Shown piece by piece: positions 1 to 28,534 of a stretch of 28,534 nt of DNA. The notes under the pieces are model-generated. The model worked only from the letters and a program-made list of their open reading frames with translations. It did no database searches and had not been told where the DNA came from. Both the position numbers and the translations under genes were made by a program. Each line of letters starts with the position of its first letter. Positions within the stretch are counted from its first letter, which is position 1. Location of the stretch: positions 14,223-42,756 of the forward strand of contig CAZDAH010000006.1 of assembly GCA_964503405.1 (NCBI GenBank), in the 5' to 3' direction. The DNA is from an uncultured Ignavibacteria bacterium. GTDB taxonomy: Bacteria > Zixibacteria > MSB-5A5 > UBA10806.

Positions 1-348
1 GTTTACGTTGGTATACAATGAACAGGCCGCTTCCCGTTCCACCACGAGCCCGGAGATTCTCTCACCCGATTCGGCGATGAAAGTGACCTCGCCGAGATCG
101 GCGGAGAGAACATACCCGGTGCAGTTATGAAGTTGAAGGTGGCAATTATGAGTATAGACCACCACCAGCGCTCCACGCGCTTCCTGAGCCAGGGCAACTT
201 CGGGATAGATTTCCAAGGAAAGATGACGTTTCTCTTCGGGCCGGGCTATTTTCAGCCGAAAATGATCTTTCAGATCGCTGATTTCGGGGTCGCCCAGGCA
301 TGAGGCTATCTTTTCGATATCGATTTTCGAAAAGACTGGCTCATTCAT
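1..348 (-). CDS. Hypothetical protein, 3'-truncated by the window edge (absent from the ORF track)
   Basis: Manual translation from ATG at 348 gives 116 uninterrupted codons to position 1 ([24 protein letters not shown]...[53 protein letters not shown]). The start overlaps the tatA stop (ATGAATGA). Confidence 0.8.
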
Positions 349-589
349 CTTTTTTCTCCGGCCTTTCCTCTTCCTTTTCCTTTTTCTGCTCGATCCTGCG
401 GTCGGGGGCATCGTCCTTATCGATTTCGGACTGAACCTCCTTGACCGATCTTTTGAATTCCCTAATGCCCCTTCCCAGGCCCTGGGCCACCTCGGGAATC
501 CGTTTCGCGCCGAAAAGGATCAGGACGATCACCAGAATGATGATCAACTCGCCGCCCCCGGGCATCGAGATTAAGATAATTTCGCTCAA
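341..589 (-). CDS. tatA: Twin-arginine translocase TatA/TatE subunit
   Basis: [38 protein letters not shown] helix, FG hinge, amphipathic helix, charged tail. TTG start with GAGGAG RBS at 595-600. Confidence 0.93.
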
Positions 590-605
590 ATCGACTCCTC
601 TCGGT

Positions 606-905
606 CTATATGTACCACCACTTAAAATATATTATAACCAAAATCACCATCAATACAGAAACAAAATTTATCCTGATAAGCAAGCCAAATGCGAAGGTTA
701 TGCTGTAGAGGTTTACGGTAATAGGCTCCATGATCTCGTTTACGGAAACCCCTTTTTTGCCGATTCCGATCTCCAGATTCTGTTGAAACAGGGTTTTGAC
801 GGCCCCATCGGGAAGGTATTCACCGACGAGCTGCCCCAGGAAGCCGCCGAAGACCGTGGCCAATAACAAGGAGATGATAATAAACGTCAATTCTCTCGAA
901 TTCAT
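606..905 (-). CDS. Small two-TM membrane protein, DUF4321-like
   Basis: 99 aa: N-terminal TM with GGFLGQLVG, then a loop with [19 protein letters not shown] and a C-terminal TM. The pattern resembles DUF4321 (recognised by eye). Confidence 0.65.
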
Positions 906-915
906 GATAACCTCT

Positions 916-1605
916 CTATCTCGATACCGCGCTTAATGATCGGATCAGCTTCAGGCCGTTTTCGGAGCCCAGGAGGCCCTCGCAGGCCCTCTCCGGGTGG
1001 GGCATCATGCCCAATACGTTGCCGCGCTCATTAGTTATCCCGGCGATCCCGTTGAGGGAGCCGTTGGGGTTGGCCTCGGCTGTCACGACCCCGTTTTTAT
1101 CTACGTACCGGAAGGCGATCCGACCCGACGATTCCAGTTCCGAGACGGTATCCGGGTCGGCGTAGTAATTACCTTCCCCGTGGGCCATCGGCATTCTGAG
1201 CAGATCTCCCCTTGTCAAGCCCGCGAGCACGGGAATGTCATTTCTCTCCACCCTCAAGATCACCTCGCGGCATACAAACCGCAATGCCGAATTCTTCATC
1301 ATGGCGCCGGGAAGCAGTCCGGACTCCAGCAATATCTGAAACCCGTTGCAGATCCCCAGGACAAGGCCGCCGCCGTTGGCGAAATCAACGACCTTTTTCA
1401 TGATCGGGGAGAATCTGGCTATGGAGCCCGATCGGAGATAATCGCCGTATGAGAATCCTCCGGGTAATATTATCGCGTCGCAACCGAGGAGTTCGTCTGA
1501 TTTGTGCCATAAATAAACGACCTCGTTACCCTCGATCAGTTTGAACGCCTGGTAGGCGTCGTAATCGCAGTTAGAGCCCGGGAAGATAACCACGCCGATT
1601 TTCAT
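916..1605 (-). CDS. purQ: Phosphoribosylformylglycinamidine synthase glutaminase subunit
   Basis: [28 protein letters not shown] nucleophile, GMMPHPER. Confidence 0.97.
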
Positions 1606-1850
1606 AGAACCACCTCGATCTTGAAACCCTCGATTACCGGGTTGGCCAGAAGTTTCGAAGCCGCCGCGGCCGCGATCTCTCTCGCTTTGGCTTCCGAATC
1701 GGCGTCGATCTCGAGCTCGAATAGCTTGCCTGTGCCGACACTAACGATGGAATCGAAACCGAGATCGGCCAGGGCTCTGCCGATGGTCATCCCTTGTGGA
1801 TCGAGGACGCCGTCTTTCAAAGTCACCCTGACATCCGTTTTAAATTTCAT
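1602..1850 (-). CDS. purS: Phosphoribosylformylglycinamidine synthase PurS subunit
   Basis: 82 aa, [16 protein letters not shown] and LLANPVIE motifs. Overlaps the purQ start. Confidence 0.96.
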
Positions 1851-2644
1851 TCTTCGTCATCTTTCTCTTTATCGCTCTTTCTGAAGATCGTGTTGGGATA
1901 GTGAAAGTCCGCCTTTTCGGCTCCAGTGGCCACCATATATATCATTTTCAGCAACCCGTAAAGGATATAAATCAGGGCCAGAGGAAACATGACCATGGAG
2001 GCGTTGACAATCAGTCCGATTGCAATGCATATCAGAAACATCACCTTGATTCGATCTTTCTTGCGGGAGAAATCGAATTTGGGCATGCTCTCGTATTCCA
2101 CGGTGGAGACCATCAGGGCCGACGTTGCCAGAAGCAATACGATGAAGAACTTCTCGAACCTAACCTGGCCCCACATCTCGTTGGAGAAAAGAATGAAGGA
2201 CACGATTACTGCGGCTGCAGACGGAATTGGAAGACCGACAAAATTCAGTTTTTCTTCCGTGGTGGCCGAAAGGCTGAATCGAGCCAGCCTGAAACTTCCG
2301 GCCATAAGGTAGACAAACGCCAGTATCCAGGCCCAATTTCCTCTGGAAATCAGGGAGAAGCTCACAATGAGCAAGGCCGGCGCGACCCCGAAGGAGACGA
2401 TATCGGCCAGGGAATCGAGTTCAACTCCTATTCTGGATGATGATCTCGAGAAACGGGCGACCATCCCGTCGAGGAAATCGAAAAAGGCGGCCAGCAGTAT
2501 GAGCCAAACCGCTTCGCTCATATAGCGCCCCTGCAAGGCTTCCGGAAAACCGTGCGCCCGTCCCGATATGACGATCGAACCGAACCCGCAAGCGAGATTG
2601 CCCATGGTGAACATTCCAGGCAGTATGCCTCTTATATTATTCAC
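1847..2644 (-). CDS. pssA: CDP-diacylglycerol--serine O-phosphatidyltransferase
   Basis: CDP-alcohol phosphotransferase motif DFLDGMVAR...G..LDSLADIVSFGVAP, RLARF, FVGLPIP. Adjacent to psd. GTG start. Confidence 0.93.
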   Translation of the reverse strand: MNNIRGILPGMFTMGNLACGFGSIVISGRAHGFPEALQGRYMSEAVWLILLAAFFDFLDGMVARFSRSSSRIGVELDSLADIVSFGVAPALLIVSFSLISRGNWAWILAFVYLMAGSFRLARFSLSATTEEKLNFVGLPIPSAAAVIVSFILFSNEMWGQVRFEKFFIVLLLATSALMVSTVEYESMPKFDFSRKKDRIKVMFLICIAIGLIVNASMVMFPLALIYILYGLLKMIYMVATGAEKADFHYPNTIFRKSDKEKDDEE

Positions 2645-3261
2645 GGCAGTCTTCCAAGGATAGTCGCTCCGCCTTTTACCCTCTGACCCTTACGAATATT
2701 CAGGATGGTTCCCGACGGCAGGGTCAGGTCGACACGGCTTCCAAAACGAATCAGGCCGACCCGCTCTCCGGCCGCCACCAGCTGGCCGGGTTCGGGGTAG
2801 AATATTGTCCTGCGCGCTATGGATCCCGTAACCTGGTTGAAGAGGACGACACCCGATTCGGTTTCGATTTCGATCTCGTTTCTCTGGTTTTCGACCTGTG
2901 CCCCTTTTTTGAACGCGGTTAGAAATCTCCCTTTGACGAAGTTGATCGACTTTATCCGGCCGGTTACCGGCGAGCGATTCACATGAACATTCAGGATCGA
3001 GAGAAATATCGAGACAGTCGGGCGTTCTGATTCGCCTTCGCATCTTATGATCCTGCCGTCGGCGGGCGATACGACAAGCTTCTCGCCGTCGGGAATCTGC
3101 CGCTCGGGATCGCGGAAGAAGAGCATGACCAAAAGGCCCAGCATAAAAAAGGCGACGGCGGCATAAGCCAGCGAGAATATCAATAATCGATTGAACAGAT
3201 AAAAAGCTGTCGCCGCGAGTATGAAAAACGGTAGCGGGAAGATGAATCCTTCTTTGGTCAT
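2641..3261 (-). CDS. psd: Phosphatidylserine decarboxylase proenzyme (short type)
   Basis: FFRDPER, SPADG, IFLSILNVHVNRSP, and the GLIRFGSRVD pyruvoyl cleavage motif. Confidence 0.94.
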   Translation of the reverse strand: MTKEGFIFPLPFFILAATAFYLFNRLLIFSLAYAAVAFFMLGLLVMLFFRDPERQIPDGEKLVVSPADGRIIRCEGESERPTVSIFLSILNVHVNRSPVTGRIKSINFVKGRFLTAFKKGAQVENQRNEIEIETESGVVLFNQVTGSIARRTIFYPEPGQLVAAGERVGLIRFGSRVDLTLPSGTILNIRKGQRVKGGATILGRLP

Positions 3262-4550
3262 TTCAACGCCCTGCCGATTATCAGATCGGCTCTTCGAGTA
3301 TAGTAGGAAATATCGAAGAGGGTGTCAATCTCTTTCGAACTGAGATATTTTTTCACGGCCGGCGACGATTTCAGCAGCGACTTGAAGCTTGTCCCGGTAT
3401 TCCAACTCTTCATGGCTAACGTCTGCACGACTTTATAAGCCCGCTCCCGGCTGGGCATTTTCGCGGTCAGGGCCAGCAATACCCTCTGAGAAAAAATCAG
3501 CCCGTGAGTGGATTCGAGGTTCTGTTTCATCCTGCCGGTATTGACTCGCAGGTTGGAGAGGACACTGGAAAGCTTATCGAGCATATAATGAAGCAAGACG
3601 GTGGAATCCGGGATGATAATTCTTTCCACCGAGGAATGCGTGATATCGCGTTCGTGCCAAAGGGCGATATTTTCCATTGCCGCCGTAGCGTTCCCCCTTA
3701 AGACCCTGGCCAGGCCGGCCAGACGTTCGCAAATGATGGGATTCTTCTTATGGGGCATAGCCGACGATCCCTTTTGTCCTTTTGCGAAGCCCTCTTCCAG
3801 TTCGAGTATTTCGGTTCGCTGCAGCCCGCGGATCTCTGTGGCTATTTTTTCGATTGTCCCGCCGATCACGGCCAGCACCGAGAGAAAATAGGCGTGCCTG
3901 TCGCGTTGAACCACCTGGGTGGAGACTTCCGCCGCCTTAAGCCCGAGTTTGCCGCAGACCAACTCTTCCACCCTCGGATCGATATTGGCGAAGTTGCCCA
4001 CTGCTCCCGATAATTTTCCCACAGCGATCTCGTCGATGGCCGATTTCAGCCTCTTCCGATTGCGCCCCATTTCGGCATACCAAAGAGCCAGCTTCAATCC
4101 GAATACCGTTGGTTCCGCGTGAACGCCGTGAGTGCGTCCAACACACACCGCTTTGCTGTAACGCGGCGCCATCTCGCCGAGCAGCCTGGCGAGGGAATCG
4201 AGTTTTTTTCTGATCAGATCGCCGGCCTGTTTCATTTGAAAAGCCAGGGCCGTATCGAGGATATCCGACGAGGTCAGGCCGACATGGATATATTTGGATT
4301 CCGTGCCGACGTTTTCGGCCACGTTGGTGAGAAAAGCGATAACGTCGTGGTTGGTTTCGGTCTCGATTTGGTTGATCCGAAATATGTCGAAGGCCGCTTT
4401 CTTCCTGATAACGTCAACCGCTTCTGCGGGGATTTCATTGAGTTCGGCTCTTGCTTCGCAGGCCGCGATTTCCACTTTGAGCCAGACGGCGAATTTATTT
4501 TGATCGGACCATATCTTCGCCATTTCCGGCAGCGTGTATCGATCGATCAT
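3258..4550 (-). CDS. purB: Adenylosuccinate lyase
   Basis: MIDRYT start, GRTHGVHAEP, fumarate-lyase signature GSSAMPHKKNP, LWHERDITHSSVER. Confidence 0.97.
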   Translation of the reverse strand: MIDRYTLPEMAKIWSDQNKFAVWLKVEIAACEARAELNEIPAEAVDVIRKKAAFDIFRINQIETETNHDVIAFLTNVAENVGTESKYIHVGLTSSDILDTALAFQMKQAGDLIRKKLDSLARLLGEMAPRYSKAVCVGRTHGVHAEPTVFGLKLALWYAEMGRNRKRLKSAIDEIAVGKLSGAVGNFANIDPRVEELVCGKLGLKAAEVSTQVVQRDRHAYFLSVLAVIGGTIEKIATEIRGLQRTEILELEEGFAKGQKGSSAMPHKKNPIICERLAGLARVLRGNATAAMENIALWHERDITHSSVERIIIPDSTVLLHYMLDKLSSVLSNLRVNTGRMKQNLESTHGLIFSQRVLLALTAKMPSRERAYKVVQTLAMKSWNTGTSFKSLLKSSPAVKKYLSSKEIDTLFDISYYTRRADLIIGRALK

Positions 4551-5194
4551 TATTTCTTTGCTTTCTGCCAGTCGGCCAGGAAATTCTTCAGCCCGATATC
4601 GGTCAGGGGATGGTTCAAGAGTTTATTTATGACCGCAAAAGGCATGGTGACTACGTCGGCGCCCATCAGGGCCGATTCCACCACGTGCGTGGGGGTTCTC
4701 ACGGACGCAACCAGGACCTCGGTTTCGAACTCGTAGTTATCGTAAATGGTTATGATCTGTTCTATCAAATCCATGCCGATAATGGAGATATCGTCAAGGC
4801 GCCCGACAAACGGCGAAATGTAGGCCGCTCCAGCCTTAGCGGCGATGAGCGCCTGTGTGGGAGAGAAGCAGAGTGTGACATTTACGTTAATACCCTCCGA
4901 CGATAATTTTTTGATCGCCGCCACGCCCTCGCGGATAATGGGTATTTTGACAACAATATTATCGGCGATTTTGGCCAGTTCGTGGGCTTCTTTGAGCATT
5001 CCCTCGGTATCGGTGGCGGTGACCTCAGCCGAAACCGGGCCGTCGACAATGCCGCAGATCTCCTTCAGTATTTCCCGGTAAGGTTTGCTCTCCCTGGAGA
5101 GCAGGCTGGGATTGGTGGTGACTCCGTCGAGCATCCCCATTTTCTGGGCTGCCCGAATCTCGTCAGTATTGCCCGTGTCGATGAAAAACTTCAT
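4550..5194 (-). CDS. tal: Transaldolase / fructose-6-phosphate aldolase family (Tal/Fsa type)
   Basis: [21 protein letters not shown] Schiff-base Lys, [24 protein letters not shown]. Confidence 0.9.
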
Positions 5195-5937
5195 AATTTG
5201 ATCCCTTCGTATTCGACGTTCGCCAGGTAAAGACCATGCGGCGGCGCCAGATATTTGGATTTATTGTCCGAATTGCCGAATCTATTTTTGAAATCTTCGA
5301 GATTTTCGCGGCCGTCGGAGACGGCTGTCATGGCGCCGACCAGATACCTCACCATATTATGCAGAAACCTGTTGGCGGTAATTTCATATCGCAGAAATCC
5401 TGCGTATCGAGACCAACATGAACGATAAATCCGGCAGGCATTATCCCGCTTTCTCGACTTAACCTTGCAGAAATTATGAAACGAACGAGCCGACTCCGCC
5501 ACGCGGGCGGCTTGATTCAATATCTCGATATCGAATCTTCTGCCGACGACCCACGATAACCCCCTGTTTATCGCCGATAACCGTTCGCATATAAGATATC
5601 GGTATGTCCGCCGTCCCGCGTCTCGGCGGGCGTTGAAACCTGAGGGAACCTCTGCGCATCCGGTCACGGCGATATCTGGGGGCAACATCCTGTTGAGCTT
5701 GTAGGCGATGGTTTCCGCGTCCATTAGGGATAAGGTGAAAAAATTGGCGTACTGAGCGAGCGCGTGAACCCCCGTATCCGTGCGGCCCGAACCGGTCGGC
5801 TTGATGTCTTCCTTTAAAAATATTCTCAGTTTCTCGCTCAAGACTCCCTGCACGGTCCGTCCCCTTGCTTGCATCTGCCAGCCCTCGAATGCGGTTCCTT
5901 TGTATTCCAGTTTAAGGAGTATATTCCGTTTATTCAA
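5191..5937 (-). CDS. truA: tRNA pseudouridine(38-40) synthase
   Basis: [20 protein letters not shown] with catalytic Asp, [18 protein letters not shown] start overlaps the upstream stop. Confidence 0.95.
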
Positions 5938-6719
5938 GATCTCAACCCAAAAACAAGTATTACGGCCGAAAGCGCCAGGGTCGCTATACTCCCAGGCAGT
6001 ATCCTGATCGCCGGAAATACCGCCCGTTCGTGCCTGGTTGAGTAGCCCTTAACCGCGAGGGCCATGGAGGCCGATTCGGCGCTCTTGAAAGCGTTGACAA
6101 AGACCGCGGCCAGAAGCTGCGGCGCCGATCTCAGCTTGCCGATCAAAGAACCATCAAACGAAACACCCCTCGTTTTCAAAGCAAGCATCGTGATTCTCCC
6201 CTGACGGACGAGATCGGGAAGAAATCGAAGGGCGAGGGAAAACGATAGGGCCAAAAATGACAGGCGCCTTCCCCGGCGCCCGAAAATTCGGCTCAACCGC
6301 TCTACGGGCAGCGTAAGTTCGAAAGGCTTTACGGTCTTTAGAATCAGGTAAGCGCTATAGAAGAAGACGATGAGCTTCTCGCCGTAAAACAGCCCGGTCC
6401 TGGCGCCTTCAAGCGTTGCCTCGAGTCCGAATATCGTAAATAGCGCCTGTCCTCTGTGAGAAAACAGATGAAGCACAAAAATGAAGGCAAAGAAGAGTGC
6501 CGCCGGACGGGCCGGCTCAACTACGCTCTTGAAATCTCCTGTCCAGACTATCATCGCTGATGAGGCGAATAGGATCGCGACCATGATGAACTCCGCTTTA
6601 TTTGTCATAAGCGCCGCGGCCGCAAGACTTACGGCGAAAACGAATCTGGAGAATGAACCGGCTTGCAAAATCGACCCCCGTCTTGCTGTTATTCGCTGCC
6701 GAAAGCCGAATAATAGCAT
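5934..6719 (-). CDS. ecfT: Energy-coupling factor transporter transmembrane component T (EcfT/CbiQ family)
   Basis: Multiple TM helices, then LALRFLP, LKTRG and ALAVKGY coupling-helix motifs. Sits directly upstream of truA. Confidence 0.78.
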   Translation of the reverse strand: MLLFGFRQRITARRGSILQAGSFSRFVFAVSLAAAALMTNKAEFIMVAILFASSAMIVWTGDFKSVVEPARPAALFFAFIFVLHLFSHRGQALFTIFGLEATLEGARTGLFYGEKLIVFFYSAYLILKTVKPFELTLPVERLSRIFGRRGRRLSFLALSFSLALRFLPDLVRQGRITMLALKTRGVSFDGSLIGKLRSAPQLLAAVFVNAFKSAESASMALAVKGYSTRHERAVFPAIRILPGSIATLALSAVILVFGLRS

Positions 6720-6803
6720 ATTCGGGTCGAATATTCAAGCTCGACCGTTTCGGACGACGATGATTCTTGCGGCAAGCGCCCGGCAATACATATCTTGGCA
6801 CCC

Positions 6804-8048
6804 ATGACTCAGGAATATTCGCATCTAAGACGGAATTTCGCTTTTGGAGTCTTGAACGGCACATTCTTCATGGCCGCCCTGGCTTTTATTGCCGGTTCGA
6901 CGGTGCTGCCGCTGTTTGTCTCCAAAATGACAGGTTCGAGGGCGCTGATCGGGATTTTCTCTCATATCGAGTGGTTCGGATGGCTTTTCCCGCAGCTTTT
7001 CGCCGCAGTTTTTTTGGCCCACAAACGAAGAGTTCTCTATTTCTACAACGGCCTTTCGGCCCTGCGTCTATTTCTGTTGGGGCTTTCGGTAACAGCCATA
7101 TTCTTGTTTAGAGCGGATTATGGCCTGATCCTGGTCGCGTTCGGAATAACGTTTACCCTATTCTCGCTGGCCTCCGGCCTGGCCGGGGTGGCCTTCACGG
7201 AGATCGTGGGCAAGACTATCCCGTTGAACAAAAGAGGCAGTTTTTTCGGTCTGAGAATGTTTACCGGGGGTCTCCTGGCGGCGCTGGGAGGACTGGCGGT
7301 CAAGAGGATTATCAGCACCTACAGCTTTCCTTACGATTTTGGCTATGTTTGCGTGATCGCCTGGATATTGATGTTTCTCGGGTTGGCGGCGTTTGCCATG
7401 GTCCGGGAACCTGAGAGCGGCCAGAGCCTTGATAAGGCTTCGCCGGCGTCGCAGTTCAAGGCGGCCATGAATCTGCTGAAGATCGATGGAAATTTCAGGC
7501 GTCTGGTTTTCTCCAAGGCCTGGGTAAACACTGCGCTGATGGCGACTCCGTTTTTCATAATTTTTGCAATCGAGGATCTCGAAGCACCGGAATGGATGGC
7601 CGGCATTTATCTGACTGCACAAATGATCGGATACCTGTCGTCGAACCTGCTTTGGGGATGGCTATCGAATCATATTTCGAACAAAATCGTTATTGTCATG
7701 GCGGGAGCATGCAGGCTGATTCCGTCATTAATCGCTTTTGCCTGCTGTTTTCTTAACGTCGATCCCTACCTTTTCGCGTCCGTTTTTTTCTTCATGGGCA
7801 TGGCCGAATCGCGGATCGAAATGGGATATATGACATATTTGCTGGAAATTTCGCCGGAACGGGGCCGAATCCTGACGATAGGGCTTTTGCATACGCTGAC
7901 GGCTCCAACCGTTTTCTTTTCCGGCGTGGGGGGCTGGTTGAGCCAGCTGTTGTCATTGAAATGGCTGTTTCTAATGGTCATCCTGACCACGTCGATTTCA
8001 CTTATGATATCAGGCAGACTGAATGAGCCGAGAGTCAGATCTTCCTGA
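6804..8048 (+). CDS. MFS transporter, substrate unknown
   Basis: About 415 aa with roughly 12 hydrophobic segments; IPLNKRGSFFG and WGWLSNHISNK loop motifs. ATG 6804 preferred over TTG 6795. Confidence 0.85.
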   Translation: MTQEYSHLRRNFAFGVLNGTFFMAALAFIAGSTVLPLFVSKMTGSRALIGIFSHIEWFGWLFPQLFAAVFLAHKRRVLYFYNGLSALRLFLLGLSVTAIFLFRADYGLILVAFGITFTLFSLASGLAGVAFTEIVGKTIPLNKRGSFFGLRMFTGGLLAALGGLAVKRIISTYSFPYDFGYVCVIAWILMFLGLAAFAMVREPESGQSLDKASPASQFKAAMNLLKIDGNFRRLVFSKAWVNTALMATPFFIIFAIEDLEAPEWMAGIYLTAQMIGYLSSNLLWGWLSNHISNKIVIVMAGACRLIPSLIAFACCFLNVDPYLFASVFFFMGMAESRIEMGYMTYLLEISPERGRILTIGLLHTLTAPTVFFSGVGGWLSQLLSLKWLFLMVILTTSISLMISGRLNEPRVRSS

Positions 8049-8691
8049 CGAAGATCTCCGAGGCAATGTTATCGTCGATAGCGATCTCGGTCGAGCCGAG
8101 CCGAAGGAGGTATGAGGGTTTTTTTTGATGCAGGATGAATTTTCCCCCGGGGATGACTCCCAGGTTTATCAGCCTGTTCAACCTCTGGTGATGGGGAGTC
8201 GTGATAAACACTATCTTCCCCTGGCTGCCCACGGGCAGTTCACGCAGCGACATCACTATCGGGGTCAACTCGCGCCGTGACGATTTGCAGCAATGTCCGG
8301 GAGGAATTCTTTTGCCGTGAGGACAGGTGGGAGGATGACCCAGGATGATACAGACCGATTCGGTCACGGCGGGATCGAGGACATGTTCGAAGGAGCAGCT
8401 GGTGGAGTGCAGGGCATCTCCTTTTAATTCGAGAATCTCGGAGAAGAGCCTTTCGGCCAGGCGATGCCGACGCACCAGGAGCTCGGCGTATTCGATCCCG
8501 GATGGTGTGAGATTGACTTTTTCCTCCTCGATTGCGACCAGCCCGCGCCCGGTTAACAGGCACATGTCGTCCTCCGAGGGAGGCGAAGCCAGGTTCAACT
8601 CGGAGACGCGGATAGGAAGCCTATCCTCTTCCATGGCCTTGTACATCGCTTCCATATATTCATGAATATGATGTTCCCTATGGTCTTCCAA
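8035..8691 (-). CDS. DtxR/IdeR-family metal-binding protein with C-terminal FeoA (SH3-like) domain
   Basis: RRHRLAERLF, HSTSCSFEH, LGHPPTCPHG..IP; C-terminal RLINLGVIPG...EIAID FeoA pattern. TTG start. Confidence 0.88.
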   Translation of the reverse strand: MEDHREHHIHEYMEAMYKAMEEDRLPIRVSELNLASPPSEDDMCLLTGRGLVAIEEEKVNLTPSGIEYAELLVRRHRLAERLFSEILELKGDALHSTSCSFEHVLDPAVTESVCIILGHPPTCPHGKRIPPGHCCKSSRRELTPIVMSLRELPVGSQGKIVFITTPHHQRLNRLINLGVIPGGKFILHQKKPSYLLRLGSTEIAIDDNIASEIFVRKI

Positions 8692-8875
8692 TATTCTTCT
8701 TCCTCTTCCTGAACAGCGACGAGAAAAAGCCGACTATCGCCGACGAGTCAATCCAGCCGTAACGGCAGTTGGGACAGCAGATTTTTTCGCAACCGCGGTT
8801 TATGGGACATCCCGCGCAGATGTTATCTCCGGAGCGATCGAACTGAAAACCGCAAAGAGGGCAGGTTACCACCAT
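8678..8875 (-). CDS. 65 aa cysteine-rich protein (8 Cys) between feoB and the DtxR-FeoA gene
   Basis: MVVTCPLCGFQFDRSGDNICAGCPINRGCEKICCPNCRYGWIDSSAIVGFFSSLFRKRKKNIGRP. ATG 8875 overlaps the feoB end; the stop overlaps the next start. The track ORF 8678..9007 is over-extended. Confidence 0.8.
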   Translation of the reverse strand: MVVTCPLCGFQFDRSGDNICAGCPINRGCEKICCPNCRYGWIDSSAIVGFFSSLFRKRKKNIGRP

Positions 8876-10833
8876 ATTCCCACTTCCCTCAGAATCAAAT
8901 TCATCAGCCCGCCGACAAGAATCGCGAAAGGTAAGATGAAAGCGATCATGGTAAACGCGGTTTTGTAGCCGCGCTCCTTGATTATTATGAAGAAATTGGC
9001 TATGCACGGCACAAACAGCGTAATCGTTATCATGGCTACGATAGCCCCGATCTGATCCAGCAGGCCCTCATCGAACAGCATCTTGAAGCCGGCCGCCCCG
9101 TAGTCGCGCCTGAGAAATCCGAGAATAAACGCCTCTGACGCCCTTGCGGGAAGGCCGAGAATACCGGTAACCACGGGTGAGAATACCCTCTGCAGCGTTA
9201 CCAGCAGATTCAATTTGTCGAGCGCGAATAGTATTAAAGTTCCCAGGACGAACAGGGGAACCGCCTCCCGCAAATACCATTCGAGCCTCATCAAAGTCTT
9301 CACAATCACGTTCTTTAATCTGGGCAGACGCAAAGGCGGAATTTCCAGTATGAAATCCGACGATCGTCCGGGGATAACTTTCGAAGACAGGTAGCCGACG
9401 AGAAACAACACTGCCAGCACGACAAAGAGCCAGACAGCCACCGCCCAGAGCGAAATAGATCCCAATATGCCCAGGGTCACCCCGAGCTGGGCCGAGCACG
9501 GTATGGCCAGAGTAAGCAGGAAAGTGACCATGAGTTTTTCCTTTTTGGTGCTCAGAATTCTCGCGGTGAGCACGGCCATGGTATCGCATCCCAGTCCCAG
9601 CACCATGGGCAGTACCGCGCGGCCGTTCAATCCGATTTTCTTGAATACTCTGTCGACCATTAAGGCAAGGCGGGGCAGATACCCCGAATCCTCAAGCACC
9701 CCGAAGGCCAGGAAAAAGGTCGAAACTATGGGCAAAATGAGGGCCAGGGCATAAGTGATGGCCATGGTGATTACGCCGTATTCTCCCACGAACAGATCGC
9801 GAACGAAATCCGACGGAATCCCGGCGAAAATACTCTCGAAAAACGGATTTATGAAATTGCCGAATAATTTGTTTTCTATCAACCCGACCAGGATTTGAGC
9901 GCCGAACACACCGACGAAATAATAGACTCCCAGAAGGACGAGCAGCAGAGCCGGGATGCCGTACAGCGGATGATGCGACAGTTGGCCGACCTGGCGCAGC
10001 AGCCGTCGCCCGGCCGATCCCCTTACAGAAACATGAGCGTCGACAATTTTCCTGACGTGATCGTTTCTGAGCTTGACTATATAGAAGCCGAGAGGCTCGG
10101 CCACTTTTGACAATATCGATGTCTTGATGCGTTCGATTTCATCCAACGACATTCTCGAAAGCGAGTCGATGAATCCCGACGGCAGGCCGTTGTTGTTGAT
10201 TAGATGGCTGATGGAGATGCCGCGAGAAGCGCCCTCCTGATCCCCGATGCTCGCCTGAATTCTGCCAATAGACTCCTCGATCGATTCTCCGAAATTGATC
10301 CGGATCGCCGGCACGGCCGCGCGGGAAATAGTTTGTTTCAAATCATCCACGCCGCGGCGTTCGATGGCCACGGTGGGAATTACCGGTATTCCCAGAACGC
10401 GGGAGAGCCCGTCGTAGTCAATGCTGAAACCCGCGCCGGCCGCCTCGTCGGACATATTCAGGGCGAGCACGACTTTGCGGCCATATTCCGCAAGCTGCGA
10501 GAGAAGGACAAGACCCCTCTGGAGATTTCGGGAATCGACCACGCATATAACCGGTGAATCCGGATAGCGCAGTATCAGATCTCTTGTGACGATTTCATCT
10601 TCGGAAACGGGCGTGAGCGAATCGGCGCCCGGGGAATCGAATAGTGGACGGCTGCCTTCGGCGGTTTTGATTACGCCGCAGACAAAATCGACGGTGGTGC
10701 CGGGGTAATTGGAGACTTCGACGTATCGCCCGGATAGTGCCCCGAAGAGCGCGGATTTCCCCACGTTGGGGTTTCCCACCAGCAATACGGGGGATTCATC
10801 GCGCGCTTTTAAAACGTTTCCGGGCATTTCCAT
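8866..10833 (-). CDS. feoB: Ferrous iron transport protein B
   Basis: G1 GNPNVGKS, G2 NYPGTTVD, G3 DSPG, G4 NMSD; membrane motifs LEDSGYLPR, LGLGCD, IPCSAQL, LFVPCIA. Confidence 0.97.
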   Translation of the reverse strand: MEMPGNVLKARDESPVLLVGNPNVGKSALFGALSGRYVEVSNYPGTTVDFVCGVIKTAEGSRPLFDSPGADSLTPVSEDEIVTRDLILRYPDSPVICVVDSRNLQRGLVLLSQLAEYGRKVVLALNMSDEAAGAGFSIDYDGLSRVLGIPVIPTVAIERRGVDDLKQTISRAAVPAIRINFGESIEESIGRIQASIGDQEGASRGISISHLINNNGLPSGFIDSLSRMSLDEIERIKTSILSKVAEPLGFYIVKLRNDHVRKIVDAHVSVRGSAGRRLLRQVGQLSHHPLYGIPALLLVLLGVYYFVGVFGAQILVGLIENKLFGNFINPFFESIFAGIPSDFVRDLFVGEYGVITMAITYALALILPIVSTFFLAFGVLEDSGYLPRLALMVDRVFKKIGLNGRAVLPMVLGLGCDTMAVLTARILSTKKEKLMVTFLLTLAIPCSAQLGVTLGILGSISLWAVAVWLFVVLAVLFLVGYLSSKVIPGRSSDFILEIPPLRLPRLKNVIVKTLMRLEWYLREAVPLFVLGTLILFALDKLNLLVTLQRVFSPVVTGILGLPARASEAFILGFLRRDYGAAGFKMLFDEGLLDQIGAIVAMITITLFVPCIANFFIIIKERGYKTAFTMIAFILPFAILVGGLMNLILREVGIWW

Positions 10834-10855
10834 CTATCTCTAAGCCCGTCGTGAT

Positions 10856-10874
10856 GATTTTGAATTTCATTGTC
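10856..10874. promoter_or_regulatory. Fur-box-like operator upstream of feoB
   Basis: Minus-strand GACAATGAAATTCAAAATC matches 14/19 of the classical GATAATGATAATCATTATC; lies 22 nt upstream of the feoB ATG. Confidence 0.7.
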
Positions 10875-10893
10875 ATTTCGACGGGAAATTTTT

Positions 10894-11319
10894 TTAGCCG
10901 CATTTTTGGCAGAGTCCGTAAACCTCGAACCTGTGGCCTTCCGCCTTGAACCCGTAATTCGCGCTGATCTGCTTCAGCGATTTTTGAAAAGCGTCGGTGG
11001 AAAATTCCTCTGTTTTGCCGCAACTGGTGCAGACCAGATGACCGTGCTGGCTTTTGTCGATCGCTCTTTCGAAACGGGCGCGGCCGTCGCCGAAATTGAC
11101 CTCTCTGGCGATTCCGCACTCTGTGAAAAGGCGCAAGGTCCGATATACGGTGGAGAAACCGACCCGGGGATTTTTTCTGCGGATCATATCATGAAGCTCG
11201 TCAGCGGCGATATGCCTGGATGAGGAAAGAAACAGATCGAGTATGAGATTCCGCTGCTCCGTTTGTTTGAGCCCTCTCTGCCTGAGGTAGGCCGTGAGAA
11301 TTTCCTGTTCTTTTCTCAT
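10894..11319 (-). CDS. fur: Fur-family transcriptional regulator
   Basis: LKQTEQR, GFSTVYRTL, ARFE, HGHLVCTSCG, VYGLCQKC (two CxxC). Confidence 0.93.
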   Translation of the reverse strand: MRKEQEILTAYLRQRGLKQTEQRNLILDLFLSSSRHIAADELHDMIRRKNPRVGFSTVYRTLRLFTECGIAREVNFGDGRARFERAIDKSQHGHLVCTSCGKTEEFSTDAFQKSLKQISANYGFKAEGHRFEVYGLCQKCG

Positions 11320-11361
11320 TTTTTCTCTCGTCCTAAACCCCTGTCTCTCTTATCGGTTAGT

Positions 11362-11380
11362 GAAACTGAGATTCAAAATC
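11362..11380. promoter_or_regulatory. Fur-box-like operator, downstream of the fur promoter -10
   Basis: GAAACTGAGATTCAAAATC: 13/19 to consensus and 16/19 identical to the feoB-proximal site. Confidence 0.65.
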
Positions 11381-11381
11381 A

Positions 11382-11431
11382 AAGGTAATGAAACTCGTTA
11401 TTTCTGTCAATCTTTTTTTTGTGTTTTTTTT
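11382..11431 (-). promoter_or_regulatory. Sigma70-type promoter of the fur-feoB operon with upstream A-tracts
   Basis: TTGACA (11410-11405), 17 nt, TACCTT (11387-11382). Two 8-nt A-tracts 11 bp apart (11413-11420, 11424-11431) look like an UP element. Confidence 0.65.
11384..11402. promoter_or_regulatory. Fur-box-like operator overlapping the fur promoter spacer and -10
   Basis: GGTAATGAAACTCGTTATT: 14/19 to consensus. Confidence 0.65.
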
Positions 11432-11479
11432 CACAATCGTTTTGATTTGCCTCAGCGGATTTGCCTATTTGGGCGGATA

Positions 11480-12961
<1,482 letters not shown>

Positions 12962-12966
12962 TCAAC

Positions 12967-13683
12967 TCAATTTACGCTTTCTTCCGTCCAGATGAGGATT
13001 CGCCCGCAGCTTTCGCAGGAGAATATCCGATCGCCCCGTCTGATTTCCTGAATTCGTTGCGGCGGGATCTGCTTGAAACATCCTCCGCAGGCTTTCTTGC
13101 GGATAGGCACGACGACCAGTCCGCCTTTTCCTTTTCTGACTCTCTCGTAGACTCCGATGATTTGCCTGTTGATATCCTTGATGATGCTCTTTCTTATCTC
13201 CATCTTTTCGTCGATTTTGGCCTGCAGGGTCGATTCCTCGGCCCGCAGCGCTTTCAGCTGGCCGGAATTGCTGGTTTTGGAATTTTCCAGGTTTTTTGTC
13301 AGTTCGCCGATATTCTCTTTTAATTCGTCGAGCCGGGACATCAGGGTCAGGATCCTTTCCTCTTTATCGGCGATCTCCCTTTTCTTGGAGTCGATCTCAG
13401 CGATGAGGGCGTCGTATTCTTTATTGGTTTTTATGATCTTCATCTGAGACTGGAATCTCTCCAACTCCTGCCTATTGGCCTCGATATCCAGTTCCAGAGA
13501 CTTCTGTTCGAGTTCCGACTCCAATTTGGCCGTTTCGTTTTCGGCGATAGATGTTTCCAGATCAGATACTTCTTTTTCCAGATTACGAATCATGTCCGGC
13601 AGATAAATTCGGGACCTTTCCAATTCCCCGAGATGATCATCGATTTCCTGCAGATTCAAAAGCAACGTTAGATCCTTTTCCAA
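12967..13683 (-). CDS. Coiled-coil protein with C4-type zinc ribbon (DUF164 / CT398-HP0958-like)
   Basis: Long heptad region, then CGGCF...CESCGRIL; NKEYDAL and YERVR motifs. TTG start with GGAGG at 13693-13689. Confidence 0.9.
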   Translation of the reverse strand: MEKDLTLLLNLQEIDDHLGELERSRIYLPDMIRNLEKEVSDLETSIAENETAKLESELEQKSLELDIEANRQELERFQSQMKIIKTNKEYDALIAEIDSKKREIADKEERILTLMSRLDELKENIGELTKNLENSKTSNSGQLKALRAEESTLQAKIDEKMEIRKSIIKDINRQIIGVYERVRKGKGGLVVVPIRKKACGGCFKQIPPQRIQEIRRGDRIFSCESCGRILIWTEESVN

Positions 13684-13704
13684 GTCATCCTCCAGCTACG
13701 CTAT

Positions 13705-13728
13705 AAAAAAAGCGCCTGTAATCGGCGC
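13705..13728 (-). terminator. Intrinsic terminator
   Basis: Minus-strand GCGCC-GAUUACA-GGCGC followed by U7. Confidence 0.75.
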
Positions 13729-13846
13729 ACTTTATTTTTCCGGATGGAATCGTGTTTTGAGCGGTTGTCCGTCGCGAACAGAGGGATTCAATCAATTTCA
13801 ATCTCTCCCAACAGTATTTCACACGAAACCCGATCATATTTTCAAA

Positions 13847-13923
13847 TGGTGGGCAATACTGGACTCGAACCAGTGACCTTTCGGATGTGAACCGAACGCT
13901 CTAACCAACTGAGCTAATCGCCC
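13847..13923 (-). tRNA. tRNA-Val(CAC)
   Basis: GGGCGATTAGCTCAGTTGGTTAGAGCG-TTCGG-TT-CAC-AT-CCGAA...GGTTCGAGTCC...GCCCACCA; 77 nt with encoded CCA. Confidence 0.96.
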
Positions 13924-13928
13924 TATCC

Positions 13929-14005
13929 TGGTGGGCCCACCAGGATTCGAACCTGGGACCCACTGATTATGAGTCAGTTGCTCTAACCAGCTGAGCTATG
14001 GGCCC
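13929..14005 (-). tRNA. tRNA with CAU anticodon, most likely tRNA-Ile2 (lysidine type)
   Basis: GGGCCCATAGCTCAG...ACTGA-CT-CAT-AA-TCAGT...GGTTCGAATCC...GGGCCCACCA. The paired 1:72 position excludes initiator tRNA; C4:G69 and C5:G68 are the TilS determinants of Ile2. Confidence 0.9.
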
Positions 14006-14022
14006 AACCGTCTTAGCAAAAT

Positions 14023-14051
14023 AAAATAGAGGCACGGAATTTGTATGTCAA
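14023..14051 (-). promoter_or_regulatory. Sigma70-type promoter of the tRNA pair
   Basis: TTGACA (14051-14046), 17 nt, TATTTT (14028-14023), 17 nt upstream of the first tRNA. Confidence 0.7.
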
Positions 14052-14129
14052 GCTTTTTCAACCATCGTAACGGGCGAAACTGGATGTTTTCCGCAGATCG
14101 AGGGCGAAGCGCCGGATATTCCGGCAGAT

Positions 14130-14681
14130 TCAATTCTGAAGGGCCAGCAGCTTGCGCTTCAGCAGGGTACGGCCGCGGGAGAGACGGGAACGGACTGTAC
14201 CCATCGGGCATCCGAGTTTGGTGGATATGTCCTGGTAGGGCAGACCGCGAAGGTCGGCGAGAATGACCATGCTTCGATAATCTCCGGGAAGGGAATTTAT
14301 CGCTTTTTTGACATGATCGGAGACATAATATTCAAGCAGCTTCTCATCGTCCACCTCGTGCATATCCTGAGCGCCGCCGGATTTGCCCTCGTCGGCGCAA
14401 AGCTCGTGATTGAGCTCCTGGTGTACAGGCAGCTTTTTGATCTTGTGATAGTGATTTATGTAGGTGTTTATCATGATTCTTATCAGCCAGGCAAGGCAAT
14501 TTGTTCCTCGTTGGAATAAGTCGAAATTATTGTAGGCTCTCAGGTAAGTTTCCTGAACGAGATCCTCTGAAAAAACGGGGTCTCGAGTCATTCCCCTGGC
14601 CAGCCCGGCGAGATACTCGATGTGAATTACCGCGAGCGTCTCGAATTCGGTTTTGAGTCTTACTTTAGAGAACCTGACCAT
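14130..14681 (-). CDS. ECF (group 4) RNA polymerase sigma-70 factor
   Basis: Region 2 SEDLVQETYLRAY...AWLIRIMINTYIN; region 4 AINSLP..YR..VIL....GL.YQDI...LGCPMGTVRSRLSRGR; 183 aa. Confidence 0.95.
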   Translation of the reverse strand: MVRFSKVRLKTEFETLAVIHIEYLAGLARGMTRDPVFSEDLVQETYLRAYNNFDLFQRGTNCLAWLIRIMINTYINHYHKIKKLPVHQELNHELCADEGKSGGAQDMHEVDDEKLLEYYVSDHVKKAINSLPGDYRSMVILADLRGLPYQDISTKLGCPMGTVRSRLSRGRTLLKRKLLALQN

Positions 14682-14971
14682 TGCTCTTAACCCCCTGTAA
14701 AAAATTCGTTGTCAATTCCGCGACAGCAATGTGCGCCGAAGCTGCGTTCCGGAGCACTTGTCTCCCGGTTCGGCCCCTCCGAATTATCTTGGCCCCACCC
14801 CCTGCCTTGTCGGGCGGGGGGAGGGCCAGCCCAAAGTAACTGAGGGGAGAGAAGCGAGCTACTGCCATTCATATAGGCAAGTTACATGCCAACTTTTTCG
14901 ATATTGCAACTCATTGTGGTTCAATAAGTTATATTGTGACCCGAAACGATAATCCTCGCGAAGTGTGGGAA

Positions 14972-14980
14972 ATTATAACA
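14972..14980 (-). promoter_or_regulatory. Extended -10 sigma70-type element upstream of the ECF sigma gene
   Basis: TG-T-TATAAT on the minus strand; no recognisable -35. Confidence 0.45.
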
Positions 14981-14981
14981 C

Positions 14982-15009
14982 TTAACGATGCTCTCATTAT
15001 CTTGTTTAA
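14982..15009 (-). promoter_or_regulatory. Candidate ECF-type promoter upstream of the sigma gene
   Basis: TTAAAC-N16-CGTTAA. Confidence 0.4.
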
Positions 15010-15063
15010 ACGTAGTATCTTACGGAAGCAGGAAAAGCGGGGAAAAGCAACAGTTGAGGCTAA

Positions 15064-16839
15064 TCATAACGCTTTGATGACAATCATTGTCAAATCATCC
15101 ATTTCGCGCTCTTGGTGATGAAACGACGTGGTTTTCTTTTCGATATAATCGATAATTTCCCTGGCCGAGAGGCGGGATGACTCGTCGAGGGCTTGTCTGA
15201 GTCGTTCGACTCCAAATTCCTTCCCTTCTTCGTTGAAGACCTCGGTGACGCCGTCGGTATAGAACAGCATCACATCCCCCGGGTGCAGCGTAATCGATTT
15301 TTCCTGATAATGGGAATCGAGAAAGACCCCAAGAGCTACGCCCCCTTCCTTAAGATAGTCTGTATGACCGGAGGCGCGTCGGATAATGGGCTGGTTATGG
15401 CCGGCGTTGGAGTAAGTGAACACTCTTTTCGACGAATCGAGCACGCCGTAGACAGCGGTGACGAACCTGTCCCGCTCGATAGATTCATACAGGAGATTGT
15501 TGACCTTGGATAGAATCGTGCGTATGGCGAAATTGTTTCTGATTTCCGCTTTCAAACTGGCTCTGAATGCCGCCATGATCAGGGCCGCAGGAATTCCCTT
15601 TCCGGAAACGTCGCCGATGGCGATTCCGTATTGATTTTCCACGATCGGGATAAAATCGTAGTAATCGCCTCCCACGGCGGCCGAGGGAATATTGATCCCG
15701 GCAATGTCGATGCCGGCGATGACGGGGTTGCCGGCCGGCAGGAACGTCATTTGAATCCGCCTGGCGATGCTGAGCTCGTGTTCGAAACGTCGGGCGGCTA
15801 TACTCTCCTCGTGCATGCGGGCGCGTTCTATGGAGACGGCGGCCAGGCTGGCGAAACCGCTCATTAAATCCAGATGGTGATTATTATAGGCGTTGGGACT
15901 ATCGCTCTCGACGTTGAATACGCCTATGAGCGTTTCATTCATTTTGATGGGCACGGCCATCTCGGATTTAGTTTGAGAGCGAATTGGAATATAGTCGGTA
16001 TTTGAGGAAACATCGGCTACGATAATCGCTTTGCCCGTCTCGGCTACCCGTCCGCATATCCCCTGTCCTATTTTCAGATGCAGGATGTTCCGATCGCTTT
16101 CCGGAACTCCCCTGGTGGAAACCTGGGCGATGGAATGGCTCCTGGGATCGACCAGGTAGATTATGCCGATTTCGTATTCAACAACCTGCTTTAAGTTATC
16201 CAGAATTTTATCCAGAAGCTCGTCCAACTCGAGGGAGCTGGAAAGAGCCATGCCGGCGTCCTTTAATGATCTCATTTCATTAAGGGCCCTGACAGCTTCT
16301 TCGAGAATCCAGGCGTTGCGCAAAGTGAGGGCTATGCGTTCGGCGACAATCGTCAGCAGATCGAGATCCGGACTGTCGAACTCGGGGAGTTCGCTGTCGC
16401 TGACCGCTTGCACGATTCCCAGAAACTCTCCCCCGGCGTGGAGCGGCGCGCTCAGAATCTCCCGGGGAGACAGCCCCGTGGCTAATTTCAGGGCCGAAGC
16501 GTATTCACTGCCTTGATCTACCCGTTGCACACTGACCGTCTGCCCTCCACGAGATTCCCAACCAGCCACGCTATTTTCGTCGATGGGCGGAAGAGTTCTG
16601 ATATCCTCGGGAGAGCTTGCCGCGGCCGTATAGATATTCAGCGAGAAATCGTGCATATCGACAAGCACCAGGCAGGCGCCGGCGCCGTGGAATCGCCGGA
16701 TCATAATTCCCAGGGCGTTTCTAATGACAGTACGCAGTTCGAGATCTGAGTTGAGCACCCTGAACGATTCGATCAGGATCTTCTCTTTTTCAGTGAACCC
16801 GTTTTCTTCTTTTCTCATGCCGTCCCGATTCAATTTCAT
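15064..16839 (-). CDS. GAF-GAF-PP2C (SpoIIE/RsbU-like) protein phosphatase
   Basis: Two GAF repeats (LSAPL...GIVQAV; EMAVPIK...IGVFNVES), RRIQMTFLP, GGDYYD, IGDVSGKG, YTDGVTE, DDLT. Confidence 0.93.
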   Translation of the reverse strand: MKLNRDGMRKEENGFTEKEKILIESFRVLNSDLELRTVIRNALGIMIRRFHGAGACLVLVDMHDFSLNIYTAAASSPEDIRTLPPIDENSVAGWESRGGQTVSVQRVDQGSEYASALKLATGLSPREILSAPLHAGGEFLGIVQAVSDSELPEFDSPDLDLLTIVAERIALTLRNAWILEEAVRALNEMRSLKDAGMALSSSLELDELLDKILDNLKQVVEYEIGIIYLVDPRSHSIAQVSTRGVPESDRNILHLKIGQGICGRVAETGKAIIVADVSSNTDYIPIRSQTKSEMAVPIKMNETLIGVFNVESDSPNAYNNHHLDLMSGFASLAAVSIERARMHEESIAARRFEHELSIARRIQMTFLPAGNPVIAGIDIAGINIPSAAVGGDYYDFIPIVENQYGIAIGDVSGKGIPAALIMAAFRASLKAEIRNNFAIRTILSKVNNLLYESIERDRFVTAVYGVLDSSKRVFTYSNAGHNQPIIRRASGHTDYLKEGGVALGVFLDSHYQEKSITLHPGDVMLFYTDGVTEVFNEEGKEFGVERLRQALDESSRLSAREIIDYIEKKTTSFHHQEREMDDLTMIVIKAL

Positions 16840-16885
16840 CCGACCAACATCAATACTGACCGCCTGGCTGACTTGACAGACCGCG

Positions 16886-16914
16886 AATATAGGCGCCGTC
16901 TCGGGCTATGTCAA
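16886..16914 (-). promoter_or_regulatory. Near-consensus sigma70 promoter of the phosphatase gene
   Basis: TTGACA (16914-16909), 17 nt, TATATT (16891-16886). Confidence 0.7.
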
Positions 16915-16937
16915 CGCTTTCATATCGGCAAGAAGAT

Positions 16938-18338
16938 TCAACGCTGGAAGAGGGTCATTTTGACTTTGTCTTCCCAGTTGTAGTCTTTTATCTCGTTCTG
17001 CTTCGACGAATGCACGAGTTGGAAGGCGCCGGTGTCCTCGAAATCTACGAATATAAAATAGATTCCGCCCTCGAGCCCGTGGTACCACCATCTCTGCCAA
17101 TTGCGCTCCTCGATCGAGGATTGATTACGTTCGATCTCGGAAGGCTCGCCGTACATTATATAAACTCTGCCCATATCGGTTTGCCATCCTTTAATAACTC
17201 CTCTATACTGGCCGAAATGCTCTTCGCAATACTTGATCCGTCGATAGTGCTCCAGCTTGAATTCGTTTTCCGCGGTTGTCGGATTCGGATCGCGTTTCTG
17301 CCAGAAATCGTTCTGGAAATTGCGTTTCCCTTCGAGGTTCAACGAATCGAAAAGTCTAAGCTCGTCCTGGGTGGCGATGAAGGTAATATCCCCCCTGAAT
17401 TTGGCGGCTTCGTCTTCGCTTTCCAGACGGCCGGATTCGGGAAAGTCCTTCAGGATGGCCTGAAGCATCTCTTGTCTCAGCCTCTCCCTGGATGCCACCA
17501 CGGCGAATCGTTTCTCCGACGATGCCAGATAATCGCCGTCCCTAACCGAGAGCCGAACCGAGTAATAGCCGCGGGCCAGTGTCGCGTATGAGAATCCGGT
17601 CATGATCACCGCCGACCGGCCCGGCTTTCCATAATTCGCTTCCGGGATGGTTTTTACTGTTTGACCGTTGCCGTCGAGGATCTCGATAAGCACCGAGTAG
17701 GAACTGTCGGTCGAAATGTCCAGATTGTAGGCCTCGGCATAGATATAGATCACGTTCTTGTCCTGGGAGAATCGTGCAGATGGATTGGGCAGCACACGGT
17801 AACCGGCTTTGGAGAATTTACCCGACGAATCCGCGGTTATCTCGTAGGCAAGCTGCAGGGAAGAGAGATTCAAATCTTCCGATCCGTACCCGGGGACTGT
17901 CACGGCAAATTCGCATAATCCTCTTTTTTCTCCATTGGCCGCGGAGAGCCTGATATTATAATTCCCCCGCGGGAATATTTCAGTTACCATATCGGATATC
18001 AGGTAATCGCTGTCTTCGAGGACCGACAGCGACTCGATCCGGTTTCCGGCTTTCCAGGCCGCCGAATCGATGATTGCGCCGGTAGTGTCCATCAGCCATA
18101 CCGCAAAGTCGATGATCGCGACGTACCCCGAGGAGTCGGGCGAATAATTCAACTGGGCCCGGGGAATATTGTAAAAGATCTCGACATAAGCGCCGGAGGA
18201 GTCTCCCTCGATACGATAGGTTGCGAAATCGGCCGTTACGCGCAAATCGCCGCTTTCATTCGAGGACGAATCTCCGCCGACAATGACTGCCGCCACGACT
18301 GTTATAACAAATATCGCAGCTCCGGAGGTTTTTCTCAC
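16938..18338 (-). CDS. GWxTD domain-containing exported protein
   Basis: N-terminal hydrophobic signal; C-terminal FWQKRDPNPTT.ENEFKLEHYRR...GWQTDMGRVYIMYGEP...ERNWQRWWY. Confidence 0.9.
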   Translation of the reverse strand: MRKTSGAAIFVITVVAAVIVGGDSSSNESGDLRVTADFATYRIEGDSSGAYVEIFYNIPRAQLNYSPDSSGYVAIIDFAVWLMDTTGAIIDSAAWKAGNRIESLSVLEDSDYLISDMVTEIFPRGNYNIRLSAANGEKRGLCEFAVTVPGYGSEDLNLSSLQLAYEITADSSGKFSKAGYRVLPNPSARFSQDKNVIYIYAEAYNLDISTDSSYSVLIEILDGNGQTVKTIPEANYGKPGRSAVIMTGFSYATLARGYYSVRLSVRDGDYLASSEKRFAVVASRERLRQEMLQAILKDFPESGRLESEDEAAKFRGDITFIATQDELRLFDSLNLEGKRNFQNDFWQKRDPNPTTAENEFKLEHYRRIKYCEEHFGQYRGVIKGWQTDMGRVYIMYGEPSEIERNQSSIEERNWQRWWYHGLEGGIYFIFVDFEDTGAFQLVHSSKQNEIKDYNWEDKVKMTLFQR

Positions 18339-18341
18339 GAT

Positions 18342-19646
18342 TCATCTTCCCTTAGTGATATCACCGTCATACGGATATTGCAGCTCGAAATCGCCGTAAC
18401 CGTTGATATCGACGAAAAGAAATCTCTTTTTCTGTTCATAGTAATACCATAACTGGTACGGTTTGGCATTGGTGTCGAATGGATGCCGTTCGATTTCGTC
18501 GGGGGCGCCGTAGGTGATATAGACCATCCCCATATCCGATTTCCAGCCGTCGCGGCCGAAATGGCCGAAATTCAGATCGGCGTACCGGAGCCGCTTGTAA
18601 TACTCATCGCGCAGCTCATTCTCGGGCGTTCCGGGAGAGGGATCGTTGGCGATCCAGAACGCTATCCAGAATTCCAGCCTTTTTTCGGCCGGAGAGCTTT
18701 TCAAATCGTCCATCTCCTTTTTGGTGGCAATATAGCGAAGCTGTTCCACGGCCGTCTTGAAATCGTTCCTGACTATACCCATGACCGACCATTCGACCAC
18801 GAAAGGCGACTCGGCCGCGAGATCGAGCTCGCCGCCGGGAGAGCCCACGTTGACCGTAATGCTGTAAATGCCGGGAAGCAACGATTCGATATTGAATTCC
18901 TCGAGCCTCGCGGTGACGGCGCCCTTCGACGGGAGCAAAGTCGTATCCGATTTGACGGAAGTTTTATCCAGGTAAATTTCGTAATAAACGAGGTAGTCTT
19001 TATCATAATCAGGCCGGTTATAGATTTCGTAATATATTTTCAACAGGGGGTCGTCGAAGCCGAAGGTTCTGGAGACGGATGGTATCATGACAACGGCGTT
19101 TCGTTCGAAACGGGATTTCTCGTCGGAGCGAGTCGATTCTCGGACGAATTCCAGTCCCGACAAGAATGGTATATTCTTGCCGAAATCTTTCAATTTCATC
19201 TCCTCCCTGGCCGTAAGCTCGTCGCCGGAATGAGTGTCGACAAGCTTGCCGACCAGTTCGTAGTCATCCGGCGATAAGCGGAATTCGAATTTGTCAATGA
19301 TAAAATCTTTCGGGGAAATGGTCATCTCGTAGCTATCCGCGAACAGGTCGCCGTCGCGGGTGATGCCGGTCACCTGCTTCTTTTTCTTGTTGATGACGAT
19401 ATTTATCTCGTAAGACGCCTTGAACTTGTCCCCCCATTTCTGGTAGGACAGGGCGTAGGAGAACGCTTTATAATAGACCTCCACAATCACGCTATCGGAA
19501 AGAGAATCTTTGAAGGGGACAAAATCAATAGCGAATTTGGAGGCGACCAGGCGATCCTCGAATCCCAGGTGATCCTGGGCCGCCGCCGGCAGTCCGATTA
19601 AGATTGCCGCCAGCGTTAACGAAGCTGACTTGAGCATGATCCCCAC
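18342..19646 (-). CDS. GWxTD domain-containing exported protein (paralog)
   Basis: Signal peptide ending AAA-Q; FWIANDPSPGTPENELRDEYYKR...GWKSDMGMVYITYGAPDEIER...PYQLWYY. Start is GTG 19646 or ATG 19637. Confidence 0.9.
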   Translation of the reverse strand: MGIMLKSASLTLAAILIGLPAAAQDHLGFEDRLVASKFAIDFVPFKDSLSDSVIVEVYYKAFSYALSYQKWGDKFKASYEINIVINKKKKQVTGITRDGDLFADSYEMTISPKDFIIDKFEFRLSPDDYELVGKLVDTHSGDELTAREEMKLKDFGKNIPFLSGLEFVRESTRSDEKSRFERNAVVMIPSVSRTFGFDDPLLKIYYEIYNRPDYDKDYLVYYEIYLDKTSVKSDTTLLPSKGAVTARLEEFNIESLLPGIYSITVNVGSPGGELDLAAESPFVVEWSVMGIVRNDFKTAVEQLRYIATKKEMDDLKSSPAEKRLEFWIAFWIANDPSPGTPENELRDEYYKRLRYADLNFGHFGRDGWKSDMGMVYITYGAPDEIERHPFDTNAKPYQLWYYYEQKKRFLFVDINGYGDFELQYPYDGDITKGR

Positions 19647-19707
19647 ACTTTCAATTTAAGACCTACCCCGGAAGCCGAGCAAGTTTTTTCGCCCGCTCCC
19701 GGCTATA

Positions 19708-19736
19708 TTAACGGATTAATTTAAAAAATTGTTTCG
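19708..19736 (-). promoter_or_regulatory. Candidate ECF-type promoter upstream of the GWxTD pair
   Basis: CGAAAC-N17-CGTTAA in the 92 nt intergenic gap. Confidence 0.45.
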
Positions 19737-19738
19737 GG

Positions 19739-20980
19739 CTATTCGTATCTAAGGCACTCTATGGGATCGAGCTTGGCGGCCCGTATGGCCGGATAAATGC
19801 CGAAAACCAGGGCTACTCCCACCGAGAAGAAAAAGGCCGTGATAATCCAGGGAATGGAAATAGCCGCCGGCAAAGGCGTAAGTCCCGCGATCAGCTGGCC
19901 TGCGGCAAGCCCGACGATTATCCCCAGGATTCCGCCAAACCCGGAAAGGGCCATAGCCTCGATTAGAAACTGCCAGAGTATATTGCGTTTTTTGGCACCG
20001 ACCGCTTTCCTGATCCCGATTTCGCGGGTGCGCTCGGTAACGGAGACCAGCATGATGTTCATGACGCCTACTCCCCCGACCAGGAGGCCAATCGACGAAA
20101 TGACGATCATCACCAGCCAGATGGCCTGGGTAACCTGGGTATACATCTCCTGCAGGCTTTCCTGAGTGAAAATGGCGAAATCGTCTGGTTCGTTATAGCG
20201 CAGGCCTCTTTGCCGACGCATGACCTCCTCCACCTGTCCGATGGCGACATCCATCAACTCGGGAGAGACGGCCTTCATGGAAAGCCCAAGCTCTTTCTCC
20301 TCGGGATGCAGCTTATGAAAAGTGCCGTAGGGAATGGCCAGAATGCGGTTCTCGCCGCTTCCCATTATTGTCTGACGTTCCTCGAGAACTCCGATGACCG
20401 TGAATTTATCGTCGTTGAACAGAATGACTTTGTTAATCGGATCGACGTCGGGAAACAGAGTCTCCGCGACCTCGGAACCGATGACCACGACCATGGTTCT
20501 GAACTTCACGTCGGAATCGTCAAAAAACCGGCCCTGGGCTGCGAATGTGTTATTAACTAATTGATAATCGGGCAGCGTGCCGAAGAACATGGGATTGTTG
20601 ACCTCGCGATCCCGGTATTTGGCGATGTTCCCGCCGGGCCGGAAATAGTAGTTTTGCGGCGAAACAGCTTCTATGGCCGGGCACGATTCTTGAATAGCCC
20701 TGGCGTCGTCGAAGGTAATTCCCTTGCGATTTCTTTCCGACGAGCTTCTCGAACCTATCTGGATTCCGGGTTTGTATTTGGAAACGTAGATGACATTCGA
20801 GCCCAGCGACTCGATTTGTTCGGCCATTGAATTATCCAGGCCGGTAATTATCGAAACCACGGCTATAATCGTGAACACGCCGACCATAACTCCCAGGATA
20901 GTCAGAAAAGAGCGCAACTTGTGGGCGCGGAAGGTGGTCATGGCCAGCCGCAGGCTTTCTTTAATTTCGTGAATGAACAA
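19739..20980 (-). CDS. MacB/FtsX-family ABC transporter permease
   Basis: KLRSFLTILGVMVGV, periplasmic core, GVMNIMLVSVTERTREIGIRKAVGA, FGIYPA.RAAKLDPIECLRYE. TTG start. Confidence 0.94.
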   Translation of the reverse strand: MFIHEIKESLRLAMTTFRAHKLRSFLTILGVMVGVFTIIAVVSIITGLDNSMAEQIESLGSNVIYVSKYKPGIQIGSRSSSERNRKGITFDDARAIQESCPAIEAVSPQNYYFRPGGNIAKYRDREVNNPMFFGTLPDYQLVNNTFAAQGRFFDDSDVKFRTMVVVIGSEVAETLFPDVDPINKVILFNDDKFTVIGVLEERQTIMGSGENRILAIPYGTFHKLHPEEKELGLSMKAVSPELMDVAIGQVEEVMRRQRGLRYNEPDDFAIFTQESLQEMYTQVTQAIWLVMIVISSIGLLVGGVGVMNIMLVSVTERTREIGIRKAVGAKKRNILWQFLIEAMALSGFGGILGIIVGLAAGQLIAGLTPLPAAISIPWIITAFFFSVGVALVFGIYPAIRAAKLDPIECLRYE

Positions 20981-21006
20981 GGTTTACTCTCTCCCTCAAC
21001 CCCGTT

Positions 21007-22227
21007 TTACTCGTATCTTAAAGCCTCGATCGGATCGAGGCGGGCCGCCTTGACCGCCGGAAATATGCCGAATATCATGCCCACTCCGGTCGATACCGCC
21101 AGCCCCAGCAAGACCGCCCAGAGTTCTATTGTCGCCGGCAAGGGCGAGGCCGCGCTAACCACTGTGGCAAATATTATTCCCAGAATTATGCCTATAGATC
21201 CGCCGATCGCCGCCAGGGTAACGGCCTCGACCAGGAATTGCCACAGGATATCTCTGCGTCTGGCCCCGATCGCTTTTCTAATCCCGATCTCCCGGGTCCG
21301 TTCTGTGACCGACACGAGCATGATATTCATAATGACGATTCCTCCGACCACAAGCGATATCGACGAAATAAGCATCAGGACGAACCATGCCGCCCGGGTG
21401 AAATTATTGAAAAACTCCATGAATGTAGCGGAGGTCATAATGCCGAAATCGTCCCTTTTGTCATAGGTGAGTTTGCGGCGAGCCCGCAGGATCGTCCTGG
21501 CCTCGTCCTGCGCCTCTTCCATGACCGACATATCCACGGCATTGGCGTAAATTGCTATAGTGCGGCGGCGTCCGAAATATTTCTCGAAAGTGCTCAACGG
21601 TACTACCACCCAATTGTCCTGATTCATGGTCATAAACGAACCCCGGGCCTTGGCCACCCCCACTATTCTGAAATAAAATTTGCCGATCTTAATATTCTGG
21701 CCTATCGGATTGCCGTGCTCTATCAGTTTATCCACCAGATCGGGGCCGGCCATGCAAACCGAGGCTCGATGAATTTCGTCCGTTTCCATCAAAGTGCGTC
21801 CGTAATCGATCTCGATATCCGAGACGTCGAGAAAATTAAAGGTTACTCCCTGAAGCATGACGTCCTCGAGATAATTCGAGCCGTATTTGACACTGGTTTG
21901 GACATGCTGGCTGACACCGCCCACGTTTTCGCAGAGGCTGCAATATCTCGCCACCGCTTTTAAGTCGTCGAGAGTGATCCTCTTTCGTTTCTGGGCCTCG
22001 AACCACTCTTCCTCTGAAGTTATCAGCCCCTCTCTATCTATTATGAAAGTATTCGAGCCCATGGAATTGATCCTGGTGGCGACGTAGTTATTCATGCCGT
22101 TTATTACGGATACTACGGTAATGACGGTTGTCACTCCGATAATAATGCCTATCAGCGTCAGAATCGATCTGAGCTTGTTCGCCCAGATCGATTGAAGGGC
22201 GATCAAGACGCCTTCGATGAACCACAT
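21007..22227 (-). CDS. MacB/FtsX-family ABC transporter permease (paralog)
   Basis: KLRSILTLIGIIIGV, VIMNIMLVSVTERTREIGIRKAIGA, FGIFPA.KAARLDPIEALRYE. Confidence 0.94.
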   Translation of the reverse strand: MWFIEGVLIALQSIWANKLRSILTLIGIIIGVTTVITVVSVINGMNNYVATRINSMGSNTFIIDREGLITSEEEWFEAQKRKRITLDDLKAVARYCSLCENVGGVSQHVQTSVKYGSNYLEDVMLQGVTFNFLDVSDIEIDYGRTLMETDEIHRASVCMAGPDLVDKLIEHGNPIGQNIKIGKFYFRIVGVAKARGSFMTMNQDNWVVVPLSTFEKYFGRRRTIAIYANAVDMSVMEEAQDEARTILRARRKLTYDKRDDFGIMTSATFMEFFNNFTRAAWFVLMLISSISLVVGGIVIMNIMLVSVTERTREIGIRKAIGARRRDILWQFLVEAVTLAAIGGSIGIILGIIFATVVSAASPLPATIELWAVLLGLAVSTGVGMIFGIFPAVKAARLDPIEALRYE

Positions 22228-22238
22228 GACAATCCGCC

Positions 22239-22919
22239 TTATCTGGTCTTTTCGTCTTTTTCGATCTGGCCGTCGCGAATGAAAATTATTCTGTCGGCGT
22301 ATGACGCTATGTCGCGTTCATGCGTGACGATTATGATCGTATTTCCTTCCTTGTGGAGTTTCGACAGCAGTTCCATGATTTCCACACCGGTGGCCGTATC
22401 AAGATTGCCGGTCGGCTCGTCGGCCAATATCAGGGACGGCTTATTCACCAGAGCCCTGGCTATGGCCACTCTCTGTCTCTGTCCCCCGGAAAGCTGGTTC
22501 GGCTTATGAGTCATCCTGTCGGCGAGATCCACCATCGTCAGCGCCTCTTTTGCTTTCCTCAGACGATCTTCCGCGCGCGTACCGTTGTAGATCAACGGCA
22601 ATTCCACGTTATGAAGCGCTGTCGCCCGGGGAAGGAGATTGAAGGTCTGGAAGACAAAGCCGATCTCCTTATTGCGAATATGAGCGAGCTCATCGTCGTT
22701 CATCTTCGATACCTCGCGGCCGTTTAACAGGTATTGCCCTCTCGACGGCGTATCGAGGCAGCCGATCAGATTCATAAGGGTGGATTTGCCGGAACCGGAC
22801 GGCCCCATGATGGCCAGGTATTCCCCTTTGACGACCTGGGTGGTAATACCTCGGAGCGCGTTGACATTCTCGGCGCCGACTTCGTATATCTTCCAGAGAT
22901 CTTCAGTTTGTATCAACAT
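22239..22919 (-). CDS. ABC transporter ATP-binding protein (MacB/LolD/YknY-like)
   Basis: Walker [10 protein letters not shown]-loop GFVFQTFNL, signature [23 protein letters not shown]. Confidence 0.96.
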
Positions 22920-22966
22920 CGAAAAGTTCCTTTGATTGAATTCTCCTCGCCATGGTTTTGAAGATT

Positions 22967-24205
22967 CTAATCGCTTTCCAGGTCTTTATCGGGTCCGAAT
23001 TTCGGGGCTTCCGGTTTGATCATCTCGTCGTGCTTGAGCGTTCTGAGCAGTCTATACGGTCCGCTTATGACGCTATCTCCCTCGGCCACTCCGTCGAGGA
23101 TCTCCACATGCTGCTGGTCCCTGATCCCCATCTTTACGGGGACGAATCTGGATTTTCCCTGGGAAACCAGAAACACACCGTCGATATCTCTTATATCGGC
23201 ATTCTCCGCGGGCCGGTCATCCGCGGCTTCGGCAGAATCGCTCTCGCCTGCGTTTTTCGTTTCCACCCCGGTATTTTCGGGACGCATCACCACCGAACCG
23301 GCGGGAATCTTGATAGCCTCGGTTTTCTCATTGGTGGTAATATCCACCGACGCTGTCATCCCCGGTTTTATGTTGGCCACCCTGTCGAGAATGAGGATCT
23401 TCACCACGAAATTCGTGATCTGGTCGGAGCTGCCGAATCCGGAGGATTTGGGAGAATTTCCGATCTGGACTGCTTTTCCACGGAAGGTCGTATCGGGAAA
23501 GGCGTCGAGTGTGATTTCGGCCTCCTGTTCCAGGTCGACCCTGGCGATATCCGTCTCGTCGACCTCCGTCTCTATCTCCATGGCGGACAGATCGGAGATA
23601 ACCATGATGACAGTGCCGGGGTTATTCATGGTGCCGATAACCACGTTTTCCCCCTTTTCGGAATTCAATTTTGTCACAATTCCGGCCATGGGAGATCTGA
23701 TGGTGCACTTATTCAATTGGTCGAGGGCTCTATCGAGGCTGGCCTGGCCGATCTGCAGCTGGGACTCGGCCTGGTCGAAAGCGTTCCGGGCGATATCGAG
23801 ACTTGCCTGCGACGACAATCCTTTGGCGAACAGTTGTTTTTCGCGCTCAAGATCTATGACTTCCTTTTCACGGGCGGAGACGGCCGACTGTAACGATCCG
23901 CGGGCCTGGGCCACGTCCATGCGACGCGATGTATTGTCGATTTTGACGAGCAGCTGCCCTTCGGTCACCCGCTGGCCCTCCTCGACCGGCAGTTCCTCGA
24001 TACGGCCCATGACGTCGGCCGAAATCTCGACATCGGCCTGAGCTTGGACTTTGCCTGTGGCAGTTACCAGCGATCTGATCTTGCCCCGCCTGGCCAGCTC
24101 CACCGTCACTGTCGTACGCTTCACCTGGTTGCTCTTGAGGGCGAGAACCACTAACACCGCCAAAACGACACCCGCTCCGATAATCAATAGCCACTTCTTT
24201 TTCAT
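22967..24205 (-). CDS. Periplasmic membrane fusion (adaptor) protein, MacA/YknX-like
   Basis: N-terminal membrane anchor, lipoyl halves ([23 protein letters not shown]), coiled-coil hairpin, VDETDI, IKPGMTA. Confidence 0.93.
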
Positions 24206-24220
24206 TATTTCATCTCCCGC

Positions 24221-25528
24221 CTATCTCCCCAGCGTTTTTTCCAGTTTAGAGACAGCCAGGTAATAATCGAAGATGGCCTCTACCCTGTTAGTCTGGGCTT
24301 CCTTAAGCGACACTTCGGCGTCGAGCACCTCCAGAATAGTCGCGGCCCCGAGATCATATTTTTCTTTGACCAGGTTCAAGTCCTCCTGGGCCGCAGCCAC
24401 CGACTCATCAGCCAGGTTTTTGGCTTCGCTCGACTGCTCGATATCCAAAAACGCCTCTTTCACCTCCAGGGCGACTTTATTCTCGGTGTCTTTCAGCGCC
24501 CGCTTGTATGTATCGACGTTTTTCCTGGCGGCAAGCAGAGTAGCATAATCCGAGGCCCCGTTGAATATATTGAAACTCAGGCTGGCGTAAATATAGGAGC
24601 TGGCGTCAGATCTTTCGAAGCGGGTCAGATTGCTTAGAGTATCGACGGTGGTGCCGTGCCTCAGCCCGACCGAAAGCGAGGGCAGAAAATTGGCGTAGGC
24701 CATCAGTTTCTGGTCCCTGGCGCTGTAGAAATCGAAACGAGCCTTGCGATAGTCGGGATTGGAGGCGATTGCCTCGCCCAGGGCCTCATTGTAACCGATA
24801 TCGACGATCGTCTCGCCGAGATCCTCTTCGACTTCGATGTCCTTGTTGACATCCACACCCATGACATACGCAAGGTTGGCCTTGGCCAGCTTGTAAGCGT
24901 TGGTCTTGGCCACCAAATCAAGCTTATCGCTTCCGTATTGGACTTTGGCTTTCAGGACGTCGGACATGGACGCCGAGCCGAGATCGAACCGGCTCTGCGT
25001 GACCCTCATCCTTTCCTCGCCTCTTTTGACGGCGTCTTCGGATACGTCCAAAAGCATCCTGGCCTTAATGAGGTTAAAGAAGCTCTCTTTAACGTTGAGA
25101 ATCAAAGTCGATTTGGCGCCGATAAATCCGTAAAGCGAAGATCCGCGATCATGGTATTTTTTCTTTATGTCGGCGTAATTGAAAAGCCCCAGGCCGCCAT
25201 ACGACTGGCTGAAGTTCAACGATCCGGAGAATGTATTGGATTTAATTCCGCCGGATAACTGTCGTCCGGTTCCCGGTTCGGAAAACGAATACCCCGACCA
25301 GCTTTGCGAGGCTTGCGAGGAGATGGAGATCGACGGCAGCAGATCGCCCCAGGCTGTATACACTTCGCCCCGGGCGGCGTCGTAACTATTCCTGGCCGCC
25401 ACTACGCCATAATTATTTATCAAGGCCGTCTCGATGCAATCATCGAGAGAATACGTCTCCGCGTGAAGGGAGATAATACTCAGTATCTGAATTAACATTA
25501 GGATCGTTAACGGTAATCCTCGCCTCAT
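24221..25528 (-). CDS. TolC-family outer membrane channel
   Basis: Signal peptide, two OEP repeats (DLLPSISIS; NFLPSLSV), YDLGAATILEVLDAE. Confidence 0.93.
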   Translation of the reverse strand: MRRGLPLTILMLIQILSIISLHAETYSLDDCIETALINNYGVVAARNSYDAARGEVYTAWGDLLPSISISSQASQSWSGYSFSEPGTGRQLSGGIKSNTFSGSLNFSQSYGGLGLFNYADIKKKYHDRGSSLYGFIGAKSTLILNVKESFFNLIKARMLLDVSEDAVKRGEERMRVTQSRFDLGSASMSDVLKAKVQYGSDKLDLVAKTNAYKLAKANLAYVMGVDVNKDIEVEEDLGETIVDIGYNEALGEAIASNPDYRKARFDFYSARDQKLMAYANFLPSLSVGLRHGTTVDTLSNLTRFERSDASSYIYASLSFNIFNGASDYATLLAARKNVDTYKRALKDTENKVALEVKEAFLDIEQSSEAKNLADESVAAAQEDLNLVKEKYDLGAATILEVLDAEVSLKEAQTNRVEAIFDYYLAVSKLEKTLGR

Positions 25529-25545
25529 GCGTTTACTCCTTCTTT

Positions 25546-26286
25546 CTACATTCCGAACTGGCTGAACACGCCGGAAAGGGCCACGCTCAGGGCGATCCAG
25601 ATGGCCCAGAGAACGCCCACGGCGGTGAGGGCTTTTGATTTGCTGAATTTATATATATAACCGAATCCCGCGGCGAAAACCGCCAGGTACCAGATTGTAA
25701 AAAAATCAAACTTGGAAAGGAAAGTATGAAGCTTAGTTCCCACGGAGTCACCGGACAGCAGCAACGCCGGGGACAACGATATTTCCATGCTTCCCTTGGC
25801 CAGGATCAGGGCTGTCGTAACAATAACTCCGATCATGCTTATGCAACTTGACCAGGAAACCACTGCCAGAACTTTCTTATATGTCGAATCCCCGCCGAGC
25901 ATGACTGTGCCCACCAGGTAGAATATACCCGCGAGTATGAGCATTACAAGGGGCACGAAGATGATCTGACCGATCAGAGCGAATCCTCTTTGCATACCGG
26001 CCCTTTCGGTCATTTGCGTTTCGATAACCTGCATCTGTTCCGGCGGGATATTTGGATTGCTCTTGAGCCTCTCCAACTGCGAGTCCATTATAATCGGAAA
26101 TGAGATTTGCGTGGTGACAGCGATTAGAATCACCAGGATTATCAAGGGAGCTATCCACGTTGGTTTTTGATTCAATTCCTGAAACGTGCGCAGAGGATCG
26201 GCAAAAATATTAACCAGTTTTCCGCCGAACCCGAGAGCCGGCGCGGAGACCTCGCTGGAAACCGCCGCCTTAAATCCGCTTTCCAT
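25546..26286 (-). CDS. Yip1-domain membrane protein (YknW-like)
   Basis: IFADP.RTF..L..KPTW..PL, several TM segments, FDFFTIW..AV.A.G. ATG 26286 has AGGAG 5 nt upstream (preferred over GTG 26292). Confidence 0.82.
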   Translation of the reverse strand: MESGFKAAVSSEVSAPALGFGGKLVNIFADPLRTFQELNQKPTWIAPLIILVILIAVTTQISFPIIMDSQLERLKSNPNIPPEQMQVIETQMTERAGMQRGFALIGQIIFVPLVMLILAGIFYLVGTVMLGGDSTYKKVLAVVSWSSCISMIGVIVTTALILAKGSMEISLSPALLLSGDSVGTKLHTFLSKFDFFTIWYLAVFAAGFGYIYKFSKSKALTAVGVLWAIWIALSVALSGVFSQFGM

Positions 26287-26317
26287 TTCCACTCCTTTTC
26301 CTGTCTGCTATTAATGA

Positions 26318-26345
26318 TAGACGAACGATTCTATTAAATGTTTCA
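26318..26345 (-). promoter_or_regulatory. ECF-type promoter of the Yip1-TolC-ABC operon
   Basis: TGAAAC-N16-CGTCTA, closely matching the B. subtilis SigW/SigM-type consensus; 31 nt upstream of the ATG. Confidence 0.7.
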
Positions 26346-26390
26346 AATCCGTCCTCAAAATGTATACACTCGGCGCGACGGGATATTCAA

Positions 26391-27026
26391 TCAGATTTTG
26401 GGCATGCCGATTCTATGAAAAACAGTCAGCCCCCAGCTTACCGAATCCCCCCTGGGAAGATCTCCGCCGTATGCAGCGTCGATCGAATTGACGCTGAACT
26501 TGCTGTATTTCACGAAATTCCCTGAAAAATAAAACGTTAACGAGAGACCTTCGCTGACAAAATAACGCAGATCCAGGCTCGACACCACGCCCCAGCCCGA
26601 TAATCCGTTCTCAAATTCATAAGTTATGTTATTTTCTCTGTAAAGCTTGTCGCCGGTGATATCGAAAAGCGCCGGGCCGATTCCCAGCACTATCTCGGCA
26701 TCTCCCAGGCGATAAGGGATCCCCCTCGCCTTAATGAAAAATGTCGTTTTATCGGCCTCCTTTTCCCGGATAGCCCCGGCCACGATATCGAATATATAGT
26801 CGTGGGTGGAATGCAAGACCCCGATCTCAAGGCCCAGCCTGTCAATAAGATCGAATCCAAAGCTTCCGATATACCCGATTACCGATTCCATCTCGGGGAA
26901 AACATCGGTAGACGGCGAATCGTGAAGCAATCCTCCCCTTATGGAGAAACCTTTTTGCGCCGATTCCGAATAAATTCCCTGCGGGAATAAAATTACCGCG
27001 ATGATAACCGTGGAGGGCCATTTCAT
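26391..27026 (-). CDS. Putative outer-membrane beta-barrel protein
   Basis: Signal peptide, then alternating hydrophobic/Gly-aromatic strands (FSIRGG, YIGSFGFDL, LGLEIGV, LDLRYFV, LSLTFYF, VSWGLTVFH). Confidence 0.6.
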   Translation of the reverse strand: MKWPSTVIIAVILFPQGIYSESAQKGFSIRGGLLHDSPSTDVFPEMESVIGYIGSFGFDLIDRLGLEIGVLHSTHDYIFDIVAGAIREKEADKTTFFIKARGIPYRLGDAEIVLGIGPALFDITGDKLYRENNITYEFENGLSGWGVVSSLDLRYFVSEGLSLTFYFSGNFVKYSKFSVNSIDAAYGGDLPRGDSVSWGLTVFHRIGMPKI

Positions 27027-27032
27027 AGCTCG

Positions 27033-27061
27033 ATCTTAACAGATGGCGTTCTGTTGGGCAA
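27033..27061 (-). promoter_or_regulatory. Candidate sigma70 promoter giving a leaderless transcript
   Basis: TTGCCC-N17-TAAGAT with extended TG; the -10 ends 6 nt before the ATG at 27026; no SD sequence. Confidence 0.45.
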
Positions 27062-27115
27062 GGGAAAAAAGAGGGATAGCGGAAACCGCGCGCTTTCGAT
27101 CAGCCTGCCGAACCG

Positions 27116-28534
27116 TTAATTGAACAGAGGGGCAAGCACGAGGGAGACAATGGCCATGAGCTTTATCAGGATATTCATTGAGGGCCCGGAAGTGTCCTTG
27201 AAAGGATCCCCAACGGTATCGCCCACAACGGCCGCTTTGTGAGCGTCAGAGCCCTTGCCGCCGTGCGCACCCCCCTCGATATACTTCTTGGCATTGTCCC
27301 ATGCTCCGCCGCCGTTGGCCATCATGAGAGCCAACATGACCCCGGTGAGTGTCGCTCCGGCCAGCAGCCCGCCGAGGGCCTCTTTTCCGAGAACATATCC
27401 GACAAGAATGGGGGCTATTACCGCGAGAAGCCCGGGAACGATCATCTCCTTGATTGCCGAGGCCGCGGCTATGGCCACGCAGCGATCCGAATCGGGCTTG
27501 GCCGTGCCCTCCATGAGGCCGGCGATCTCTTTGAATTGACGGCGGACTTCCTTGACCATGGAAAAAGCCGCCTTGCCGACCGCGGTCATGGTCAGGGCCG
27601 CCACGAGAAACGGCAACAGACCTCCGAGCAGCAACCCGATGACGACTTTCGAGTTTACCAGGTTAATGCTGTCGAGACCGACAGCCGCCGTATAAGCTGA
27701 AAAGAGGGCCAGGGCTGTGAGAGCGGCCGAGCCGATGGCAAAACCCTTGCCGATAGCCGCGGTAGTGTTGCCTAATGAATCGAGCCTGTCGGTAATTTTG
27801 CGAACGTCGGGACCGAGAGCGGACATTTCCGATATGCCGCCGGCGTTATCGGCGATAGGGCCGTAAGCGTCGACCGACATGGTCACCCCGATCGTGGCCA
27901 GCATGCCAACCGCGGCGATACCGATACCATACAGACCCATGGTGAAGCTATGGCTTTCAGCGTAACCGGTCTGGTAGGCGACATAAATCGCGATACATAT
28001 CACGATAACGGGTAAAGCGACCGATTCCATTCCCACCGCCAGACCGGTGATAATATTGGTGGCCGGGCCCGTTTCGGATGCCTGGGCGATGTTTTTGATC
28101 GGCTTACCCGACGTGTAGTATTCGGTCAGCAGGCCCAACGCTATGCCGGCTATGGAGCCGGCCAGAACGGCCCAAAACACGCCGATATCGACTTTCAGCC
28201 AGCCGGTAAGAATGTAGGTGGCTATCAACATGACAATTGCGCCTACGTAAGTGACGATTCTAAGAGTGGCCGCGGGGTTCATGGAAGAGAATATCTTGAC
28301 CGACATGATGCCCAGCATGGAAGCCACAATTCCTACCGTGGCAATCATGAGCGGCATAGCGACGTATCCCAGGTAAGTCGCTCCGAGATCGACAGCGATA
28401 GCCACGCCCAGCACTACTGATGCCACAATCGATCCAACGTACGATTCGAACAGGTCGGCGCCCATCCCGGCAACGTCGCCGACATTGTCGCCGACGTTAT
28501 CGGCAATGACGGCCGGGTTGCGGGGATCGTCTTC
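27116..28534 (-). CDS. hppA: Membrane-bound pyrophosphatase, K+-dependent, probably Na+-translocating; 5'-truncated by the window
   Basis: The frame is open to the window edge: [81 protein letters not shown]. Confidence 0.96.

Follow-up and report, generated by a model that had tools for sequence, protein, structure and literature searches.

Gene content of the feo locus

The window (the whole stretch of 28,534 nucleotides analysed here) harbours a feo operon on its minus strand. The feoB gene (8866..10833, minus strand, 655 aa) was identified with TIGR00437 (2.7e-119) and with the Pfam domains FeoB_N, Gate and FeoB_C, and a fur gene (10894..11319, minus strand; Pfam FUR, 1.9e-34) is located directly upstream of it. 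Directly downstream of feoB and in the same operon lies the coding sequence of a Cys-rich mini-protein (8678..8875 on the minus strand, stop codon included), whose translation of 65 aa, read from 8875 to 8678, is MVVTCPLCGFQFDRSGDNICAGCPINRGCEKICCPNCRYGWIDSSAIVGFFSSLFRKRKKNIGRP. The next gene (8035..8691, minus strand, 218 aa) encodes a protein that resembles DtxR/IdeR and carries a FeoA/SH3 domain at its C-terminus (Pfam Fe_dep_repr_C, 7.7e-21; FeoA, 3e-12). This partner protein aligns with DtxR-family structures over residues 11-184, and its FeoA domain is the sole one in the operon. Both feoB and fur are preceded by Fur-box-like sequences with 14/19 matches; a scan for promoters and terminators detected nothing above chance.

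A previous sequence-only reading of this DNA, made by inspection of the letters and their translations, had described the mini-ORF as overlapping both of its neighbours, and the coordinates bear this out. The mini-ORF starts with an ATG at 8875 and feoB ends in ...GIWW*, with its stop at 8866-8868, so that the two genes share 10 nt (8866..8875, minus strand, ATGGTGGTAA); purine-rich GAGGGAAGTGGGA stands immediately 5' of this ATG. At the other end, the stop of the mini-ORF and the TTG start (8691) of the DtxR-like-FeoA gene overlap by 14 nt (8678..8691, minus strand). In the Zixibacteria relative L001, the arrangement at the feoB stop and mini-ORF start matches that of the window, and the 14-nt overlap is identical, with ATG at the aligned start of the partner gene. 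A longer ORF of 109 aa, starting at GTG 9007, was considered and rejected, as its extra part falls within feoB, in a different frame, and homologues begin at the Met of MVV(T/N)CPLCG.

Homologues and genomic context

A single-sequence word-index search with the mini-protein returned no homologue. Exhaustive HMMER searching recovered homologues in at least 468 representative clusters (50% identity) at E<=1e-3, and further profile searches of the family gave 256 and 100 matches. The homologues are spread over many bacterial phyla and one archaeal MAG, and the taxa of the family include Zixibacteria, Acidobacteriota, Chloroflexota, Verrucomicrobiota, Desulfobacterota, and others. All family members derive from metagenomes or MAGs, and the sequencing runs containing the locus are DNA metagenomes only, from sediment and soil. 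The fur-feoB-GSU1381-ideR cluster of Geobacter sulfurreducens might include a family member; no Geobacter protein was found among the matches of a profile built from Deltaproteobacteria-type members. Public labels of the members are 'hypothetical', 'rubredoxin' or plain 'FeoA', and a few automated annotations describe them as RNA-binding Zn-ribbon or RpoP-like. The dN/dS ratio was 0.30 between the mini-ORF and its L001 counterpart, and 0.12 between those of L001 and L002. Eight Cys within 33 residues are the maximum found in the six-frame translation of the window, a density reached by 2/100 shuffles; by itself, the Cys count is only mildly unusual. The mini-ORF is a real, conserved gene.

Linkage to feoB, which the sequence-only reading had expected of genuine homologues, was found throughout: the Cys gene is located directly 3' of feoB in 18/18 loci, comprising 8/8 loci reached through FeoB and 10/10 reached through family members. 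Among the gene-called loci, the distance between feoB and the Cys gene varies, with an overlap of 4 nt and a gap of 52 nt as the extremes, fur adjoins feoB in 7/10, and a feoA upstream of feoB was detected in none.

A FeoA domain is present downstream of the Cys gene or domain in every locus examined, in three different arrangements. The partner combines DtxR_C and FeoA in L009-L013 and L015, and the protein of L012 possesses an additional FMN_bind domain. In L017 the partner is a stand-alone FeoA with a 4-nt overlap, and in L014, L018 and L019 the Cys domain is fused to FeoA. A fused length was observed for 85/347 distinct members, and all long members that were checked (9/9) did contain FeoA. 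The sequence-only reading had noticed neither the obligatory partner with its FeoA domain nor the many fusions of the Cys domain to FeoA. One apparent fusion of the Cys domain to FeoB (P0039) was set aside as a probably frameshifted gene call, in which a Gly/Pro/Ala-rich stretch replaces the last FeoB transmembrane helix. FeoA is known as a regulator of the FeoB G-domain (PMC8980893). Because of the obligatory partner and the frequent fusions, FeoA is indicated as a working partner of the Cys protein as much as FeoB.

Cysteine motifs and predicted structure

The Cys pattern proposed earlier, C5-x2-C8-x11-C20-x2-C23-x5-C29-x3-C33C34-x2-C37, is exact in the translation. Outer knuckle 1 (CPLC, with C5 and C8; 8852..8863, minus strand) is placed by AlphaFold at the turn of hairpin 1, between strands 2-4 and 11-13. 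The inner motif CAGCPINRGC (C20, C23 and C29; 8789..8818, minus strand) has the form C-x2-C-P-x4-C and belongs to the inter-hairpin loop. It is followed by CCPNC (8765..8779, minus strand), made up of C33 and outer knuckle 2 (C34, P35 and C37), at the turn of hairpin 2, with predicted strands 30-33 and 40-44.

Neither C5 nor C8 varies in alignments A1 and A2, and C23, C29, C34, P35 and C37 are likewise invariant. C20 stands at x2 spacing in 165 members and at x3 spacing in 85, and the 7-Cys core is complete in 250/253 members. C33 is dispensable: it is kept in 74-79% of members and missing in 21-26%, mostly with K or R instead. In 36/37 x2-spaced members lacking C33, no His that could compensate for the loss was found between C20 and C23, and P24 and C33 were not significantly coupled (Fisher p=0.07). 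Since C33 is so often absent, with no compensating His, the inner site frequently consists of just three Cys.

The AlphaFold model of the window protein, with the outer CxxC motifs at the turns of both hairpins and a subsequent helix 46-59, is of moderate confidence (mean pLDDT 68). The fused homologue P0226 is predicted with the same module in blocks of pLDDT 69-90, including an equivalent helix at 43-59, and with a disordered linker to FeoA. The models consist of four short strands followed by a single helix at the C-terminus and lack a helix-turn-helix, in agreement with the earlier view that the protein has no winged helix. From predicted secondary structure alone, we infer a nested ligand pairing, in which C5 and C8 would act together with C34 and C37 as the outer site. 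The earlier interpretation of the outer CxxC pairs as zinc- or rubredoxin-like knuckles implies such a nested topology, which is consistent with the predicted hairpin turns and with a weak rubredoxin profile match.

Searches against Pfam, NCBIfam and PADLOC revealed no family at threshold, just knuckle-level zinc-ribbon noise. The sub-threshold Pfam matches are all to zinc-ribbon or double-zinc-ribbon families, and 9/125 members gave sub-threshold matches to the rubrerythrin rubredoxin-like domain. The profile search of the PDB matched 45-aa rubredoxins spanning both outer knuckles, weakly (E 6e-4 to 1e-2). Its top matches, C2H2 zinc-finger arrays with E down to 8e-8, were rejected because their His ligands align to family Cys and the match covers two fingers; they are an artefact of the repeated C-x2-C...F in tandem fingers. 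Foldseek yielded no match at E<=0.001, and its neighbours (ZitP, ZifS, Pol III C11, VdcD and LysW), all at E>=0.35, are all zinc ribbons. A match to a characterised family, which would have counted against the sequence-only reading, was not found in the Pfam, NCBIfam and PDB searches. On the predicted structure, the protein would belong to the zinc-ribbon fold class, with two hairpins that each carry a CxxC knuckle.

The amphipathic segment (AIVGFFSSLF) and basic tail (RKRKK) reported to follow the Cys region are seen in the translation (8696..8740, minus strand; AlphaFold helix 46-59), and they extend to the whole family. The best hydrophobic moment has a median of 0.75 and is higher than in shuffles of the same sequence for 93% of members, and 92% of the tails carry a net positive charge. 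The longest uncharged stretch of the mini-protein is C-terminal and comprises 12 residues. C-terminal amphipathic membrane-targeting helices are known from MinD and FtsA, and MinD ends in ...KGFLKRLFGG. Similar to these, the mini-protein has a short terminal helix, predicted at 46-59, which is hydrophobic on one side (V/I, F, F/L, L, F) and flanked by Lys and Arg. Family ends such as ...VVEALKKLFGG resemble that of MinD, a qualitative likeness, as the MinD helix scores low (0.27) in the moment calculation used. Different from the MinD/FtsA type, the helix is internal in the FeoA fusions, a position that suits a linker or a helix docked on FeoB no less than a membrane anchor, and docking on FeoB is possible.

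Comparison with FeoC and other small Cys-rich proteins

FeoC (PF09012; E. coli YhgG, PDB 1XN7; K. pneumoniae FeoC, 2K02) is found mostly in Gammaproteobacteria and its role is disputed; its CX4CX2CX5C motif forms an oxygen-sensitive [4Fe-4S] cluster required for full function (PMC8749426). Similar to FeoC, the mini-protein is small (65 vs 78 aa) and Cys-rich, and its gene immediately follows feoB within one operon, in the window as well as in the 18/18 loci. The inner Cys had been compared with the FeoC cluster, and the spacing C20-x2-C23-P-x4-C29 is indeed equal to C61-x2-C64-P-x4-C70 of E. coli FeoC. However, the mini-protein lacks an equivalent of the first Cys in the FeoC motif, and its candidate fourth ligand, C33, lies downstream. 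With hhalign, only 12 columns align, the inner motif with FeoC residues 60-71, at a probability of 1.75%. PF09012 gave no match to the window protein at E<=1, and, for 125 members searched at E<=0.01, it does not figure in the list of the 25 Pfam families matched most often. Homology of the mini-protein to FeoC is not significant at the sequence level. FeoC is a winged helix, whereas the mini-protein is predicted to form two beta-hairpins and one helix, and would possess an additional outer Cys4 site and the amphipathic basic helix. The operon order also differs, being feoB-X-feoA for the mini-protein and feoA-feoB-feoC for FeoC, and so does the distribution, the family occurring in the phyla named above and FeoC in Gammaproteobacteria.

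PF12669 comprises small Cys-rich ORFs annotated downstream of feoB and viewed as FeoC-like, with the motif Cx3-5Cx2-3Cx6-8C (PMC8749426). The mini-protein is likewise small, Cys-rich and encoded downstream of feoB. Proteins of PF12669 have an N-terminal membrane helix, whereas in the mini-protein the Cys domain is N-terminal, with a knuckle from residue 5, and a hydrophobic segment of transmembrane length is absent. The mini-protein also differs by its 7-8 Cys with spacings of x2, x11, x2, x5, x3, x0 and x2. PF12669 did not match the window protein at E<=1, nor does it appear among the 25 most frequently matched Pfam families listed for 125 members (E<=0.01).

With rubredoxins and zinc ribbons, the mini-protein shares two CxxC knuckles (CPxCG ... 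CPxCxY) at the turns of two predicted beta-hairpins. Nevertheless, it inserts a second site of 3-4 Cys in the inter-hairpin loop and adds an amphipathic helix, and all matches to these proteins are below family thresholds. To our knowledge, no known member of the rubredoxin/zinc-ribbon fold is linked to Feo.

Proposed function and alternative explanations

The mini-protein is a Feo accessory component, and by position and motif a FeoC analogue. It belongs to a large unnamed family whose members are invariably encoded between feoB and a FeoA-type domain, and on this ground it probably represents a third type of small accessory protein in Feo systems, with a structure of its own. In the explanation that we favour, it would be a cytoplasmic subunit of the Feo ferrous-iron uptake system, made in step with FeoB through translational coupling and acting with the FeoA-type SH3 domain encoded alongside. 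The N-terminal 40 residues would fold into a rubredoxin- or zinc-ribbon-like pair of beta-hairpins stapled by a Cys4 metal site (C5, C8, C34 and C37), and the inter-hairpin loop may provide a second, more exposed thiolate site (C20, C23, C29 and usually C33). This inner site could bind Fe-S or Fe(II) and report iron or redox status. The amphipathic basic helix would keep the module on FeoB or at the cytoplasmic side of the membrane, and the module held in this way may, together with FeoA, modulate the FeoB G-domain or gate. Metal binding, the identity of the metal, a sensing or regulatory role, and contact with the membrane or FeoB are putative properties of the mini-protein. For this explanation as a whole, with its predicted Cys4 scaffold, inner thiolate sensor, helix anchoring and cooperation with FeoA, we see about even chances.

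The clearest competitor is a purely structural adaptor, a protein that would permanently hold Zn(II) in both Cys sites and serve as a tether between the FeoA-type SH3 domain and either FeoB or the membrane, with no sensing. Zinc ribbons are the sole structural neighbours found by Foldseek and account for all sub-threshold Pfam matches, CPxCG knuckles are typical of Zn sites, and the flexible-linker fusion to FeoA resembles a tether. Nonetheless, the three-Cys inner site of many members would be unusual for structural Zn, the inner C-x2-C-P-x4-C copies the spacing of the FeoC Fe-S motif, and the short rubredoxin match permits Fe as well as Zn, so that we regard such an adaptor as possible, though on the unlikely side. 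The profile match to rubredoxins over both knuckles may also point to a rubredoxin-like iron protein, serving as electron carrier or as a chaperone that is the first in the cytoplasm to accept Fe(II) from FeoB, and not as a regulator. Some public annotations of members as 'rubredoxin', the FMN_bind domain of the L012 partner, which hints at redox chemistry in some systems, and a production stoichiometric with and coupled to FeoB would suit such a protein. It is nevertheless improbable in our judgement, as no Pfam rubredoxin match reaches threshold, and the consistent association with FeoA, by pairing and by fusion, speaks for a regulatory complex.

The predicted zinc-ribbon fold, the RKRKK tail and the few annotations as RNA-binding Zn-ribbon or RpoP-like could be taken as signs of a small nucleic-acid-binding regulator of feo expression, a role that had formerly been proposed for FeoC. 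We consider this very unlikely, since the basic residues lie on one face of an amphipathic helix with a conserved hydrophobic face, the fusions are to FeoA and not to DNA-binding domains, and the operon is already flanked by fur and a DtxR-like gene. Finally, the first word-index search without homologue and the 2/100 shuffles that match the Cys density somewhere in the six frames might suggest a chance Cys-rich ORF in the feoB-dtxR junction and no gene at all. The 468 representative homologue clusters and purifying selection exclude a chance ORF, the position in 18/18 loci and the domain fusions argue against it too, and we give it practically no weight.

The subunit explanation can be carried further. 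The mini-protein and its DtxR-derived neighbour might form a complete cytoplasmic iron-feedback module on FeoB, in which a rubredoxin-like scaffold takes up Fe(II) or an oxygen-labile Fe-S cluster reversibly at an exposed site of three or four Cys, a helix lying in-plane holds this scaffold at the membrane, and the neighbour, which has lost DNA binding but retains metal ligands and the SH3/FeoA domain, takes part in gating FeoB post-translationally according to the iron and redox state of the cell. In this complete form the proposal is speculative, and we hold it to be unlikely.

The regulation of FeoB and the role of its small Cys-rich neighbours are a long-standing question. The family described here would probably represent a third, structurally unrelated Cys-rich protein recruited to the position of FeoC in many other phyla, and its recurrent fusion to FeoA is direct genomic evidence of the Cys module and FeoA acting together. 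A compact, soluble-looking putative metal domain of 40 residues with invariant ligands makes the question of sensor versus structural role experimentally tractable, and a family model would better the annotation of Feo systems in environmental genomes. If the iron-feedback module were true, the 'FeoC problem' would have been solved a third time by independent evolution, and a DtxR fold would for the first time be seen to serve as a transporter regulator rather than as a repressor.

Reading frame and reality of the mini-gene

The window harbours a feo operon on the minus strand, which starts with fur (10894-11319) and continues with feoB (8866-10833), the mini-gene for a 65-aa Cys-rich protein (8875..8678, including the stop codon) and, directly after it, a gene for a 218-aa DtxR-like protein with a C-terminal FeoA/SH3 domain (8035-8691). 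No separate feoA was found in the window operon. Translation of the mini-gene gives MVVTCPLCGFQFDRSGDNICAGCPINRGCEKICCPNCRYGWIDSSAIVGFFSSLFRKRKKNIGRP*, which bears out the Cys spacing, the AIVGFFSSLF segment and the RKRKK tail described in the sequence-only reading. The overlap with both neighbours noted in that reading was found as well. The ATG lies across the feoB end, sharing ATGGTGGTAA (8866-8875) with the last feoB codons and stop, and is immediately preceded by a purine-rich stretch; the stop lies across the TTG start of the DtxR-like gene, in a 14-nt overlap (8678-8691). In the Zixibacteria relative L001 the aligned codon is ATG and the 14-nt overlap is identical, which supports the TTG start. 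A 109-aa ORF was rejected as the gene, being an out-of-frame extension into feoB.

The Cys density by itself is only mildly unusual, because 8 Cys in 33 residues were reached in two of 100 shuffles (anywhere, six frames). Against L001 and L002, the two loci closest to the window, the mini-gene dN/dS was 0.30 (window and L001) and 0.12 (L001 and L002), with synonymous sites near saturation. An exhaustive HMMER search of 1.84 billion representative proteins matched 468 clusters at E<=1e-3, and profile searches with the homologues (the Cys family) yielded a further 256 and 100 proteins. Judged from these comparisons, the mini-gene is real and under purifying selection. A 47-codon open frame in an alternative frame within feoB (9882-10022, minus strand) holds 7 Cys in 33 residues; it was attributed to chance, since shuffles routinely give 6-7 Cys.

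Conservation and distribution of the Cys family

The core C-x2-C-x(7-14)-C-x(2-3)-C-x(4-8)-C-x(4-5)-C-x2-C is present in 250 of the 253 collected members. Numbered as in the window protein, C5, C8, C23, C29, C34, P35 and C37 are invariant in a 67-sequence alignment, and G9, F12, C33 and Y39 are at least 90% conserved there. C20 is never missing, with a spacing of x2 in 165 members and x3 in 85; the spacing from C23 to C29 is x5 in 94% of members, and Pro follows C23 in 85%. Position 33 is Cys in 79% of 250 members (74% of 347 distinct cores), its replacements are mostly K or R, and no compensating His was found among the family members examined. Past the last Cys, the helical hydrophobic moment has a median of 0.75 and exceeds that of the segment's own shuffles in 93% of members, and the net charge is positive in 92%.

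Named members belong to Zixibacteria, Armatimonadota, Acidobacteriota (including Thermoanaerobaculum), Deltaproteobacteria/Thermodesulfobacteriota, Anaeromyxobacter, Verrucomicrobiae, Chloroflexota/Anaerolineae, Marinimicrobia, Fidelibacterota and one Methanobacteriota MAG. Their public labels are 'hypothetical protein', 'rubredoxin', generic Zn-ribbon names or 'FeoA', nothing else, and the literature search found no published description. The Cys family is uncatalogued and widespread.

Predicted structure

AlphaFold2 modelled the window protein from the 67-sequence alignment with moderate confidence (mean pLDDT 68). Strands 2-4 and 11-13 carry C5xxC8 at their turn, strands 30-33 and 40-44 carry C34xxC37, and a helix follows (46-59); C20, C23, C29 and C33 are predicted on or beside the loop between the hairpins. 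This topology suggests a zinc-ribbon/rubredoxin arrangement, with both outer knuckles contributing to a single Cys4 site. The same module was predicted in P0226, a family member fused to FeoA (47-sequence alignment, pLDDT blocks 69-90), where the helix spans 43-59 and a disordered linker (60-67) leads to a confidently modelled FeoA domain; its pTM of 0.52 points to no fixed packing between the Cys and FeoA domains.

Foldseek gave no significant match in the PDB (best E 0.35), and the neighbours listed at E>=0.35 were small zinc ribbons throughout (ZitP, ZifS, Pol III C11, VdcD, LysW and HVO_2753). In a profile search of PDB sequences, matches to short rubredoxins covered both outer knuckles (6RXN, E 6e-4); C2H2 zinc-finger arrays scored better but were rejected as knuckle-repeat artefacts. 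The window encodes a second Cys4 zinc-ribbon protein (12967-13683, minus strand), with a CT398-like coiled coil and a C4 zinc ribbon (PF24481 and PF02591), which is a member of a known family and not related to the mini-gene.

Linkage to feoB and FeoA

Homologues of the mini-gene were found at the 3′ end of feoB in all loci compared. A FeoB-based scan of GTDB genomes gave eight loci from four phyla, all with a Cys-rich ORF homologous to the mini-gene at the feoB stop and then another ORF, whose displayed part contains the DtxR motif RRHRLAE in at least six. Ten more loci, gene-called and reached via ten different family members, all have the Cys gene directly after feoB, the spacing ranging between 4 nt of overlap and a gap of 52 nt. 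The next gene encodes a Fe_dep_repr_C+FeoA protein in five of the ten (L009, L011, L012, L013 and L015), a 74-aa FeoA standing alone and overlapping by 4 nt in L017, and a 265-aa protein without Pfam record in L016; in the remaining three (L014, L018 and L019) the Cys domain is fused to FeoA. In all nine long members tested, FeoA forms the C-terminal domain, and fused length is seen in 85 of 347 distinct members. No gene-called locus (n=10) has feoA upstream of feoB. Given these locus contexts, the fusions and the lack of an upstream feoA, the conserved unit is, at the level of gene order, feoB - Cys module - FeoA domain, and the fusions provide Rosetta-stone evidence that the Cys module probably works with FeoA. 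P0039, an apparent FeoB-Cys-domain fusion, was left out of the count as a probable frameshifted gene call or assembly artefact, because a Gly/Pro/Ala-rich stretch replaces the last FeoB transmembrane helix.

The window partner is a DtxR/IdeR homologue of full length: its residues 11-184 align to DtxR/IdeR structures, with the metal-ligand motifs RHRLAE and H..SCSFEH kept. Pfam did not detect a DtxR DNA-binding domain, and the recognition-helix region is shortened and acidic (SPPSEDDMCLL). An extra TCPHGKRIPPGHCC motif, kept in relatives, stands where canonical DtxR has TSPYGNPIPG. Rather than a repressor, the partner may be a metal-sensing FeoA of DtxR descent, regulating the transporter and not transcription. 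In L012, the partner (5192-6511) has an additional FMN_bind domain (PF04205), and the next gene encodes an Aq_1264_TM membrane protein (6508-7026); this hints that some forms of the system have a link to redox or flavin chemistry.

An MFS transporter gene (6795-8048, plus strand) is convergent with the window operon, overlapping the 3′ end of the DtxR-like gene by 14 nt (8035-8048), and an MFS gene adjoins feoB in the archaeal locus L013. ECF/CbiQ-type transporter components are encoded near feoB in the window (5934-6719, minus strand); L011 and L015 possess a full CbiM-PDGLE-CbiQ-ABC cluster directly upstream of feoB. This suggests a recurrent metal-uptake neighbourhood around feoB.

Possible iron regulation

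The fur gene adjoins feoB in the window and in seven of the ten gene-called loci. The window contains five sites that match the E. coli Fur-box consensus at 14 of 19 positions (about 0.4 expected per shuffled window), including one just upstream of feoB (10856-10874) and one upstream of fur, just after a TTGACA hexamer (11384-11402). These matches are only suggestive of regulation by Fur.

Comparison with FeoC

In E. coli FeoC, 56-CX4CX2CX5C-70 binds a [4Fe-4S] cluster, and the central Cys residues are required for full function (PMC8749426). The window C20-AG-C23-P-INRG-C29 and FeoC C61-KS-C64-P-EGKA-C70 (sequence identical to PDB 1XN7) are both C-x2-C-P-x4-C. Only those 12 columns align in hhalign, with a probability of 1.75%, and the likeness is one of motif, not demonstrable homology. 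PF09012 and PF12669 did not match the window protein and were not among the matches listed for 125 members. Unlike FeoC, the modelled modules (window protein and P0226) have no winged helix, as the sequence-only reading had held, and unlike PF12669 proteins the window protein has no N-terminal membrane helix. The proposal of a FeoC analogue is supported by position and motif. Multiple origins of Cys-rich FeoC-like elements were explicitly left open in a survey of Proteobacteria, Firmicutes, Bacteroidetes, Actinobacteria, Cyanobacteria and Deinococcus-Thermus (PMC8749426), which are not the phyla where the Cys family occurs.

Proposed function

The mini-protein is very probably an accessory component of the Feo system that is produced alongside FeoB and works with the FeoA domain. 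In a more specific model, the outer Cys4 site (Zn or Fe) would have a structural role, the inner Cys3-4 site would bind Fe-S or Fe(II) and signal iron or redox state, the amphipathic basic helix would bring the module to the membrane or onto FeoB, and there the module and FeoA would tune transport. FeoA is reported to stabilise GTP-bound FeoB (PMC8980893). This model is tentative as a whole, with at best an even chance of holding in all its parts.

Its chief competitor is an adaptor that is loaded with Zn permanently and senses nothing. The frequent loss of C33 without a replacement ligand is at odds with a classical structural Zn(Cys)4 inner site, yet this loss cuts both ways and also troubles a cluster-binding inner site: the fourth ligand of any cluster would have to be non-Cys or intermolecular. 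Lesser alternatives to the sensing model are a nucleic-acid-binding regulator and a rubredoxin-like carrier of electrons or iron. As a probable Feo accessory, the Cys family adds to the known class of small Cys-rich Feo accessory proteins, and its linkage to FeoA is new information.

Follow-up and report, generated by a model that had tools for sequence, protein, structure and literature searches.

An open reading frame crossing the terminator between tRNA-Val and a zinc-ribbon/guaB gene pair in Zixibacteria: a possible ribosome-dependent attenuator in a tRNA–mRNA operon

Genomic Organization of the Locus

The stretch of DNA analyzed in this study, referred to as the window, is 28,534 nucleotides long. 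Its source phylum is Zixibacteria according to the placement of its zinc-ribbon protein, the closest relative of which was 78% identical. A gene encoding an ECF-type sigma factor (14681–14130, minus strand; Pfam Sigma70_r2/r4) is located ahead of two tRNA genes, one with a CAU anticodon (13929–14005, minus strand; 75.4 bits; designated Met by ARAGORN) and one encoding tRNA-Val(CAC) (13847–13923, minus strand; 70.8 bits). The spacer under study (163 nt; 13846–13684, minus strand) separates tRNA-Val from a gene encoding a CT398/HP0958-type coiled-coil and C4 zinc-ribbon protein of 238 aa (12967–13683, minus strand; TTG start at 13683), which matched the Pfam families PF24481 (1.1e-14) and PF02591 (2e-13). 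After a gap of 23 nt from the zinc-ribbon stop codon, guaB follows, encoding an IMP dehydrogenase with a CBS pair (11480–12943, minus strand; PF00478, 1e-162). Downstream of guaB, a Fur-family regulator gene (10894–11319, minus strand) and feoB (8866–10833, minus strand) were identified, and a small Cys-rich ORF (8678–9007, minus strand) overlaps the end of feoB.

The 1:72 end of the tRNA with the CAU anticodon (13929–14005, minus strand) is paired and its anticodon stem lacks GGG/CCC, indicating that this tRNA is not of the initiator type. Its acceptor stem, GGGCCC (C4, C5), is as similar to that of tRNA-Ile2 (lysidine) as to that of elongator Met.

Scans of genome and metagenome collections yielded 128 loci carrying a related zinc-ribbon gene, and the sequences behind the comparison were all derived from metagenome-assembled genomes. 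The order of promoter, tRNA-Met(CAU), tRNA-Val(CAC), spacer with terminator, CT398-type zinc-ribbon gene, and guaB was conserved across the phylum. tRNA-Val(CAC) was found directly upstream of the zinc-ribbon gene phylum-wide; it was positioned 133–255 nt 5′ of that gene in 96 of the 104 loci analyzed, preceded by tRNA(CAU) in most Zixibacteria loci, and the distance was 345 nt in one locus. guaB directly followed the zinc-ribbon gene in 98 of 101 loci. A Latescibacterota locus (L012) had the segment with the tRNA, the terminator, and the zinc-ribbon gene in common with Zixibacteria. The tRNA and protein genes occupy the same strand, and consensus scans placed a single promoter before the tRNAs, a layout that would be that of a mixed tRNA–mRNA operon. 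When sequencing runs were searched, the window sequence was matched in DNA metagenomes only and in no RNA runs.

Immediately 3′ of the tRNA CCA lies a nearly invariant block, TTTGAAAATATGAT (13833–13846, minus strand), which includes the ATG of the leader ORF described below. Eight spacers from the clade of the window were aligned (A1; mean column identity, 73%). Of the 14 alignment columns covering this block, 12 were invariant, compared with approximately 50% identity over the remaining spacer. The block could also be a tRNA 3′-processing site.

Promoter and Terminator

The tRNA operon is preceded by a sigma-70-type promoter, TTGACA-17-TATTTT (14023–14051, minus strand; 10/12 matches), with an A-rich stretch upstream. 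Of 73 related loci, 60 had CTTGACA-17-TATTTT/TATTAT approximately 45 nt 5′ of their first tRNA. A consensus promoter scan of the window detected none between tRNA-Val and the zinc-ribbon gene. Among the relatives, a weak sigma-70-like match within the spacer was observed in 12 of 76 spacers, at scattered positions. The promoter assignment is based on matching to the sigma-70 consensus only, and other sigma factors are possible.

According to ARAGORN, tRNA-Val stands alone upstream in 12 loci (L003, L004, L005, L019, L046, L070, L072, L078, L082, L088, L095, and L097). In these lineages, tRNA(CAU) and a consensus promoter at the usual distance are both lacking, so the source of transcription differs there.

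It is also conceivable that a promoter resides within the spacer. TTGAAA, located right after the tRNA, would then be the −35 element, the leader transcript would be short, the leader ORF would be nearly leaderless in some lineages, and the zinc-ribbon gene and guaB would form an operon of their own, with the terminator as its 5′ attenuator. Consistent with this reading, TTGAAA or TTGATT immediately follows the tRNA in many clades, and 5 of the 12 matching spacers have a −35-like hexamer at position 1–2 with a −10-like hexamer 17–18 nt further on. The leader ATG is approximately 8–10 nt past that −10 in the L011 clade and L086. Because TTGAxx is combined there with a good −10, which would put the leader ATG a few nucleotides past the transcription start, a spacer promoter was kept as a minority rival. 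However, the −10 candidate of the window, TGAAAT, is without the essential A at position 2, the matches elsewhere are few and varied in position, and the ATG of the window's clade would sit inside the promoter spacer and hence upstream of the transcription start. This reading is considered improbable.

The intrinsic terminator of the spacer (13705–13728, minus strand) is composed of a G+C-rich hairpin, GCGCC-GATTACA-GGCGC (13728–13712), and a U7 tract (13711–13705), and its stem can be extended by an A-rich tract upstream. The terminator positions formed standard pairs in 92% of the cells of A1. A hairpin with a U-tract was located just ahead of the zinc-ribbon ribosome-binding site in all 76 distinct spacers (76/76), with a median of 23 nt from the end of the U-tract to the zinc-ribbon start codon. 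As stated in a preliminary description of this DNA, exactly 11 nt (ATAGCGTAGCT) extend from the U-tract to the GGAGG Shine-Dalgarno sequence (13693–13689), leaving no space for a separate promoter after the terminator. The same description proposed that expression of the zinc-ribbon gene and guaB depends on read-through, as in an attenuator. This proposal appears reasonable, because the terminator is conserved, there is no room for a promoter behind it, and the sole conserved promoter is located before the tRNAs. It gains further weight from the presence of this arrangement throughout the phylum.

Two further features of the terminator region were observed. The hairpin (13712–13728) was also called as a terminator on the plus strand, where it is followed by ACTTTATTTT, because the A-rich tract 13729–13741 precedes the hairpin on the minus strand; there is no convergent gene here that would end at it. 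In the RBG-1-like locus L029 (L029:1289–1476), approximately 45 nt are additionally inserted between the U-tract and the zinc-ribbon start. This insertion is a near-perfect inverted repeat (GGTCAACAATACTCAACAATG...CATTGTTGAGTA), and the leader ORF, here 52 codons long, is open across it.

Leader ORF of the Window

The stretch is occupied by an unannotated leader ORF of 50 codons (13685–13837, minus strand) with the product MIGFRVKYCWERLKLIESLCSRRTTAQNTIPSGKIKCADYRRFFYSVAGG, which the preliminary description had missed. Its ATG (13837–13835) is 9 nt past the CCA of tRNA-Val. The ORF crosses the terminator hairpin and the U-tract, the Us of which decode as Phe-Phe, and its TGA ends 1 nt ahead of the zinc-ribbon TTG (GGAGGATGAcTTG), with the GGAGG Shine-Dalgarno of the zinc-ribbon gene (13689–13693, minus strand) inside the final leader codons. 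A complete ATG ORF of at least 50 codons occurred by chance in 47 of 20,000 dinucleotide-preserving shuffles.

A Shine-Dalgarno sequence was absent at the leader start in the window's clade. Many genes of the window are also without one, including guaB and feoB, which have none within 20 nt, suggesting that Shine-Dalgarno-independent initiation is common in this genome. The leader start is therefore not disqualified by the lack of this element. The leader peptide of the window had no Pfam match, and an exact look-up of six leader peptides, including that of the window, in a collection of 15 billion proteins returned zero matches.

On the opposite strand, a 48-codon ATG ORF (13744–13890, plus strand) extends over the spacer into the antisense of tRNA-Val. 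It was treated as a chance occurrence because antisense ORFs were not enriched in the relatives (5% at p < 0.05).

Leader ORFs in Related Loci

ORFs of the same kind were found in relatives whose spacers cannot be aligned to that of the window. Depending on the clade, they start 9, 14, 26, or 40 nt after the tRNA; they comprise 30–60 codons, cross the terminator, and finish near the zinc-ribbon start. An ATG ORF reaching the terminator was present in 66 of the 76 distinct spacers, with a median length of 44.5 codons, and the median distance from the leader ATG to the terminator was approximately 89 nt. In most spacers bearing such an ORF, the stop codon was within approximately 20 nt of the zinc-ribbon start. 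The remaining 10 spacers had no ATG ORF reaching the terminator, and the ORFs of several others ended within the hairpin or immediately ahead of it.

The longest sense-strand ATG ORF had a median length of 40 codons among the 76 unique Zixibacteria spacers. When each spacer was compared with its own shuffles, ORF length was significant (p < 0.05) on the sense strand in 59% of the spacers and on the antisense strand in 5% (Mann-Whitney, 2e-17); after clustering, significant ORFs were found in 13 of 32 clusters for the sense strand versus 1 of 32 for the antisense strand (binomial, 1.7e-9), and the most conservative, coarsest clustering gave 3 of 8 significant clusters (P = 0.006), all of these values being only partly corrected for shared ancestry and thus inflated. 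Clustering at 55% identity was discarded because it lumped nearly all spacers. A looser first test, which counted any ATG ORF beginning 50 nt or more ahead of the terminator, had a high chance rate of 0.05–0.4 per sequence and was superseded by the stricter tests.

Within the window's clade, seven sequences, of which neighbors differed at 8–42 of 90 sites, were free of indels and in-frame stops over the first 30 codons, and the other two frames carried 26 and 10 stops. Under random placement of the same numbers of substitutions, the probability that the frame is kept open along the tree was approximately 1.3e-3. In three of the four clades (A, B, and D), variable sites showed no preference for any codon position, and synonymous changes were no commoner in the leader frame than in the two others. 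Because the peptide showed no purifying selection in clades A, B, and D and a weak signal in clade C, a conserved small protein was rejected. These comparisons establish the anatomy of the locus and its conservation, and they suggest, indirectly, that the frame has been selected to stay open while the peptide has not been selected. The selected feature in this leader-ORF signature, as judged from the substitution patterns, would be the open, translatable frame and not the peptide sequence, as expected if the act of translation alone matters. A conserved ORF upstream of a terminator points to ribosome-mediated rather than ligand-mediated control.

A leader-peptide attenuator of the trp type found no support either, as the leaders contained no regulatory codon run and RNAalifold detected no conserved alternative (antiterminator) helix. 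The peptides differed between clades without a common run. In a check for a self-sensing loop, codons corresponding to the two tRNAs, GTG for tRNA-Val(CAC) and ATA for tRNA(CAU), were not enriched in the leaders, and ATG codons, likewise examined for tRNA(CAU), were approximately twofold enriched compared with the other frames. Inspection of the window by eye for a pause tract ahead of the hairpin revealed no U-rich or G-rich tract that stood out. In L053 (L053:1041–1200), CTG is present where the relatives L055 and L067 have the leader ATG (TTTGATAATATGA), and the start is either lost or non-canonical.

The spacer could also be viewed as the source of a stable sRNA, cut from the tRNA precursor as a 3′ external transcribed spacer, ending at the terminator and acting in trans, for example as a sponge. 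The position is that of 3′ETS-leuZ of glyW-cysT-leuZ in E. coli, which extends from the last tRNA to a terminator with a U-tail (PMC6191717). However, no conserved seed candidate was found beyond the first 14 nt and the terminator, and an sRNA would leave unexplained both the sense-strand enrichment of ORFs and the close, conserved linkage to the downstream genes. We consider an sRNA of this kind very unlikely.

RNA Structure of the Spacer

The preliminary description folded the segment after tRNA-Val into a three-way junction of the helices P1, P2, and P3 and named a riboswitch, an attenuator, or a small RNA as candidates. Its coordinates and pairings were accurate, including those of P1 (13826–13821 with 13755–13750), and P1, P2 (with one A.C mismatch), and P3 can indeed be drawn (13750–13826, minus strand). 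The junction itself found no support beyond chance or from conservation, and the hairpins are local ones within the ORF, with a structure that is not conserved. The minimum free energy of the 147-nt stretch was −35.4 kcal/mol, compared with −31.9 ± 3.8 kcal/mol for shuffles (z = −0.92; 33 of 200 shuffles as good or better), and the three-way junction was not the minimum free energy fold. It was the minimum free energy fold of the 88-nt core (z = −0.56; 49 of 200 shuffles as good or better), of which the centroid keeps P1 only.

Searching the whole window against Rfam 15 at the gathering score returned only the two tRNAs, and a search at E ≤ 10 on 501 nt (13600–14100) returned, beyond the tRNAs, chance-level matches far under the gathering score. 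Comparison by eye with the purine, ZTP, PRPP/ppGpp, and c-di-GMP consensus patterns had previously given no match either. In the relatives, the junction helices turned out to be neither conserved nor covarying. Standard pairs were formed in 56% (P1), 52% (P2), and 53% (P3) of the cells of A1, versus 92% for the terminator; the covariation score of the three helices in A1 was not above control, being reached by 89 of 500 shuffles; and RNAalifold retained the terminator as the single conserved helix, dropping P1, P2, and P3. A hairpin at the P3 position recurs in L001, L015, and L017 with another sequence and is degenerate elsewhere. The proposed contact of the P3 loop CGAC with GUUG is specific to the window, as the P3 loop is different in each relative.

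A conserved three-way-junction RNA or riboswitch was accordingly rejected as the sensor, and a structured-RNA reading is not supported by the Rfam, folding, helix conservation, or covariation results. In that reading, a ligand, perhaps a purine nucleotide, would bind the junction and control the terminator. The drawable helices and the presence of guaB downstream fit such a device, and the sister-clade hairpin described below implies that some RNA structure matters in this region. However, the junction and loop sequences, which would form the ligand pocket, are the least conserved portions, the loop of the sister-clade hairpin (clade C) is likewise not conserved, and no finding points toward the purine-nucleotide ligand that had been guessed. 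A ligand-binding riboswitch at this position is considered highly unlikely.

In a sister clade of nine loci (L006, L007, L008, L009, L020, L024, L062, L064, and L066), the leader Shine-Dalgarno and ATG (GG.GGATGAAT) pair with ATTCATCC.CC approximately 25 nt downstream (L006:2868–3000). This hairpin of 10 bp was kept in nine sequences, with a fully diverged loop. It does not look like an aptamer and may gate the initiation of leader translation in that clade. Possibly, P2 of the window (GGGAGAGATT/AATCCCTC) is what is left of this hairpin in degenerate form.

Possible Role of the Leader ORF

Judged at the level of sequence, the stretch forms the end of a tRNA operon and carries a leader ORF through a conserved terminator; it is not a conserved folded RNA or riboswitch. 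Our preferred interpretation, to which we assign a probability of roughly 0.45, is a ribosome-dependent attenuator of the pyrBI type inside a tRNA–mRNA operon. As in that type, the ORF (13837–13685) encloses the terminator (13728–13705) and has its stop 1 nt before the TTG. Translating ribosomes would probably set the extent of transcription into guaB. We infer that the leader ORF is translated, that the terminator is partial, and that ribosomes modulate it.

Transcription would begin at the conserved strong promoter ahead of tRNA-Met(CAU) and tRNA-Val(CAC) and proceed into the 50-codon ORF, which starts nine nt past the tRNA-Val CCA, spans the terminator, and meets the zinc-ribbon gene, followed by guaB. 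With no ribosome close behind RNA polymerase, the hairpin would form and transcription would terminate, the products being the tRNAs and a short non-stop trailer. A ribosome translating the leader near the polymerase would instead cover the 5′ arm of the hairpin, so that termination would be suppressed and the zinc-ribbon gene and guaB would be transcribed. The abutting stop and start codons (UGAcUUG) may also pass ribosomes to the weak TTG start by translational coupling. The read-through fraction would thus report how tightly ribosomes trail the polymerase, and the net effect would be to tie guanine-nucleotide synthesis to the activity of the tRNA promoter and to translational capacity. A previous study demonstrated that termination fell from approximately 90% to less than 10% when a stop codon 28 nt ahead of a terminator was moved to within 5 nt of it (PMC4824070). 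Expression of guaB in E. coli is tied to growth rate by a promoter with rRNA-like architecture (PMC2885671), which provides a precedent for the proposed physiological logic.

Several features weigh against ribosome-dependent attenuation. Ribosomes seldom catch the polymerase in the first 100 nt unless a pause intervenes (PMC4824070), and given this limit the distance of approximately 109 nt from the leader ATG to the terminator hairpin in the window counts, on our analysis, against coupling. At such a distance, the expected default would be termination with tunable read-through, which suits a tRNA operon. The ORF is not universal, the leader start lacks a Shine-Dalgarno sequence, and the block containing the ATG could be maintained for tRNA 3′ processing; these points could also be counted against an attenuator, as could the failure to find an NTP-sensitive pause tract, a regulatory codon run, or a conserved antiterminator hairpin.

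In a simpler reading, the spacer is a plain tRNA-operon trailer with its terminator, which ends most tRNA transcripts, constitutive leak feeds the zinc-ribbon gene and guaB, and the ORF is non-regulatory, being tolerated, just protecting the processed downstream mRNA, or coupling ribosomes to the TTG. The terminator as the sole conserved RNA structure and the lack of peptide conservation are compatible with such a trailer. So are the 10 of 76 spacers that lack the ORF and still have the terminator and the cassette, the position of most ORF stops near the zinc-ribbon start, which fits coupling, and the existence of tRNA–mRNA operons without attenuation, such as thrU-tyrU-glyT-thrT-tufB (PMC6134099). 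However, a plain trailer leaves unexplained why significant long ATG ORFs are approximately 12-fold more frequent on the sense than on the antisense strand and why the frame is open and free of indels in the window's clade, and a ribosome crossing the hairpin is expected to affect termination (PMC4824070). A plain trailer is regarded as rather unlikely.

A more specific version of ribosome-dependent attenuation can be formulated for the phylum as a whole. Excision of tRNA-Val would make the 5′ end of a nearly leaderless mRNA with a leader of 30–60 codons, and translation of this leader across the terminator of the tRNA operon would gauge ribosome and tRNA capacity, or GTP supply, and set transcription of the CT398-type zinc-ribbon gene and the IMP dehydrogenase gene. 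Such a Zixibacteria-wide device is doubtful; if true, it would be a ribosome-sensing attenuator built into a tRNA trailer, through which the output of the translation machinery would directly govern the synthesis of guanine nucleotides.

Ribosome-dependent attenuation at this locus, if true, would account for guaB expression in these genomes, where the gene has no separate promoter. The leaders add a class of conserved, unannotated ORFs that gene callers overlook. They also give reason for caution, as a plausible junction fold before a metabolic gene can be an ORF with the terminator as its sole conserved RNA structure.

Comparison with Known Systems

The locus has the typical context of purine-related riboswitches, a spacer before a purine-pathway gene that ends in a terminator. 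It differs from the purine (RF00167), ZTP, ykkC-type PRPP/ppGpp, and c-di-GMP riboswitches in that no covariance-model match was obtained at the thresholds tried and no conserved aptamer-like structure was present. The stretch from the last tRNA to an intrinsic terminator is shared with 3′ETS-leuZ (PMC6191717), which is short, noncoding, and trans-acting, whereas the trailer described here is approximately 140 nt long, contains an apparently selected ORF, and is tightly linked to the downstream genes.

In the frd/ampC arrangement, as proposed here, the terminator of the upstream unit doubles as an attenuator of the next gene. In the early 1980s, Jaurin, Grundstrom, Normark, and colleagues reportedly identified the E. 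coli frd terminator as the ampC attenuator, and read-through was reported to rise with growth rate. The ampC attenuator is also mentioned in PMC8430887. The ampC gene differs from the present locus in being transcribed from a separate promoter within frdD and in lacking a long leader ORF that spans the hairpin. At the Zixibacteria locus, a tRNA operon takes the place of the upstream unit.

In thrU-tyrU-glyT-thrT-tufB, tRNA and protein genes are transcribed from one upstream promoter (PMC6134099), and the sole conserved promoter of the Zixibacteria cassette similarly precedes the tRNAs. No terminator-spanning leader ORF has been described for the tufB operon, in contrast to the conserved terminator and ORF found here between the last tRNA and the protein gene.

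The closest mechanistic model is the pyrBI attenuator of E. coli, in which the 135-bp pyrL ORF contains the terminator and the hairpin is kept from folding by a ribosome close behind RNA polymerase (PMC4824070; PMC5021804, citing Roland, Liu, Turnbough, 1988). The pyrBI operon and the present locus have in common a terminator inside a short leader ORF (135 bp in pyrL, 153 bp here) that ends at the first structural gene, and a nucleotide-biosynthesis gene downstream. They differ in that the leader described here has no dedicated promoter, being embedded in a tRNA-operon trailer, that a U-rich or other NTP-sensitive pause tract was not identified in it, and that its first downstream gene encodes a zinc-ribbon protein. 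Ribosome-coupled attenuation has been described for a small number of enterobacterial operons, pyrBI among them; if the proposed mechanism is true, it would also operate in an uncultured phylum and in a new context, a tRNA-operon trailer.

Follow-up and report, generated by a model that had tools for sequence, protein, structure and literature searches.

The window, a stretch of 28,534 nt from an uncultured Zixibacteria genome, carries an exporter operon, a pair of GWxTD-domain genes, a phosphatase gene and an ECF sigma gene, all on the minus strand and in the following arrangement:

26361 to 26369, minus strand: conserved GTGTATACA box, which precedes the -35 of site 1 by about 20 nt
26318 to 26345, minus strand: site 1, TGAAAC-N16-CGTCTA, ECF-type promoter with the -35 TGAAAC at 26345-26340, a 16-nt spacer and the -10 CGTCTA at 26323-26318
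19739 to 26292, minus strand: six-gene exporter operon (Pfam matches and conserved gene order), comprising the next five lines
25546 to 26292, minus strand: yip1/yknW-like gene, probable ATG at 26286 (Pfam matches)
24221 to 25528, minus strand: tolC-like OMF gene (Pfam matches)
22967 to 24205, minus strand: YknX/MacA-like fusion protein gene (Pfam matches)
22239 to 22919, minus strand: ABC ATPase gene (Pfam matches)
21007 to 22227 and 19739 to 20980, minus strand: two MacB/FtsX permease genes (Pfam matches)
19708 to 19736, minus strand: site 2, CGAAAC-N17-CGTTAA, ECF-like internal promoter candidate with the conserved core GAAAC-N18-GTT, 3 nt after the permease stop codon
19654 to 19682, minus strand: TTGCTC-N17-TTAAAT, a sigma-70-like element downstream of site 2 and ahead of the GWxTD1 start
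16938 to 19646, minus strand: GWxTD-domain pair (PF20094 and TIGR04514 matches), with GWxTD1 at 18342-19646 (probable ATG at 19637) and GWxTD2 at 16938-18338
16886 to 16914, minus strand: sigma-70 promoter TTGACA-N17-TATATT before the phosphatase gene, 11 of 12 consensus positions
15064 to 16839, minus strand: GAF-GAF-PP2C (SpoIIE-type) phosphatase gene (Pfam matches), conserved upstream partner of the sigma gene
14982 to 15009, minus strand: site 3, TTAAAC-N16-CGTTAA, present without conservation
14877 to 14891, minus strand: TGGCAT-N5-TTGC, promoter of the sigma-54 type ahead of the sigma gene
14791 to 14862, minus strand: conserved RNA leader with the CU-rich 5' segment GTAGCTCGCTTCTCTCCCCTCAGTTACTTTGGG (14862-14830), then a GC-rich hairpin (14827-14791)
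14130 to 14681, minus strand: SigH-like ECF sigma gene, 183 aa, with Sigma70_r2 and r4_2 domains

The original prediction had placed one ECF promoter motif, in intergenic DNA, ahead of the exporter, the GWxTD pair and the sigma gene, and all three strings were exact in sequence and position on the minus strand. Over the whole window the pattern AAAC-N16/17-CGT was not enriched (7 matches, 5.8 expected). On the gene strand of the 1728 nt of intergenic DNA, 3 matches were found against 0.18 expected (P ~0.0014). A PWM was trained on the orthologous site 1 instances with the window excluded. When it was scanned over ~114,000 positions, site 1 ranked first with 22.6 bits, site 3 fifth with 9.5 bits and site 2 eighth with 8.3 bits; scores like those of sites 2 and 3 also occurred within coding sequence. 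Conservation told the three sites apart, as site 1 was kept widely, site 2 in the close clade and site 3 nowhere. The gene-strand pattern GAAAC-N17/18-GT[TC] was conserved among orthologues only before yip1 (spacing 17) and GWxTD1 (spacing 18). Our preferred reading, with a probability of about 0.6, is that the region consists of separate units: site 1 would serve the exporter operon, the GWxTD pair would have an ECF-like element in the window's clade, and the sigma gene, whose conserved partner is the PP2C gene, would be sigma-54-driven with site 3 a chance match, while sites 1 and 2 have more than one candidate sigma factor.

Site 1 carries the extended -35 TGAAACATTT (in full TGAAACATTT-N12-CGTCTA), and its TSS is predicted near 26311, which leaves about 25 nt to the ATG. 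Its dyad was kept in 29 of 34 Yip1-bearing related loci, where it precedes the yip1/yknW-like first gene by 17-41 nt, although the spacers had diverged and Yip1 identity fell to ~24%; the compared loci are metagenome-assembled genomes, many of them related, and such counts are not fully independent. In 2-3 further loci (L026, L027 and L059 named) the motif lies before tolC instead. An unbiased dyad discovery on orthologous upstream regions found site 1 again, with GAAAC-16-CGT on top (26/32 regions, shuffle maximum 5). Of 38 strict matches in the 1.3 Mb covered by related loci, ~28 fell at the exporter promoter, and promoter prediction on the window called no sigma-70-like site at this position. 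Judged from sequence comparison, site 1 is a genuine ECF-type promoter, conserved phylum-wide. Upstream of it, GTGTATAYA or GGTATATAA was seen in the alignment of the window with L001, L003, L006-L009 and L051; the GTGTATACA box may belong to a sigma-70 promoter, as an element like the extended -10, or may be the site of a regulator.

The gene order of the exporter, a putative toxin/drug pump, was kept in ~35 Zixibacteria loci. The first protein scored 89.5 bits against YknW_fam, under the curated cutoff of 110, and the orthologous fusion protein matches YknX-specific Pfam domains. The SigW-dependent yknWXYZ of B. subtilis, which encodes a four-component SDP-resistance exporter, belongs to the core SigW operons (PMC3498285). 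Both operons begin with a gene for a Yip1/YknW-like membrane protein and then encode a fusion protein of the YknX/MacA type, an ABC ATPase and a permease of the MacB type that has a periplasmic core domain (PMC4887032). An ECF promoter lies upstream in both systems, and TGAAACATTT equals the SigW -35 consensus TGAAACnTTT (PMC6713349); the parallel to the SigW-dependent yknWXYZ drawn in the original prediction holds for both the first gene and the extended -35. Unlike yknWXYZ, the Zixibacteria operon is a diderm form that also encodes a TolC-like outer-membrane factor and has two genes for permeases. Its promoters have CGTC or CGTT as the -10, whereas that of SigW is CGTA, and the host, an uncultured Zixibacteria, has no SigW orthologue or RsiW-type anti-sigma nearby. 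The MacAB-TolC system of Gram-negative bacteria also combines a MacB-type permease (MacB_PCD and FtsX), a separate or fused ABC ATPase, a HlyD/MacA adaptor and TolC. Here, however, the ATPase forms a polypeptide of its own, the permease occurs as two paralogues, Yip1/YknW is present as an extra component, and the promoter is of the ECF type. The SigW-like promoter would drive this YknWXYZ/MacAB-TolC-type operon in the order yip1-tolC-MFP-ABC-permease-permease. The pump would be turned on by an alternative group-IV sigma that some envelope or toxic-peptide stress sets free and that would read the -35 AAC and the -10 (C)GT, which would make site 1 inducible.

The original prediction had allowed for another ECF as the cognate sigma, and this was apt: the neighbouring SigH-like sigma is one candidate for sites 1 and 2, and another of equal merit is a second ECF type, found elsewhere in the Zixibacteria, whose promoters read TGCAAC-N17-GTCTAA. 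It is possible, though doubtful, that both sites are real ECF promoters read by a sigma encoded elsewhere, for example that of the sigma/zf-HC2 anti-sigma pair of L033 and L247. The autoregulatory promoters of this family share with site 1 (TGAAACATTT...CGTCTA) the AAC(A/C)TTT, the 17-nt AAC-to-GTC spacing and the GTCTAA. The pair has a classical anti-sigma gene and is convergent to the exporter-GWxTD cluster in both loci, and the exporter promoters of L043 and L054 read TGCAAC. These two are exceptions, as TGAAAC was found in ~26 of 29 exporter promoters, whereas the family's own promoters had TGCAAC in 19 of 21. Also against this assignment, the pair adjoins the exporter cluster in one clade only, and an orthologue of the zf-HC2-paired sigma was not demonstrated in the window's clade.

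At site 2, GAAAC-N18-GTT directly followed the permease stop codon in all 12 close-clade loci. The dyad search returned GAAAC-18-GTT in 10/10 close-clade regions (shuffle maximum 3), and it was present in L245 and L246 as well. The element was not found in more distant clades, which have a sigma-70-like TTGCaA-N17-TATcCT at the place of the window's TTGCTC-N17-TTAAAT; GTTGC-19-TAT was the top dyad across 77 regions, and at least in L013 a clear terminator precedes the sigma-70-like GWxTD promoter. The original prediction was supported in that the GWxTD pair has an ECF-like element in the close clade, with a weak PWM score; it did not extend to the distant clades. In the window the TTGCTC-N17-TTAAAT element, whose cTTGC and TAAATT columns are kept in the close clade, is a rival or additional promoter candidate. 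Site 2 might even be something other than a promoter: read-through from site 1, the TTGC-N17-TTAAAT element or both could account for expression of the GWxTD genes, and GAAAC...GTT could be an RNA- or protein-binding element of the junction. The 8.3 bits, the CGT cytosine that varies among the close-clade loci and the conserved TTGC/TAAATT just downstream, with sigma-70-like promoters there in other clades, agree with this, as does the gap of merely 92 nt, in which no terminator was called in the window. We still consider it unlikely, since half-sites at an exact 18-nt spacing around a diverged spacer, as seen in 12/12 loci, are the signature of a two-block promoter. In the preferred reading of separate units, the GWxTD pair of the window's clade would have its own ECF-like GAAAC-N18-GTTAA followed by the sigma-70-like element, probably adding stress-boosted to basal expression, and other clades would use sigma-70-like promoters.

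The sigma gene itself appears to be controlled differently. Site 3 lies ~300 nt upstream of its start codon (14681), so that describing the motif as ahead of the sigma gene was misleading. At the equivalent place it was missing in 12/12 orthologous PP2C-sigma intergenic regions (L003-L009, L051, L245, L246, L161, L162), including that of a relative with an 89% identical sigma; orthologues within the clade are 67-91% identical. In 13/13 loci, a canonical sigma-54 promoter, [TC]GGCA[CT]-N5-TTG[CAT], was found at a fixed 34-39 nt from the core of a conserved, unannotated leader that precedes the sigma gene in each of them. The leader had no Rfam match. It contains a near-invariant CU-rich segment of ~30 nt, the core of which is identical in L003-L009, L051, L161 and L162, and its hairpin shows compensatory changes at 3 of 8 pairs. 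Immediately next to site 3 is an inverted repeat, AGTGT-N11-ACACT (14982-14962), which precedes the sigma-54 promoter by ~90 nt, and most loci have a TGTTA-type box near -90 from the GG of this promoter. Since the sigma gene carries a sigma-54 promoter instead, site 3 is most likely a chance match, as the original prediction had cautioned. A function of site 3 specific to the window's lineage keeps some probability, a third intergenic match being unlikely by composition. Transcription of the sigma gene would start from the sigma-54 promoter (14891-14877), with the upstream palindrome and the structured leader; the proposed autoregulation is not supported by these comparisons.

The best solved relative of the window sigma is M. 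tuberculosis SigH (PDB 5zx2, E=2.6e-30) and its top NCBIfam match is TIGR02947 (129.9 bits, under the cutoff of 251.55), which makes actinobacterial SigH/SigR (ECF12) the nearest characterised relatives. It differs from them in falling under the family cutoff and in having no adjoining ZAS anti-sigma (RsrA/RshA); no anti-sigma gene of any kind was found among the neighbouring genes inspected. Instead of being autoregulated, its gene would be sigma-54-driven, with the conserved leader and the GAF-PP2C partner gene. The hrpL gene of Pseudomonas syringae is a sigma-54-dependent ECF sigma gene activated by HrpR/HrpS. The window gene resembles it in lacking an anti-sigma, in its canonical -24/-12 promoter and in the palindrome ~90 nt upstream, but no enhancer-binding protein gene lies within the window and the promoter is followed by the CU-rich leader and hairpin. 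The PP2C-sigma adjacency was kept in the distant L161-L164, with 47-51% identical sigmas and the exporter not nearby, and the sigma-70 promoter of the PP2C gene reads TTGACT-N17-TATATT in L001. Genes for tRNA-Met and tRNA-Val lie downstream of the sigma gene.

It is improbable that the adjacent SigH-like sigma reads all three sites, with site 3 serving its autoregulation, and that sigma, exporter and GWxTD pair make up a local envelope-stress regulon. The three same-strand intergenic matches agree with it, as does the sigma adjoining the cluster in the window's clade, the only one in which site 2 is conserved. Homologues of the sigma in other phyla have GGAA[CT]-N18-GTT upstream of their own genes, and site 2 has exactly AAC-N18-GTT. 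In the recognition helix GTVRSRLSRGR, the R, S and R by which SigW and sigma-E contact G(A/G)AAC are retained (PMC6713349). Against the model stand the absence of site 3 from the orthologous regions, the sigma-54 promoter and the sequence of site 1, which has TGAAAC and 17 nt where GGAAC/T and an 18-nt spacing are typical of the family. No specific tie of this sigma to sites 1 and 2 was found. A single clustered module was not supported either, as clades without an adjacent sigma also retain the promoter of the exporter-GWxTD block, the PP2C-sigma pair also occurs without the exporter beside unrelated genes, and the sigma lies next to the exporter in one clade only. The idea that AT-rich intergenic sequence produced all three motifs by chance can be dismissed almost entirely: the flat window-wide count and the coding-sequence scores comparable to those of sites 2 and 3 would fit, but the intergenic enrichment and the phylum-wide and clade-wide conservation of sites 1 and 2 across diverged spacers contradict a chance origin of these two.

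In the Zixibacteria loci compared, the GWxTD pair was always downstream of the exporter. Both proteins have an N-terminal signal or anchor sequence, and an AF2 model showed two beta-sandwich domains and a C-terminal domain, with only generic fold matches.

Every gene from 28465 down to 11480 lies on the minus strand, and housekeeping genes occupy the left third of the window, whose nearest public relatives are metagenome-assembled genomes of Zixibacteria. The features considered are listed below.

Features of the minus-strand run and of related loci (positions within the window unless a locus is named)
5' part of the run, minus strand: H+-pyrophosphatase fragment
Beside this fragment, minus strand: 211-aa protein of unknown function
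25546-26292, minus strand: Yip1/YknW-like membrane protein
Ending at 19739, minus strand: TolC-like factor, HlyD/YknX-like adaptor, ABC ATPase and two MacB/FtsX permeases
18342-19646 and 16938-18338, minus strand: two GWxTD-domain proteins
15064-16839, minus strand: GAF-GAF-PP2C phosphatase
14791-14891, minus strand: sigma-54 promoter, CU-rich segment and hairpin (also in L003-L009, L051, L245, L246, L161 and L162)
14130-14681, minus strand: ECF-family sigma, 183 aa, separated from the PP2C gene by a 382-nt gap
13847-14005, minus strand: tRNA-Met and tRNA-Val, immediately 3' of the sigma gene
Beyond the tRNAs, minus strand: CdsZ-like zinc-ribbon protein, then IMP dehydrogenase
L033 2803-4687 and L247 1563-3438: second ECF sigma, with a zf-HC2 anti-sigma, of a different Zixibacteria clade; the two genes are convergent to the GWxTD pair

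A sigma-70-like promoter, TTGACA-N17-TATTTT, was seen at 14023-14051 (minus strand) directly 5' of the two tRNA genes.

The original prediction placed three ECF-type promoter motifs on the minus strand, and all three strings were confirmed by reading the sequence: TGAAAC-N16-CGTCTA at 26345-26318 before yip1 (site 1), CGAAAC-N17-CGTTAA at 19736-19708 before the GWxTD pair (site 2) and TTAAAC-N16-CGTTAA at 15009-14982, about 300 nt before the start codon of the sigma gene (site 3). Each has a -35 with AAC and a -10 with CGT or GT, 16-17 nt apart. Over the whole window AAAC-N16/17-CGT was not enriched (7 observed, 5.8 expected); in the 1728 nt between genes, read on the gene strand, it was found 3 times with 0.18 expected (P ~0.0014). 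With a PWM made from the orthologous site 1 promoters, the window excluded, site 1 scored 22.6 bits and ranked first among ~114,000 positions. Site 3 reached 9.5 bits and site 2 reached 8.3 bits. Since matches within genes score as well as these two, only site 1 was validated by sequence statistics alone.

Related loci were collected with an alignment of GWxTD1 homologues, which gave 80 loci with 10-kb flanks each. TGAAAC-N16-CGT(C/T) was present 17-41 nt 5' of the yip1 start in 29/34 loci, represented by 23 distinct sequences with diverged spacers. Among the five exceptions, L027 and L059 have the motif before tolC, L050 and L052 are without it, and the upstream sequence of L030 was too short; L026 also carries the motif before tolC. 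Motif discovery in the orthologous upstream regions, proposed earlier as a check, was run as a dyad search without a prior motif and returned GAAAC-16-CGT at the top, in 26 of 32 regions versus a shuffle maximum of 5. Related loci totalling 1.3 Mb held 38 strict matches. Some 28 of them lay at the exporter promoter, and the remainder were close to chance expectation, the majority in coding DNA. The extra strict matches of L042 and L045 were rejected as promoters, both being located in coding sequence that continues past the edge of the locus.

The extended -35 of site 1 in the window, TGAAACATTT, agrees with TGAAACnTTT, the consensus of SigW promoters in B. subtilis (PMC6713349), and TGAAAC(T/A)TTT is found in most of the orthologues. 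Neither site 2 (CGAAACAATT) nor site 3 (TTAAACAAGA) matches this SigW-type -35, and no sigma-70-like site was called at the position of site 1. By its conservation, site 1 is a genuine and deeply conserved predicted SigW-like promoter of a YknW-type exporter. About 20 nt 5' of its -35 lies a GTGTATACA box (26361-26369, minus strand), which in the close clade reads GTGTATAYA or GGTATATAA; a sigma-70 element of the extended -10 kind and an operator are both possible readings. In one clade (L027, L059) yip1 is preceded by a sigma-70-like TTGACA-N17 promoter, and in L026, L027 and L059 the ECF-type motif stands between yip1 and tolC with a leader of ~180 nt. Here the promoter looks as if it had been relocated inside the operon.

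In the exporter behind site 1 the fusion protein is of YknX type, the ABC ATPase is a polypeptide of its own, and the permease is MacB-like and has a periplasmic core domain. The exporter matched HlyD_D23, ABC_tran and MacB_PCD+FtsX, and Beta-barrel_YknX and YknX_C matched the orthologous fusion protein of L245 and L246. The Yip1/YknW protein scored above the cutoff for Pfam Yip1 (65.7 bits) and below the cutoff of 110 for the NCBIfam model YknW_fam (89.5 bits). In B. subtilis, yknWXYZ belongs to the core operons of SigW (PMC3498285), and the Yip1 family includes YknW (PMC4887032). The two pump operons are homologous, and the Bacillus parallel drawn at the outset holds for the -35 of site 1, with a first gene that is Yip1-like. 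A YknW-type exporter behind a SigW-like promoter, known from Bacillus, is found again in a distant diderm lineage, and an uncultured phylum gains a stress promoter with firm support, together with a map of its transcription units in this region.

At site 2, all 10 close-clade loci and the two nearest relatives, L245 and L246, have GAAAC no more than a dozen bases from the stop codon of the permease gene, and in the same 12/12 loci GTT(A/T)(A/T) followed exactly 18 nt 3' of it, with a spacer of variable sequence. Conservation is limited to GAAAC and GTT and does not extend to the cytosine of CGT. On the gene strand of these loci, the only GAAAC-N17/18-GT[TC] sites shared between orthologues were those 5' of yip1 (spacing 17) and 5' of GWxTD1 (spacing 18). 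Site 2 is a clade-conserved, putative ECF-like element for the GWxTD pair. Slightly 3' of it a sigma-70-like TTGC-N17/18-TAAATT was observed. In distant clades the exporter-GWxTD junction has a sigma-70-like TTGCaA-N17-TATcCT, which in at least one case (L013) is preceded by a clear terminator. These junction promoters and the terminator indicate that the GWxTD pair is generally its own transcription unit, and, the distant promoters being sigma-70-like, that the ECF-like element is confined to the clade of the window. The CTTGC 3' of site 2 was considered as a sigma-54 -12 and rejected, as no GG was seen by eye at the required spacing in the window, L001 and L051.

The gene order yip1-tolC-MFP-ABC-permease-permease-GWxTD-GWxTD was found in ~35 Zixibacteria loci (L001-L065), with GWxTD1 identity down to 30%. 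The AlphaFold model of GWxTD1 (mean pLDDT 77) has a signal peptide and two confident beta-sandwich domains, followed by a helical C-terminal GWxTD region of low confidence. A fold search gave only generic tandem Ig-like/beta-sandwich matches (TM ~0.2) and so no functional assignment, and no mention of the GWxTD domain was found in the searchable literature. Judged from gene order, the invariant place 3' of the exporter is the sole functional lead for these proteins. It is a usable one, tying them to a MacB/TolC-type exporter by phylum-wide synteny and, in one clade, by a similar promoter type. GWxTD homologues of Bacteroidota and Ignavibacteria loci (L057-L080) were seen without the exporter neighbourhood.

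The sigma gene had been proposed to be autoregulated from site 3. At the equivalent position, AAC-N16/17-CGT was found in 0/12 orthologous PP2C-sigma gaps, including that of L245, whose sigma is 89% identical. Instead, a canonical sigma-54 promoter, (T/C)GGCA(C/T)-N5-TTG(C/A/T), precedes the sigma gene in 13/13 loci. In the window it reads TGGCAT-GTAAC-TTGC (14891-14877, minus strand), with GG and GC one helical turn apart as TGGCAC-N5-TTGC requires. The original caution that sites 2 and 3 might be chance matches was apt for site 3, most likely such a match; site 2 is kept in 12/12 close-clade loci. The observation is real and its interpretation partly right: the motif thought to precede three units stands before the exporter (29/34) and, as GAAAC-N18-GTT, before the GWxTD pair of the close clade (12/12), but not before the sigma gene (0/12), and the local sigma is not autoregulated. 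Two by-products may be more interesting than the three motifs: an ECF sigma that is predicted to be sigma-54-driven and has an invariant leader, and the synteny of exporter and GWxTD genes.

In all 13 loci the sigma-54 promoter lies 34-39 nt 5' of a CU-rich leader segment of 30 nt, GTAGTTTGCTTCTCTCCCCTCAGTTACTT(T)GGG, which is nearly invariant. Located 3' of this segment is a GC-rich hairpin in which 3 of 8 pairs show compensatory changes. Promoter and leader are kept even at 47% sigma identity, and no Rfam family matches the leader. When the 185-nt leader of the window was folded as a single sequence, the CU-rich segment paired with the ribosome-binding site of sigma, at an unexceptional z of -1.3. 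The leader might act on translation as an anti-Shine-Dalgarno element, or it might be a small RNA; like the sigma-54 promoter, this unannotated RNA was exposed by correcting the autoregulation reading, and it deserves separate study. An inverted repeat, AGTGT-N11-ACACT (14982-14962, minus strand), abuts the '-10' of site 3, ~90 nt 5' of the sigma-54 promoter, and most loci have a TGTTA-type box or a palindrome ~90 nt 5' of the GG. The repeat is a possible enhancer-binding-protein site. A further candidate promoter before the sigma ATG, TTGACAAC...GGGGTTAA, was discarded because its spacing varies (16, 19 and 14 nt in the window, L245 and L246).

The PP2C-sigma pair follows the exporter-GWxTD block only in the closest clade. 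In two distant loci, where sigma is 47-51% identical, the pair with the same promoter and leader adjoins an ABC-2 transporter and not the exporter; the conserved unit therefore consists of PP2C, sigma-54 promoter, leader and sigma. In the loci compared, this unit adjoins the exporter-GWxTD block by a clade-specific juxtaposition, which speaks against the clustered module with a local sigma that had been suggested. PP2C and the orphan sigma form a deeply conserved pair across Zixibacteria (14130-16839; L161-L164), independent of the exporter, which hints that the sigma may be under phosphatase-linked control. No anti-sigma gene was found by the sigma gene, which has tRNA-Met/tRNA-Val downstream and, 5' of it, a 382-nt gap free of conserved ORFs, nor beside the sigma gene of the distant loci L161 and L162. 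The window sigma thus differs from an autoregulated ECF sigma/anti-sigma module, having neither a conserved target promoter of its own nor a co-transcribed anti-sigma. It is nearest to actinobacterial SigH (PDB 5zx2, E=2.6e-30). From SigH/SigR (ECF12) it differs by its TIGR02947 score of 129.9 bits, under the cutoff of 251.55, and by having no adjacent ZAS anti-sigma.

Two sigmas are candidates for sites 1 and 2, the neighbouring one and that of the second ECF pair. The second ECF pair has divergent TGCAAC-N17-GTCT promoters that serve its own operon and a DUF6249 gene. Its own promoters, TGCAAC(A/C)TTT-N13-GTCTAA, share with site 1 the spacing, the extended -35 and the extended -10, but the third -35 base is consistently a different one. 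A protein search with this L033-type sigma gave no match on a contig assignable to the clade of the window. The recognition helix of the window sigma, GTVRSRLSRGR, retains the residues that are described as contacting bases in SigW and sigma-E (PMC6713349). It would be compatible with GAAAC, in a comparison that does not discriminate between the candidate sigmas.

Starting from the window sigma, a conserved three-tier cascade can be proposed for Zixibacteria, in which an enhancer-binding protein and sigma-54 would drive the orphan SigH-like ECF sigma, with its GAF-PP2C partner and an invariant CU-rich leader able to mask the ribosome-binding site, and this sigma would drive the YknW-type exporter, joined in the clade of the window by the uncharacterised GWxTD envelope proteins. 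We consider the cascade unlikely, at a probability of roughly 0.15; if true, it would for the first time place the GWxTD family in a regulatory and functional setting.

Contigs were also searched with a profile of the sigma alignment, and the matches listed were 38-47%-identical homologues from other phyla. Among these, sigma homologues have GGAA(C/T)-N18-GTT 5' of their own genes; site 2 has the same 18-nt geometry, and site 1 has 17 nt and TGAAAC. Some of the listed Thermoanaerobaculia homologues of the window sigma have sigma-54-like elements, and TTGGCAC-N5-GTGCG was seen 5' of the SigH-like sigmas of L100, L115, L127, L137 and L146 from this group. This ECF subfamily may therefore be under sigma-54 control outside Zixibacteria too.
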